Assembly: GCA_038065295.1 (NCBI GenBank)
Contig: JBBTRG010000006.1
Span: 1,596 to 55,479, forward strand
Origin: Patescibacteria group bacterium
GTDB taxonomy: Bacteria > Patescibacteriota > Minisyncoccia > JACROR01
Reading direction: 5' to 3'
Length of the DNA: 53,884 nt
Part shown: positions 1-53,884 of the stretch, in pieces
How positions within the stretch are numbered: position 1 is the first letter of the stretch
Layout: every line of letters begins with the position of its first letter
Program-made: the position numbers and the translations under genes
The notes under the pieces: generated by a model
What the model saw: only the letters and a program-made list of their open reading frames with translations
Databases searched by the model: none
Told to the model about the DNA's origin: nothing

Positions 1-3000
1 TTTGGCACCAACGGCGGTAGTGTGGGAATTGGCACGACGAGTCCATGGGGAATACTTTCTATTCAAGGCACTGCGGGACAAACCGCGCCATTATTCATTA
101 TTGCGACATCAAGCGCGGCAACAAATCCTATTTTCGCGATTGATTCATCTGGCAACGTGAACATGCGGGGAATATTGAACGCTTCTTCCACATCATTCTT
201 CAGCGGCGATTCTCTCTTCAACGGAAATATCCTCATTGGATCAACCGGAACAACAACACACCTGGCTACCACAATACAAAATCACGCCCTGCAAATACAA
301 GGAGGTTTCAGCGCGGACGGAGATCTAGAAGCTCTCAATACATTTTATGTAAAACCGAGAACAGCCAGTTACGCCGGAGCTTCATTTGATACCGCCGCGA
401 GTGGCAATACGGATCCTCGCGGTATAACCCAATACGGAGGGTTCTTTTGGATGGTGGATCGCGCGGGGGCACAAGTATATAAATACACAACAACAGGAAC
501 TTATACGGGGGTATCTTTTGATACCGCCGCGAGTGGAAATACGAGTCCTCGCGGTATAGCCCAATACGGAGGGTTCTTTTGGATAACGGATGACTTGAGC
601 GACGGAGTGTATAAATACACCGGCGATGGAACTTATACCGGCATATCTTTTGATACTGCCGGTAGCTGGGGAAATACGAACCCTTCCGGAATTATTCAAT
701 ACGGAGGGTTCTTTTGGGTAACGGATGAGTCAGACGATGAGGTGTATAAATACACCACCGATGGAACGTACACCGGCATATCTTTTGATACTGCTGGAAG
801 CGGAAACGTAAATACTCGTCAAATTACCCAATACGGGGGGTTCTTTTGGGTAATCGGTTATGTAACCAATAGAGCGTACAAATACACCACCGATGGAACG
901 TACACAGGAGTGTTTTTTGATACCTCCGGAAGCGGGAATGGAAATCCTGTTGGTATAACCCAGTACGGAGGGTTCTTTTGGATAACGGATGATTCAGACG
1001 ATGAGGTATATAAATACGGAATCTCCACTGATACCTACACCACCGGGCTTACCGCCGCGACTTCTACCGCGCAGTTTGGGGTAGGCACCACTACCCCTTG
1101 GGGTCTTCTTTCCATAAATCCCAACGCACTGGGAGCGGGCGTGCCGTCTTTTGTCATTGGTTCTTCCACGGCTACGAGCTTGATTGTTACGAATGGCGGC
1201 AACGTCGGCATCGGGACGACGAATCCTCTTTCAACATTACAAATAGGAGCAGGCACTGGAACATATTTGCCAACCGCGACCCCTAAAACAATTATCTGGG
1301 ATACCAGCAATACAACTGCCAATGGAGGGAATGTCGCAATAGTAGCCAGCAATCTTACTGCGACTGGAATAGATCTTGGCGGTTCACTTTCTTTTGGCGG
1401 TGTAAATAATTCGAATGGAAATTTTACTGATTTCGCGTCTATCGCTGGCAGAAGAGAGGACAGTGTAGACGGCAATGCTCCTGGCTATCTATCTCTTTCT
1501 ACTCGCGTGAGCGCGGGAGCAATGACAGAGAGAATGCGTATTTCTTCTACCGGCAACGTCGGCATCGGGATGGCGAATCCAACAGACAATCTTCAGCTTG
1601 AAGATACTAATGCCTACACTGCAGGATTAAAAATTTCTTACAGCTCATCATACTATTCGAGAATAGGATACAACGAAGCCTCGAATAAATTAAAATTTAG
1701 CGGTAAGGATGGAACATCCGAATCTGATCGAATGACAATCGACATGACAAACGGCAACGTCGGCATTGGGACTATAGCGCCACAGACAACGCTTGGGATT
1801 CAAAGTACAGGAGCGGTAAGACAAGGTATAAACGCTCATCTAGAGGTCACAGATAACACTGCTTTTGCAGCAGGAGTTGGTGGTGGCATTGCCTTTAGCG
1901 GACAATACAGAACTCCGACCAGCAATACAGACTATGTGCCATATGGCTTAATTAAGGGATACAAACTTAATGCAACCTCAGCAGACTATAGTGGCGGATT
2001 GCAGTTTTACACCGTCACGAGCGGAGGAAACCTGACGCAAAAAATGGCTATAGATAATTCCGGCAACGTCGGCATAGGGACGACGACGCCGGTAACAAAA
2101 TTACACATATCGGGGGAAGCTGAGACACTTAGATTAAGTGGAGTTAGCACTGGAGCTAATAATATAGCATATTTAACATTTCATGATGTTAATAACGTGC
2201 GGAAGGGTTTTATCGGAGATGGTGCGGCTTCTAATTCAGATATTTATCTTATTTCTGATGCCGGAAATATTATAATCGCGGGTACAGGAGGCAATTGTAC
2301 GTTCACTGGCGCGGCAAGCGGAGGCACTTGTTTTTCCGACGCACGGCTCAAAAATATAACCGGTGATGTTACGGATGTATTAGATAAGTTTGCCCAACTC
2401 CAACTCAAGAATTTCTATTGGAATGATACGGCTCATGCTCTCTATAACACCTCTACCACCATTGAAAATACCGGTTTTGTCGCGCAGAGCGTAGAACAAA
2501 TTTTCCCGGAACTTATTGAAACGAACAGCGATGGGTATAAATCTCTCAACTATGCGCGCCTCGGACTTTATAGCATGGAAGCCATCAAAGAACTCAACGC
2601 TAAAGTAGATGTGATTAAAGCAGTAATTGACACATCTTCCGCCAGCACTACCGTTCCAAGCATGTTTATTGACGCTAACGGCAATGTCGGCATCGGGACG
2701 ACTACCCCCGTATATAAATTGCATATCGCGGGAGATGTTGCCGCCACGGGATTCGTCAATGTTTCTACCCGGGAAGCCAAAAAAGACATTACTTATTTGA
2801 ATGATTCTGATGAAGAATCCGCCCTCGCGAAGATCACGAGCACGAACATCGCCACCTACATCTACATAAGTGAGACTTATGTAGACGGGACAGATGCAAC
2901 GGGTGAGGTAAACAGCGCGGGCATTCCTCGCCGTTTAGGCCTTATAGCTGAAGAAGCTCCCGTGGAGATATTGTCGCCCGATCACAAAGGAGTTGACCTC

Positions 3001-3543
3001 TACAAGATGACGGCGTTTCTCTGGAGCGGAGTAAAAGCGCAACAGAAGCAGATTGAGGTGCTCGCATTGAAGGTGGCGGATATTGAAGCTAAAGTCGCGG
3101 CCATGTCCAATGAGGGAAGAACGACGGACGCAGGAGGCGCGTCTGTTTCATCGGCTTTATCAATTTCGGATATCGCGACATTTTTTAATTCCATGGGTGC
3201 GTCAATTTCTAGCGGCATGATCCAAGCTACGGAATTTATCGCCAACAAAATAACCGCGAAGAAAGTTACGACTGATGCGCTGGAAATGAAAGACTCCGTA
3301 ACGGGAGAAGTTTATTGCGTGCGAATTTCGGGCGGTGAATGGAACAAGTTTAAAGGAACTTGCGGAGAATTTATAGCTGAACCGGCTCCGGCAACTGTCG
3401 TAGAGCCTGTTTTGGAACCGGCACCCACTGACACTGCGACATCCACGACAACGGCAGACACCTCTACAACCCAAACTTCTGCAACTGAAACGGCAACAAC
3501 TACACCGGTTACGGATGTTGCCACCACTACCAGCACCCCATAA
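1..3543 (+). CDS. Large modular surface/fibre protein (5'-truncated): beta-propeller-type repeats, GNVGIGTT-delimited modules, two peptidase S74 (intramolecular chaperone) domains, Thr/Pro-rich tail
   Basis: Frame is open from base 1 (FGTNGGSVGIGTT), so the true start is upstream of the window. Repeated GNVGIGT(T) motifs. S74-like motifs FSDARLKNI...GFVAQSVEQIFPELI...LNY...EAIKEL (~2332-2610) and STREAKKDI...LGLIAEEAP...VDLY (~2764-3070). Low-complexity T/A/P C-terminus. Confidence 0.8.
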   Translation, partial: FGTNGGSVGIGTTSPWGILSIQGTAGQTAPLFIIATSSAATNPIFAIDSSGNVNMRGILNASSTSFFSGDSLFNGNILIGSTGTTTHLATTIQNHALQIQGGFSADGDLEALNTFYVKPRTASYAGASFDTAASGNTDPRGITQYGGFFWMVDRAGAQVYKYTTTGTYTGVSFDTAASGNTSPRGIAQYGGFFWITDDLSDGVYKYTGDGTYTGISFDTAGSWGNTNPSGIIQYGGFFWVTDESDDEVYKYTTDGTYTGISFDTAGSGNVNTRQITQYGGFFWVIGYVTNRAYKYTTDGTYTGVFFDTSGSGNGNPVGITQYGGFFWITDDSDDEVYKYGISTDTYTTGLTAATSTAQFGVGTTTPWGLLSINPNALGAGVPSFVIGSSTATSLIVTNGGNVGIGTTNPLSTLQIGAGTGTYLPTATPKTIIWDTSNTTANGGNVAIVASNLTATGIDLGGSLSFGGVNNSNGNFTDFASIAGRREDSVDGNAPGYLSLSTRVSAGAMTERMRISSTGNVGIGMANPTDNLQLEDTNAYTAGLKISYSSSYYSRIGYNEASNKLKFSGKDGTSESDRMTIDMTNGNVGIGTIAPQTTLGIQSTGAVRQGINAHLEVTDNTAFAAGVGGGIAFSGQYRTPTSNTDYVPYGLIKGYKLNATSADYSGGLQFYTVTSGGNLTQKMAIDNSGNVGIGTTTPVTKLHISGEAETLRLSGVSTGANNIAYLTFHDVNNVRKGFIGDGAASNSDIYLISDAGNIIIAGTGGNCTFTGAASGGTCFSDARLKNITGDVTDVLDKFAQLQLKNFYWNDTAHALYNTSTTIENTGFVAQSVEQIFPELIETNSDGYKSLNYARLGLYSMEAIKELNAKVDVIKAVIDTSSASTTVPSMFIDANGNVGIGTTTPVYKLHIAGDVAATGFVNVSTREAKKDITYLNDSDEESALAKITSTNIATYIYISETYVDGTDATGEVNSAGIPRRLGLIAEEAPVEILSPDHKGVDLYKMTAFLWSGVKAQQKQIEVLALKVADIEAKVAAMSNEGRTTDAGGASVSSALSISDIATFFNSMGASISSGMIQATEFIANKITAKKVTTDALEMKDSVTGEVYCVRISGGEWNKFKGTCGEFIAEPAPATVVEPVLEPAPTDTATSTTTADTSTTQTSATETATTTPVTDVATTTSTP
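370..1017 (+). repeat. Five intragenic tandem repeats of ~132 nt (44 aa), probable beta-propeller blades
   Basis: Unit YTGxSFDTAxSGNxxPxGIxQYGGFFWITDxxxDxVYKYTTDGT. The tttgatac anchor recurs at ~385, 517, 649, 784 and 916 (periods 132/132/135/132). Confidence 0.9.
2861..2885. repeat. Single REP-like hairpin in frame within the surface protein gene
   Basis: TCTACATAAGT-GAG-ACTTATGTAGA: 11-bp perfect stem. Core CATAAGTGAGACTTATG is identical to half of the palindromes flanking the transposase. Confidence 0.85.
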
Positions 3544-3580
3544 GTCTCACTTATGTATACATAAGTGAGACTTATGGGGT
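3535..3580. repeat. 46-bp perfect palindrome (two inverted REP-like hairpins), left flank of RAYT
   Basis: ACCCCATAAGTCTCACTTATGTATACATAAGTGAGACTTATGGGGT equals its own reverse complement. It contains the TAA stop (3541-3543) of the upstream gene. Confidence 0.95.
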
Positions 3581-3620
3581 AGAATAATTACAATATTGGA
3601 CAAATAGCTTAATTATTATT

Positions 3621-4274
3621 ATGAATCGCAAAATTGAATTCTCCATCGGAGAATTTTATCACCTGTATAATAGAGGTAATAATAAAGGAAAGATATTTCT
3701 GAACTACGGAGATAATGACCGATTTTTAAAATTATTATTTCTTTGCAATAATACCAAGCCGGTTGTTTTTAGAGACATTCCTAATCATGCAATCTACGAC
3801 AACGAGCGCCGCGCAAATACTCTAGTGGATATTGGCGGCTACTGTCTGATGCCAAATCATTTTCATATCTTGGTGTTTGAGAGGGAAGAGGGCGGCATCA
3901 GTTTATTTATGCAAAAATTATCAACTGCGTACTCTTTGTATTTTAATAAAAAACATTATCGTACCGGTAAATTATTTGAAGGAGTTTTTCAGGCGACTCA
4001 TGCCCAAGATGACGGATATCTCCAGTATCTTTTTGCCTATATTCATCTGAATCCAGTGAAATTACTGGAACCGCAATGGAAAGAAAAAGGCATTGTAGAT
4101 GTGGCCAAGGCGGAAGGATTTTTGCACAATTATCAATATTCAAGCTACCAAGATTATGTTGGTGGCTCGCGTTCTGAAGCGGCAATTTTGAATAAAGACG
4201 CTTTCCCAAAATATTTTGAGAGCAAAAAAGAATTCCAAGATTATTTAAAAGATTGGCTGACTTATCAACCGTAA
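3621..4274 (+). CDS. REP-associated tyrosine transposase (RAYT; Y1/HUH, IS200-like)
   Basis: YHLYNRG N-terminal motif, YCLMPNHFHIL (HUH), LFEGVF, YIHLNPV (catalytic Tyr) and YQYSSY tail typical of RAYT. Flanked by palindromes; no tnpB. Confidence 0.9.
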   Translation: MNRKIEFSIGEFYHLYNRGNNKGKIFLNYGDNDRFLKLLFLCNNTKPVVFRDIPNHAIYDNERRANTLVDIGGYCLMPNHFHILVFEREEGGISLFMQKLSTAYSLYFNKKHYRTGKLFEGVFQATHAQDDGYLQYLFAYIHLNPVKLLEPQWKEKGIVDVAKAEGFLHNYQYSSYQDYVGGSRSEAAILNKDAFPKYFESKKEFQDYLKDWLTYQP

Positions 4275-4279
4275 ACCAA

Positions 4280-4323
4280 TACCCATAAGTCTCACTTATG
4301 TACATAAGTGAGACTTATGGGTA
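4280..4323. repeat. 44-bp perfect palindrome, right flank of RAYT
   Basis: TACCCATAAGTCTCACTTATGTACATAAGTGAGACTTATGGGTA is self-complementary. It differs from the left copy at the centre (GTAC vs GTATAC) and the outer ends. Confidence 0.95.
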
Positions 4324-4330
4324 ACAAAAA

Positions 4331-4945
4331 ATGCGGCTAAAAAAGAAATTTTTTGAACAAAATACGCTGAGAGTCGCGCGTGAACTGCTCGGAAAAACGC
4401 TGGTGCGTAAATGGCGCGGCAAGGAACTTCGCGGCGTCATAACCGAGACCGAAGCGTATAGAGGTTTTAGCGACAAAGCCTCGCATGCCTGCCTGTCCGG
4501 TAGGCAGGCCTACCTGTCCGGTAGGCAGGTTTCGCGCGGAATAACGCCACGCACCGCTCTCATGTTCGGAGAAGCGGGGAGAGCGTATGTTTATCTGATT
4601 TACGGAATACACCACTGCCTTAATATAGTAACGGAGAAAAACGGTTATCCTGCGGCAGTGCTCATCCGTTCCATTTGGCTATCCGATAGCCAAATGACAA
4701 TTAATGGACCGGGAAGAATATGCAAATTTTTGCATATTGATAAAACGCTAAACGGCGAAGATATTATAAAAAGCCGGAAACTTTGGATTGAATCCAATCT
4801 TGCCGCGCAAAGGCCGAATAAAATTTTACGGGGACCAAGAATCGGCATTGATTATGCCGGTGAATGGAAAGATAAGCCCTGGCGATTCTATTTGGCTATC
4901 GGACAGCCAAATAGAATAAAACGAAAAAATAAAATGCTATCTTAA
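4331..4945 (+). CDS. mpg: DNA-3-methyladenine glycosylase (MPG family) with 14-aa repeat-derived insertion
   Basis: VARELLGK, ITETEAY, AYVYLIYGIHHCLNIV, AAVLIR, NGPGR, RIGIDYA, PWRF motifs. Confidence 0.92.
   Translation: MRLKKKFFEQNTLRVARELLGKTLVRKWRGKELRGVITETEAYRGFSDKASHACLSGRQAYLSGRQVSRGITPRTALMFGEAGRAYVYLIYGIHHCLNIVTEKNGYPAAVLIRSIWLSDSQMTINGPGRICKFLHIDKTLNGEDIIKSRKLWIESNLAAQRPNKILRGPRIGIDYAGEWKDKPWRFYLAIGQPNRIKRKNKMLS
4487..4530. repeat. Two tandem 21-nt palindromic units in frame in mpg
   Basis: GCCTGCCTGTCCGGTAGGCAG GCCTACCTGTCCGGTAGGCAG GT; encodes CLSGRQAYLSGRQV between KASHA and SRG. Confidence 0.9.
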
Positions 4946-4949
4946 AATT

Positions 4950-7667
4950 ATGGAAGAAAATATGATTTGGCACGCAAGACACCCAAAGGAAATAGCGGAA
5001 CAATTACATTCCAATTTAAAAAACGGGCTGTCTTTTGAACAATACAAAAGTTCTCTGAAATTATACGGTCCCAACGCGATTGAAAAGAAAAAACGATTTT
5101 GGCTGGCCAATTTATTGTGGCATCAAATAAAAAGCCCGCTAGTTTTTATTTTAATTTTTGCGGGCATCGTGGCAGCGGCGCTTCATGAGTGGTCGGATGC
5201 CGCGGTTATAAGCATAACCTTGATTATAAACACCGCGGTAGGCGCGCTCCAGGAAGGCAAAGCAGACAAAGCATTTGATAAGTTAAAAGATTTGGTTAAG
5301 AAACGCTCAATCGTGATTCGCGATGGAAAAGAAATGGAAGTGGATTCCGAAACTTTGGTGCCGGGTGACATTATAATAGTAAGAGCGGGAGATCGCGCGG
5401 GCGCGGACGCGAGAATTATTGAATCCAAAACCCTTTTTGCCAATGAATCAGAACTAACTGGAGAATGGATGCCAACGGAAAAACACGCGAATCTAGTGAC
5501 AGAATCCGCGCGCATTACCGAAAGAACAAATATGGTATGGATGGGCACCACCATGACGGAAGGGTGGGGCATGGCGATTGTGACAGGGACGGCAAAATAT
5601 ACGGAATTTGGCAAAATAGCGGCTTCTCTAGAAGAGACCGAGGCACTGCCCGCGCCTTTCCAAAAAGGCATTAAACGGCTGGCGCATTACATTGCTGCCA
5701 TTATCGTTGTGGCATCTATAATAATTTTTGCCGTTGGCACGCTGAAGGGGGAGGATTTGTCACAAATGTTTTTGGTAGCCGTAGCCATTTCGGTTGCCGC
5801 CATACCGGAGGGGCTTCCCATAGCCACCACGGTAATATTGGCGATAGGAATGGGACGCGTACTGAAAAGGGGCGGCTTAATACGAAGCCTGGCCGCTACC
5901 GAAACTTTGGGGTCAACCAGCATAATATTGACGGATAAAACCGGAACGCTCACTCGCGCGGAAATGGAAGTGTTAGATATAATAACGCCCGAAGAAATTC
6001 TACGGCACATACGCGCGGAGGATAGCGAACTTTTGCCTTCCAAATTGTACGCTCTGGAAATTGGAGTACTGTCAGCTGACGCATTTATAGAAAATCCGGA
6101 AGCGGAATTAAAAAATTTGATAATCCGCGGCAAACCGACGGAAACAGCCCTACTACGCGCGGGCATTCATGCCGGTCTTCATCCGATAGAAATAATAAAA
6201 CGCAATCCACGTCTGGATTTTCTGCCGTTTGACGCGGAGCGGAGACTTGCCGCGTCGCTCAATAAAATGGAAAAGGGTTCGCAACTCTCCGCCGCAGGCG
6301 CTCCGGAAAAAATTTTAAATATTTGTAGCCGCGTTAAAATAGGAGATAAAATTTTCAAAATAAGCGATAAAGCGCGCGCGCAATTAATTGACGCCTACCA
6401 AAAAGCCACGAGTAAGGGATCGCGGGTATTGGGATTGGCGTATAAAACAAACCGCTGGAAAGAAATATTCGGTAAAACCGATGAAGAAGATGCCGGGGAC
6501 GAAATTTTGGGAAGCGATTTTATTTTTGCCGGATTCGTATTGCTGCACGACCCGCTGCGAAAAGACGCCAAATACGCGATCCATGAGGCGAGAAAGGCCG
6601 GATTACGTCCCATCATGATGACCGGAGATCATCCAGCCACCGCTTTTGCCGTGGCAGAACAGGTGGGATTGATTGATACCATAAACAGTCATGACGCGAA
6701 AAATGAAAGAATTATGGATGGAGAAAGGCTGGAAAAGATGAGCCCGGACGATTTGGAAAAAATAATAGACAAAATAGATGTTTACGCGCGAGTCCTGCCG
6801 CACCAAAAAATGAAAATAGTGGAAGCGTGGCAAAAAAGAGGAGAAGTGGTGGCAATGACCGGAGACGGAGTGAACGACGCGCCAGCGTTAAAACGCGCGG
6901 ATATTGGCATAGCGCTGGGGTCGGGAACGGATGTGGCGAAAGAAGCGTCTGATTTGGTACTCCTCAATAACAGCTTCAGCGTAATCATCGCGGCCATAGA
7001 AGGCGGCAGAGTTATCGTGGACAATTTGAGAAAAGTGGTTACTTTTCTTTTAAGCACCGGTTTTACAGAAATCGTTTTGATAGGCGGCGCCCTCATGGTA
7101 GGGTTGCCTCTGCCAGTGCTTCCCGCGCAAATTTTATGGGCGAATTTAATTGAAGAAGGTTTTATGAATTTTGCTTTCGCTTTTGAACCGAAAGAATCTG
7201 ACATTATGGGACGCGATCCGCGCGCCCATTCATCGCGGCAAATTCTTACGCGAGAAATGCTGTGGATTATTTTCGGAGTAGGCATGATTACCAATTTATT
7301 TTTATTCATATTATTTGCCTCGTTAATTTATTTGGAATATCCCATACAAGAAATCCGCACCATGATGTTCGCGGGTCTTGCTATAGACGCCATTTTCTTC
7401 GTCTACCCGTTAAAAAGCCTGCGCGAACCTTTGTGGAAAATAAACTTATTTTCCAATCCCTATCTTCTTATAGCTAATGTTGTAAGCATGATTTTGCTGG
7501 CAATGGCGCTTACTTTTTCGCCGTTGCAACGCCTGCTTTCTCTGGCGCCCATAAGCATCTGGGAATTTTTGACGATTTTAGGATTGGGCATTATGGATTT
7601 AATCGCGCTTGAAGCGGCCAAACTTTACTTCATAAAAAAGACGGCAAATCCTCCCCAAATGGTATAA
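4950..7667 (+). CDS. P-type cation-transporting ATPase (type IIA, Ca2+-ATPase-like)
   Basis: IPEGLP, DKTGTLT phosphorylation site, DPLR, TGDH, MTGDGVNDAPALKRADIG and multiple TM segments. Confidence 0.93.
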   Translation: MEENMIWHARHPKEIAEQLHSNLKNGLSFEQYKSSLKLYGPNAIEKKKRFWLANLLWHQIKSPLVFILIFAGIVAAALHEWSDAAVISITLIINTAVGALQEGKADKAFDKLKDLVKKRSIVIRDGKEMEVDSETLVPGDIIIVRAGDRAGADARIIESKTLFANESELTGEWMPTEKHANLVTESARITERTNMVWMGTTMTEGWGMAIVTGTAKYTEFGKIAASLEETEALPAPFQKGIKRLAHYIAAIIVVASIIIFAVGTLKGEDLSQMFLVAVAISVAAIPEGLPIATTVILAIGMGRVLKRGGLIRSLAATETLGSTSIILTDKTGTLTRAEMEVLDIITPEEILRHIRAEDSELLPSKLYALEIGVLSADAFIENPEAELKNLIIRGKPTETALLRAGIHAGLHPIEIIKRNPRLDFLPFDAERRLAASLNKMEKGSQLSAAGAPEKILNICSRVKIGDKIFKISDKARAQLIDAYQKATSKGSRVLGLAYKTNRWKEIFGKTDEEDAGDEILGSDFIFAGFVLLHDPLRKDAKYAIHEARKAGLRPIMMTGDHPATAFAVAEQVGLIDTINSHDAKNERIMDGERLEKMSPDDLEKIIDKIDVYARVLPHQKMKIVEAWQKRGEVVAMTGDGVNDAPALKRADIGIALGSGTDVAKEASDLVLLNNSFSVIIAAIEGGRVIVDNLRKVVTFLLSTGFTEIVLIGGALMVGLPLPVLPAQILWANLIEEGFMNFAFAFEPKESDIMGRDPRAHSSRQILTREMLWIIFGVGMITNLFLFILFASLIYLEYPIQEIRTMMFAGLAIDAIFFVYPLKSLREPLWKINLFSNPYLLIANVVSMILLAMALTFSPLQRLLSLAPISIWEFLTILGLGIMDLIALEAAKLYFIKKTANPPQMV

Positions 7668-7676
7668 TGTAAAAAC

Positions 7677-7865
7677 ATGAATACTTACTATAAAATTTTT
7701 GAAGGACTGCAAGACATCGCTCAGGGAATCGCCGCGATTTTGGGAAGGCTTATTGCTTTTGCGCTGGGATTTAAGATACTTATAATTTTGATGATTGCGA
7801 CAGCCAGCATGTCTTTTTTGCTGATCATGCATTATTTGCGGGTAAAAACTAAAACCGGGCATTAA
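7677..7865 (+). CDS. Small hypothetical membrane protein
   Basis: 62 aa, hydrophobic, fills the gap between the ATPase and rmuC. TGG-TATAAT lies 8 nt before the ATG. Confidence 0.55.
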   Translation: MNTYYKIFEGLQDIAQGIAAILGRLIAFALGFKILIILMIATASMSFLLIMHYLRVKTKTGH

Positions 7866-7902
7866 TTGGTTAATTTTTAGACAAATTATATAATTAGAAG
7901 CA

Positions 7903-8946
7903 ATGAATTATATTTTTTTAGCGATTATTATAGTAGGGGCGGGAATTGTCGCGATGGCGGTCTTGTTTACTTATTTTTTCCGCCACAAAGACGGCAAAGA
8001 AAACCAGGCCCTCTTGATGCTACAAAACCAGCTAACTGAAATCACGCGGACGCTGGATACCAAGTTGGGGGAATCCACCAAAGCGATGCAGGGGCAATTC
8101 GGAGAATCCGCTAAAATCATACGCGATGTTACCGAACGGCTTGCCAAGTTTGAGGAAACCAACCGGCAGGTGGTTAATTTTGCGGAACAACTGCAATCGC
8201 TTCAAGATATTTTGCAAAATCCCAAACAGCGCGGCGTCTTGGGAGAATACTATTTGGAAACGGTTTTAAAAAATGTTTTGCCTCCCGGAAGATTTCAAAT
8301 GCAATACAAATTCGCGGACGGCGAAATAGTGGACGCGGTAATTTTTCTGGATCAAGGCAAGGTTTTGCCGATTGATTCCAAATTTTCTCTAGAAAATTAC
8401 AACCGCATATTGGGAGAACATGATAAAATTGAACGCGAACGACTGGAAAAAGTTTTTAAACAAGATTTGAAAAACCGCATTGACGAAACTTCAAAATATA
8501 TACGGCCAAAAGAGGGAACTATGGATTTTGCCTTTATGTTTATACCGTCCGAGGCGATATATTACGACTTGCTGATAAACCAGGTGGGCGCGGTCAAGAG
8601 CAACACTCGTGACCTTATAGAATACGCTTTCGGGCAAAAACACGTGATTATAGTGTCTCCGACATCATTTATGGCTTATTTACAGACGGTATTGCAGGGA
8701 CTGCGCGCTTTGAAAATTGAAGAATCCGCAAAAGAAATACGAAAAAGCGTGGAGGAGCTGGAAAGGCACTTGGGCAATTATGGACAATTTGTTATGCGAT
8801 TGGGTAATAATCTAGGTACAACCGTGAATACATTTAACGCCGCCCGTAGCGAATTCGCCAAAATAAATAAGGACTTTCTGCATATCACCGGAAAAGGCAT
8901 GGATAGTGAAATAAAACAACTGGACAAGCCGGAAGAATTAAGTTAA
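7903..8946 (+). CDS. rmuC: DNA recombination protein RmuC
   Basis: N-terminal TM and coiled coil; NPKQRGVLGE, PIDSKF, TMDFAFMFIPSE, IIVSPTSFMAYL. Confidence 0.92.
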   Translation: MNYIFLAIIIVGAGIVAMAVLFTYFFRHKDGKENQALLMLQNQLTEITRTLDTKLGESTKAMQGQFGESAKIIRDVTERLAKFEETNRQVVNFAEQLQSLQDILQNPKQRGVLGEYYLETVLKNVLPPGRFQMQYKFADGEIVDAVIFLDQGKVLPIDSKFSLENYNRILGEHDKIERERLEKVFKQDLKNRIDETSKYIRPKEGTMDFAFMFIPSEAIYYDLLINQVGAVKSNTRDLIEYAFGQKHVIIVSPTSFMAYLQTVLQGLRALKIEESAKEIRKSVEELERHLGNYGQFVMRLGNNLGTTVNTFNAARSEFAKINKDFLHITGKGMDSEIKQLDKPEELS

Positions 8947-8972
8947 TATATATTTCATTAACGCGATTGATT

Positions 8973-9347
8973 ATGGAAAAGAAAACCGGCAATAAAAAAA
9001 CGCCAACCGCGACAAAACCGGAAAAAACCGATAATTTTTTCGCTATTGTGGAAACCGGCGGCAAACAGTATCTAGTCCAGCCGGGAATGACGCTTAGAGT
9101 GGAAAAACTACCTCCGCCAATGAAAGGAGGGGAAATCAAATTTGATAAGGTATTGCTTATAAAAAATGAAAAGGGGGTACAGCTCGGCCATCCCTATATA
9201 AACAACGCCGCCGTTATGGTTACATGGCAAGGAAACGGTAGAAATAAAAAAGTTATGGTATTCAGATACCATTCCAAAACGAGATACAGAAAAAATAAAG
9301 GCCATAGGCAGACATTCACCAAAGTTTCCGTAAGAGGGCTAGAATAA
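8973..9347 (+). CDS. rplU: 50S ribosomal protein L21
   Basis: FAIVETGGKQYLV, GHP, KGHRQTFT. ATG at 8973 preferred over the TTG at 8967. Confidence 0.95.
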   Translation: MEKKTGNKKTPTATKPEKTDNFFAIVETGGKQYLVQPGMTLRVEKLPPPMKGGEIKFDKVLLIKNEKGVQLGHPYINNAAVMVTWQGNGRNKKVMVFRYHSKTRYRKNKGHRQTFTKVSVRGLE

Positions 9348-9348
9348 A

Positions 9349-10017
9349 TTACTTGCGATTTTTCAAAGCATTCTCCAAAGTAGATCGGTCGGAGAATTCC
9401 AAATATGATCCCGTAGATAACCCGCGCCCCAGGCGGGTTATCTTTATTTTCCCAGATTCGGTAAAATTTTCCAAAATTTTTTCTATGTAAGCCGCCACTG
9501 CGTCCCCTTCATTAGTTGCCGAAGTGGCGAGTATTACTTCTTTAATCGTCTTGGAATTTTTGATACGATTATGGAGCTCTTTGAGGCGCATTTTATCCGT
9601 ATCAGACTGGAAAGGAAGCGCGATTTCTCCCACAATGTGGAACAAGCCGCTGTAAACTCCCAATTTTTCTATATTTTCCAAATCCACATCGCGCTCCGCG
9701 ATTAAAAGGGCGGAGGATTCGGCGTGAGTCGCGCACGAAGCGCAAACAACACCCGCCTGTTCGGCAGGCAGGCCTACCTGTTCGGCAGGCAGGTCTGTCT
9801 GCCTGTTCGGCAGACGGGCTTTTTCTCCTTCAAACACACGAAAACATTCCGGACATCGTTTTGCCAACACCTTCATTTCTAAAAAAGCTCCGGCAAATTC
9901 TTCCAAAATTTCCGGCTTTTCATCCGCCAAAGCGTATACGAAACGGCGCGCCTGCCGCGGACCTATGCCGGGTAGCCGTTCAAACAGCAAAGACAGCTTC
10001 TGCAATACGCTATTCAT
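9349..10017 (-). CDS. recR: Recombination protein RecR with repeat-derived insertion in the zinc finger
   Basis: LPGIGPRQARR (HhH), CPEC...CASC, Toprim EVILATSATNEGD, TRLGRGL. Probable start MNSVLQ at 10017 overlaps the dnaB stop. Confidence 0.92.
   Translation of the reverse strand: MNSVLQKLSLLFERLPGIGPRQARRFVYALADEKPEILEEFAGAFLEMKVLAKRCPECFRVFEGEKARLPNRQTDLPAEQVGLPAEQAGVVCASCATHAESSALLIAERDVDLENIEKLGVYSGLFHIVGEIALPFQSDTDKMRLKELHNRIKNSKTIKEVILATSATNEGDAVAAYIEKILENFTESGKIKITRLGRGLSTGSYLEFSDRSTLENALKNRK
9751..9819. repeat. Three 21-nt palindromic units in frame in recR
   Basis: ACCCGCCTGTTCGGCAGGCAG / GCCTACCTGTTCGGCAGGCAG / gtct / GTCTGCCTGTTCGGCAGACGG; 69 nt = 23 aa (ARLPNRQTDLPAEQVGLPAEQAG). 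Confidence 0.9.
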
Positions 10018-11401
10018 AATTTCCGTTATTCTCCATATTGCTAAAACTCGCGATATCTTCATTAAAATACAAAGTGGTTTCGCCAGTCGGCCCGTTTCTA
10101 TGTTTAGCTATCTCAATATCCACCTGATTTTTCCTGTCAGTATTTTCCCGGTATTTATCTTCACGATACATGAGCATTACCACGTCGGCATCCTGCTCAA
10201 TGGATCCGGAATCTCGCAAATCGGAAAGCCTCGGCTTGGGAGGACTTCTTTGATCAACGGCGCGCGACAGCTGCGCCAGAGCCAAAATCGGTACATTTAA
10301 TTCTTTCGCCATAGCTTTAAGCGATCGGGATACCTCGGTTATGTGCGTCACCATATTGTCAATATAACCCCTCTGCGGCTGTATTAACTGCAAATAGTCA
10401 ACCACCACCAGTCCGAGATCGTGCTCCGCCTTGAGGCGTCTCGCCATAGCCCTCATCTGCAAAATAGTATTGGATCCTTCATCGTCAATAAAAATAGGAG
10501 CTTCGGAAAGCCGGCTTAAGGAGGCCTGAATCCGCGCGAGATCTTCTTCGTTAGCCGCCAACTTGCCACTTCTTAAATTGTGCATGTTAACGCGCGCTTC
10601 CGCCGATATCAACCTATCCACCAACTGTTCAATGGACATTTCCAAACTAAAAATTCCCACCGGTCGTTTTTCATTTATCGCGACATGGCGAGCGATGTCC
10701 AGTCCCAAAGAGGTTTTTCCAAAAGAAGGACGGGCCGCGATTATTAGCAAATCGGATTTTTGTAATCCGGAAAGCACATTATCCAGTCCGTGAAATCCGC
10801 TTTTAACCCCGCGCAATTCACCTTTGTGCGCGTACGCCTGTTCAATGCGATTCCACGCATCGCCCAAGGTTGATTTCACCGCCATAAAATTTTGGCGAAG
10901 TGACCGCTCTGAAATTTTGAATATTTTTTTCTCCGCGGTTTCCAAAAGGGCGCCCACATCCTCATCTTCTTTATAACCTAATTCCGAAATTTGTCCGGAA
11001 ACATCTATTAAATTGCGCAGCACCGCCTTTTTTCTGACTATTTCGGCGTAATGCGCAACATTGGAAGCGGTAGGCACGGCATTCACCAAAGAAGCAAGAT
11101 ATGTCGTGCCGCCGATCGCGTCCATTAAATTTCTTTCTTTGAGACGGGTGGAAACGGAAAGAAGATCAATCGGTTCGCGCTTGCTGAAAAGCTCGGTCAT
11201 GCTTTCGTAAATTTGGCGGTGAGTCGTATTATAAAAATCTTCGGCATCCAAAATATCCACCACCCTGATAATAGCTCTGCCGTCCAACATCAAAGATCCC
11301 AAAACCGACATTTCCGCCTCAAGATTTTGAGGCAATATGCGAAGAGAAATATTGGAAATACCGGAACGAGCTTCTTTGAAAGAGTTTTTCTTTAATGCCA
11401 T
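10010..11401 (-). CDS. dnaB: Replicative DNA helicase
   Basis: PQNLEAEMSVLG, Walker A AARPSFGKT, FSLEMS, VVDYLQL, LAQLSR, LRDSGSIEQDAD, IAKHRNGPTG. Confidence 0.97.
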   Translation of the reverse strand: MALKKNSFKEARSGISNISLRILPQNLEAEMSVLGSLMLDGRAIIRVVDILDAEDFYNTTHRQIYESMTELFSKREPIDLLSVSTRLKERNLMDAIGGTTYLASLVNAVPTASNVAHYAEIVRKKAVLRNLIDVSGQISELGYKEDEDVGALLETAEKKIFKISERSLRQNFMAVKSTLGDAWNRIEQAYAHKGELRGVKSGFHGLDNVLSGLQKSDLLIIAARPSFGKTSLGLDIARHVAINEKRPVGIFSLEMSIEQLVDRLISAEARVNMHNLRSGKLAANEEDLARIQASLSRLSEAPIFIDDEGSNTILQMRAMARRLKAEHDLGLVVVDYLQLIQPQRGYIDNMVTHITEVSRSLKAMAKELNVPILALAQLSRAVDQRSPPKPRLSDLRDSGSIEQDADVVMLMYREDKYRENTDRKNQVDIEIAKHRNGPTGETTLYFNEDIASFSNMENNGNYE

Positions 11402-11500
11402 GCTAACAATATAGCAAAGTTCGGGTAAGCCCTCAAGACGCTAATTCGCGCAAAGTCTTAATAAGATGTGAACTCGTTAAAATCTGAAAAAATCCTTATT

Positions 11501-12868
11501 TTAAGCCCTTTTAAGGCGCGGCCCCTCCATGGTATCCTCAACTATCCACCCTCTTTCAGCTAAATCACGTCTTAAAATATCAGTTTCTTCCCATTTTTTA
11601 TCCCGCCTTAGTTCTTCTCTCCGCTCTGCCAATCGTTTTATGTCTTCCGGAATTTCTTCTTCCTTAACTTTGTCCAAATCCAATCCCATCAATTTGTCCG
11701 CCCACAACAAATCTTCCAAGCTGACTGAACCTATATTGTCCCACAAAAGCGCCAAAGCTTTCGGAGTATTTAAATCGTCATTAATAGCTTCCAAAAATTG
11801 TTTCGTGAACCCGCTTTCATGTGATGAAACCGCCTCTAGATCTTTTCGCGCTTTCTCTCGCAATTTTAGTACGACATTATTCAAACGTTCACGAGCGGAT
11901 TTAGCCGCATTTAACGCGTCCAAACTGAATAAAAGGGGAGAGCGATAATGCGCGGTCATCACCAAATACCTGTAATCCAGCGGCTGAAAATTCTTGAATT
12001 CAAGCTCGCTTAAAGCAAGTAAATTGCCTTCAGATTTTCCCATTCGCTTGCCGCCGGCAATCAATAAATTCCCGTGTATCCAAAAATTCACAAATTTTTT
12101 CCCGGTAGCGGCTTCGGCTTGCGCTATTTCATTGGTGTGATGCACGGGGATGTGATCTATGCCGCCGCAATGAATATCAAAATGTTCGCCCAAGTGCTTC
12201 ATGCTCATCGCGGAACATTCTATGTGCCATCCTGGGAATCCTTTGCCCCAAGGAGACTCCCAGCCGATTGCGTTAAATTTCCACAAAGCGAAATCGCGCG
12301 GATTTTTCTTTTCCAAATTTTGCACTCTGCTTTGAATTTCGGCAGATTCCATCCGAGCCAACTTGCCGTAATCCGCAAAAAGCGCGGTATTAAAATAAAC
12401 GCCGTCGCTTATCGTATAAACAAACCCCTTTTCTTCCAGCCGCTTAATCAACGCGACCTCCTCTTTTATGTATTCGGAGGCGGCGCACCAAACATCCGGC
12501 ATTATAATATTTAATTTTGCCAGGTCTTTTTTAAAAACGGCGGCATAAAACTCCGCCACCTCTTTCATCGCCTCTAAAGTAAGCGGCTTGCCTTCGCGGC
12601 GGATCGCCTTGGCCATTTTATCCTCCCCCTCATCGGAATCCGAAGTAAGATGCCCGATATCGGTAATGTTCATGACATGCTTAACCTTGTAGCCGTTCAA
12701 TAAAAGGGCGCGCTTTAAAATATCTTCAAAAATATAAGTCCGTAAATTGCCCACATGCGCGTAATCGTACACCGTGGGACCGCAAGTATATAAACCGGCC
12801 TCTTGATCATGAATAGGCTCAAAAATCTCCTTTTCCCGACTTAATGAATTATATAATGTAAGCCGCAT
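11501..12868 (-). CDS. cysS: Cysteine--tRNA ligase
   Basis: [39 protein letters not shown] (KMSKS-like). Confidence 0.97.
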
Positions 12869-12900
12869 ATTAACTTAAATTATAATATGGCTTCGCTTTC

Positions 12901-12929
12901 TGGACAAACCAAGGCGCTTTTGAGATAAT
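12901..12929 (+). promoter_or_regulatory. Putative sigma70 promoter of the S41 protease gene
   Basis: TGGACA-17 nt-GATAAT with TG extension. Confidence 0.5.
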
Positions 12930-12945
12930 AGGATAATCCATTCTT

Positions 12946-14226
12946 ATGAATAAGCCACTTTGGGATAGAATAAAATTCGCATTAAAAAAAGCTGGCATTG
13001 CGACGGCGGCTTTTATGGCGGTAGTCGGCATATTTTTGAGCGGCGCTTATTTCGGCTATTACAAACGTCCGGCCATAGACAAGGTACTCACCATTACCAA
13101 CAAAGAACCGTCCTTGTACGCATCCGGATCCAACCTGGATTTTGATCCGTTTTGGAAAGCGTGGAATTTGCTGGAAAATAAATATGTTGCCAATGACGGC
13201 ATAGACAAACAAGCGATGATCTGGGGCGCCATTGAAGGAATGACGAAATCATTAAACGATCCTTATACGGTGTTTTTCCCGCCCGCGGAAAAGGAAATCT
13301 TTGACAGCCAGATAAAGGGCGACTTTGAAGGCGTGGGCATGGAAATTGGAATAAGAAAAAATATTTTAACCGTGATCGCCCCGCTCAAAAATACTCCGGC
13401 TGACCGCGCCGGAATAAAAACCGGCGATAAAATAATAAAAATTGACGACAAAAGCACGGCTGACCTTGCCGTGGACGAAGCCGTGAAGCTTATCCGCGGA
13501 CAAAAAGGAACAACCGTGGTTTTGACCATACTAAGAGATGACGAAGAAAAAACGCGCGAAATCAGCGTCACGCGAGACCGCATAGAAATTCCGGTTATGG
13601 ACACGCAAAAAATAGAAGTAAAACAAGACGACAATAACCTTGCCGCCAAACCAAAAGGAATTTTTGTCATGCGCCTATACAGTTTCGGAGAAAATTCGGG
13701 AACCGCCTTTAGATCCGCCTTGCGCGAAATGGCCTTAAGCGGCGACCAAAAACTTATTCTGGACTTGCGCTCCAACCCGGGAGGATACCTGGAAATGGCG
13801 GTAGACATAGCAAGCTGGTTTTTACCGATGGGCAAAGTAGTTGCCAGAGAAAAATTCGGGAACGGCACGGAAACCTTGTACAGAAGCAGGGGATATGGCG
13901 CGTTAAATGAAATTCCCACGGTTATTCTCGTAAACGAGGGATCGGCTTCGGCATCGGAAATTCTGGCAGGCGCGCTTCAAGAATACGGCAAAGCAACCCT
14001 GGTAGGCGCTAAAACATTCGGTAAAGGATCGGTACAGGAATTAATGCCCGTAACCGACAACACCGCGCTTAAAGTCACTATAGCGCGCTGGCTGACGCCT
14101 AACGGCAAATCCATATCTGAAAAGGGACTAGAACCCGATGTTCCCGTGCAAATCAGCGAAGAAGATGGCGTGAATCATAAAGACCCGCAAATGGATAAAG
14201 CCGTAGAAATATTAAAAAATCTTTAA
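12946..14226 (+). CDS. ctpA: Carboxy-terminal processing protease (S41A, PDZ domain)
   Basis: N-terminal TM, LNDPYT, GVGMEI (PDZ), LDLRSNPGG, SASASEI, TFGKGSVQ, GLEPD. Confidence 0.93.
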   Translation: MNKPLWDRIKFALKKAGIATAAFMAVVGIFLSGAYFGYYKRPAIDKVLTITNKEPSLYASGSNLDFDPFWKAWNLLENKYVANDGIDKQAMIWGAIEGMTKSLNDPYTVFFPPAEKEIFDSQIKGDFEGVGMEIGIRKNILTVIAPLKNTPADRAGIKTGDKIIKIDDKSTADLAVDEAVKLIRGQKGTTVVLTILRDDEEKTREISVTRDRIEIPVMDTQKIEVKQDDNNLAAKPKGIFVMRLYSFGENSGTAFRSALREMALSGDQKLILDLRSNPGGYLEMAVDIASWFLPMGKVVAREKFGNGTETLYRSRGYGALNEIPTVILVNEGSASASEILAGALQEYGKATLVGAKTFGKGSVQELMPVTDNTALKVTIARWLTPNGKSISEKGLEPDVPVQISEEDGVNHKDPQMDKAVEILKNL

Positions 14227-14236
14227 ATAAATTTGT

Positions 14237-14683
14237 ATGAAAATTATTTTATCTAAGGATATTCCGGGCATAGGGCACAAGGGTGAAATTAAAAATGTGC
14301 ATGACGGCTATGCCCGCAATTTTTTACTGATCAAAAAATGGGCGGAACCCGCGACTCCCGAACTCATCAAGGCATCCGAGCTGGAACGTAAAGCCTCCGA
14401 AGCCGCAACAAAAAAAGAGCGGGAGAAAATAAAAGCGATACTGTCAAAGTTGGAAAACCTGGAAATCACGATAGAAGAAAAAGCGAGCGACAAAGGGCAC
14501 TTGTTCGCAGGGATTGACGCAAAGCGCGTTGCCGAAGCGCTATCAGAGCATCACATCAGCGGATTTTCAGCCAAAGATATCACGCTTGCCGCGCCTATCA
14601 AGGAAACGGGGGAGTACGATGTAAAAATCAAAAAAGACGGACAAGAAGCTGCCGTAAAATTAAACATTAAAACGAAAGAATAA
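14237..14683 (+). CDS. rplI: 50S ribosomal protein L9
   Basis: [42 protein letters not shown]. Confidence 0.96.
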
Positions 14684-14962
14684 CTACGCCGCTATAACAT
14701 CGACAACCTTGGCTTTTCGTTTAGATCCGTCAAAGCAAAATTTTGTGGTATTGCGGAATTTAACAATCCCCTCGGCAACGGAATAAAGAGTATGATCTTT
14801 GCCACAGCGGACATTTTTACCGGCAAGTATAACGGTGCCGCGCTGGCGGACTATAATGGATCCAGCACGCGCGTGCCGTCCGTCAGATAATTTGATTCCC
14901 AGATATTTTGGCTGTGAATCGGTAAGATTGCTTGTTGATCCGCCTGATTTTGTATGCGCCAT
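14684..14962 (-). CDS. rpmA: 50S ribosomal protein L27
   Basis: [31 protein letters not shown]. Confidence 0.97.
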
Positions 14963-15004
14963 ACTATGCTTAAATATTTATGTCTATAATATACGATAAA
15001 TTAT

Positions 15005-15388
15005 ATGTTAGCAGAAAGAATTAATAAGTTCAAGTCCGTATTGGCAGAGCATAAAAACGACCTGTTCACGGCCGCGGCCATTATTTTAATAGCGATCATA
15101 GGTTTCGGCCTGGGGCGATTGTCTGCCATTTATGAGCGAAAAACGCCTATTACCGTGGAATATCTGGATAAAACCGATGTAACGAACGCCGCGACCGCAC
15201 AAAACGGAAACGACAAAACAAATCATGCCACAGACAGCGCGGGTATAGTAGCGAGCAAAAACGGCAGCAAATATTATATGACGGATTGTCCGGCCGCTTC
15301 CCGCATAAAAGCGGAAAACCGAATACAATTTAATTCAACCAAAGAAGCGGAAGAAGCCGGTTATACCGCCTCCGTAATGTGCGAGTAA
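15005..15388 (+). CDS. Membrane-anchored protein with C-terminal Ada metal-binding-like domain
   Basis: One TM (AAAIILIAIIGFGLG), then VASKNGSKYY...C...I..ENRI.F.S.KEAEEAGY...C. Confidence 0.7.
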   Translation: MLAERINKFKSVLAEHKNDLFTAAAIILIAIIGFGLGRLSAIYERKTPITVEYLDKTDVTNAATAQNGNDKTNHATDSAGIVASKNGSKYYMTDCPAASRIKAENRIQFNSTKEAEEAGYTASVMCE

Positions 15389-15397
15389 GACGGGCAA

Positions 15398-16566
15398 CTA
15401 TTCTGACTCCATTTTTATATTTTTGCGGGAAACAGTTAGCGTTTTAGTTTCTTTTTCGCCGTTTAACGCCTCTTCTTGAATTTTTTGACGTAATGCGGAG
15501 GATAGAGAGGCAACAACCTCTTCTAATTTTCTATCATCCACTTTCAGCGCGTCAGCCCATTTTCCAGCCGCCTCCAATAACGGGCGAACTTTTTCCACGT
15601 CATACATGACGTGTTTTTTAACCGTCCTGGTGATATAGCCATTATTCCCGAATACGCGCTCCACGCCATTTTGATTCAAATACGCGTGTATCGCGCCTTG
15701 AAGCGCTTTTATCCGCGCGTTATTCTCTTCGGACGCCTTTTTTAATTCCAAATATTCGTTAGCAACACTCTTTATTTCTTCTTCACCTAGCGCATCTTTT
15801 TTGTACAAATGCCGCCACATCGGGCACATTTCTTTGTAGCCGCACCAATCGCAAAGCGGCCCGGGCATGGCGGGGAAATCACCACTTTTTATCCGCTCTT
15901 CAATTTCATTTATAGTGGAAATTACGGATGCCCTGGTTTTCTCCAAAGAATCCGTATCGCGTTCGGTTGAAATTTTCTCATTGTGCTTTAAAAAATACAA
16001 ACTTAATTTTATATTCTTCGCTTCTAGATGAGGCCAACGGCGAATAAGCCCCAAGTGATATATAGACATCTGCAAATTATGATCCAAAATATTCTGCGAT
16101 GGCATTTTGCGCGCCGTTTTATAATCTATAATTTCATAAGTATGATCGTCCGTCTGGTCTATGCGGTCTATGATGCCCGCCAACACATGCTTTTCTCCGT
16201 TCTCCAAATCGGTTAATTCAACATCAAAACGGGACTCTAGATCCACTACATGAAAATTCCACGGCTGATTTTTAGCGTAAAATTTTTTAAGCAATTCCAG
16301 GCCATCTTTATAGTACGCCTCTTCTTCGCCGGTCTGCCACGCGATCTTGGTCTTTTTTTCTTGCCAGCGATTCACAAAAAATTCACCACCTCGTCTAAAG
16401 TTGGGTAAAGGGGGGTCTTTTCAAACATAAATTTGAGCGCCTCGTGCACAACAGTTCCAAAAACCGCCTCCTTATTTTTAGGAGCCTTAATTTTATCTAT
16501 ATTTTGATATTTATATTTAAGCGGACAGGTTTTATATGTATCTAACGCCGAATAGGAGGTGCGCAT
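15398..16566 (-). CDS. PD-(D/E)XK nuclease (AddB/RecB/Cas4-like, Fe-S staple), split into two frames at ~16375
   Basis: 5' ORF 16566-16372: SYSALDTYKTCP...FGTVVHEAL. 3' ORF 16375-15398: GIIDRID, IIDYKT, QMSIY, CDWCGYKEMC. One extra T in AAT-TTT-TTG would fuse them. Could be a frameshift, a pseudogene or an assembly error. Confidence 0.8.
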
Positions 16567-16675
16567 ATGCGTTTATTATAGGGAATAGGGGCTGGTTTGT
16601 ATATAAACAACGTCGCACAATATACATTTTACGACGTTAAGCTATCTATAGAGCACAAACTCAATTTATCCGATT

Positions 16676-16951
16676 TTATTCGGCGCCCGGAATGGCGCTT
16701 TGACCGGACTTTATCTTATCCATGGCGCCCAAAAAAGGTTTCCACAACAGATCTACCCACAACTGCCACGCGATTTTAACCGGATTATGAAGATAATTAT
16801 CCCACATCCAATTTGAAAAATTCCACGCAAAAGAGAAATTGTCTTTCACTATCTTGTTATTAACTACGTCAAACAACCGCACTCCCATAAGGCTTACTAT
16901 CACCAACAATAACACTAAAATTATCACAAATTGTATAAAGCCTTGATTCAT
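16676..16951 (-). CDS. Small membrane protein with pilin-like N-terminus (QG|FI + hydrophobic helix)
   Basis: MNQGFIQFVIILVLLLVIVSLMG; lacks Glu5. TGG-TATAAT lies 6 nt before the ATG. Confidence 0.65.
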   Translation of the reverse strand: MNQGFIQFVIILVLLLVIVSLMGVRLFDVVNNKIVKDNFSFAWNFSNWMWDNYLHNPVKIAWQLWVDLLWKPFLGAMDKIKSGQSAIPGAE

Positions 16952-16973
16952 ATTTATATTATACCACGAAGCT

Positions 16974-18254
16974 TTATAAATAGTCCAAAGGATTCAAATA
17001 ACCTCCGTAGGGCAACAACTTGCATCGTCCGGATGAGGACGGCCCAAAACGTATTTCGCCCGCTTTGCCTGCGGCATACACCGTAAAATGCAAATGCGGG
17101 CCTGTGGTATAACCAGTATTACCGCCATAGGCAATGAGTTGGCCACGGTTGACATGTTCCCCATCCGAAATTTTAATTAAAGACAGGTGGGCATAAAGCG
17201 TAGCTAGATTATTTGGATGCTCTATGACTATCCATTTGCCGTACGATCCTCCCGGACACGATAAATCCGAATTTCCAGTACGCAAAATTATACCTTCATC
17301 TGCCGCGTAAATCGGCGTTCCCACAGATGCCCGCAAATCAATGCCATTGTGCCCGCCGCCCTTATAGACATCCGAATTATATTGCGCGAACGCCGTGAGC
17401 CCAAAACCCTGTGTTATGTAAGGACTCGCCACCGGCCAAGCCAAAACTCCTTTACGCGCCACGGGCAATGCCGAAGGATCAATTAACTCACGCAATTCGT
17501 TTTCTATCGCGGATATTTCGTTTAAAATATCCACACGTTCTTTTTCCCGCGCGGTAAGAATTTTCTGATATTCCGCTTCTTTATTTTTAGTTTCTTTAAG
17601 CAAGGCATTCTTGTCATTGTACGCATTTTTCTGAATAACTTTACGGTCGGTCAACTCGCCTTGTAGATCCAAAAGATTTGCCTTTTCATTTTGCCGCTTT
17701 ATTTCAGCGCTTTGCAGATCCTCTTTAACCTGATGAAGCGTGGCTAAATTATTTCCCACGCTATCCTGCAAATCTTCCATATATTTCAATTCATTAAAAA
17801 AATCCGATAATTGATCGCGCGCCAAAAGTATTTCCACCAACGACTGCGATTCCGTTTCATAAACATTGCGAATGGCCTGTGCCAGCGCGCCACGATTGCT
17901 ATTTATTTTTTCCTCTTTATCGGCAATCTCCAAAAGCAATTTTTCTATCTCCAATTCCGCCTTGCCTATTTTACTTTGCGTATATTTGATATCGGCGTTT
18001 AATTTGGAAACGGTCGCGTTTATGGTAGAAATCTGATTTTTCAAGGTCTTGGTCTGGCTTTCCGTCGCATCAATCTTGGATCTATATTGTGCGATCTCTT
18101 CTTCCAGCGCTTTTATTTCCTGATTGCGCTGTTCTATTCTGCCTCTAAGATCATCCACCTGCGAAGCTCTCGCGTATCCGCCCATAAATAAAACTGCAAT
18201 AAAAAAAGCGGATATTATATAAACGATTACAAATTTACCGTATTTTCGCGACAT
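16974..18254 (-). CDS. M23 family peptidoglycan endopeptidase with long coiled coil (EnvC/CwlO-like architecture)
   Basis: N-terminal signal/TM, heptad coiled coil, HNGIDLRA, TLYAHLS, TGPHLHF, NPLDYL. Zinc ligands are intact. Confidence 0.9.
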   Translation of the reverse strand: MSRKYGKFVIVYIISAFFIAVLFMGGYARASQVDDLRGRIEQRNQEIKALEEEIAQYRSKIDATESQTKTLKNQISTINATVSKLNADIKYTQSKIGKAELEIEKLLLEIADKEEKINSNRGALAQAIRNVYETESQSLVEILLARDQLSDFFNELKYMEDLQDSVGNNLATLHQVKEDLQSAEIKRQNEKANLLDLQGELTDRKVIQKNAYNDKNALLKETKNKEAEYQKILTAREKERVDILNEISAIENELRELIDPSALPVARKGVLAWPVASPYITQGFGLTAFAQYNSDVYKGGGHNGIDLRASVGTPIYAADEGIILRTGNSDLSCPGGSYGKWIVIEHPNNLATLYAHLSLIKISDGEHVNRGQLIAYGGNTGYTTGPHLHFTVYAAGKAGEIRFGPSSSGRCKLLPYGGYLNPLDYL

Positions 18255-18260
18255 AATACA

Positions 18261-19664
18261 TCAATCGCTCAAAAGCGCCATGGCGCTCTTTACGCGCGTT
18301 AGAACCTCTGATTTACCCAATACGGCGGCTATTTCAAACGGCCCGGGAGAATACTGTTTGCCGCACAAAGACACCCTAAAAGGCCACAAAACATCGCCTC
18401 TGCCCTCTTTTTCCGCATATGGCATAAGCTCTTTTTCAAGATTTTCTTTAGTAAAATCATTCTCCGCAATAGTATCAGCCAATTCGTTGATTTTGTTCAA
18501 ATGTCGCAAAATATCAGAATGGCTTTGTTTCCCCTTCCAAGCAAGCATCTCTTTGGGATAAAATGGCATCTGAAAAAAATAATCCACATACTCCGGCACA
18601 TCCCCGAACTTAACAATTCGCTCTTTTACCAAATCAATGATCCGCATCCATAATTTTTCATTATTTTTAATAATTTCCCTCCACTCTTCCGGTAAAAAAT
18701 CCGATGCTTCTCTCGCGATGTTTTGCTGATCCATTAATTTTACGTACTCCTTGTTCATCCAATTTAATTTATCAATGTCAAAAACCGCGCCTCCTTTTTG
18801 AACGCGTTCAAAAGAAAATTCCATCACCAGTTCTTCGCGCGTAAAAATTTCGCGGTCTTCCCGCCCATGCCATCCCAAAAGAGCGATAAAATTGATAAGC
18901 GCATCCGCCACATATCCGTCTTTCTTGTATTCATTAATAGAGGTGGCGCCGTCACGCTTGGACATCTTTGAACGGTCTTTGCCCAAGATAAGCGGCAGAT
19001 GCGCATACCGCGGCGCCGGAATATTTAACGCCCGCTGTATCAATATTTGCTTGGGAGTATTGGGAATATGGTCTTCGCCGCGTATCACATGTGAAATCTG
19101 CATTTCATAATCGTCTATTACCACCGCAAAATTATACAAGGGCGCTTTTAAATTTTTTGCCAAAGAAAAATCTCCTAAAAGTGTCGCCGCGAAATTAATC
19201 TCGCCGCGAATCATGTCATTAAATGTTATATCGCCGTTAAAATCATTTTTAAAACGAATAATGCCGGTTTCCACTCCGCCTTCGCGGAACTCGCAAACAT
19301 GGCGCGGAGCCTCTTTGCGCCCCATCTGCTCTTCCCGTTCGCGAGCTAGATCCTCTTCGCTATGCGGACAATAAAAAACTTTCTTTTCATCAAGAAGTTT
19401 TTTTAAATAACCTTCGTAAAGCTGTAAGCGCTCCGACTGCCTATACGGCGTTTTATTGTCCCAGTCAATGCCCAGCCAACGCAAACCGTCTATGATATCT
19501 TTTTCAAACCTCGGATCCGAACGCTCCAAATCCGTGTCTTCAATGCGCAAAACAAATTCTCCCTTGTTTTGCCTAGCAAAAAGCCAACTAAAAAGCGCGG
19601 TACGCGCCGTGCCGATATGAAGCGTACCCGTAGGCGAAGGAGCAATGCGTGTCCTAATCTGCAT
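18261..19664 (-). CDS. gltX: Glutamate--tRNA ligase
   Basis: RIAPSPTG.LHIG, LRIEDTD, HVIRGEDH, KMSKR. Confidence 0.97.
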   Translation of the reverse strand: MQIRTRIAPSPTGTLHIGTARTALFSWLFARQNKGEFVLRIEDTDLERSDPRFEKDIIDGLRWLGIDWDNKTPYRQSERLQLYEGYLKKLLDEKKVFYCPHSEEDLAREREEQMGRKEAPRHVCEFREGGVETGIIRFKNDFNGDITFNDMIRGEINFAATLLGDFSLAKNLKAPLYNFAVVIDDYEMQISHVIRGEDHIPNTPKQILIQRALNIPAPRYAHLPLILGKDRSKMSKRDGATSINEYKKDGYVADALINFIALLGWHGREDREIFTREELVMEFSFERVQKGGAVFDIDKLNWMNKEYVKLMDQQNIAREASDFLPEEWREIIKNNEKLWMRIIDLVKERIVKFGDVPEYVDYFFQMPFYPKEMLAWKGKQSHSDILRHLNKINELADTIAENDFTKENLEKELMPYAEKEGRGDVLWPFRVSLCGKQYSPGPFEIAAVLGKSEVLTRVKSAMALLSD

Positions 19665-20784
19665 GTTCCAATGCCAAATCTATTAATGCGCGGGCAATTT
19701 TTTGTGCCGCGTCAATTTTGGCAAAACGCTCAGCCGCGGATTTCATTTCCCGCAATTTGTCTTTATCACGAAGCATTTTTTCAATTTCCGAAAGCAAAAT
19801 ATGAGGTTTTAAATTTTTTTCTTCCAAAATGCTCGCCGCGCCGGCTTTTACGAAAATATACGCGTTTTGTCTTTGATGGTCATTCGCGGATTCTTCCAAT
19901 GGAATCAAAATGCTCGGAATCCCCCACGCCGCTATCTCAAAAATCGCTCCGGCTCCAGAACGCGACAGAATCAGATTAGTGGTCTGCGAGAGATTGCGCA
20001 AATCTCCTTCAGATAAAAATGGCGCGACATGATACCGCTTCGCGTAAGTTGATTTTTCCAAAATAATTCCAGCGCGCTGTTTAACCGACTGGAAATTTAC
20101 CGCGCCGCACTGGTGCACGATATTGGCATGTTCTAAAAGCGATGGCAAAATTTCCAACACCACATCATTGATGCGCTGCGACCCCTGCGAACCTCCCAAA
20201 ATAAGAATGGTTGGGATGTCTTTTTCTAATTCAAAAACCCGGAAAGCCTCTTCCCTATTTCCCCCAATCAAATTTCGCCGGATGGGATTACCAACCAAAG
20301 CTACTTTTTCTTTTGGAAAATATTCAGCGGCGCTTTCAAAAGAAATCGCGGAACGTCTTGCGAAACGTCCCGCCCAACGATTAACTAATCCGGGAACCGC
20401 GTCTGATTCGTGTACAAGGATGGGAATGCGGAAAAACACTCCGCCCACCAGCGCCGGAAAAGCCGCGTATCCTCCTTTTATAAAAATTGCGTCGGGCATC
20501 TCCCAAAACAAATTCCACAAGGCGCGAAACACGCCTAAACCGGTTTTAAGAATATCCACGAGATTCATCAAAGAAAAATACCTCCGCAATTTTCCAGCCG
20601 GCGATTTTTTAAAAATTATCCCCTCTTCACGAAGCATTTGCGCGTCATAAGGCGCATCTGACATCAAAATTAAATCCATGCGAGCTATACGCTCGCGCTC
20701 CGCCAACTCGCGAAGCGATCTGGCAACGGCTATTATCGGGTAAAAATGTCCGCCGGTTCCTCCTCCGGCAAGCAATATTTTCAT
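19654..20784 (-). CDS. murG: Lipid II GlcNAc transferase MurG
   Basis: AGGGTGGHFYP, GGY, HESDAVPG, GNPIR, GGSQGS, RSGA, HQRQNA. Confidence 0.96.
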   Translation of the reverse strand: MKILLAGGGTGGHFYPIIAVARSLRELAERERIARMDLILMSDAPYDAQMLREEGIIFKKSPAGKLRRYFSLMNLVDILKTGLGVFRALWNLFWEMPDAIFIKGGYAAFPALVGGVFFRIPILVHESDAVPGLVNRWAGRFARRSAISFESAAEYFPKEKVALVGNPIRRNLIGGNREEAFRVFELEKDIPTILILGGSQGSQRINDVVLEILPSLLEHANIVHQCGAVNFQSVKQRAGIILEKSTYAKRYHVAPFLSEGDLRNLSQTTNLILSRSGAGAIFEIAAWGIPSILIPLEESANDHQRQNAYIFVKAGAASILEEKNLKPHILLSEIEKMLRDKDKLREMKSAAERFAKIDAAQKIARALIDLALEHAD

Positions 20785-20802
20785 CTTTTTTCTTTTAAAT
20801 AA

Positions 20803-21903
20803 TTATGCCTGGCAATATTTGGAGATATTAAGCACAATCCCCGCCGCCAAAAGAGACAACGCGAGAGACGACCCTCCTTGGCTTATAAAAACCAGTGGCA
20901 AGCCGGTCAAAGGCAGAAGCCCAATCAGTGCTCCCATATGAATCAATGCCTGTACTACTATAAGTATAACAATCCCAGATGCCAAAAGTCTACCGAAATT
21001 ATCCGGCGCGTGCCTTGCTATATGCAGCCCTCGCCACAAAAAAAACATAAAAGCGCCGACAATGGCCAAAACTCCGAAAAATCCAAATTCTTCGGCTATT
21101 ACCGCAAAAATGGAATCTCCAGTGGACTCTGGCAAATAATCAAATTTCTGCAAACTTTTACCGAATCCGCGTCCAAAAAATCCTCCCGAACCGATAGCTA
21201 TTAAAGATTGATGCAACTGATACCCCGCACCGCTCAAATCATATTCCGGATTGATAAAAACCAAAAACCGCGTCAATCTATACGGCTCAAGCGCCACCAA
21301 AACGGATAAAAGTATAAGTCCCGCGGCTATAAGAATCATAATGTGGGATTTTTTTGCTCCGCCTATAAAAAATAAAAACATTGAAGTAATAGCTATCACC
21401 CCGAAAGTTCCCACATCCGGCTCTAAAACAAGCAAGACGCCGACTAAACCGGCCATCACAATAAACGGCAATAAGCCAAACTTCATGGATTTTATTTGTT
21501 CCTTGCGCGCGGACATCCATGAAGCGAGATACGCGATAAACACTAACTTCATAAATTCCGAAGGCTGAAAAAAGAAAAATCCAAAATTAAGCCAACGCTT
21601 CGCTCCACCATGGGCAAAACCTAACTGCGGCACATAGACAAGCAGAAGCAAAACAATACCCGCCAAAAAAAGTGGAAAAGAAATTTTCTGCCAAAACTTA
21701 TAGTGGGTGCGAATGCCAATCCAAAACAAAATGCCGCCCACTCCGAAACCGAAGATAATCTGACGGTATAGATAACTGTAAAAACTTTCGCCCTCGCGCA
21801 CAGCGGCGCCAAGCGATGCCGAAGCTAGCGCTAAAAATCCGAACAAAACCAAAAAGAAAACCACTCCCAAAAATATTCTGTCCGCGCCCTTGTCTATTCT
21901 CAT
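20803..21903 (-). CDS. ftsW: SEDS peptidoglycan glycosyltransferase FtsW
   Basis: GAKRW, FQPSEFMK, EPDVGT, GYQ, LPESTGDSIFAVIAEEFG, TGLPLVFISQGGSS. Adjacent to murG. Confidence 0.93.
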   Translation of the reverse strand: MRIDKGADRIFLGVVFFLVLFGFLALASASLGAAVREGESFYSYLYRQIIFGFGVGGILFWIGIRTHYKFWQKISFPLFLAGIVLLLLVYVPQLGFAHGGAKRWLNFGFFFFQPSEFMKLVFIAYLASWMSARKEQIKSMKFGLLPFIVMAGLVGVLLVLEPDVGTFGVIAITSMFLFFIGGAKKSHIMILIAAGLILLSVLVALEPYRLTRFLVFINPEYDLSGAGYQLHQSLIAIGSGGFFGRGFGKSLQKFDYLPESTGDSIFAVIAEEFGFFGVLAIVGAFMFFLWRGLHIARHAPDNFGRLLASGIVILIVVQALIHMGALIGLLPLTGLPLVFISQGGSSLALSLLAAGIVLNISKYCQA

Positions 21904-23486
21904 CCTTTTTTAATAATTTGCCCGTTTAAATTATTCTGATTGAAAACCGCATTCTCTATCACGGGGCGGCCATTAACGAATACCCATTCTATGCCCTCGG
22001 CAAACAAAAACGGATTGGAATAAGTGGCTACATCCCGCACACGCTCCGGATCAAACACGACCACATCCGCCATGTATTCTTTTTCAAGCGCTCCCCTATT
22101 CTTTAATCCTAAAATTGACGCGGGCAATCCACTCATTTTATAAATCGCATCTTCCCAACTTAAAAGTTTTTTCTCTTTCACAAATTCTTCAAAAACACGC
22201 GGGAAAGTTCCGAAAGACCTCGGATGCGGCAAGTCGCGTTCAAAGCCATCGCCTCGCCCATATCCCACTCCATCGGAAGCCACGGCGGAATATTCCCAAG
22301 ACAGGAATTGCGCCATATTATCCGGATTGATTACTTCATTAAAAATACCTACCCGTAAATCATTAATATCCAAAAGATCCAGCATAATATCCTCGGGACG
22401 CTTACCCGCGTTATCCGCCAACTGCGAAACGTTTTTACCTACCACATCCGCTTCGCCGCCGCCAACGGACGCTATAATTATGCGCTCGTAATGCAGTGTC
22501 ATATCAATGAGCGATGCCGCTAAAAGTTTACGTTTTTCAGGAGTCCTTATAAGATCCAGAATTTCCTTCTGCCCGCCCGCAAGAGCCCAGGTCGGCAAAA
22601 GCATGAATAAATTTGATCCGGTGCTGGTATAAGGGAAAACGTCCGCGCTTACCGCCAAACCCTCATTTTTAGCTTCACTAAGAAGAGAGACAACCTCATC
22701 CGCGTGTTCCCACGCCCTGCGACCCACAGCTTTTAGATGTGAAATATGGCATGAAACGCCGGCTTTTCGCGTAAAACCGATTAATTGCGACAAAGACGGC
22801 AAAATATTTATGCCCTCATCTTTTAAATGATGTTTGGCGAGCGCGCTATTTTCCGCCACGATTTGCAAAAGCGCGGCTATTTCATCATCGCTTGCCATCT
22901 CGCCATAAGCGGCTCCTAAACTTGTGGACATTCCGAACGCTCCGGCTTTCAGCGAGCGCGAAAGTAAAAGCCGCATCTGATCTATTTCCACTTGGTTGGG
23001 AACGCGGCTCTCCAATCCCAAAACACCCTTACGAAGCGTGCCGTGGCCAACTAAAGTCCCGAAATTAACGCCTAATTTCTGCGCCCCCAATTCTTTTAAA
23101 AACTCATTCATCCCTTGCCAGTTAATATTTATCTGTGAAATATCAACCCAGCGTTCAATTCCCTGAATGTCTCCGCCAGAAACCAAAGGCGCAAGTGACG
23201 CCCCGCAGTTCCCTCCCAATATAGTAGTAACGCCTTGGCGGAGTAAGCTTTCCTGGTTAGGATCCAAAAAAAGCCGCCAATGTGTATCGGAATGGCTGGT
23301 TAAATCTATAAAACCCGGAGCAACATATTTGCCGGATGCGTCTATTTCCATAAGACCAGAGGCATTTCCAGCCTCCCCCACAAATTTAATTTTATTGCCA
23401 CCAATGCCAACATCAGCGCGACGAATAACCCCGCGCTTGCCGTCCAGCACCATGCCACCTTTAATTAAAATATCGTAACGAGCCAT
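21900..23486 (-). CDS. N-acyl-D-amino-acid deacylase (D-aminoacylase)-family amidohydrolase
   Basis: YDILIKGG.VLDG, VAPGFID, GVTTILGGNCG, HISHLK, DVFPY, ASDG, PHPRSFGTFPR, ADVVVFDP, VFVNG. Confidence 0.88.
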   Translation of the reverse strand: MARYDILIKGGMVLDGKRGVIRRADVGIGGNKIKFVGEAGNASGLMEIDASGKYVAPGFIDLTSHSDTHWRLFLDPNQESLLRQGVTTILGGNCGASLAPLVSGGDIQGIERWVDISQININWQGMNEFLKELGAQKLGVNFGTLVGHGTLRKGVLGLESRVPNQVEIDQMRLLLSRSLKAGAFGMSTSLGAAYGEMASDDEIAALLQIVAENSALAKHHLKDEGINILPSLSQLIGFTRKAGVSCHISHLKAVGRRAWEHADEVVSLLSEAKNEGLAVSADVFPYTSTGSNLFMLLPTWALAGGQKEILDLIRTPEKRKLLAASLIDMTLHYERIIIASVGGGEADVVGKNVSQLADNAGKRPEDIMLDLLDINDLRVGIFNEVINPDNMAQFLSWEYSAVASDGVGYGRGDGFERDLPHPRSFGTFPRVFEEFVKEKKLLSWEDAIYKMSGLPASILGLKNRGALEKEYMADVVVFDPERVRDVATYSNPFLFAEGIEWVFVNGRPVIENAVFNQNNLNGQIIKKG

Positions 23487-23572
23487 AGATCAAATTAGAG
23501 CTAAAATAATATAACCTATATTAATTATACAACATTACTGCTACGCACAAAATGGAAAACTGCCGACAAAAA

Positions 23573-23601
23573 TAAACAATCCGCTCGGAGCGGATTGTTT
23601 A
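23573..23601. terminator. Hairpin, probable terminator of the 23872-23615 ORF
   Basis: TAAACAATCCGCT-CGG-AGCGGATTGTTTA, 13-bp stem; T-rich tract follows on the minus strand. Confidence 0.7.
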
Positions 23602-23614
23602 CGGATTTAGTTAT

Positions 23615-23872
23615 TTATTGGCTCTGATTTTGACTTTCGCGCATACGCTCCAATGCCCGTTCATTTTCTCTGCGATTCAAATCATCCATCGCGTCCATGC
23701 CTTTTTCCTCGTCGCTTTTTTCTTCAGACTCTTCCGAGGCGGGAAACTCCAAACCAGCGCCCATTTGATCCTCCCTGGATCCGTCTGGCATGGAAACTGG
23801 CTCGGAACTGAATTTAAGGTGCTTTTTTAACCAGTCCCAAGCACTTTTTAACGCATCAATAATACTTTGCAT
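23615..23872 (-). CDS. Hypothetical acidic protein
   Basis: 85-aa ORF with upstream TG-T-TATAAT and a downstream hairpin; no recognisable family. Confidence 0.6.
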   Translation of the reverse strand: MQSIIDALKSAWDWLKKHLKFSSEPVSMPDGSREDQMGAGLEFPASEESEEKSDEEKGMDAMDDLNRRENERALERMRESQNQSQ

Positions 23873-23973
23873 AATAAATAATCCACTCTAACCAATAATG
23901 ATAATTATAACATGTCTTACAGCAGTTTGCTTATTACGGAACCTGCGTTCGCCTTGCTCATTTCGGTCCCGCT

Positions 23974-24063
23974 TTCGACTCCCCAACGCGACACAAATAA
24001 TTGTGTCGCTTGGGACCAAAAAACCTCGTTTCACTCGTTTTTTCGGTCCCATGGGGAGTCGAA
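23974..24063. repeat. Imperfect inverted repeat formed by an inverted copy of the tRNA-Glu 3' end with an internal hairpin
   Basis: TTCGACTCCCCA (23974-85) pairs with 24052-63. TGGGACCAAAAAAC (24011-24) pairs with 24037-51. Inserted stem-loop GCGACACAA-ATAA-TTGTGTCGC. Confidence 0.8.
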
Positions 24064-24116
24064 CCCCAGTTTTATGGATGAGAACCATATGTCCTAGGCC
24101 ACTAGACGATGGGACC
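24044..24116 (-). tRNA. tRNA-Glu (anticodon CTC)
   Basis: GGTCCCA acceptor stem with TGGGACC, D arm TCGTCTAGTGGCCTAGGAC, anticodon arm TATGG-TTCTCAT-CCATA, T arm GGGGTTCGACTCCCC. CCA is not encoded. Confidence 0.95.
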
Positions 24117-24130
24117 AAAATCTATATGTA

Positions 24131-24210
24131 TTGATTATTATAGCAAAATGATATATAGTAATCCCAGGCATATTAGCATTTTGACAATCGCCATTCAACC
24201 CGTGAAGGAG
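24131..24210 (+). promoter_or_regulatory. Sigma70 promoter, boxA-like motif and Shine-Dalgarno of the orphan gene
   Basis: TTGATT-17-TATAGT (24131-24159); GCATTTTGACAAT (~24176-24188); AAGGAG (24205-24210). Confidence 0.55.
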
Positions 24211-24215
24211 ACGCT

Positions 24216-24596
24216 ATGGAAATTTGGCAACTGGAAAAGAAAAAAGAAGGAAATGTTTGGGACAAAAAACCTTTCGGAAATTTTCCGGACAGAAACGAAA
24301 GCCTTTTTGAAATGGTTTTGAACCATATGAATACTAGAAAAAACAGCAAATATTCAAGTACTTATTGGATAGTTTTTACAAAAAAAGAAGAAGAAGCTCT
24401 GATGGAATTTAGCAGACCATTTTTATCCGACAAAGGCTTGGGACACGGACTGGGATCTGATTTCTTAGACGGCGCCTTACTTTATTATATTCAAAGATTT
24501 CGAACTGACGCCCCGACTTCCTTTTATATTTCGGAAGATCCAAATGAATTCACGACTCCTCCGTTCCGTTTGGCGCTCATGTTCCGAGTTAAATAA
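24216..24596 (+). CDS. Hypothetical protein (orphan, opposite strand to the dcw genes)
   Basis: 126-aa ORF with SD, promoter and terminator; no recognisable family. Confidence 0.7.
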   Translation: MEIWQLEKKKEGNVWDKKPFGNFPDRNESLFEMVLNHMNTRKNSKYSSTYWIVFTKKEEEALMEFSRPFLSDKGLGHGLGSDFLDGALLYYIQRFRTDAPTSFYISEDPNEFTTPPFRLALMFRVK

Positions 24597-24600
24597 TAAA

Positions 24601-24628
24601 AATCCCGTTGCTTGCGAGCGGCGGGATT
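24601..24628. terminator. Probable bidirectional rho-independent terminator
   Basis: AATCCCGTTGCT-TGCG-AGCGGCGGGATT flanked by A and T tracts, between convergent genes. Confidence 0.75.
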
Positions 24629-24631
24629 ATT

Positions 24632-25933
24632 TTATTTTTTCCAAAAAGCGTCCTGCCGCACCAGCAATTTTTCGGCATTTTCCGGATGCAGCATTACCTC
24701 TTCCACCACCCGCTCCATCCGCATGCTCTGCGAACCTTTTACCAAAATCAAATCGCCATCTTCCATAATTTTTTGCAATTTCAACCCCGCCTCCGCGGAA
24801 TCCGTGAATTCAAAAATATGTCCCGCCTCAAATCCCGCCTCTCTCGCTTCTTCAGCAATAAATTTGGAGCGCGGACCAACCACAAGCAAAATATCAATTA
24901 TATTTTTTAATCGTTTGCCGATTTCCTTGTGCGCTTCAATCGTAAATTTGCCAAGTTCCAGCATATCGCCCAACACAGCTATTTTTCTTTTAGCGGGAAT
25001 ATCGCGCAATGTATCTATCGCGGCGTGCAACGCTTGCGGAGAAGAATTATAAGTGTCATCCAAAAGAAGCGCGCCTTTTATCCCCTCAATCAACTTGAGC
25101 CGTCCAGGCGGAGAATCGTAAAGCGACAATGCTTCGGATATTTCAATTAAATTCATGCCTTCCGCCAAACCCACGGCAATCGCGGCTAACGCCGCGTAAA
25201 CCTGCTGTCTGCCGAAAACTCCATGAATGCGTACCGGCACAGTTGCTTTCTGATAATCTACTTTGAAAGATACGCCCAAAGGAATCGCTTTACCATCCTC
25301 TTCCTGGTATAAAACCTGATAATTGGACGCCCTTACATCGGCATGTTCTCCAAACCCAAAAGTCAAAACTTGGCTCCGCGTCTTTTCTTTCATATCGTAA
25401 ACCGTCGCGTCGTCAAAATTAAGAATCGCCCAATCATGCACTCCAAGGAAACGCAAAATCTTTGACTTCTCCCGCGCCACCGCCTCGGATCCGGCAAAAA
25501 ATTCAATATGCACAGGCACTTCTCCGATCGCCGTAACCACTGCGATATCCGGTTTAACCAGATTTTCCATACGTGAAATATCGCCGGGCCTGTCTACGCC
25601 CATTTCCAATACCAACATCTTGGGATATCCGTTTTTGCGCGCAAACACCTGTTTTAAACCATTCCATAAAACCTTAGTCCATCCTATGGGCGAAGACCAC
25701 GCGGTTTCCTGGCCCAAAATAGCCAAAGGCACGCCCAGTTCGCTATTATAACTTTTCTCGCTTGCCCGCACGGACGAAGCTCTGCCCAAAACAGCGGCAA
25801 TAGCGCCCTTGGTGGAAGTTTTGCCGACGCTTCCGGTAATGGCAATAACCCGCGGCTTGTATTTATTCATCACCAGCCTCGCTTCAATTTGCAGAATTTT
25901 CGTTATTGCGGATTTTATTATTGATCTGAACAT
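24632..25933 (-). CDS. murF: UDP-MurNAc-tripeptide--D-Ala-D-Ala ligase MurF
   Basis: AITGSVGKTSTK, YNSELGVP, LEMG, DDTYNSSP, LGDMLELG, LVKGS. Confidence 0.92.
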   Translation of the reverse strand: MFRSIIKSAITKILQIEARLVMNKYKPRVIAITGSVGKTSTKGAIAAVLGRASSVRASEKSYNSELGVPLAILGQETAWSSPIGWTKVLWNGLKQVFARKNGYPKMLVLEMGVDRPGDISRMENLVKPDIAVVTAIGEVPVHIEFFAGSEAVAREKSKILRFLGVHDWAILNFDDATVYDMKEKTRSQVLTFGFGEHADVRASNYQVLYQEEDGKAIPLGVSFKVDYQKATVPVRIHGVFGRQQVYAALAAIAVGLAEGMNLIEISEALSLYDSPPGRLKLIEGIKGALLLDDTYNSSPQALHAAIDTLRDIPAKRKIAVLGDMLELGKFTIEAHKEIGKRLKNIIDILLVVGPRSKFIAEEAREAGFEAGHIFEFTDSAEAGLKLQKIMEDGDLILVKGSQSMRMERVVEEVMLHPENAEKLLVRQDAFWKK

Positions 25934-25997
25934 TTGCGTTGATTCGCGTAACCACTATTATTGCTACTCTTAGTTTACAACAATTTTCACATTAATT

Positions 25998-27722
25998 TCA
26001 CCTATCTGGAGGAACCTGATAATAATTCAATAAGAAGTGAATGGTATCCATAAATGTCGCAGTCAATGATTGAGAAGCATACCTGACCCCTTGTGGTTTT
26101 TCAAGGTAAAGAAAAATCAAAAATTTAGGATCAAATCCAGGGGCATAACCAAAAAATGTGTGTACCATTTCGTCAGAATACCCTCCGCCGCCGGATTTGG
26201 GAATAAATGCCGTACCGGTTTTGGCGGCCATGGTATAGTGAGCATCACGCGCCGTACCTCCGGCCAATGCTTCATCCACCACACGAACCAACATGCGGCT
26301 TATGACTTCGGAAGTCTCCGGTTTCAAAACACGACGCACCTCCTCCGGTTTCGTAATGTCATCCGACTCTCCGGATTTTATGATTCTATCCACTATATAC
26401 GGCTTCATAATTACTCCTCCATTGGCCAGCGCGGAAAAAGCGCGCGCCGCGCCTAGAGCGGTTACCGAAATTCCCTGACCGTACGCAGCGGTCGCGTATT
26501 CAATATCCCTTTCCGTATCCAAATTAGACATATTTCCAACCACCTCATCAGGCAATTCAATCCCCGTCTTTTCATCAATTCCGTAATTAACCATATAATC
26601 ATAAAAATTTTTCTTACCCAGCTGCTGCATGGCAAAAACCGCGCCGGTATTTAAAGACTCGTCCAAAACTTTCTGCATATCTACATCGCCCCTTCCCTTG
26701 CCGTCGTAATTGGCTATGCGCCTGCCATTCAACACCAAAAATCCGTCGTCATGGTATTTAGTTTCCGGAGTAATGGCGCCACGGTCTATTGCCGCGGCCA
26801 GCGTCAACGGCTTAAACACCGATCCTATTTCATAAACTTTCTCCGTAAGCGAATTCATGAAAGCGTTGATATTTTTAGTGTCTTGATAATTATTCGGATC
26901 AAAATCAGGCAAAGCGGCCATAGCAAGAATCTTTCCGGTAACCGGGTCCATAACCAAGCCGCCCGCGCTCTCCGCGCGCCACTTCTCCTTGGCGTCACTC
27001 AATGCTTTCTCCAAAAATAATTGCGCGTCTATATTCAAAGTGAGCACTATGTCATTGCCTTCTTCGGGCGCTTCAAATATTCTCTTTCCCAAATCAATCA
27101 AAAATCCCTGTGCCGAACGCGCGCCCTGCGTATACCCGCCCTTACCCGACAATTGATTGTCAAAGTAACGTTCTATACCATACCGCCCCTCCAATTTGTC
27201 ACCGTTATAACCAACAAATCCCACCACTTGAGATGCCGCTCTTCCCGCCGGATAATAACGCCACTCCGCCGGCACTATACCAACCCCCTCAATATTCAAA
27301 TTTTTAATTCTCTCCGCCGACTCACGATCTACGTGAGAAACTATGATTTCATACGGATCATTCTTTTTAACCAAACGCCCCATGAAATAATCACGGTCAA
27401 CCTCCACAATTTCGGCAATCCGACCGTATAAAACATCCGGGTCGGTTTTTTTGTCGTTCAGCATCTTTGGATTTACAAAAATGTCATAACCCTCCTTTAT
27501 TCCTGCGACCGCCATGCGTTCGCCTTCCTTGTTTTGTATGTAAATACTGCCACGGCGAGGGGCAAGCTCTGTTGAATAATTATGCTGACGCGCGGCAAGT
27601 ACCTGGTAATAATCTCCCGACACAATTTGTAAAAAAAACAGGCGAGCCACTACAAGGCCGGCCGCAAACATTAAAATTATAAATATCCATTTAATCCTTC
27701 CTACGCTCGTTTTATGCATCAC
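25998..27722 (-). CDS. ftsI: Class B penicillin-binding protein (FtsI/PBP3-like)
   Basis: N-terminal TM, RG.IY, RYYP, GIERYFD, SVFK (SxxK), SLN (SxN), KTGT. Follows mraZ-rsmH-ftsL. Confidence 0.88.
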   Translation of the reverse strand: MMHKTSVGRIKWIFIILMFAAGLVVARLFFLQIVSGDYYQVLAARQHNYSTELAPRRGSIYIQNKEGERMAVAGIKEGYDIFVNPKMLNDKKTDPDVLYGRIAEIVEVDRDYFMGRLVKKNDPYEIIVSHVDRESAERIKNLNIEGVGIVPAEWRYYPAGRAASQVVGFVGYNGDKLEGRYGIERYFDNQLSGKGGYTQGARSAQGFLIDLGKRIFEAPEEGNDIVLTLNIDAQLFLEKALSDAKEKWRAESAGGLVMDPVTGKILAMAALPDFDPNNYQDTKNINAFMNSLTEKVYEIGSVFKPLTLAAAIDRGAITPETKYHDDGFLVLNGRRIANYDGKGRGDVDMQKVLDESLNTGAVFAMQQLGKKNFYDYMVNYGIDEKTGIELPDEVVGNMSNLDTERDIEYATAAYGQGISVTALGAARAFSALANGGVIMKPYIVDRIIKSGESDDITKPEEVRRVLKPETSEVISRMLVRVVDEALAGGTARDAHYTMAAKTGTAFIPKSGGGGYSDEMVHTFFGYAPGFDPKFLIFLYLEKPQGVRYASQSLTATFMDTIHFLLNYYQVPPDR

Positions 27723-28060
27723 CTCATAGAAACATTAATGCTAGCCAGCTTGCCTTCTTCCGCCATAACAAACCGAGGATTACCGGCCTGAATAAGACCG
27801 TATTTTTCCGCCATTCCATTATTCAAAGAAGCGAGCTTTTGTATATAAATTGATTCCGCGTTCTGATAAGCATTTCGCACCAAACCAAACTCGGAAGAAA
27901 GGCGTTCTGCCGCGTACCCTGCGGAAAGCCGCACATTAACAAAATATATGTAAAGCATGGAAAGAAGCACCAAAGACGCGAGCAACAACCACACCGCGGA
28001 CATCAATTGCGTTTCATTTTTATTCTTTATATTATTTATGATTTTTTGATCTATGGTCAT
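27719..28060 (-). CDS. FtsL-like bitopic division protein
   Basis: One TM plus helical region; position between rsmH and ftsI. Call rests mainly on synteny. Confidence 0.55.
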   Translation of the reverse strand: MTIDQKIINNIKNKNETQLMSAVWLLLASLVLLSMLYIYFVNVRLSAGYAAERLSSEFGLVRNAYQNAESIYIQKLASLNNGMAEKYGLIQAGNPRFVMAEEGKLASINVSMR

Positions 28061-28089
28061 TTATATTTTATTCGTAATCCTGTCCTTAA

Positions 28090-28977
28090 TTAAATTTTGG
28101 CGACTGCCCGCAACTTTGCGGAACGGGATCGCGGGTTTCGCGATATCTCCTCCCTCATGGCTACTATCGGTTTTTTGGCCAACAGTTCAGCCCCACCCTC
28201 CTGCTTTTTGTCCCGAAAAAAATTTTTTACGATCCGATCTTCCAATGAATGAAAAGATATAACCGCCATTCTGCCGTCCGGAGCAAGCAATTTCCACCCC
28301 TCCGCCAAGCCTTCTTTCAAAGCATTCAATTCATCGTTTACCGTTATGCGCAAAGCCTGAAAGGTGCGTGTGGCAGGATGAATTCTCCCCCGCTCATAAT
28401 TTTTAGGAACAGCCTGTTGGATAATCTCCGCCAATTCCGTAGTGCGGCGAATTCTTTTTTTTCTCCTCGCCTCCACAATGCGCCGCGCGATTCTTCCAGC
28501 AAAACGCTCTTCGCCGTAAACACGGATAATTTCTTTCAAACGATCTTCCGGCCAATCATTCACTATTTTTTCAGCAGTAAGATCTCTCGGCTCAAGATTC
28601 TTTTTCAATGTCATAACCAATGGCTCGTCTTCCTTGAAAGCAAATCCTCTACCCGATTCTTCCAATTGCAAAGAACTAAATCCCAAGTCATACAAAATGC
28701 CGTCCACCATGCCCGCATACTCCGCAAGTAAATTTCCGATATCGCGAAAATTTCCGTTTATAAAGATGACCCGTTTGTCTCCCCCGAATTCACGTCCCAA
28801 TTTTTCTATCATGCCCGCGTCGTAATCAATGCCGATGATTTTCCCTCCGTCAGATAATCGCTTCAACATCGCCCTCAAATGCCCGCCGCCGTCTGCCGTC
28901 GCGTCCACAAATATTTTGCCTCGCGGCACATCAAGCAGCCGTATAACCTCTTCTAAAAGAACAGGCTCGTGCGCCAT
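28090..28977 (-). CDS. rsmH: 16S rRNA m4C1402 methyltransferase RsmH
   Basis: HEPVLLEE, DAT..GGGH, DLGFSS.QL, HPATRTFQALRI.VN.EL, ISFHSLEDR, NPRSRSAKLR. Confidence 0.97.
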   Translation of the reverse strand: MAHEPVLLEEVIRLLDVPRGKIFVDATADGGGHLRAMLKRLSDGGKIIGIDYDAGMIEKLGREFGGDKRVIFINGNFRDIGNLLAEYAGMVDGILYDLGFSSLQLEESGRGFAFKEDEPLVMTLKKNLEPRDLTAEKIVNDWPEDRLKEIIRVYGEERFAGRIARRIVEARRKKRIRRTTELAEIIQQAVPKNYERGRIHPATRTFQALRITVNDELNALKEGLAEGWKLLAPDGRMAVISFHSLEDRIVKNFFRDKKQEGGAELLAKKPIVAMREEISRNPRSRSAKLRAVAKI

Positions 28978-28979
28978 AA

Positions 28980-29414
28980 TCAGTACGCGCCCAGCTCTCC
29001 CAAACGCTCAGCCAAAACATCAGCTTCTTTTTCAACCTCATCCCGATATTTATTCCATCTTTCCTCATCCCAAATTTCCAATCGTTTATACACTCCGCAG
29101 ATTATCACTTTTTCTTTAAGTTCCGCGTATTTTTTCAAATAGTCCGGAATTAAAATCCGTCCCAACTGATCCATGTCCGCCTCGGACGCGCCTGCTAAAA
29201 AAAATCTTGCATTATCTCGCTTGTCTTTCTGATTCATGGGCAAGGCGCTTAATTTTTCAGCAAACTTGCTCCACTCATAAAGCGGATAAACAAAAAGGCA
29301 CTTGTCCAAGCCCCTTGTAATAATTGCCTGCTTGCCTAATTCCTTCCTGAATTTGGCAGGCAAAGAAACTCTTTTCTTGGCGTCTAGCGTATGAGTAAAT
29401 TCACCTATTAGCAT
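28980..29414 (-). CDS. mraZ: Transcriptional regulator MraZ
   Basis: MLIGEF.HTLDAKKRVSLP, RGLDKCL, DQLGRILIP, EIWD. Start placed at 29414; the longer ORF extension runs through the regulatory repeats. Confidence 0.96.
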   Translation of the reverse strand: MLIGEFTHTLDAKKRVSLPAKFRKELGKQAIITRGLDKCLFVYPLYEWSKFAEKLSALPMNQKDKRDNARFFLAGASEADMDQLGRILIPDYLKKYAELKEKVIICGVYKRLEIWDEERWNKYRDEVEKEADVLAERLGELGAY

Positions 29415-29416
29415 AG

Positions 29417-29507
29417 TTATCCACTTTATCCACAGATTTATCCACAATTTCCCACTACACTTATATCATATCCCACCTTATAGAACCAGTCAAAACACTT
29501 ATCCACA
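29417..29507 (-). promoter_or_regulatory. mraZ/dcw promoter with DnaA-box and GTGG (MraZ-type) repeats
   Basis: Minus-strand TTGACT-17-TATGAT (29493-29465). Perfect TTATCCACA at 29426, 29438 and 29499; one-mismatch copy at 29417; further CCAC at 29452 and 29473. Confidence 0.75.
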
Positions 29508-29561
29508 CCGCCCTTACAGGGGTATTCCAATAAATCCTTATATAAAGCCATAAATTAAAAT

Positions 29562-29586
29562 TTGTCGGAAATGGAGTTTCCGACAA
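29562..29586. repeat. Isolated perfect hairpin
   Basis: TTGTCGGAAA-TGGAG-TTTCCGACAA, 10-bp stem, no T tract. Confidence 0.6.
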
Positions 29587-29596
29587 CACAAACAAA

Positions 29597-29626
29597 AAAT
29601 CGGGCAGTTATAAAATTGCCCGATTT
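29597..29626 (-). terminator. Terminator downstream of lysS
   Basis: AAATCGGGCA...TGCCCGATTT stem with a T-rich tail on the minus strand. Confidence 0.7.
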
Positions 29627-29646
29627 ATAAAAACGCCCGCTATACT

Positions 29647-31116
29647 TTATTCTTTCGGACGCAAAGTCGGGAAAAGTATTACTTCACGGATATTATGCGT
29701 ATTGGTCAAAAGCATGATTAAGCGATCAATTCCCAAACCAACTCCTCCTGCTGGCGGCATTCCATACTCCATGGCTTCCAAATAATCTTCATCGGACGGC
29801 GACACTTCCGCTTCGCCCGCCCTACGTCTTCTATCCTGTTCCAAAAATCTCTCGCGCTGATCTATGGGGTCGTTTAATTCCGAAAAAGCGTTCACCAATT
29901 CCAAACCACCCACTACCAACTGAAAGCGGTCTATAAAGCGCGAATTATCTGAATGCCGCTTGGCAAACGGCGACGCCCCCACCGGATAGTCCACGATGAA
30001 TGTCGGCTGTATAAGTTTCGGACGGCAAATTTTTTTATAAATATTATCCATTATCTTTTCAGCGCTATCTGACGAATCCACCGCAACCCCCAGCCTTTGC
30101 GCAGTCAACGACAAATCCTCCCTTGAACCAATCTCAGGATTTATAATCAACGCGTATTTTTTCAACAATTCAAAATAAGAAATCACCGCGAACTTTTTGG
30201 AAAAATCTATCTTCATGTCCTGATATTCCACCGCGGATTTTTTTATCGCATTTTTCACCAAAAATTTAAGCATTTTCTCCACGAACGCGCGCTGACGTGC
30301 CGCGTTGGAATAAGCTTCGTAAAATTCAAGCATGGTAAATTCAGGATTGTGCGTCACGTCTATGCCTTCATTCCGGAAATTCCTGCCGATCTCATAAACC
30401 TTGATTAATCCGCCTACCAGCAATTTTTTCAAATATAATTCCGGTGCTATTCTCAAAAATAAATCAGCGTTGAGCGCGTTGTGATGCGTTTTAAAAGGAA
30501 TAGCCGTGGCGCCTCCAGCCAAAGGTTGAAGCATTGGAGTTTCCACTTCCATATACCCGTTTTCGTCCAAAAATGCCCGTAGCGCGGAAATAATTTTAGA
30601 CCGCGTCAAAAATCTCATCCTGACTTCATCGTTCATCAAAACATCCAGATATCTACGGCGATAACGCTCTTCCACATCCTGCAAGCCGTGCCATTTTTCT
30701 GGCAGAGGCCGCAAGCTCTTGGAAAGCATCGTCCAAGAATGAGCCTTCACAGTTTTTTCATTTTTCTTGGTAAGAAATAAACGTCCTGTTACGGATATAA
30801 AATCGCCGATGTCCGTCTGGTCTTTGAATAAGAAAAATAGCTCATCTCCCAAATCATCCTTTTTAAAATAAACCTGCAATTTTGCCGTGCCGTCATGCAA
30901 ATCGCAAAAAATAGATCCGCCATGCTCGCGCCTCGCTAAAACACGCCCCGCCACACTAAAAGGCCGAGCGCGCTTTTTTAATTTATTAAAATCCGCAACC
31001 ACTTCTTTTAACGGAATAAAAGCGGGCGTTTCTACCGGGTAAGCCTCCATTCCGGCTTCTTTAATTTTATTTAATTTATCCGCGCGCCCCTGACGAATTT
31101 CATCCAAGGAAGACAT
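29647..31116 (-). CDS. lysS: Lysine--tRNA ligase (class II)
   Basis: OB fold AGRV, RYRRRYLD, LRIAPELYLK, FRNEG, HNPEFT, YGMPPAGG.G.GIDRL. Confidence 0.97.
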   Translation of the reverse strand: MSSLDEIRQGRADKLNKIKEAGMEAYPVETPAFIPLKEVVADFNKLKKRARPFSVAGRVLARREHGGSIFCDLHDGTAKLQVYFKKDDLGDELFFLFKDQTDIGDFISVTGRLFLTKKNEKTVKAHSWTMLSKSLRPLPEKWHGLQDVEERYRRRYLDVLMNDEVRMRFLTRSKIISALRAFLDENGYMEVETPMLQPLAGGATAIPFKTHHNALNADLFLRIAPELYLKKLLVGGLIKVYEIGRNFRNEGIDVTHNPEFTMLEFYEAYSNAARQRAFVEKMLKFLVKNAIKKSAVEYQDMKIDFSKKFAVISYFELLKKYALIINPEIGSREDLSLTAQRLGVAVDSSDSAEKIMDNIYKKICRPKLIQPTFIVDYPVGASPFAKRHSDNSRFIDRFQLVVGGLELVNAFSELNDPIDQRERFLEQDRRRRAGEAEVSPSDEDYLEAMEYGMPPAGGVGLGIDRLIMLLTNTHNIREVILFPTLRPKE

Positions 31117-31172
31117 AAATCACGACTTATTAACACTAATAACGCAATATCATTGTAACAAAAAACACGGCA

Positions 31173-31217
31173 ATTAAAAACTCCCACAGCCTGTAAAGAC
31201 TAGCGGGAGTTTTTAAT
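31173..31217 (-). terminator. Terminator downstream of greA
   Basis: ATTAAAAACTCCC...GGGAGTTTTTAAT inverted repeat. Confidence 0.7.
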
Positions 31218-31231
31218 CAAGGATCCTTTGT

Positions 31232-31705
31232 TTATAGAATGTCTAAAATTTGATAGCATACCGCGCCTTTAGGCGTGAACACTTTTGCCTCTTCTCCCCG
31301 CTTCTTCCCCAAAAGAGCCTTGCCTATCGGTGATTCATGGGAAATCTTGTTTATTTCAGGTTTGGCTTCTTCAGGACCGACTATAAAAAATTCGTGCGTG
31401 CTTCCGGCATCTATCTTTTTAGCCACGACTTTAACCCCTATATTCACTTTATCTGTCGCGTGATTTTTTGATATAATCACGGCGCGCTGGATCAAGTCCT
31501 TCACTTCAGCTATCCGAATCTCGTTGGCGGTCTGAGCTTCTTTGGCTTCCGCGTATTCTGAATTCTCCGACAAATCTCCCAAAGATTTAGCATATTCAAG
31601 ACGCGCAGCTATTTCTTTGCGCGATGTATCGCTCAATACTTTTAATTCTTCTTCCAGCTTCTTTAATCCTTCTTGGCTAATATATTCCGAATCATCACGA
31701 ATCAT
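31232..31705 (-). CDS. greA: Transcription elongation factor GreA
   Basis: GDLSENSEY..AKE, ISHESPIGKALLG. Confidence 0.96.
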   Translation of the reverse strand: MIRDDSEYISQEGLKKLEEELKVLSDTSRKEIAARLEYAKSLGDLSENSEYAEAKEAQTANEIRIAEVKDLIQRAVIISKNHATDKVNIGVKVVAKKIDAGSTHEFFIVGPEEAKPEINKISHESPIGKALLGKKRGEEAKVFTPKGAVCYQILDIL

Positions 31706-31829
31706 AAATATTTAAAAATTTAGCTATTTATCCTTAATACAATCACTATAATCCTAGAATACTATACTATAAATGCCATCTCGTCAAGCATAATTATGAA
31801 TATCACCCAATGGCCATTAACGGCAAAAT

Positions 31830-33569
31830 TTAATTTTTATTCTTCAGATACTCCGGACGGTGCACCATCATCCATTCATATAACTGCCGCGCCGCAAATG
31901 GAGCGCCCACAAGATTGTGCACGCTACCGCGCTCCAAAACAATACTCATGACCAAGGCCGGCTTATCGTATGGAGCGAAAGAAATAATCCACGAATTTAC
32001 GAATTCCTTGCCAATTTCCGCCGTACCGGTTTTGCCGGCCAAATTTATCCCCAATCCAGAAAGCGCTGCCGCTGTTCCACCAGGTGAAGCCGCCATACGC
32101 ATTCCCTCTTTAACCGCGGTAAAATACTTTCTATCTATGTCTATCGACGCTCCATATTGCGTTTCCGCTTCGTCAACCGTTCCGCCATCAGAATTTTTTA
32201 TTGCCTTGACTAGAAACGGACGAACTCTCACCCCATCCTGGCTTATAGCGGACACAACGGATGCCATCTGCAAAGGCGTTACCTGAAGCCACCCCTGCCC
32301 TATGCTTAAATTATAAGTATCTCCCACTCGCCAAATCTTGTCTGAAAGTGTTTGTGTTTTCCACTCTGGATTAGGAACAAAACCTTGTGCTTCCGGCACA
32401 AGATCGATTCCAGTGCCGCTGCCCAGCCCAAAAAGTTTCAAATATTTTCCTATGCGGGAAACGCCCAAACCTCCTATATCGTCAAACCCTCCGCCAACCG
32501 TATAAAAATAAACATTGGATGAAACGGCCAGCGCGTGCCTCAAATCAACCCACCCCTGCGGACGCCAATCGTAAAATATGGATGGTTCTTTGGGGTTATA
32601 CGGATTTGGAACCGATATGCTGCCGGAACTGAAAATCTGCCTGTTTTCATCAATCACGCCCTCGGAAAGCGCCGCCAACGCCATCACCGGCTTTATAATA
32701 GACCCTGGAGCGTACAATCCGCTTATGGCACGAAAGAAAAAAGGATTTTTCGAATCAGACATAAAAGAACGAACTTTAGCGGGATCACCTTGAGATAGCA
32801 CATTGGGATCGTACTCCGGCCAGCTGGTCATTGCTAAGACCTCACCGGTTCGCGGATCCATCACCACTCCTGCCCCCGCGTTAAACCCCCTATCCTGGAT
32901 AACGCTCCCTAAAATACGAAAAAGTTCCGATTGTAATTCCGCGTCTATGGTCAAAACAATGCTTTGTCCGTCTTTAGACGGCTTCTGCAAACTAGCCGAA
33001 ATTACCCGTTCTTTGGAATCAACCTCCACTAACCTACTGCCCGTTTCGCCCGCCAACACATCGTCGTATTGTCTTTCCACTCCGGCCTTACCCGCCAATT
33101 CTGAAGAATAATCCGAAACATGCCCCAAATATCCCAGCACGTGAGCCAATCCCGGCATGGAGGCATAAACCCGAACCGGCTCCACAACCAACCCATCGCC
33201 CAAAGCTGCCACATTACTTTCAGGCGGCGCGGAAGATGATACGACGCTATTCCAGCTTAACTCTCTGCCATTGCGGTCATAAATTACACCTCGCGCAGGT
33301 TTTAACGCGACAGCGCGCAATCTGTTCACATAAGCCTTATCCGCGAAATCTGACCCGCGCACCACATCCAAATAACCCACCCTACTCAAAAGAGTCAAAG
33401 AAAGCAGTCCAAAAAATACCGCCATCAAAAGCGGAGTCTTGAAAGTAATGGCTTTCTCCATAACTCCCTCAAAACTTTCCCGTTCCCATCCAGGCATATT
33501 TTTGGCGTCCATAAAGATTTCATCAGGCGTTATGTCCAAATCAGCCAATTTTTTCTTTTTGAAAAACAT
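31830..33569 (-). CDS. mrdA: Penicillin-binding protein 2 (elongasome class B PBP)
   Basis: RGVIYDRNG, YAPGSIIK (SxxK), SSNVYFY, IGQG...VTPLQ, AGKTGTAE. Downstream of mreBCD. Confidence 0.9.
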   Translation of the reverse strand: MFFKKKKLADLDITPDEIFMDAKNMPGWERESFEGVMEKAITFKTPLLMAVFFGLLSLTLLSRVGYLDVVRGSDFADKAYVNRLRAVALKPARGVIYDRNGRELSWNSVVSSSAPPESNVAALGDGLVVEPVRVYASMPGLAHVLGYLGHVSDYSSELAGKAGVERQYDDVLAGETGSRLVEVDSKERVISASLQKPSKDGQSIVLTIDAELQSELFRILGSVIQDRGFNAGAGVVMDPRTGEVLAMTSWPEYDPNVLSQGDPAKVRSFMSDSKNPFFFRAISGLYAPGSIIKPVMALAALSEGVIDENRQIFSSGSISVPNPYNPKEPSIFYDWRPQGWVDLRHALAVSSNVYFYTVGGGFDDIGGLGVSRIGKYLKLFGLGSGTGIDLVPEAQGFVPNPEWKTQTLSDKIWRVGDTYNLSIGQGWLQVTPLQMASVVSAISQDGVRVRPFLVKAIKNSDGGTVDEAETQYGASIDIDRKYFTAVKEGMRMAASPGGTAAALSGLGINLAGKTGTAEIGKEFVNSWIISFAPYDKPALVMSIVLERGSVHNLVGAPFAARQLYEWMMVHRPEYLKNKN

Positions 33570-33577
33570 GCTTCAAA

Positions 33578-34051
33578 TTAAGAATAGCGCGTCAAACGAT
33601 GATAAATAAAATATATCATAAAATGGACGCTAAAAATGATAGCCAAATAAAACGCGCTGTGGAATAAAATATAAAAATTTTCCTGCCAAAATTGCCACAC
33701 CCCAAAAACACCCGCGCGCCAATTTAAAATAATAAAACCGGCCGCATTTAAAATAAAAAAGGCCGTTAAAAACGCCGCGGATTTTCCTATAATACTAAAT
33801 ACGTTATCCTCCTGAAAAAATTTACCGATAATCTCGGCAAACAAGATAAGCGCCGCGAATAAAACCGTAAAAAACCCGAACGGCATGCCACTGACCGCAT
33901 CTAGAGCCAAACCGAGCAGAAGCGCTTCGGCAAACCAATGAAAACGGGCAATAGCATAAACCATCAACCCGAACACGAAAGACCACGGCAAAACAAATAC
34001 CCCGAACATTATCAGCAATAAAAAAAATATTCGCTGAACTATATATGTCAT
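33578..34051 (-). CDS. mreD: MreD-like integral membrane protein
   Basis: ~5 TM segments, GLALDAVSG..FG motif; lies between mreC and mrdA. Confidence 0.6.
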   Translation of the reverse strand: MTYIVQRIFFLLLIMFGVFVLPWSFVFGLMVYAIARFHWFAEALLLGLALDAVSGMPFGFFTVLFAALILFAEIIGKFFQEDNVFSIIGKSAAFLTAFFILNAAGFIILNWRAGVFGVWQFWQENFYILFHSAFYLAIIFSVHFMIYFIYHRLTRYS

Positions 34052-34072
34052 TCTCCTAAAAATTACAAACGA

Positions 34073-34873
34073 TTATTTTATTATCAAAACCGATCGCAGA
34101 TGCCAAATATTCAAAGGAGTGCGAGAAATCAACGTTTGGAAAAAATCCGAACTCTTTTGCTCTACCTTCTCCACAAAACCGACTAAATGCGGCGTACGGC
34201 TAATGGTAAAAATGCGCTCCCCCACGGTTACGGGCGCATCTTTCGGCAAAGAAATAGACATCATTTCCGCGCCGCGCCCGGACAATATCACGGGCATGCC
34301 TGAGCCTTCCAAATACACATTGGTCTCTTGCCCAAAATTGGAGATTAATCCAAGCCTGCTTTCGTGTTCAAACACCTCAGTAACATGACCTAAAAATATA
34401 TAACCAGGAGTTATGACATTCATGCCGACCTCCACGCCCTCCGACCATCCGACATCCACCAAAAAAGTATCGTACATTGTTTCCGGTGGAGCTAAAATTA
34501 TATTCGCTAAAATTTTCCGGTCTGGTTGGCGTCCTAAAATTATTTTAAAGTCTTCATTTTCTTTGCGTAACATTTCCAAATTTTCTATATTCCCTTTCAG
34601 ATTATCAACCACCTCCCTCAAATCATCATTTTCTTTTTGCAAACGCCCCTTATCCGCCAAAGCAAAACCCACGTTCTCTGTGGCGTTTTTTACCGAAGAA
34701 GCTACGCCAAACATTGGTTTTAAAAAACCAAAAACAGAATTGGAAATTGCCCGCTCCAACACATCGCCATAAGCGATAAACAATAAAACAAGCGCCACAA
34801 AAGCGCCTACAACAATTTTAAAACCAATATGAGGATATGTTTTATTGCGGAGGTAATTCGTCTTCATGATCAA
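34073..34873 (-). CDS. mreC: Rod shape-determining protein MreC
   Basis: TM, coiled coil (LRKEN), DVG..GVEVGM.V; follows mreB. Confidence 0.85.
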   Translation of the reverse strand: MIMKTNYLRNKTYPHIGFKIVVGAFVALVLLFIAYGDVLERAISNSVFGFLKPMFGVASSVKNATENVGFALADKGRLQKENDDLREVVDNLKGNIENLEMLRKENEDFKIILGRQPDRKILANIILAPPETMYDTFLVDVGWSEGVEVGMNVITPGYIFLGHVTEVFEHESRLGLISNFGQETNVYLEGSGMPVILSGRGAEMMSISLPKDAPVTVGERIFTISRTPHLVGFVEKVEQKSSDFFQTLISRTPLNIWHLRSVLIIK

Positions 34874-35894
34874 TCAAAGCATCCCTTAAAGAGTCAATGT
34901 CTTCCAAAATAATACCCGTACCGCGAACAACCGCGGTTATGGGATCTTCAGCGACCTTAACCGGTATTTTAGTTTCATTTTCTATAATCTTATCCAGCCC
35001 GCGCAAAAAAGACCCTCCGCCGACAAGCATTATGCCTCGGTGCATAATGTCCGCCACAAGCTCCGGAGGCGTTTCTTCGATCAGTTCTTTTACGGCATTC
35101 ACCAAAAGACGGGTAGATTTTGAAAGCGCCTCCCTGATATCGGCATCAGTTACTATAACCTCGCGCGGTAGACCGGTAACCAAATCGCGCCCGCGTACCG
35201 TGGATTCCATAGGCACTCCGCCCTTCCATACCGAACCTATGGCAATTTTAATATCTTCGGCCGTTCTCTCACCCAAGAGAAGCTTAAATTCGTCTCTCGC
35301 GTAATTGATTATGTCCTGATTAAACCTATCTCCGGCCACGCGCAAATTAGTCGCCTTTACTATTCCGCCTAAAGATATAACAGCTATGTCCGTCGTGCCC
35401 CCCCCAATGTCTATTATCATATTGCCAATCGGTTCTTGTATAGGCATGCGTATACCAATAGCCGCAGCCATTGGTTCTTCAACCAAAAATACCTCTCTCG
35501 CTCCGGCGTTTCTCGCGGCATCACGCACCGCCCGCCTCTCAACCTCCGTAATGCAAGACGGAACTCCTATCACCACCCTGGGACGCGCGAATAAGGCGGA
35601 ATTCTTGGAATGTACCTGACGTATAAAATAAGCGATCATTTCCTCGGTAACTTCAAAATCCGAAATGACGCCTTCCACCAGCGGACGAACCGCGGTGATA
35701 TGAGCCGGCGTACGCCCCACCATTCTTTTGGCTTCGGCGCCTATAGCTACGATTTGACCGGTCTTTTGATTCACAGCCACCACGGACGGCTCATTAATAA
35801 CAATGCCGCGGCCCTTTACGTAAACCAGGGTGGTCGCGGTTCCCAAATCAATCCCTATATCGTGCGAAAATAATGAAAATAATTTATTAAGCAT
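34842..35894 (-). CDS. mreB: Rod shape-determining actin MreB
   Basis: IGIDLGTA, NEPSVVA, EEPMAAAIG, DIGGGTTD, TPPEL.ADI, GGGS.L. Confidence 0.96.
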   Translation of the reverse strand: MLNKLFSLFSHDIGIDLGTATTLVYVKGRGIVINEPSVVAVNQKTGQIVAIGAEAKRMVGRTPAHITAVRPLVEGVISDFEVTEEMIAYFIRQVHSKNSALFARPRVVIGVPSCITEVERRAVRDAARNAGAREVFLVEEPMAAAIGIRMPIQEPIGNMIIDIGGGTTDIAVISLGGIVKATNLRVAGDRFNQDIINYARDEFKLLLGERTAEDIKIAIGSVWKGGVPMESTVRGRDLVTGLPREVIVTDADIREALSKSTRLLVNAVKELIEETPPELVADIMHRGIMLVGGGSFLRGLDKIIENETKIPVKVAEDPITAVVRGTGIILEDIDSLRDALIDHEDELPPQ

Positions 35895-37134
35895 TGGTGT
35901 TTTGCCTCAATATATTTAAAAGCTCATTTTTATCCGCCAATTTAACATCTTGCTCGGCGCGCTTCTTAATTTCGTATTTGCTTGCCGCTATGGTTTTCTC
36001 GCTAACCACCACCCTGTATGGCATTCCCAAAAGATCGGAATCGGCGAATTTTTCTCCCGGACTCTTGCCTTCCCTGTCGTCATAAAGAACTTCAACCCCC
36101 GCCGCCTTCAATTCATCATAGAGATTATCCGCTACACTCCTTGAATTGGCAATATTGATTAAATGCGTTAAATATGGCGCAACTTGTTCCGGCCAAATCA
36201 TGCCTTTTTCGTCATGATGAACCTCAATTATCGCGCCAAGCAGCCTTCCCAGCCCTATGCCATAGCAACCCATCAAAACCGGACACACTCTTCCTTCTGC
36301 GTCCTTATAGGATAATCCAAACGCGTCTGAAAATCTGGTTTTTAAATTAAAAATATTCCCCACTTCAATGGAACGTTTTTCCACCAAATTTTTATTGCCG
36401 CATACTGGGCAATAATTCTGTTCGTTAATAATTTCTTTGTTCACCGCGACACGGCAAGATTCGCAAAGATATATGGTGTCTTCTCCGGCCGCAGTCACGG
36501 TCTGAAATTCATGGGAATATTTTGAAAAGCTGCCGCCCGAAGCGAATGTAATGTAAGTAATGTCTCCAATTCCCGCTTTTTCAAATATATTGCGGTAAAC
36601 AGTCTTCATCTTCTCGTAATATGCGTCCAAATCCGCCTCATCCTTATGAAAAGAATAAAAATCTTTCATAAAAAATTCTTTTCCGCGCAAAAGCCCGGAT
36701 TTAGCGCGCAGTTCCATTCTGAATTTGTTCTGAATCTGGAACAAATAAAGCGGCAGATCTTTGTAAGAAGAAATAAACTTCTTTGCCAAAGGTACTACAA
36801 TCTCCTCGTGCGTAGGACCCAACGCGAATTCTTTGCCACTCTTGTCCGCAACTTTGTACAAATCATCCATCGTGTCCCACCTGCCCGTAACGGCCCAATT
36901 TTCTTTGGGCTGAAGCGAAGGCATCAGAATTTCCTGACCGCCCGCGCCCTCCATTTCTTCCCTTATTATATTTTCTATTTTTTTTAGCGCGCGAAATCCC
37001 AGCGGCAAATAGGTGTAAACCCCCGCCATAAGCTTGTCCGTAAAGCCGCCGCGCGAAAGCATTTGCGCGTTTATGGAAACTTCATCTTTAGGAGCGTCTT
37101 TTTGGGTTCTGGTAAAAAGTTGTGATTGTCTCAT
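35887..37134 (-). CDS. proS: Proline--tRNA ligase (short form without editing insertion)
   Basis: MRQSQLF start at 37134 (ATGA overlap with rseP), LGPTHEE, QIQNKFR.E.R, IEVGNIF.L, MGCYGIG, LYDDR. Confidence 0.95.
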   Translation of the reverse strand: MRQSQLFTRTQKDAPKDEVSINAQMLSRGGFTDKLMAGVYTYLPLGFRALKKIENIIREEMEGAGGQEILMPSLQPKENWAVTGRWDTMDDLYKVADKSGKEFALGPTHEEIVVPLAKKFISSYKDLPLYLFQIQNKFRMELRAKSGLLRGKEFFMKDFYSFHKDEADLDAYYEKMKTVYRNIFEKAGIGDITYITFASGGSFSKYSHEFQTVTAAGEDTIYLCESCRVAVNKEIINEQNYCPVCGNKNLVEKRSIEVGNIFNLKTRFSDAFGLSYKDAEGRVCPVLMGCYGIGLGRLLGAIIEVHHDEKGMIWPEQVAPYLTHLINIANSRSVADNLYDELKAAGVEVLYDDREGKSPGEKFADSDLLGMPYRVVVSEKTIAASKYEIKKRAEQDVKLADKNELLNILRQNTNA

Positions 37135-47267: not shown

Positions 47268-48905
47268 TCAATTTTCCTCCGCTAGATGTTGCATCGCGAA
47301 ATTGAGGTCGCCGCCCACTTTCTTGCGCGGATTGAAAACATTGTTGAAATCAAAAATCCGCTTGGTCTCCGCGAACAATCCGCAGATTTCTTTGCCATAC
47401 ATATCTTCTAAAAAAGGCGTGCGAATGAGGCCATCGTTGTGTTCCGCGGTAATGGATCCACCGTATTCCAACACCAATTTGTAAACTTTTTTTGACAATT
47501 CAGGAATAATGTCGCGGTTTTCTTTTTTGCTCAAATCCATAAGCGGAATAATATGAAAATTCCCGTCTCCGACATGCCCGGCAATGGTATAAATCAGACC
47601 GGGATATTCTTTCAAAACTAGATCCAGCTTGGGAAAAAATTCCGGCAAATACTCCGGCCGTACTATGAAATCGTCAATAAAGGGCGCGGTACGCTTGCCT
47701 TTTATATGATGACGAAGCAAATTAAAGCTCTCGTGTCTGATTGTGAAATATTTGGCTATTTCTTGAGGCCGTTTGGCAATGCTCATTTTTATGCCCAAAT
47801 CGCGTAACTCCTTTTCCGCCGCTTCTGCGCGCGACACCACCTCCTCCCCGGAGTCACCCGTAAACTCAACCAAAACAATGAGTTTCGGCAATCCACCGAA
47901 AATAAGCATTTTAAATTCCGGCCAAAACTGCAAACCCAATGACACGATATTCAATCCCATCAATTTTACGAATCCCCAGAAATATCGTAATGCTATGGCC
48001 AAAGTGTGATCGTCAAAAGATTCCAGGCTTTCCGGATTGTGCTTCAATACGCGCCCGACCATCTCCGTCAAAGGCTTCAAATCTTTCAAAAAAACCACCA
48101 AAAGCGCCGAATGTTCTTTAGGCTTAACCAGGCGAAATTTAATTTCCGTGATAATACCGAGCGTCCCTTGCGATCCCGTAAAAAGTCGCGTCAAATCAAA
48201 TAATTTTTTGTCCCAGACATTCCAAAGATAATAGCCGGCGGAATTCTTAGAAACTTTGGGGCGGGCATTCTCTAATTTTTCGTAATTGTCATTTATAAGT
48301 TTAAATATGCGCCGATACGCCTCACCCTCGTAATCTCCCTGGCGCATTTTAGCTTCCAGCCCATCTTTGGAAAGCGGCTTCAAAATATACTCTTTGCCGT
48401 CAGCCAAAACCGCCTTCAATTCCATCACATATTTTTCCGTCTTGCCATAAACTAGACTTTTTTCTCCGCCCGCATTATTGCCCACCATGCCACCTACGGC
48501 GCATAAATCCTTGGAAGCCGGATACGAAGGCATCAACCGCCCTCTTTTCAAAGTTTCCTTTTCAAAATCGCGATAAAAAACTCCGGGCTCCACTACGGCA
48601 AAGTCATCATTTATTTCTTTGATGCGATTCATGTGCCGTGTAAAATCCAAAACTATGGATTCGGACAAAGCGCCGCCGTCCATGCCGCTTCCGCCCGCGC
48701 GGCAAGTGAGAGATAATTTTTCTGCCGGATGATTGTTTATAAATTTAACGAGATTACCGATATCCTCGGAATCTTTGGGAAAAATCACCAAACACGGCTT
48801 CACTTCAAACAAGCTCGCATCGCGGCTATACGGCTTTAATATAGAAGCGTCCTCTTCCACCTCACCCCGGACAATTTGTTTTAAACTTTCCGTTAAATCA
48901 GACAT
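47268..48905 (-). CDS. FAD-binding oxidoreductase (GlcD / D-lactate dehydrogenase family)
   Basis: YSRDAS, RAGGSG, GGMVGNNAGG, GSQGTLGII, GHVGDGNFH, AEHNDG, NVFNP.K. Confidence 0.9.
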   Translation of the reverse strand: MSDLTESLKQIVRGEVEEDASILKPYSRDASLFEVKPCLVIFPKDSEDIGNLVKFINNHPAEKLSLTCRAGGSGMDGGALSESIVLDFTRHMNRIKEINDDFAVVEPGVFYRDFEKETLKRGRLMPSYPASKDLCAVGGMVGNNAGGEKSLVYGKTEKYVMELKAVLADGKEYILKPLSKDGLEAKMRQGDYEGEAYRRIFKLINDNYEKLENARPKVSKNSAGYYLWNVWDKKLFDLTRLFTGSQGTLGIITEIKFRLVKPKEHSALLVVFLKDLKPLTEMVGRVLKHNPESLESFDDHTLAIALRYFWGFVKLMGLNIVSLGLQFWPEFKMLIFGGLPKLIVLVEFTGDSGEEVVSRAEAAEKELRDLGIKMSIAKRPQEIAKYFTIRHESFNLLRHHIKGKRTAPFIDDFIVRPEYLPEFFPKLDLVLKEYPGLIYTIAGHVGDGNFHIIPLMDLSKKENRDIIPELSKKVYKLVLEYGGSITAEHNDGLIRTPFLEDMYGKEICGLFAETKRIFDFNNVFNPRKKVGGDLNFAMQHLAEEN

Positions 48906-48990
48906 TTTTTTATAAAATAATGCTTATTACTAAATATAATACGCTAAACAGCTAAAAACCAGCCATATTTATGCTTATTTCCCCCGCCTA

Positions 48991-49019
48991 TTGACTTTTT
49001 ATTAAATAAATAATATAAT
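48991..49019 (+). promoter_or_regulatory. Near-consensus sigma70 promoter
   Basis: TTGACT (48991-96), 17 nt, TATAAT (49014-19). Confidence 0.8.
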
Positions 49020-49069
49020 ATAAGAGAATTTAACAGTAGGCCATTAACAACCATATTAGGAGAATGATC

Positions 49070-49225
49070 ATGACAACCACGGCCATCGCCCTTATAGCGT
49101 TCGCGCTGGGACTCTTTGTGGCGAAAATCATTTACGGAGTGCAATTGCACCGCCGCGAATCTGAAAGAGTGTCCGAGCCGCACGCGCCCATCAGAACACT
49201 GGACGACCTGGACACTCGCCGATAA
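49070..49225 (+). CDS. 51-aa single-TM small protein (absent from the ORF track)
   Basis: MTTTAIALIAFALGLFVAKIIYGVQLHRRESERVSEPHAPIRTLDDLDTRR; AGGAG 7 nt upstream; own promoter and terminator. Confidence 0.7.
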   Translation: MTTTAIALIAFALGLFVAKIIYGVQLHRRESERVSEPHAPIRTLDDLDTRR

Positions 49226-49244
49226 CTCGCCAATAAATAACGGC

Positions 49245-49277
49245 AAAAAGGCGGACTTACAAATAGTCCGCTTTTTT
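49245..49277 (+). terminator. Rho-independent terminator
   Basis: GCGGACT-TACAAAT-AGTCCGC followed by TTTTTT. Confidence 0.8.
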
Positions 49278-49313
49278 ATTTTTGCTTAAATAAATAACCG
49301 AAACCGGCTGCCA

Positions 49314-49393
49314 TTGCCGAAATTTATTTTGTATATTAAAATGGCATCAAAAGTATCTTTGACAATGCCAAAATAATGCGCTGAAAAGGAGGT
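49314..49393 (+). promoter_or_regulatory. Promoter, boxA-like motif and strong SD of the GH57 unit
   Basis: TTGCCG-17-TAAAAT (49314-42); GTATCTTTGACAAT (49353-66); AAGGAGGT just before ATG 49399. Confidence 0.6.
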
Positions 49394-49398
49394 GCTTC

Positions 49399-50580
49399 AT
49401 GAAAATGAACAAAGTAAAAAATGTTATCTATATCGTATTGGGACTGCACGCGTATCAGCCGCCCACGCAACGGCCAAACATCACAAAACAAATCAATGAA
49501 GAATCTTATGCCCAAGTGGCTCAAGCACTCATGCGGGCTCCGGAAGGCGCAGTTATCTGCGCGGACATAGCGTTGAGCCTATTGGAACAATTGGAAAAAC
49601 TGGGATGCCAGGAAACTATTTCATTGTTCAAACAATGCGTGGCATCTGGCAAACTCCATCTGGTGAACACAGCGGCATACCATCCGCTTTTACCGCTGGT
49701 ACCGGACTATTATATCCAAAGACAGCTTTCCAAAAATGTCGCGGGATATGAAAAATTTTTAGGCGTAGACGCCAAAAAAATAACAGGATTATTCCCTCCG
49801 GAAATGGCATTCTCCGAACGGATTATAGAACCGGTAAAGTCGGTCGGAACATCTTGGATGGTAGTGGATGACACCGCTTTCTGCACATACCACCGCCAAA
49901 GCCCGCCGTACAACAAGATCATCAAAAAATCCGGCGTGCATGTATTCTTGATGAGCCACAACTGGCACAAGATTGCCGCTTACAGCGACATTCAAGACGG
50001 AAGAAATTTTCTGAACGCCCTGCATTACGGATACCGAATGTGGACGGGAAGTTCGCAGCCGGCGTATATCGTGCTCTGGATGGACTGGGAGACTTTCGGA
50101 CATCACGACCGGAAGCCCAACCCACCGCAAGACAGAATACGGAATTTCCTTACGCCATTTTTGCAAACAGCCGTGTATGACGAACGCTTTCAGTTGGCTA
50201 CTCCGGAAGAGCTCATATCATCTTTTCCGGCCATTGAGAATGTTTTCATTCCGGACGGCAGCTGGTCAACTTCAAGCGCAGATTACTCAAACGGCATAGC
50301 ATGGCCGCTATGGCTCAACCCGCAACACAAATTCCATACCATCTGGTGGAATTTGGCCAACTATACCTTGAGCGTATTGGGAACTACTGATAATAAAGAG
50401 CTGGAAAACCTTATAGACCAAGCTCTTTATTCCTGCCAGCCATGGCAATGGGTGAATGGCAACGGTGAAATTGCCAAAGAAGGCTTACAAATTTTTGAAG
50501 CTATATTTAAACACTATTCCATATCGGTAGGCATCAAAGAACGAGGCATGGAACTTATCAATAAAATAAGGATCGCGTGA
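49399..50580 (+). CDS. Glycoside hydrolase family 57 protein (alpha-amylase/amylopullulanase-like)
   Basis: LHAYQPP, ESY, YHPLLPL, G.FPPEMAFS (nucleophile Glu), D.ETFGHH (acid/base Asp), GSWS, SC..W. Confidence 0.88.
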   Translation: MKMNKVKNVIYIVLGLHAYQPPTQRPNITKQINEESYAQVAQALMRAPEGAVICADIALSLLEQLEKLGCQETISLFKQCVASGKLHLVNTAAYHPLLPLVPDYYIQRQLSKNVAGYEKFLGVDAKKITGLFPPEMAFSERIIEPVKSVGTSWMVVDDTAFCTYHRQSPPYNKIIKKSGVHVFLMSHNWHKIAAYSDIQDGRNFLNALHYGYRMWTGSSQPAYIVLWMDWETFGHHDRKPNPPQDRIRNFLTPFLQTAVYDERFQLATPEELISSFPAIENVFIPDGSWSTSSADYSNGIAWPLWLNPQHKFHTIWWNLANYTLSVLGTTDNKELENLIDQALYSCQPWQWVNGNGEIAKEGLQIFEAIFKHYSISVGIKERGMELINKIRIA

Positions 50581-50583
50581 AAT

Positions 50584-50820
50584 ATGGAACAAGTTACTTT
50601 TTGGATGATTGTGATAAGCGGATTACTGCCCGTGGCATATATGGCAACCTTGAATAAATTTCCTATATTATGCCAAATGGTGATATTGTATGCCGCTATT
50701 TATACAGCCATACCCATCATGCTAACGCACGCAAAACTGCCTCATGCGGCAATGATAGCCCCGCCAATTGGAGGAATAACCGCGCTTGTGCTGTATTTTT
50801 TAATACCACCGCGCGTATAA
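50584..50820 (+). CDS. Small hydrophobic membrane protein (~3 TM)
   Basis: 78 aa, starts 3 nt after the GH57 stop, followed by a terminator. Confidence 0.6.
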   Translation: MEQVTFWMIVISGLLPVAYMATLNKFPILCQMVILYAAIYTAIPIMLTHAKLPHAAMIAPPIGGITALVLYFLIPPRV

Positions 50821-50825
50821 ACATA

Positions 50826-50854
50826 AAACTCCGGACTAAATGTCCGGAGTTTTT
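50826..50854. terminator. Bidirectional rho-independent terminator
   Basis: AAAACTCCGGAC-TAAAT-GTCCGGAGTTTT between convergent genes. Confidence 0.85.
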
Positions 50855-50882
50855 TTATTGACTGACTCGTCTTTAATTTCTT

Positions 50883-52622
50883 TTAAAACAAATCTTTTAT
50901 CCTATCAATTCCCGCCTTTAAATACCCTTCCATTTTTTTCGTATTTTCCTGCAATTTATCAAGCATAAATTTTATATTGGCCGGATTGTCCGTCTGATAA
51001 AACTTTGCCAATTTATCTACATCATCGCTAATCATCTTAAAAACTTTGGCCAAATCATTCTCGGCGGCAAGAGTACGCAAAGCAATTTTTTTCTGCCTGT
51101 TTTTATAAAACCAAACTCCGCCGCCAAAACCCGCGAATATTATAATCACAAGCAAAATAAGCGCTCCTCCCCTGCCCAACTGAAATATTCCAATCTGAAT
51201 TATGGGTTTTGATTTTACTTGTATCTCGGATGATGCGATCTCCAAACTTAAAGCGCCGCGCGCGTCCTGACTATGCACCAAAACTACATAATTTCCATTT
51301 CTCAACGGCTCGTCAAAAGTAAATTCCCAATTGCCCTTGTCGTCTGCCTGCGCGGCTCCTTTCGCGGCGACTTCACCCTTACCGTCTAATGTCTGCCGCA
51401 CCTGCAACAAAATGTTTATGTTTGGCAAAGCGGTACCCTTGACGGTCAATCCGCGCGCTTCTTCCAAAAAAAGTTCTGTCGTAACAAAAGTAATGACAGG
51501 CGATGAGATAGGAAGAATGTCCAACACAATATCGTCCCCAATGCCATTATCCGCCAGGTCAATCGCCTTGACTGCCACATTGCGAACGCCGGGCGTCTGC
51601 AACGGCAATGTGAATATTCCGGAAAAATCTTTTGCCGGAATTACAATCAAATCGCCATCGCCTATGCGCACCTGGTATTCTTTCAAATCGGAAAGTGTGT
51701 CATGCGTATGGAATTCAAGTATCGGAGCAGGATTATCAGTGGTTTCTCCTTCCAATGCTTTTATTTCAAAAGGAAGCGGCGGCTCCGTATCAATGGCAAT
51801 GCGATAATTGGCGACCGGACCCCAGCCAATATTATTTTTAAACTGCGCGTGCACATACCAGACGCCGTCCTGCGTGATAGCCGGAAAAATCTTACTGTCA
51901 AAAAGTCCTTCGGATTTAACCGCTGAATAAGAAATATTGCGGTTTAGCGCCGTGCTGACATCCGACACATCGGCAGATAAGTCCCAGCTTACCAAAAAAT
52001 TAGAAACATTATTATACCATTGCGCAGGATCGGGGTAAGACGGGATCGCAATAATCGCTTTGGCCGGCAATCTCGCCGACGGAACAGCCGAACGCACAAT
52101 CTGCGGAGTCGTCGGCACCAATTCCTGTCGGGAAACGCTCTCAACCTCAAGTCCTCTCATAACCGAGAGCACATTGGTGCCGCTGCCATCGCTTGCCGTA
52201 ATCGCGCCATCCGTAAATACAAAAGTTGCCCTGCCAGCACCTTTGACGCGAAAACTCACATCCACCACATGGAGAGATTTGCCAGCAATTCCAGAACTTG
52301 AACCGCCTATAAAAGTAACTGATCCGCCATCATTGGAAAAAGACGGCTCTTCCAGCCAAAAATTAAAAACCGAGCCATCCTTAGAAATGCCGGTCGCCTC
52401 TAAAATATCCTTGGGAAATTGTAATACCGCCTGAGCCGCATTTATACCCGCGCCTTCGCTGTCCATTTTTAGAGACACCTTCAAAGTGTCGCCAATAACC
52501 GCGGAATCTTTATCAGACACCATATAAAAAGTGGCGGCCGATGCATTATCAAAAGATGCCAGCCAGATCACGGACGCAAATAATATCGGCAAAAAATGAG
52601 TCCGAGATAAACGCTGTTTCAT
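50883..52622 (-). CDS. Cohesin-domain surface protein with Ig-like domains and C-terminal membrane anchor
   Basis: Signal peptide; cohesin-like GD...V.L.MD..G.GINAAQ..L.FP.D.L...S..GSVF..W..EP......G.V.F.GG; Ig-like G.WY.H, IDTEPP, AD..GNW.F..PL.NG.Y; C-terminal TM plus coiled tail. Confidence 0.78.
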   Translation of the reverse strand: MKQRLSRTHFLPILFASVIWLASFDNASAATFYMVSDKDSAVIGDTLKVSLKMDSEGAGINAAQAVLQFPKDILEATGISKDGSVFNFWLEEPSFSNDGGSVTFIGGSSSGIAGKSLHVVDVSFRVKGAGRATFVFTDGAITASDGSGTNVLSVMRGLEVESVSRQELVPTTPQIVRSAVPSARLPAKAIIAIPSYPDPAQWYNNVSNFLVSWDLSADVSDVSTALNRNISYSAVKSEGLFDSKIFPAITQDGVWYVHAQFKNNIGWGPVANYRIAIDTEPPLPFEIKALEGETTDNPAPILEFHTHDTLSDLKEYQVRIGDGDLIVIPAKDFSGIFTLPLQTPGVRNVAVKAIDLADNGIGDDIVLDILPISSPVITFVTTELFLEEARGLTVKGTALPNINILLQVRQTLDGKGEVAAKGAAQADDKGNWEFTFDEPLRNGNYVVLVHSQDARGALSLEIASSEIQVKSKPIIQIGIFQLGRGGALILLVIIIFAGFGGGVWFYKNRQKKIALRTLAAENDLAKVFKMISDDVDKLAKFYQTDNPANIKFMLDKLQENTKKMEGYLKAGIDRIKDLF

Positions 52623-53884
52623 TTTTTGATGGTTTTCATAAAAATACTAAAATCCGACAGATTGATTTTACCGTCATCGTTTAGATCAATGCTCATATCC
52701 ATTTCTTTCCCGCGCGCTCTCCAGCGCGCTAAAAATATGCTCCAATCGTTTATATTTATTATACCATTATTATTCAAATCCGCCTTGGGAAAAAATAATT
52801 GCGACACCGTAAAAGTCTGCCGTGTGGAAAAGTCGCTTATCACGCCGCCGGCGTCTTTCTGCCTCGCCTGCATGACATGCGCGCCAAACTCCAAATCCGC
52901 AGTGGGTATCAAAATTTTATAAAATCCCGACGCATCCGCCTGCGCCGCGGCATTCACCGGCCAACCGTCCAATTCAAACTCCACCGCGCTTTCAGGCGCG
53001 GCATATCCCAATACGGTCAAAACGTCGCCTTTGCGCACCGCAGTGCGCAAAAAACCCATAGTAGGGGGCACGAAAAGATTTTCCGCCACCAGTTGATTGT
53101 TCTCCAGCAGATTCACCGTAAACGGCCAGATTCCGGTCTTGCGACCATCTGTGTCTTTTGCACGCAAAGCGAAAAAATATTCCCCTCCCAAAAGCGCGGA
53201 AAACCGCGCCTGAAAATCGCCTTCCTCTGAAAATGCGTATAATACATCCGGAACATTGCGATAAACTTCATCCACCCTGCTTTTCCTCAAAACCTCCAAA
53301 GAGCTTTGCGGATAAGATCGTCCAGAAAACAAGATCAAAGTAGGTTGTTGTGCGCCGGAACTAGGTGGCGACTCCACCACCAAAAGCGGACATCTGTCGT
53401 AAGTACTGAATACCGTGCCATTTTTGGTCACCCGAAAACTATATCTCTGTAGAAATGCAGCATCATTCGGCAACCTCAAAGACCATTCTAATTCCATGGA
53501 TTTGTTTTTTGGCAAATACAGCCGAGTGGCGGGATTGCTGGCATTCAAAATGCTTCCGGCAACAAACGGTCCGGAAACAATCTGTTTAGTGGTCACGTCT
53601 CCATCATGAAAATGCAAAGTATCCTGCAACATTACGGATCCGCTCGTAGAAGCGACCGACGACCAAATTCCGTTGTCGCATCCCTCGCCCTCCTTAAATT
53701 CCAAAAGCGCATCCACCAAACTGTTGTCGGCCGTTGCGTCAAAACCTATGCGTAGCCGGAAAACCGATCCGCGCGGCACATCGGTGACATTTACATCGGG
53801 CGCCGCGTTACGTATGCCTAAACCGCTCGCGGATACCTCCGTTCCGTCATCATCGCGAAACCAAAAATTCGTCTGATGCAAAAG
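52619..53884 (-). CDS. Dockerin-domain protein with Ig-like domains (5'-truncated at the window end)
   Basis: C-terminal duplicated EF-hand-like ADLNNNGIININDWSIFL...DLNDDGKINLSDFSIFM. Frame is open to the window end. Stop overlaps the cohesin gene start (ATGA). Confidence 0.78.
   Translation of the reverse strand, partial: LLHQTNFWFRDDDGTEVSASGLGIRNAAPDVNVTDVPRGSVFRLRIGFDATADNSLVDALLEFKEGEGCDNGIWSSVASTSGSVMLQDTLHFHDGDVTTKQIVSGPFVAGSILNASNPATRLYLPKNKSMELEWSLRLPNDAAFLQRYSFRVTKNGTVFSTYDRCPLLVVESPPSSGAQQPTLILFSGRSYPQSSLEVLRKSRVDEVYRNVPDVLYAFSEEGDFQARFSALLGGEYFFALRAKDTDGRKTGIWPFTVNLLENNQLVAENLFVPPTMGFLRTAVRKGDVLTVLGYAAPESAVEFELDGWPVNAAAQADASGFYKILIPTADLEFGAHVMQARQKDAGGVISDFSTRQTFTVSQLFFPKADLNNNGIININDWSIFLARWRARGKEMDMSIDLNDDGKINLSDFSIFMKTIKK

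Follow-up and report, generated by a model that had tools for sequence, protein, structure and literature searches.

A short DNA word conserved at the module joints of a tail-fibre-like surface protein gene, and its possible part in the exchange of in-frame modules

The stretch of DNA analysed here (53,884 nt, hereafter the window) opens inside a gene for a tail-fibre-like surface protein, whose 3' 1180 codons occupy 1..3543 on the plus strand according to the ORF list; on the whole contig the ORF (C6:3-5138) has 1712 codons and reaches back to the contig start, its 5' end being unassembled. Peptidase_S74 (PF13884) was detected by Pfam in 2 stretches of this ORF (E=1.6e-16, 60.7 bits, cut-off 22), the first being an intramolecular chaperone domain at ORF residues 779-838 (2335..2514, plus strand) and the second an S74-like stretch on the same strand after joint 5, the last of the five joints described below. 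The ORF also matches PHROG tail-fibre families (best 4e-25) and, in PDB sequence comparison, the Bdellovibrio MAT fibres 8OND, 8OJN and 8OML. As judged from these matches and from the paper on the MAT fibres, the gene product is predicted to be a phage-tail-fibre-like trimeric surface fibre, which probably serves as an adhesin for host attachment in a very small groundwater bacterium, whose genome size suggests the CPR type.

The genome is a metagenome assembly, and its fibre genes lie at contig ends (the end of C2, the start of C4 and the start of C6). The downstream neighbours of the fibre genes (MPG glycosylase, P-type ATPase and RmuC) mark them as chromosomal cell genes. The paralogue on C8 is a complete fibre gene with its own N-terminus, and both the C2 and C8 paralogues possess a hydrophobic N-terminal stretch, which was taken by eye as a membrane anchor. 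Directly 3' of the fibre gene in the window is a gene for an IS200-like Y1 transposase (RAYT-like; 3621..4274, plus strand; Pfam Y1_Tnp, 7e-7), which carries the 17-nt hairpin word CATAAGTCTCACTTATG on both sides (3539-3555 and 4284-4300), with an inverted partner at 3560-3576 recognized by eye. This combination of RAYT-like gene and flanking hairpins is that of a REP/RAYT element, a description that applies to the neighbouring gene only.

Each shaft module of the fibre begins with the peptide GNVGIGTxxPxxxL, while the modules are unlike each other. The five joints read NVGIG(T/M)xxPxxxL, which corresponds to the capping-loop motif V-G-G/N-pi-X-X-P-X-X-X-L reported for the mosaic adhesive trimer (MAT) fibres of Bdellovibrio bacteriovorus (Caulton et al. 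2024, PMC10769870), and the joint peptides align with loops of Bd2133 (8OND, E=7.4e-7). GNVGIG(T/M) is therefore recognizable by sequence as the "capping loop" already described in beta-helix fibres that are trimeric and carry a Peptidase_S74 chaperone.

At the DNA level, GGCAACGTCGGCATCGGGAC is matched five times in the window, at 1198, 1552, 1753, 2062 and 2680, with 0, 1, 1, 1 and 1 mismatches, and 0.00 matches are expected by chance (100 shuffles). All five joints are in frame within the ORF and read GNVGIGT or GNVGIGM, and their spacings of 354, 201, 309 and 618 nt are all multiples of 3. Joint 1 (1197..1224; all joints are on the plus strand) is C + GGC AAC GTC GGC ATC GGG ACG ACG AAT (GNVGIGTTN), the exact canonical word, and joint 2 (1551..1578, GNVGIGMAN) forms the left limit of a module common to the C8 paralogue. 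The identity to C8 stops inside the word of joint 3 (1752..1779, GNVGIGTIA), after GGCAACGTCGGCAT, and the identity to the C4 paralogue ends at joint 4 (2061..2088, GNVGIGTTT), where the match stops at 2092. Joint 5 (2679..2706, GNVGIGTTT, with AAT for Asn) is located 3' of the first S74 domain. An earlier, sequence-only reading had noticed these copies as nearly the same DNA, with the first 15 nt identical in four and one base off in the fifth, and as preceded by a conserved wobble C; each of these points is correct, the C being present in 5/5. It had also set apart two look-alike peptides, and these indeed use other codons: one lies near 1078, and the other is a degenerate joint at 13..36 on the plus strand (C6:1608; GGSVGIGT, spelled GGC GGT AGT GTG GGA ATT GGC ACG). 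As well, the segments between the joints had been called AT-rich, which holds relative to the joints (GC of 0.37-0.46 versus 0.59-0.67) and not relative to the genome, for which these segments are not unusual (window 0.445). Genome-wide, the word has 12 copies at <=4 mismatches, which are confined to the fibre ORFs on contigs C2, C4, C6 and C8, and all 12 are direct repeats in frame.

The spelling of the word is not what codon usage would give. With genome-wide frequencies of 0.38 for GGC, 0.31 for AAC, 0.145 for GTC, 0.21 for ATC and 0.14 for GGG, the word is made of minor codons for several residues, and a single copy would spell the 18-mer with p ~2e-4. When uniformity was scored by adding up, for 6 codons, how many of the 5 copies use the commonest codon (maximum 30), the observed value was 27 (hand count) against a null mean of 17.1, and 27 was reached in 0/300,000 codon-usage simulations, which bears out the claim that synonymous positions are conserved and contradicts the view that codon choice at the motif merely follows genome-wide expectation. 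The three Gly codons of the word are position-specific (GGC, GGC and GGG), and codon bias therefore cannot account for the spelling. The constrained stretch is only ~24-27 nt long; the equally conserved downstream Pro and Leu use codons freely, the invariant Pro three codons downstream being CCT, CCA, CCA, CCG and CCC in the five copies.

The same pattern was found in 12 same-class genomes, with 96 joints in 20 loci; these genomes were picked from 31 other genomes with any match for having several matches. Codons 0-8 have a synonymous entropy of 0.9-1.6 bits versus 1.0-2.6 in the same ORFs, with hardly any difference for the Asn codon (0.95 versus 0.97), and the top codons are GGC (.80), AAC (.64), GTC (.80), GGC (.72) and ATC (.74), followed by GGG (.72), ACG (.71), ACG (.57) and AGT (.67). 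The conserved residues beyond the word have background entropy, namely Pro(+9) with 1.86 versus 1.97, Leu(+13) with 2.38 versus 2.42, Val(+15) with 1.96 versus 1.96 and Gly(+17) with 1.88 versus 1.93, and Ile(-4) is slightly under background (1.38 versus 1.53). In a codon-blind viral sample of the peptide, 2/206 spellings were canonical and no loss of entropy was detected, indicating that loop folding or translation does not demand these codons. The constraint is thus at the DNA level, not the protein level. GC-biased gene conversion alone was also considered as a cause and rejected, because it would not pick GGC versus GGG by position, nor AGT for Ser.

The paralogues of the genome are mosaics: three fibre genes have single modules in common at 92-93% DNA identity, and the identity switches within joints. 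Module 2 (1579..1751, plus strand) is shared with the C8 fibre gene within a gapless match at 1540-1772 (233 nt, 92.7% DNA identity), and the C8 copy has unrelated neighbours on both sides; in 20-nt steps the identity rises from 5-9/20 to 17-20/20 and then falls to 3-9/20, with the switches inside joints 2 and 3. Most of module 3 (1818..2060, plus strand) is matched by the start of contig C4 (1818-2092, 275 nt, 92.0%), the left limit of this match being masked by the contig end. In such shared modules the identity falls from ~95% to random within ~20 nt, inside the word, and 5/8 non-edge match ends among the paralogues of this genome lie <=30 nt from a joint (hand count; binomial P = 5.8e-4). 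The part upstream of the window matches C2 at ~90%, and a 46-nt stretch is 95.7% identical between C4 and C8 joints. Window positions 2667-3056 match C4 at 83.8%, and this match to the C4 tail begins 12 nt upstream of joint 5; as the C4 counterpart of that joint is non-canonical (GGC AAC ATT GGA ATC GGA ACA), its boundary is no evidence for a crossover within the word. The C4 locus is distinct and possesses a RAYT-like gene of its own, with an identity of only 61% at the protein and 68% at the DNA level, so that the 92% modules look younger than the duplication of the locus. The paralogue differences are of all kinds and not A-specific, and the one reverse transcriptase of the genome (C6:60185-60796) is encoded 55 kb from the fibre gene; both observations speak against a diversity-generating retroelement.

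When the fibre regions of 13 genomes were compared on both strands (>=100 nt, >=80% identity), 26 DNA matches were obtained, of which those of G047 and G050 are not mutually independent, and 20/48 non-edge match ends were located <=15 nt from a joint, with joints making up 11% of the gene span. Joint-to-joint module duplicates are present in G016 (98%) and G050 (three at 81%), and an 886-nt match at 98% in G046 starts in a joint. In the same-genus genome G001, no collinear orthologue was found; only the C-terminal tail recurs, with matches on four contigs, three of these at the contig start. Conservation of module order among orthologues, with no breakpoints at the motif, which would have spoken for a static gene, is therefore not what the genomes display: by sequence comparison of the paralogues and the 13 genomes, putative breakpoints lie in the motif. 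The genome studied here shares with the loci of other genomes only 30-80 nt around a joint, or 72-81% identity over 81-132 nt, with G001 as the exception; one such match, to G021 of another family (81%, 132 nt), ends in a joint. Many joint matches in relatives lie <100 nt from a contig end.

The word itself is far more widespread than any module. In 61 same-class genomes, 15 of which are word-positive, the canonical word accounts for 56/137 joints, and these 56 fall in 6 of 1536 synonymous spellings. The exact 20-mer occurs in at least 120 genome loci, compared with ~1 expected by chance in 596 Gb (hand arithmetic), and also in at least 120 viral contigs; 80 titles among the matches listed comprise 35 CPR/Patescibacteria, 10 archaeal and 35 other bacterial entries (hand count). 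In a codon-blind metagenome sample, the word is the modal spelling (13/166), the next three spellings have 4 each and the distances are bimodal. The word persists in ORFs of 39% to 65% GC. In four groundwater runs, which are public and were analysed at contig level, the summed contig depth was 1,500-7,900 over the joint-1 bin, 39-1,560 over bins that contain the other joints and roughly 2-45 elsewhere, while those bins of X2-X4 that have little or no cover are uninformative. No recombinant molecules were found among these four contig-level runs. More than 100 apparent 'joints' between the five words had sides of 18-25 nt (all <30 nt), which is too short for them to be accepted as rearrangements of this gene and assigns them instead to fibre genes of other organisms that carry the word.

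Taken as a whole, conserved DNA that is alike over 20-27 nt, with at most one change at the five joints, flanks unlike segments, which is the arrangement known from T-even-type fibre genes. We consider it probable, on comparative grounds, that the word acts as a site of short-homology recombination or gene conversion that swaps in-frame modules, rather than as a part of a shufflon or an integron. Short direct repeats would allow homologous recombination, short-tract gene conversion or template-switching during replication to join fibre genes in frame, and whole modules could then be swapped between paralogues, duplicated or lost with frame and fold intact. Repair of heteroduplexes in such events may keep the word uniform while its surroundings drift, and, as only joints that stay alike would go on recombining, the uniformity of the word might be further increased. 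We infer from the comparisons the enzymology, the ongoing nature of the exchange and the origin of the uniformity in recombination or in selection for exchangeability. An identity of 20-27 nt is at the lower limit for RecA-dependent exchange, and the genome encodes RecA as well as ComEC. The proposal that the joint is a recombination site is hence retained in the form of a homology anchor for in-frame modules, to which the identity switches and the 20/48 match ends point, and abandoned in the form of a programmed system. It should be borne in mind that any modular protein would to some extent produce matches that stop at a conserved island with unlike segments beyond it, and that intragenomic conversion alone does not explain the same spelling across many phyla without shared flanking DNA.

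In a related explanation, the word is a community-wide adaptor and modules move among unrelated cells and viruses, by DNA uptake or phages, integrating only where both ends share the spelling. It extends the short-homology reading and differs from it in the source of uniformity, the spelling being continually re-imported and selected. The 20-mer counts in genomes and viral contigs, the modal status of the word in the metagenome sample, the few spellings that cover the same-class joints, the high contig depth over joint bins, the presence of ComEC and the G021 match that ends in a joint are all consistent with it; however, almost no module is common to different genomes at high DNA identity among the loci compared, and recent transfer between organisms is therefore not supported. 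In addition, high-GC genomes may arrive at the spelling partly via codon bias, and some contigs of metagenome-assembled genomes may be mis-binned. We regard the adaptor as possible, and on the whole unlikely. Only as a tentative suggestion of similar weight can we offer that C-GGC-AAC-GTC-GGC-ATC-GGG-ACG-ACG is a cross-domain 'standard connector', kept by selection for exchangeability together with recombination. If so, a resident fibre gene could receive, in frame, any module acquired from the community, and unrelated small-celled bacteria, DPANN-type archaea, other phyla and viruses would all keep one synonymous spelling. More doubtful is a purely structural repeat, i.e., an essential capping loop maintained by common descent or by codon-level selection (e.g., translational pausing for beta-helix folding), with module boundaries as mere domain boundaries and a word that has no part in recombination. 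In favour of this view, the peptide is an established structural feature of both S74 and MAT fibres, and the preference for minor codons at several positions suits pausing models; the viral sample is also mildly enriched over ORF usage in GGC at Gly1, GTC, and GGG at Gly6. Nevertheless, the same viral sample spells the peptide almost freely, the adjacent codons for Pro, Leu, Val and Gly, residues that are conserved to the same degree, show synonymous saturation, the Gly codons are position-specific, Ser is AGT rather than a G/C-ending codon, the word is kept across the whole GC range, and rate differences between domains do not give a switch from ~95% to random identity within ~20 nt.

The remaining two explanations both seem very improbable to us. 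A dedicated site-specific system of the shufflon/invertase, integron or RAYT/HUH type, which would cut and join cassettes at the word, finds some encouragement in the 24-27-nt length of the conserved word, the size of a recombinase core site, and in the RAYT-like genes directly 3' of 2 of the genome's 3-4 fibre genes, which are 2 of its 3 RAYT copies. The adjacency of the RAYT was already remarked upon in the sequence-only reading and does recur at the second fibre gene, but the hairpin words differ between the two loci and are unrelated to the joint word, and the third copy is not beside a fibre gene; the RAYT was accordingly rejected as the recombinase and probably stands outside the joint system. 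Shufflons, the Gin/Cin/Min invertases of tail-fibre genes and integrons depend on a site-specific recombinase encoded nearby and on sites that are inverted or form attC hairpins. The present locus resembles them in that an adhesin or the C-terminus of a fibre would be varied in a combinatorial manner at short repeats, and differs in both requirements, which were tested here: all 12 copies are direct repeats in one frame, no convincing dyad symmetry was seen in the word by eye beyond a 5-nt inverted pair, and the one tyrosine recombinase (C15), the one serine recombinase (C17) and the reverse transcriptase are far from the four fibre loci. Nor did a non-fibre gene family recur in the flanks of 240 word-bearing loci, where the best cluster was present in 8 loci and integrase-like (by eye) and RAYT-like clusters were present in 5 and 4, and no recombinase recurred. 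The comparison with shufflons and integrons made in the sequence-only reading is therefore not upheld: a shufflon or DNA invertase is rejected because the copies share one strand and one frame and no recombinase is linked, and an integron because its candidate recombinase is on C15, the word has no palindromic structure by eye and the modules belong in frame to a single ORF instead of being promoterless genes. As for an assembly artefact, in which metagenome contigs mis-joined at the shared word would give the mosaic, fibre genes do lie at contig ends here and in relatives, and the k=31 contigs are interrupted at joints 1 and 4. However, the shared modules differ by 7-8%, which means that both copies exist; variant letters in public runs at 1606-1741 and 1903-2048 fit the C8 (8/8) and C4 (11/12) paralogues, at 93% likeness; joints 2, 4 and 5 are spanned by k=31 contigs that come independently from other samples, and joints 1 and 3 by none of those listed; and a 27-nt repeat is below the final k usually used by assemblers.

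Short conserved DNA that flanks variable segments of a surface protein and guides recombination with paralogues is familiar from Neisseria pilE/pilS, where conserved segments serve cassette antigenic variation through gene conversion, and from Borrelia vlsE, where 17-bp direct repeats flank the converted cassette. The present genes differ from these in having no evident expression site with silent cassettes, the C8 copy being a complete gene, and in having many joints per gene instead of two flanks. Closer in protein type are the distal tail-fibre and adhesin genes of T-even phages, in which conserved motifs of gp37 and glycine-rich motifs between the hypervariable segments of gp38 were proposed, and in phage crosses used, as exchange sites for swapping host-recognition parts (Trojet et al. 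2011, PMC3157838, which cites Tetart et al. 1998). In both cases, short conserved Gly-rich motifs part unlike specificity segments of a fibrous receptor-binding protein; unlike the T-even genes, those studied here are chromosomal cell genes, the unit comprises an entire beta-helix module (200-620 nt), one DNA spelling extends across bacterial phyla, archaea and viruses, and exchange is deduced from comparison, not from crosses. With the MAT fibres, the present fibre shares matches to Bd2133 and two other MAT chains, the S74 chaperone subfamily, the capping loop, multiple paralogues within one genome whose ends are conserved and whose tips vary, and an organism that must attach to other cells. 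The passages of the MAT paper (PMC10769870) that deal with recombination, modularity and horizontal transfer treat mosaicism at the level of protein domains and mention neither conservation of the loop DNA nor breakpoints in the loop. A literature search for the peptide string GNVGIGT returned nothing, and among the papers listed on Patescibacteria in connection with Peptidase_S74 or tail fibres none was relevant. The capping-loop peptide is already known, and we found no description of its behaviour at the DNA level.

Very small symbiotic bacteria rely on attachment to host cells, and the locus might offer a simple route to a change in attachment specificity, in which a fold-compatible and frame-preserving DNA joint allows modules to be exchanged or duplicated via general recombination. 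One synonymous spelling of the loop across phyla, archaea and viruses may also provide a countable marker for the exchange of receptor-binding modules in communities, and the shared word would explain a practical nuisance, namely that metagenome assemblies break at these genes. Finally, a third variant was identified in run X2 at 2739-2823, in which 7/13 letters are as in C4, six of them being consecutive differences at 2781-2792, and this pattern is suggestive of a conversion patch.

The genome carrying the window (C6:1596-55479) is 636 kb in 20 contigs (44.8% GC, completeness estimate 98.7%), with same-class relatives of 0.5-1.2 Mb, and the window sequence is present in groundwater metagenome runs; together these facts suggest a bacterium of CPR/Patescibacteria type. 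Positions 1-3543 hold the last 1180 codons of a fibre ORF, which has 1712 codons on contig C6 and is open at the contig start. The protein carries a Peptidase_S74 intramolecular-chaperone (S74) domain at ORF residues 779-838 (window 2335-2514) as well as a second, weaker stretch, and its best phage tail-fibre PHROG match is 4e-25. A RAYT-like Y1 transposase, a methylpurine glycosylase, a P-type ATPase and RmuC are encoded downstream, and the setting is therefore chromosomal.

Five copies of the DNA word GGCAACGTCGGCATCGGGAC lie in the window (1198, 1552, 1753, 2062, and 2680), with 0-1 mismatches; the expected number is 0.00. All of them, here called joints 1 to 5, are in frame, encode GNVGIG(T/M) and are preceded by C. 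The description given in the sequence-only reading was right in every detail checked. The joints are spaced 354, 201, 309, and 618 nt apart, each a multiple of three, and have 59-67% GC, compared with 37-46% in the segments (modules) between them. Their codons are not the favourites of the genome (GTC 0.145, GGG 0.14, ATC 0.21, and AAC 0.31 of synonymous usage), and the chance that one copy spells the 18-mer under genome codon usage is about 2e-4. The conserved synonymous positions also stood up to simulation: the codon uniformity of the five copies, 27/30 by hand count, was equalled in 0 of 300,000 draws of five copies from genome codon usage (null mean 17.1, maximum 26). As internal controls, the three glycines are position-specific (GGC, GGC, GGG), while the invariant Pro three codons downstream is spelled CCT, CCA, CCA, CCG, and CCC. 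With up to four mismatches allowed, the genome holds 12 copies, exclusively in fibre ORFs on C2, C4, C6, and C8.

Fibre tips of mosaic adhesive trimers (MATs) have been solved in Bdellovibrio, and the available part of that report describes capping loops on the edges of intertwined trimeric beta-helices, with the consensus V-G-G/N-pi-X-X-P-X-X-X-L in S74 and non-S74 fibres alike (Caulton et al. 2024, PMC10769870). The joints read NVGIGTxxPxxxL and were aligned by sequence to the capping loops of Bd2133. Since the joint peptide both matches the consensus and aligns to these loops, it is, judged by sequence, a known structural element, the capping loop that opens each beta-helix module. The features common to this fibre and the Bdellovibrio MATs are the capping-loop peptide, S74, and sequence matches to solved chains (8OND/Bd2133, E=7e-7; also 8OJN and 8OML). 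The same part of the report contains no statement on DNA-level conservation of the loop or on breakpoints there, and no mention of the string GNVGIGT was found in the literature searched.

To describe the extent of the conservation, 96 joints were tabulated from 20 fibre regions of 12 same-class genomes, which were picked for several matches to a codon-blind pattern and are not a random sample. Synonymous entropy over codons 0-8 (G N V G I G T T S) is 0.9-1.6 bits, compared with 1.0-2.6 bits in the same ORFs, with Asn hardly below the background; the commonest codons are GGC, AAC, GTC, GGC, ATC, GGG, ACG, ACG, and AGT. No loss of entropy against the background is seen for Pro(+9, 97% conserved), Leu(+13, 86%), Val(+15), and Gly(+17), and only a slight one for Ile(-4). 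The information carried by third positions amounts to 0.5 bit at -1, ranges over 0.7-1.1 bit from +2 to +17, and then falls to 0.14 at Pro. The constraint acts on DNA, over a length of about 24-27 nt. Plain GC-biased conversion or codon bias is excluded, because Ser is spelled AGT and Gly is split by position between GGC and GGG. Nor is the constraint inherent in the peptide: in the first 118 viral contigs that encode GNVGIGT, whatever the spelling, the canonical (standard) one accounts for just 2 of the 206 copies, and entropies equal the background.

The most notable feature is that a single DNA spelling is conserved across domains, independently of codon usage. In 61 same-class genomes searched, joints in any synonymous spelling number 137, in 32 genomes, and 56 of them, spread over 15 genomes and many families, use 6 of the 1536 spellings (both sums hand-added). 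The exact 20-mer, for which about one chance match is expected in 596 Gb (hand arithmetic), is found at no fewer than 120 loci of a species-representative genome collection and in at least 120 viral contigs; among 80 of the genomic loci listed, 35 come from CPR/Patescibacteria, 10 from archaea, and 35 from other bacteria (hand count). At word-selected loci, with one canonical copy per locus dropped before counting, 20-42% of the remaining copies are canonical in ORFs of 40-60% GC, versus <0.4% expected. Likewise, among metagenome contigs sampled codon-blind, no spelling is commoner than the canonical 18-mer (13/166; the next three 4 each), which occurs in ORFs of 39-65% GC; the distance distribution is bimodal. 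Summed contig depth in four groundwater runs reaches 1,500-7,900 in the joint-1 bin and 39-1,560 in other joint-bearing bins, versus roughly 2-45 elsewhere in the stretch. Apart from the same-genus genome, the sole real exception, the other loci compared resemble the fibre genes of this genome at the DNA level mostly in the 30-80 nt surrounding a joint, with identity of up to 100% over 32-34 nt, and a few module-sized matches are weaker (72-81% over 81-132 nt). The module upstream of joint 1 (window 1090-1221) is 81% identical in DNA over 132 nt to a module in a genome of another family, a match that ends in a joint.

At least three further pieces of fibre genes are present in this genome: a complete gene of 773 codons on C8, a 3' fragment with which C4 begins, and a 5' fragment with which C2 ends (C2:45798-48697). 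BLASTN matched window 1540-1772 to C8 (92.7% over 233 nt), 1818-2092 to C4:1-275 (92.0%), 2667-3056 to C4 (83.8%), and the part of the C6 gene that precedes the window to C2 (about 90%, two pieces); C4 and C8 also share a joint of 46 nt at 95.7% identity. When the C8 alignment is scored every 20 nt, 5-9/20 positions agree ahead of joint 2, 17-20/20 between the end of joint 2 and the fourteenth nucleotide of joint 3, and 3-9/20 beyond it, and the modules flanking this shared module are different proteins. By hand count, five of the eight non-edge match ends fall no more than 30 nt from a joint (P = 5.8e-4), and one of the other three coincides, by eye, with a degenerate GIGTSTP site. Variant letters in metagenome contigs equal those of C8 at 1606-1741 (8/8) and of C4 at 1903-2048 (11/12), and both module copies are therefore real; joints 2, 4, and 5 are bridged by contigs from other samples. 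The C4 fibre gene is followed by a RAYT-like gene and then rpsP, a KH-domain protein, and trmD (by eye from ORF translations), and C4 is a separate locus from that on C6. The two RAYT-like proteins are only 61% identical, so that the modules shared at 92% seem to be more recent than the duplication of the locus.

Contig ends are the site of fibre genes in this and related assemblies, and C2 stops a few bases short of the expected position of the next joint word; its paralogue begins, by eye, with a helix-turn-helix-like stretch and then a hydrophobic segment. Just downstream of joint 5 (2739-2823), another sample of the same study (metagenome run X2) has a second allele with 13 differences in 85 nt, seven of them C4 letters, including six consecutive ones at 2781-2792, and this allele is possibly a conversion patch.

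Across the fibre regions of 13 genomes (both strands), 26 matches of >=100 nt and >=80% identity were found. Of their 48 non-edge ends, 20 fall no farther than 15 nt from a joint, while joints +15 nt make up 11% of the span, although the 48 ends are not mutually independent. Examples are a joint-to-joint duplicate of 200 nt (98%) in G016, three joint-to-joint copies (81%) in G050, and an 886-nt match (98%) beginning in a joint in G046. Such ends point to mosaicism bounded by joints and are not proof of mechanism, because the conserved island prolongs any match until the neighbours differ. Neither of the two observations named beforehand as refuting the sequence-only reading was made: codon choice at the joints departs from genome usage, and a collinear orthologue was sought in the same-genus genome G001 and none was found, its sole recurring part being the C-terminal tail (residues 893-1171; matches on four contigs, three at the contig start), and in two same-family genomes the match is limited to residues 354-419.

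The sequence-only reading took the joint for a recombination site or homology anchor of a shufflon- or integron-like system. This is supported in part: the word behaves as a homology anchor at which modules appear to have been exchanged, but there is no evidence for a shufflon- or integron-like machine. The copies are all direct repeats, and no dyad symmetry was seen by eye. The genome encodes one tyrosine recombinase (on C15), one serine recombinase (on C17), and one reverse transcriptase (at C6:60185), none of them at any fibre locus. In the flanks of 240 word-bearing loci, the largest recurring non-fibre family occurs at 8 loci, an integrase-like cluster (by eye) at 5, and RAYT-like genes at 4. 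No recombinase linked to the word was found in the genome or in these flanks. A RAYT-like gene does directly follow two of the fibre genes; however, a third copy lies away from them, and the RAYT-like hairpins have no relation to the joint word and differ between loci. Hairpin-word sites were recorded at window 2864-2882, 3539-3576, and 4284-4300 and at C4:1281, 1980, 2017, and 2717. On C6, the 17-nt word CATAAGTCTCACTTATG flanks the RAYT-like gene, and the RAYT-like gene on C4 is flanked by another word, CCAAGGTG[C/G]CACCTTGG. The fibre stop codon falls within one copy of CATAAGTCTCACTTATG, and the inverse of this word lies in the fibre coding sequence of both the C6 and C4 paralogues (peptide YISETYV); a REP-like element thus seems to be in frame within an S74-like region.

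We consider it fairly probable that the joints work through short-homology recombination. The words are in-frame direct repeats of 20-27 nt, sometimes 46 nt, opening every fold unit, and crossing-over, short-tract conversion or template switching at these repeats could swap, duplicate or delete modules while preserving reading frame and fold. Uniformity might be kept by heteroduplex repair and by continued recombination of only those joints that stay alike. RecA and ComEC are encoded in the genome. The same idea, shuffling at conserved motifs, was put forward for T-even tail-fibre/adhesin genes in the available part of Trojet et al. 2011 (PMC3157838). Short-homology recombination does not explain well why phyla that share no modules have an identical spelling, and this is the basis for regarding the word as a "community-wide connector", which we think rather unlikely.

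The sole reverse transcriptase (C6:60185-60796, minus strand; RVT_1, E=2e-25), about 4.7 kb past the window end, could be part of a diversity-generating retroelement or retron. Window 382-1017 consists of six tandem units of ~132 nt (72-77% DNA identity among copies) encoding YKYT..GTYTG.SFDT..GN..P.GI.QYGGFFW..D; no Pfam match at E<=0.01 was found for these repeats, which resemble an inserted domain of six blades. Finally, the fibre protein has two S74-like regions (2335-2514 and after 2707), one on either side of joint 5, and the C4 paralogue is likewise double; if the first site self-cleaves, all sequence after it would be released.

Follow-up and report, generated by a model that had tools for sequence, protein, structure and literature searches.

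The window, a 53,884-nt stretch of one contig from the genome of a Patescibacteria group bacterium, contains a small Y1/HUH gene enclosed on both sides by perfect palindromes. The gene (3621–4274, + strand) encodes a 217-residue protein that is RAYT-like by its HUH and tyrosine motifs, its NCBIfam scores, and its predicted fold. Upstream lies a surface-protein gene (1–3543, + strand) that is truncated 5′ by the window edge and forms a 1711-residue open frame on the contig, with a Peptidase_S74 match at E 1.6e-16. Downstream is mpg (4331–4945, + strand), a methylpurine-DNA glycosylase gene (Pfam Pur_DNA_glyco, E 4.3e-53) that bounds the unit on the right. As the original prediction had read from the sequence, the left palindrome (46 bp, 3535–3580) supplies the TAA stop codon of the upstream gene (3541–3543), and the right palindrome (44 bp, 4280–4323), which begins 6 nt past the Y1 stop codon, ends 7 nt ahead of the mpg ATG at 4331. 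The host is an ultra-small groundwater bacterium.

Each palindrome is a pair of 17-nt hairpins, here called H1, placed head to head. The 17-mer CATAAGTCTCACTTATG occurs once per strand in each palindrome and consists of a 7-bp stem (arms CATAAGT and ACTTATG) and a 3-nt loop, with 65% AT. The left palindrome carries a + strand copy at 3539–3555 (no mismatches) and a − strand copy at 3560–3576, whose loops read CTC and GAG on the + strand and which give −3.9 and −4.3 kcal/mol, respectively, when folded alone; the corresponding copies on the right lie at 4284–4300 (+, loop CTC) and 4303–4319 (−, + strand loop GAG). The pairs had been described as spacer-less, which is nearly exact, the actual spacers being the central 4 nt (TATA) on the left and 2 nt (TA) on the right. 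With up to three mismatches allowed, the window holds 10 strand-matches to H1, at five sites, where 0.07 are expected; none of 100 shuffles reaches 10, and a chance origin of these sites is thereby excluded. The fifth site (2861–2885, core 2865–2881) lies within the surface-protein gene, has an 11-bp stem (−8.5 kcal/mol, z −4.65), and is translated in frame as YISETYV. Alignment with homologs from other genomes (L054 and L055) shows it as a 13-residue insertion. The original prediction did not include this site.

Folded as single-stranded DNA, each palindrome forms one long hairpin (left, −22.6 kcal/mol, z −9.5; right, −20.2 kcal/mol, z −10). For both palindromes, z values lie at about −9.5 to −11, and an equally good fold was obtained in 0 of 200 shuffles; as RNA, the energies are −36.3 kcal/mol on the left and −32.8 kcal/mol on the right. 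The proposal that each palindrome could fold either as one long or as two short hairpins is correct in that both folds are possible, but in free single-stranded DNA the long fold is ∼14 kcal/mol more stable and should strongly predominate except where the short hairpins are held by a protein. Any protein that reads the short H1 hairpin would face competition from the long fold. Hexamers resembling a promoter for the Y1 gene lie partly within the left palindrome (TATACA-18-TAGAAT, 3556–3585, and GTGAGA-18-TACAAT, 3565–3594); these are consensus matches only. The 5′ GTAG-type foot that is usual for REPs was not found: no H1 copy has a 5′ GT[AG]G, the 5′ flanks read ACCC, TACC, and CTA, and GTAG occurs only within or after 3′ arms. 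No conserved guide-like sequence was seen by eye beside the copies inspected, and Rfam gave sub-threshold matches to generic hairpins only.

The 217-residue protein matches Pfam Y1_Tnp with E 7.3e-7 (29.8 bits; cut-off, 23 bits), the sole Pfam match at E ≤ 0.01 with the whole protein as query. Its HUH motif, N79-H80-F81-H82, is encoded at 3855–3866, and the catalytic Tyr140 (4038–4040) lies inside the motif YIHLNP; further motifs are LFEG and, in the tail, S174-S175. Against the NCBIfam model NF047646, REP_Tyr_transpos (REP-associated tyrosine transposase), the protein scores 36.2 bits (E 4.9e-9). The model is an equivalog with a curated cut-off of 80 bits, and a score so far below it argues against orthology to the proteobacterial RAYTs that have been studied; the protein is a relative, not an equivalog. 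The NCBIfam IS200 model gave no match at E ≤ 0.1. An AlphaFold model of the protein (pLDDT 93.2, pTM 0.89) has as its best structural match in the PDB chain 4er8_A, E. coli TnpA-REP (E 1.1e-5), the sole match at E ≤ 0.001; the TnpA proteins of IS608 and ISDra2 follow (2vjv, 2xo6, and others) at E about 1e-3. Searched by sequence with the single protein as query, the PDB gave no match, and an alignment profile gave weak matches only (2xm3, E 0.037; 4er8, E 0.12). Residues 146–213 are modeled as a helical tail, and Pfam finds no helix-turn-helix or DnaA_C-like tail at E ≤ 0.01. A tnpB gene is absent. Judged by published motifs, NCBIfam scores, and fold, the protein is best classed as RAYT-like, class 2 (Y---NP), rather than as a true IS200/IS605 TnpA, an assignment that agrees with the original prediction; the tyrosine motif was compared with Table 1 of PMC6006769.

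Across the whole genome (G000; 636,021 bases), H1 is present in six copies. Four of these make up the two palindromes, and the other two are intragenic, lying in frame at the same position of paralogous surface-protein genes; given that shared position, they may reflect one old event followed by gene duplication. Two of six copies are thus away from the Y1 gene, and the hairpin is not confined to copies of that gene. No H1 double hairpin occurs in G000 other than at the two gene flanks, and a search of one representative genome from each of 185,579 other species returned 0 matches. The palindromes are, as proposed, inverted dimers of a hairpin specifically tied to the Y1 gene, but the further proposal of a REP/REPIN family, in the usual sense of the term, is not supported: H1 is a low-copy, gene-tied hairpin and not a family dispersed genome-wide.

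The Y1 protein belongs to a family that is very large in Patescibacteria (CPR), in which every gene is accompanied by a private hairpin, present upstream and again at the 3′ end, the hairpin sequence differing from gene to gene. By a strict hairpin test of 45 related loci, the hairpin is found upstream in 31, also at the 3′ end in 23, and inside the gene in 16 (shuffled controls, 0.00). An in-frame H1 inside the Y1 gene, expected from this family rule, is absent from the gene in the window and from its ortholog in a congeneric genome (G001). The distance from the upstream hairpin to the start codon is short and rather constant, in most cases 12–56 nt, and near-perfect palindromes centred on a single nucleotide are common among the family hairpins; copies are also found in frame in unrelated genes and at scattered sites. 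His80, His82, and Tyr140 are conserved without exception across 60 aligned relatives. All 60 match REP_Tyr_transpos, under the cut-off (best E 1.6e-13), and three match IS200. The family is patchy, present in 17 of 41 related genomes with up to eight matches per genome. G000 itself has three Y1 genes, at 61% and 41% identity. Across nine multi-copy genomes, the highest identity between copies within a genome is 33–67%, and near-identical copies were found in none of them. A limited literature search found no publication on this family in Patescibacteria.

Comparison with G001 shows both what is retained and what has moved. The G001 ortholog of the Y1 protein is 79% identical and has the same hairpin core on both flanks; the 17-nt core is exact in 6/6 copies of G000 and 4/4 of G001. 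At the nucleotide level the genes are 76% identical, with pS 0.73 (synonymous sites near saturation) and dN/dS about 0.05, indicating strong purifying selection on the gene in this pair. All three G000 Y1 genes have G001 orthologs, at 78–80% identity compared with 81% for mpg, and one of the three ortholog pairs holds its position beside tRNA-Pro and tRNA-Ala. For the unit in the window, homology begins at the upstream hairpin and ends at the downstream hairpin, and the G001 unit sits at another locus, in a different gene neighbourhood. Around the locus in the window, homology with G001 starts again at the mpg start codon. The different loci of the two units also fit a mobile cassette. A search of relatives for an empty site, with the surface gene directly followed by mpg, had been suggested as a check; G001 offers no clean one, as the gap is occupied by a different small gene of the 23S_rRNA_IVP family. 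At the G001 Y1 site, synteny with G000 is lost after an LTD gene, which leaves that site, too, with no clean equivalent in G000, and no precise target site is definable from the comparison.

Three further hairpin families have 8–14 copies each in G001: for GGCTATCSGATAGCC, whose matching Y1 gene is present in G001 but not in G000, the counts are 12 in G001 and four in G000, whereas GGAGGTTSAACCTCC and CATAGGTGSCACCTATG have eight and 14 copies, respectively, in G001 and none in G000. Together with the two H1 copies in G000 surface-protein genes, these families show that the hairpins do spread. At one site in an orthologous gene, both genomes have a double hairpin but of differing sequence, with pair-preserving changes in all four arms. 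The same surface-protein loop, moreover, contains H1 in G000 and two other hairpins in G001, each of which matches a Y1 gene resident in G001.

We propose, with a probability of roughly 60%, that a resident, REPtron/TIRtron-like unit occupies this locus and that its hairpins spread, into reading frames as well, while staying at very low copy number. Its Y1/HUH gene, enclosed by the cognate hairpin as an inverted dimer on each side, would encode a nuclease-ligase of class 2 (RAYT-like) that acts on single-stranded DNA. The enzyme would recognize the hairpin with its 7-bp stem and 3-nt loop in single-stranded or cruciform-extruded DNA, cut beside it by means of Tyr140 and the HUH metal site, and rejoin the DNA. 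At a very low rate, hairpins would be copied to new places, tolerant reading frames among them, and over evolutionary time the whole hairpin-to-hairpin unit would have moved as well. Because the upstream hairpin copy overlaps the promoter-like region of the Y1 gene, the protein may also regulate its own gene. That the Y1 genes are resident rather than IS-like is probable, given G001 orthologs at mpg-like identity and the low identity among copies within genomes. A more far-reaching idea is that Y1 enzymes and their private hairpins form a resident "hairpin-writing" system, which would insert hairpins at tolerant spots and later rewrite them in place to the specificity of the resident enzyme, the gene-flanking double hairpins serving as master copies. 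The swap of double-hairpin sequence between G000 and G001 and the differing hairpins in their shared surface-protein loop hint at such a system, which we nevertheless consider doubtful. Among the tolerant spots would be the loop of the S74 chaperone domain in surface proteins.

The lack of near-identical copies in any of the nine multi-copy genomes speaks against an autonomous IS200-like insertion sequence, in which the ∼790-bp segment from hairpin to hairpin would be mobile and the palindromes would be its left and right ends. Homology limited to exactly that span, Y1 orthologs in differing gene neighbourhoods, and a unit that fills the entire gap between the surface gene and mpg, where G001 has another gene, are what can be said for such an element, along with the patchiness of the family and the placing of Group 1 RAYTs among the most IS-like by Bertels et al. 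(2017, PMC5581495). However, orthologs are kept in both congeners with housekeeping-like divergence and strong purifying selection, and one pair of the three is still beside its tRNA genes. The protein is of class 2, with Y---NP where IS200 has Y---Q (PMC6006769, Table 1), and is without an NCBIfam IS200 match at E ≤ 0.1, and solo hairpins are found without a gene. An insertion sequence of this type is therefore possible but improbable.

The fixed distance of the upstream hairpin from the start codon, the overlap with promoter-like hexamers, the near-perfect symmetry of many family hairpins, and the stable RNA folds could all be accommodated if the palindromes were purely regulatory, with no cleavage or mobility. 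They could act as an operator to which the protein binds as a dimer on double-stranded DNA, and could stabilize or terminate the transcripts of the surface and Y1 genes. The His-x-His and tyrosine residues, invariant in the family, would be superfluous in a pure repressor, and Pfam detects no helix-turn-helix at E ≤ 0.01; the same hairpins, furthermore, occur in frame in unrelated genes and at scattered sites. A terminator in particular was rejected, as the + strand lacks a T-run 3′ of either palindrome. We regard a purely regulatory role as very unlikely, and an assembly artefact or chance palindrome as having a negligible probability. It is true that short-read contigs from four public DNA runs, aligned to 2700–5000, break at the palindromes and that one contig folds back at 3534/3580; among public runs listed as containing the locus, none was of RNA. 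None joins across the unit, so these contigs are uninformative on excision either way. Nonetheless, the window's own contig, of 105,926 bases, spans both palindromes, exact-match contigs from several runs cover each of them, the congener, although assembled independently, has this hairpin on either side of its ortholog, and shuffled sequence does not reproduce the H1 count.

Genomes of only 0.5–1.2 Mb keep one to eight such Y1 genes each, and every gene has its private hairpin, which is either conserved or altered in step with the gene. Purifying selection in the pair compared, retention of the gene in minimal genomes, and the paired hairpin together suggest a function worth keeping, which bears on the host role of RAYT-type "domesticated transposases". 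The hairpin families are small and countable, so that insertion, loss, and rewriting can be traced, and the in-frame copies show that proteins, surface proteins included, can gain loops from such elements.

The closest published arrangement is the TIRtron/TIRYT, rather than the classical REPIN, and the locus is a low-copy variant of this known arrangement, as far as the cited sections describe it. TIRtrons are RAYT-like genes with flanking inverted repeats other than GTAG REPs (Di Nocera et al. 2013, PMC3733652) and largely correspond to TnpA-Y1 subclass 2.1 (Quentin et al. 2018, PMC6006769) and to Group 1 of Bertels et al. (PMC5581495). The unit described here shares the Y1 gene flanked by non-GTAG inverted repeats, the few or no further genomic copies, and the several genes per genome, each with its own repeats. 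At the motif level, NHFH, LFEG, YIHLNP, and S174-S175 fit the subclass 2.1 signature of NH[YF]H, F[QE] rather than W[QE], Y[IV]HLNP, and SS in the tail (PMC6006769, Table 1). Self-complementary repeats are known among published TIRs, and the term "double palindromic TIRs" appears as well (PMC3733652). The GGGGWSAS motif described for some TIRs is missing here. For the C-terminal HTH-like domain (Bac_DnaA_C, HTH_23, or HTH_28) described for subclass 2.1, Pfam gives no counterpart at E ≤ 0.01 with the whole protein as query, and the model has its helical tail at residues 146–213. The phylum differs as well, being Patescibacteria/CPR. Whereas the passages of Quentin et al. on subclass 2.1 report no REP-like structures (PMC6006769), the hairpin rule holds family-wide here. 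Most distinctive are the flanks themselves, zero-spacer dimers (in effect) of a 17-nt hairpin, and the copies in frame in other genes, with H1 in a surface-protein gene.

The REPtron of E. coli (TnpA-REP, a RAYT encoded by yafM with REP/BIME flanks; 4ER8, PMC3479197) is the best structural match and has the same HUH and tyrosine set. Its gene, too, is bracketed by hairpins thought to be processed by the enzyme, with typically one diverged copy per type per genome. The present unit, however, has no 5′ GTAG foot, an AT-rich 7-bp stem, six hairpin copies per genome rather than hundreds in extragenic dispersal, a score of 36 bits against the 80-bit equivalog cut-off, and an extra helical tail of ∼70 residues in the model. 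With the REPINs of Pseudomonas, as presented by Bertels and Rainey (2011, PMC3116915, PMC3337134), it shares an inverted hairpin pair that folds into a long structure and adjoins its cognate Y1 gene. Here the spacer is 2–4 nt and doublets occur only at the two gene flanks; no replicating population of doublets was found in G000 or in the representative genomes of other species.

The resemblance to IS200/IS605 elements such as IS608 and ISDra2 lies in the fold family and in hairpins near both ends of a segment with a Y1 gene only, one that has shifted position between congeners. The unit differs from them in having Y---NP, not Y---Q, in a protein of 217 residues, not about 150, in lacking near-identical copies and tnpB, and in presenting its hairpin on both strands at each end. 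Rickettsia palindromic elements are inserted in frame in protein-coding genes. Intragenic REPs are likewise mentioned in parts of the REP literature (PMC6006769, PMC3733652). As in those cases, hairpin repeats are tolerated here in frame as extra protein loops, but the families are of only 15–23 nt and few copies, and each is matched to a resident Y1 gene.

The 217-aa Y1 ORF (3621–4274), which matches Pfam Y1_Tnp above the cut-off (E 7.3e-7; 29.8 bits, cut-off 23), lies between two perfect palindromes, one of 46 bp at 3535–3580 and one of 44 bp at 4280–4323. Each consists of the 17-nt hairpin H1 (CATAAGT-CTC-ACTTATG) arranged head to head with its reverse complement, with TATA at the centre on the left and TA on the right. 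The left palindrome contains the TAA stop codon (3541–3543) of the upstream surface-protein ORF, and mpg, whose product matches Pfam Pur_DNA_glyco (E 4.3e-53), starts 7 nt beyond the end of the right one. A pattern search located five H1 sites in the window, where 0.07 matches are expected and none of 100 shuffles reached the observed count; the fifth lies within the surface-protein gene (2865–2881). As single-stranded DNA, each palindrome folds into one long hairpin (−22.6 and −20.2 kcal/mol; as good in 0 of 200 shuffles); the short H1 hairpins, each folded by itself, give −3.9 and −4.3 kcal/mol. Sequence reading, pattern search, and folding confirmed the original prediction in every detail of the palindromes, Y1 gene, stop codon, and mpg spacing. 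One low-depth contig from the public DNA run X3 (depth 2 of 6.1) carries four extra letters at 4299, the centre of the right palindrome, which may be strain variation in the spacer.

The protein has the motifs NHFH (residues 79–82) and YIHLNP with Tyr140, and H14, H80, H82, N109, G116, Y140, and N144 are invariant among 60 aligned relatives. Quentin et al. (2018, PMC6006769) assign proteins with Y---NP to class 2, which is TnpA-REP-like, and give Y---Q as the motif of IS200 transposases; their signature for subclass 2.1, the equivalent of Group 1 in Bertels et al. (2017, PMC5581495), comprises NH[YF]H, F[QE] replacing W[QE], Y[IV]HLNP, an SS motif in the tail, and more than 200 aa in length. 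With NCBIfam, the window protein scores 36.2 bits against REP_Tyr_transpos, under the 80-bit cut-off, and has no IS200 match at E ≤ 0.1; across the 60-member alignment, REP_Tyr_transpos is matched by 60 of 60 and IS200 by 3 of 60. Sequence searches of the PDB gave weak results for the protein and its alignment. The AlphaFold model (pLDDT 93.2, pTM 0.89) has as its top structural match 4er8_A, E. coli TnpA-REP with a bound REP hairpin (E 1.1e-5, TM 0.62 on target), the sole match at E ≤ 0.001, followed by the TnpA proteins of IS608 and ISDra2 at ~1e-3. Motifs, NCBIfam counts, and predicted fold bear out a RAYT-like protein rather than a true IS200/IS605 TnpA. This RAYT-like Y1 nuclease, whose active site is intact, is related only distantly to the enzymes that have been studied and is not an equivalog of them.

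At least 7,933 relatives were found at E ≤ 0.001 among 8,000 candidates scored. Among the matches listed, every name is that of a Patescibacteria lineage, each is annotated "transposase," and the closest is a Candidatus Niyogibacteria record at 79% identity. The family is present in 17 of 41 related genomes, with 1–8 matches apiece. We inspected 46 loci, setting aside four additional match rows that were short fragments, and left one, L024, out of the hairpin counts because its reading frame is broken. A strict script, which tolerated at most one mismatch in 14 stem bases for a repeated hairpin, found a perfect upstream hairpin at 31 of the remaining 45 loci, its recurrence at the 3′ end at 23, and its recurrence within the coding sequence at 16, clustering at residues 51–64 and 150–161; shuffled controls gave 0.00. 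A looser count by eye places hairpin copies at both ends of about 33 of the 45. The hairpin sequence differs from gene to gene, each family gene having its own, and a family-wide rule of gene plus private hairpin is confirmed. No internal H1 copy was found in the window Y1 gene or in its ortholog from the congener G001. A paralogous Y1 gene in G000, the genome holding the window (L001:1980–2733, contig C4; 61% identity), likewise sits downstream of a surface-protein paralog. Its flanking hairpin is another one, CCAAGGTG-S-CACCTTGG, found twice upstream and once downstream, and it has an in-frame near-copy (1–2 mismatches) at residue 54; on contig C1, the rpmE–rpsB interval holds a solo copy with ~65 nt of common flank.

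The G001 ortholog of the window Y1 gene (79% protein identity) shares the H1 core, with one copy upstream, one overlapping the stop codon, and an inverted copy 38 nt beyond. The 17-nt core is unchanged in all 10 copies despite divergence of the genes (76% nucleotide identity, pS 0.73, dN/dS about 0.05), and homology between the two regions runs from hairpin to hairpin with none beyond. In G001 the Y1 gene follows a lamin-tail-domain gene; the G000 lamin-tail-domain gene is followed by a convergent glycosyltransferase gene. An empty site would have the surface gene directly followed by mpg. In G001 a clean one was not found: a 153-aa gene of the four-helix-bundle 23S_rRNA_IVP family (L045:447–908) occupies the space separating the orthologous surface gene from mpg. 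This gene has TTTAAATATTTAAAARTTTAAA-like repeats around it, one of which provides the surface gene's stop codon, and looks like another small cassette in the same slot. Given the differing neighbourhoods and the occupied gap, the unit has moved or been replaced since G000 and G001 diverged.

All three G000 Y1 genes have G001 orthologs at 78–80% identity (mpg, 81%), and one pair keeps its place adjoining tRNA-Pro and tRNA-Ala. Near-identical copies within a genome were not found in nine genomes, where the highest identity is 33–67%. These are traits of long-resident genes, unlike active insertion sequences. The G001 ortholog of the second G000 Y1 gene (L030, G001:C9:12676–13325; 78% identity) is split across two frames near a ATGATCATGATCGTGATCAT repeat, owing to either a frameshift in the gene or an error in sequencing. 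Two G001 contigs have ~130 nt in common, including one H1 copy (L041:1440–1652 and L014:1150–1260), once after trpS and once after the ortholog of the window Y1 gene; the hairpin junction here is duplicated or rearranged.

A dispersed REP/REPIN family in the host genome was not borne out. The G000 assembly (636,021 bases, 20 contigs, 98.74% complete) holds six H1 occurrences at ≤2 mismatches, all exact, and a reversed-pattern control gave 0 matches. The two palindromes account for four of them, another is the copy at 2865–2881, and the last lies at the matching position of the paralogous surface-protein gene on contig C4. A census of all G000 hairpins whose stems measure 7 bp or more gave a handful of families of 3–6 copies each, H1 being the largest. 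The double hairpin was absent from the representative genomes of other species, and an H1 19-mer matched four records there, two G001 contigs and two unrelated organisms; by our own estimate, ~4 chance matches are expected in 596 billion bases. With six copies in G000, no double hairpin elsewhere, and the 19-mer at chance level, H1 is private to this genus. The overall interpretation stands in part: the RAYT-like enzyme and hairpins tied to Y1 genes hold, and the dispersed family does not.

The in-gene H1 copies occupy 13 residues of the surface protein that are inserted in comparison with its homologs in two other genomes, in a region that resembles a second S74-type domain (Pfam Peptidase_S74 matches once in the window protein and over two stretches in the paralog). 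In the homologous G001 loop, two other hairpins take the place of H1, and both match private hairpins of resident G001 Y1 genes (L059 and L071). Such hairpin families are commoner where the matching Y1 gene is present: GGCTATCSGATAGCC has 12 copies in G001 and 4 in G000, where that gene is lacking, and GGAGGTTSAACCTCC and CATAGGTGSCACCTATG have 8 and 14 copies in G001 and none in G000. Several hairpin copies are translated in frame within ordinary genes, mpg included, where a 15-nt palindrome with a longer stem (4677–4691, GGCTATC-C-GATAGCC, read as IWLSDSQ) adds 6 residues that mpg lacks in two other family genomes; its family has 4 copies in G000, without a matching Y1 gene, and 12 in G001, where it flanks the Y1 gene L059. 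Short-spacer hairpin dimers recur. One gene with orthologs in both genomes has an in-frame double hairpin at a matching site in each (G000:C8:9275–9312 and L084:601–641; 3–5-nt spacer), GGAAGCT-type in one and GGAGGTT-type in the other, with pair-preserving changes in all four arms; the G001 version is matched by L071, and the G000 version has no G000 Y1 gene and is matched by L072 in the related genome G004. The copy distribution and the in-frame copies indicate that the hairpins behave as REP families of very small size, each linked to a resident Y1 gene.

Other repeats were also seen. The hairpin TCGGAAA-CTCCA-TTTCCGA has four copies, at 29565–29583, by the two tRNA genes that precede the third Y1 gene (C15), and twice at the start of C17. 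At about 1501–1545 of L090 (G001), a CATAGGTG-type hairpin and one of the G000 CCAAGGTG type lie 10 nt apart as a mixed two-family dimer. A 21-nt unit encoding seven LSGRQA-like residues occurs at 4492–4533, tandemly duplicated in frame inside mpg, and at about 9756–9797, with similar 2–3-unit arrays at several other G000 loci. Public-run contigs of other organisms pile up on the mpg repeat (depth spike 4471–4547, loose ends 4487 and 4530), and the element appears to be widely shared.

IS608 TnpA and E. coli TnpA-REP bind hairpins in single-stranded DNA, cut beside them by means of a tyrosine and an HUH metal site, and rejoin the ends. By analogy, the window Y1 protein may act on H1 in single-stranded or extruded DNA, which would explain the hairpin conservation, the hairpin-ended unit, and the few extra copies. 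Since promoter-like hexamers, recognised by consensus match alone, overlap the upstream palindrome, self-regulation may occur as well. The dimers may have arisen as a by-product when a longer ancestral hairpin underwent inverted duplication; the outer ACCCC/GGGGT bases are paired in the long fold only and have their counterpart in the G001 copy, whose stem is longer.

A limited literature search returned no paper on this Patescibacteria Y1 family. The closest published match to the window unit is the TIRtron/TIRYT, described by Di Nocera et al. (2013, PMC3733652) as RAYT-like genes flanked by inverted repeats other than GTAG REPs, some of them self-complementary or "double palindromic," with few genomic copies. 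Quentin et al. (2018, PMC6006769) place most TIRYTs in subclass 2.1 and describe no REP-like structures for it. Judged against the main-text descriptions, the window unit differs in its phylum, its family-wide hairpin rule, its zero-spacer dimers, and its in-frame copies. The window locus is a variant of a known RAYT-like/inverted-repeat arrangement.
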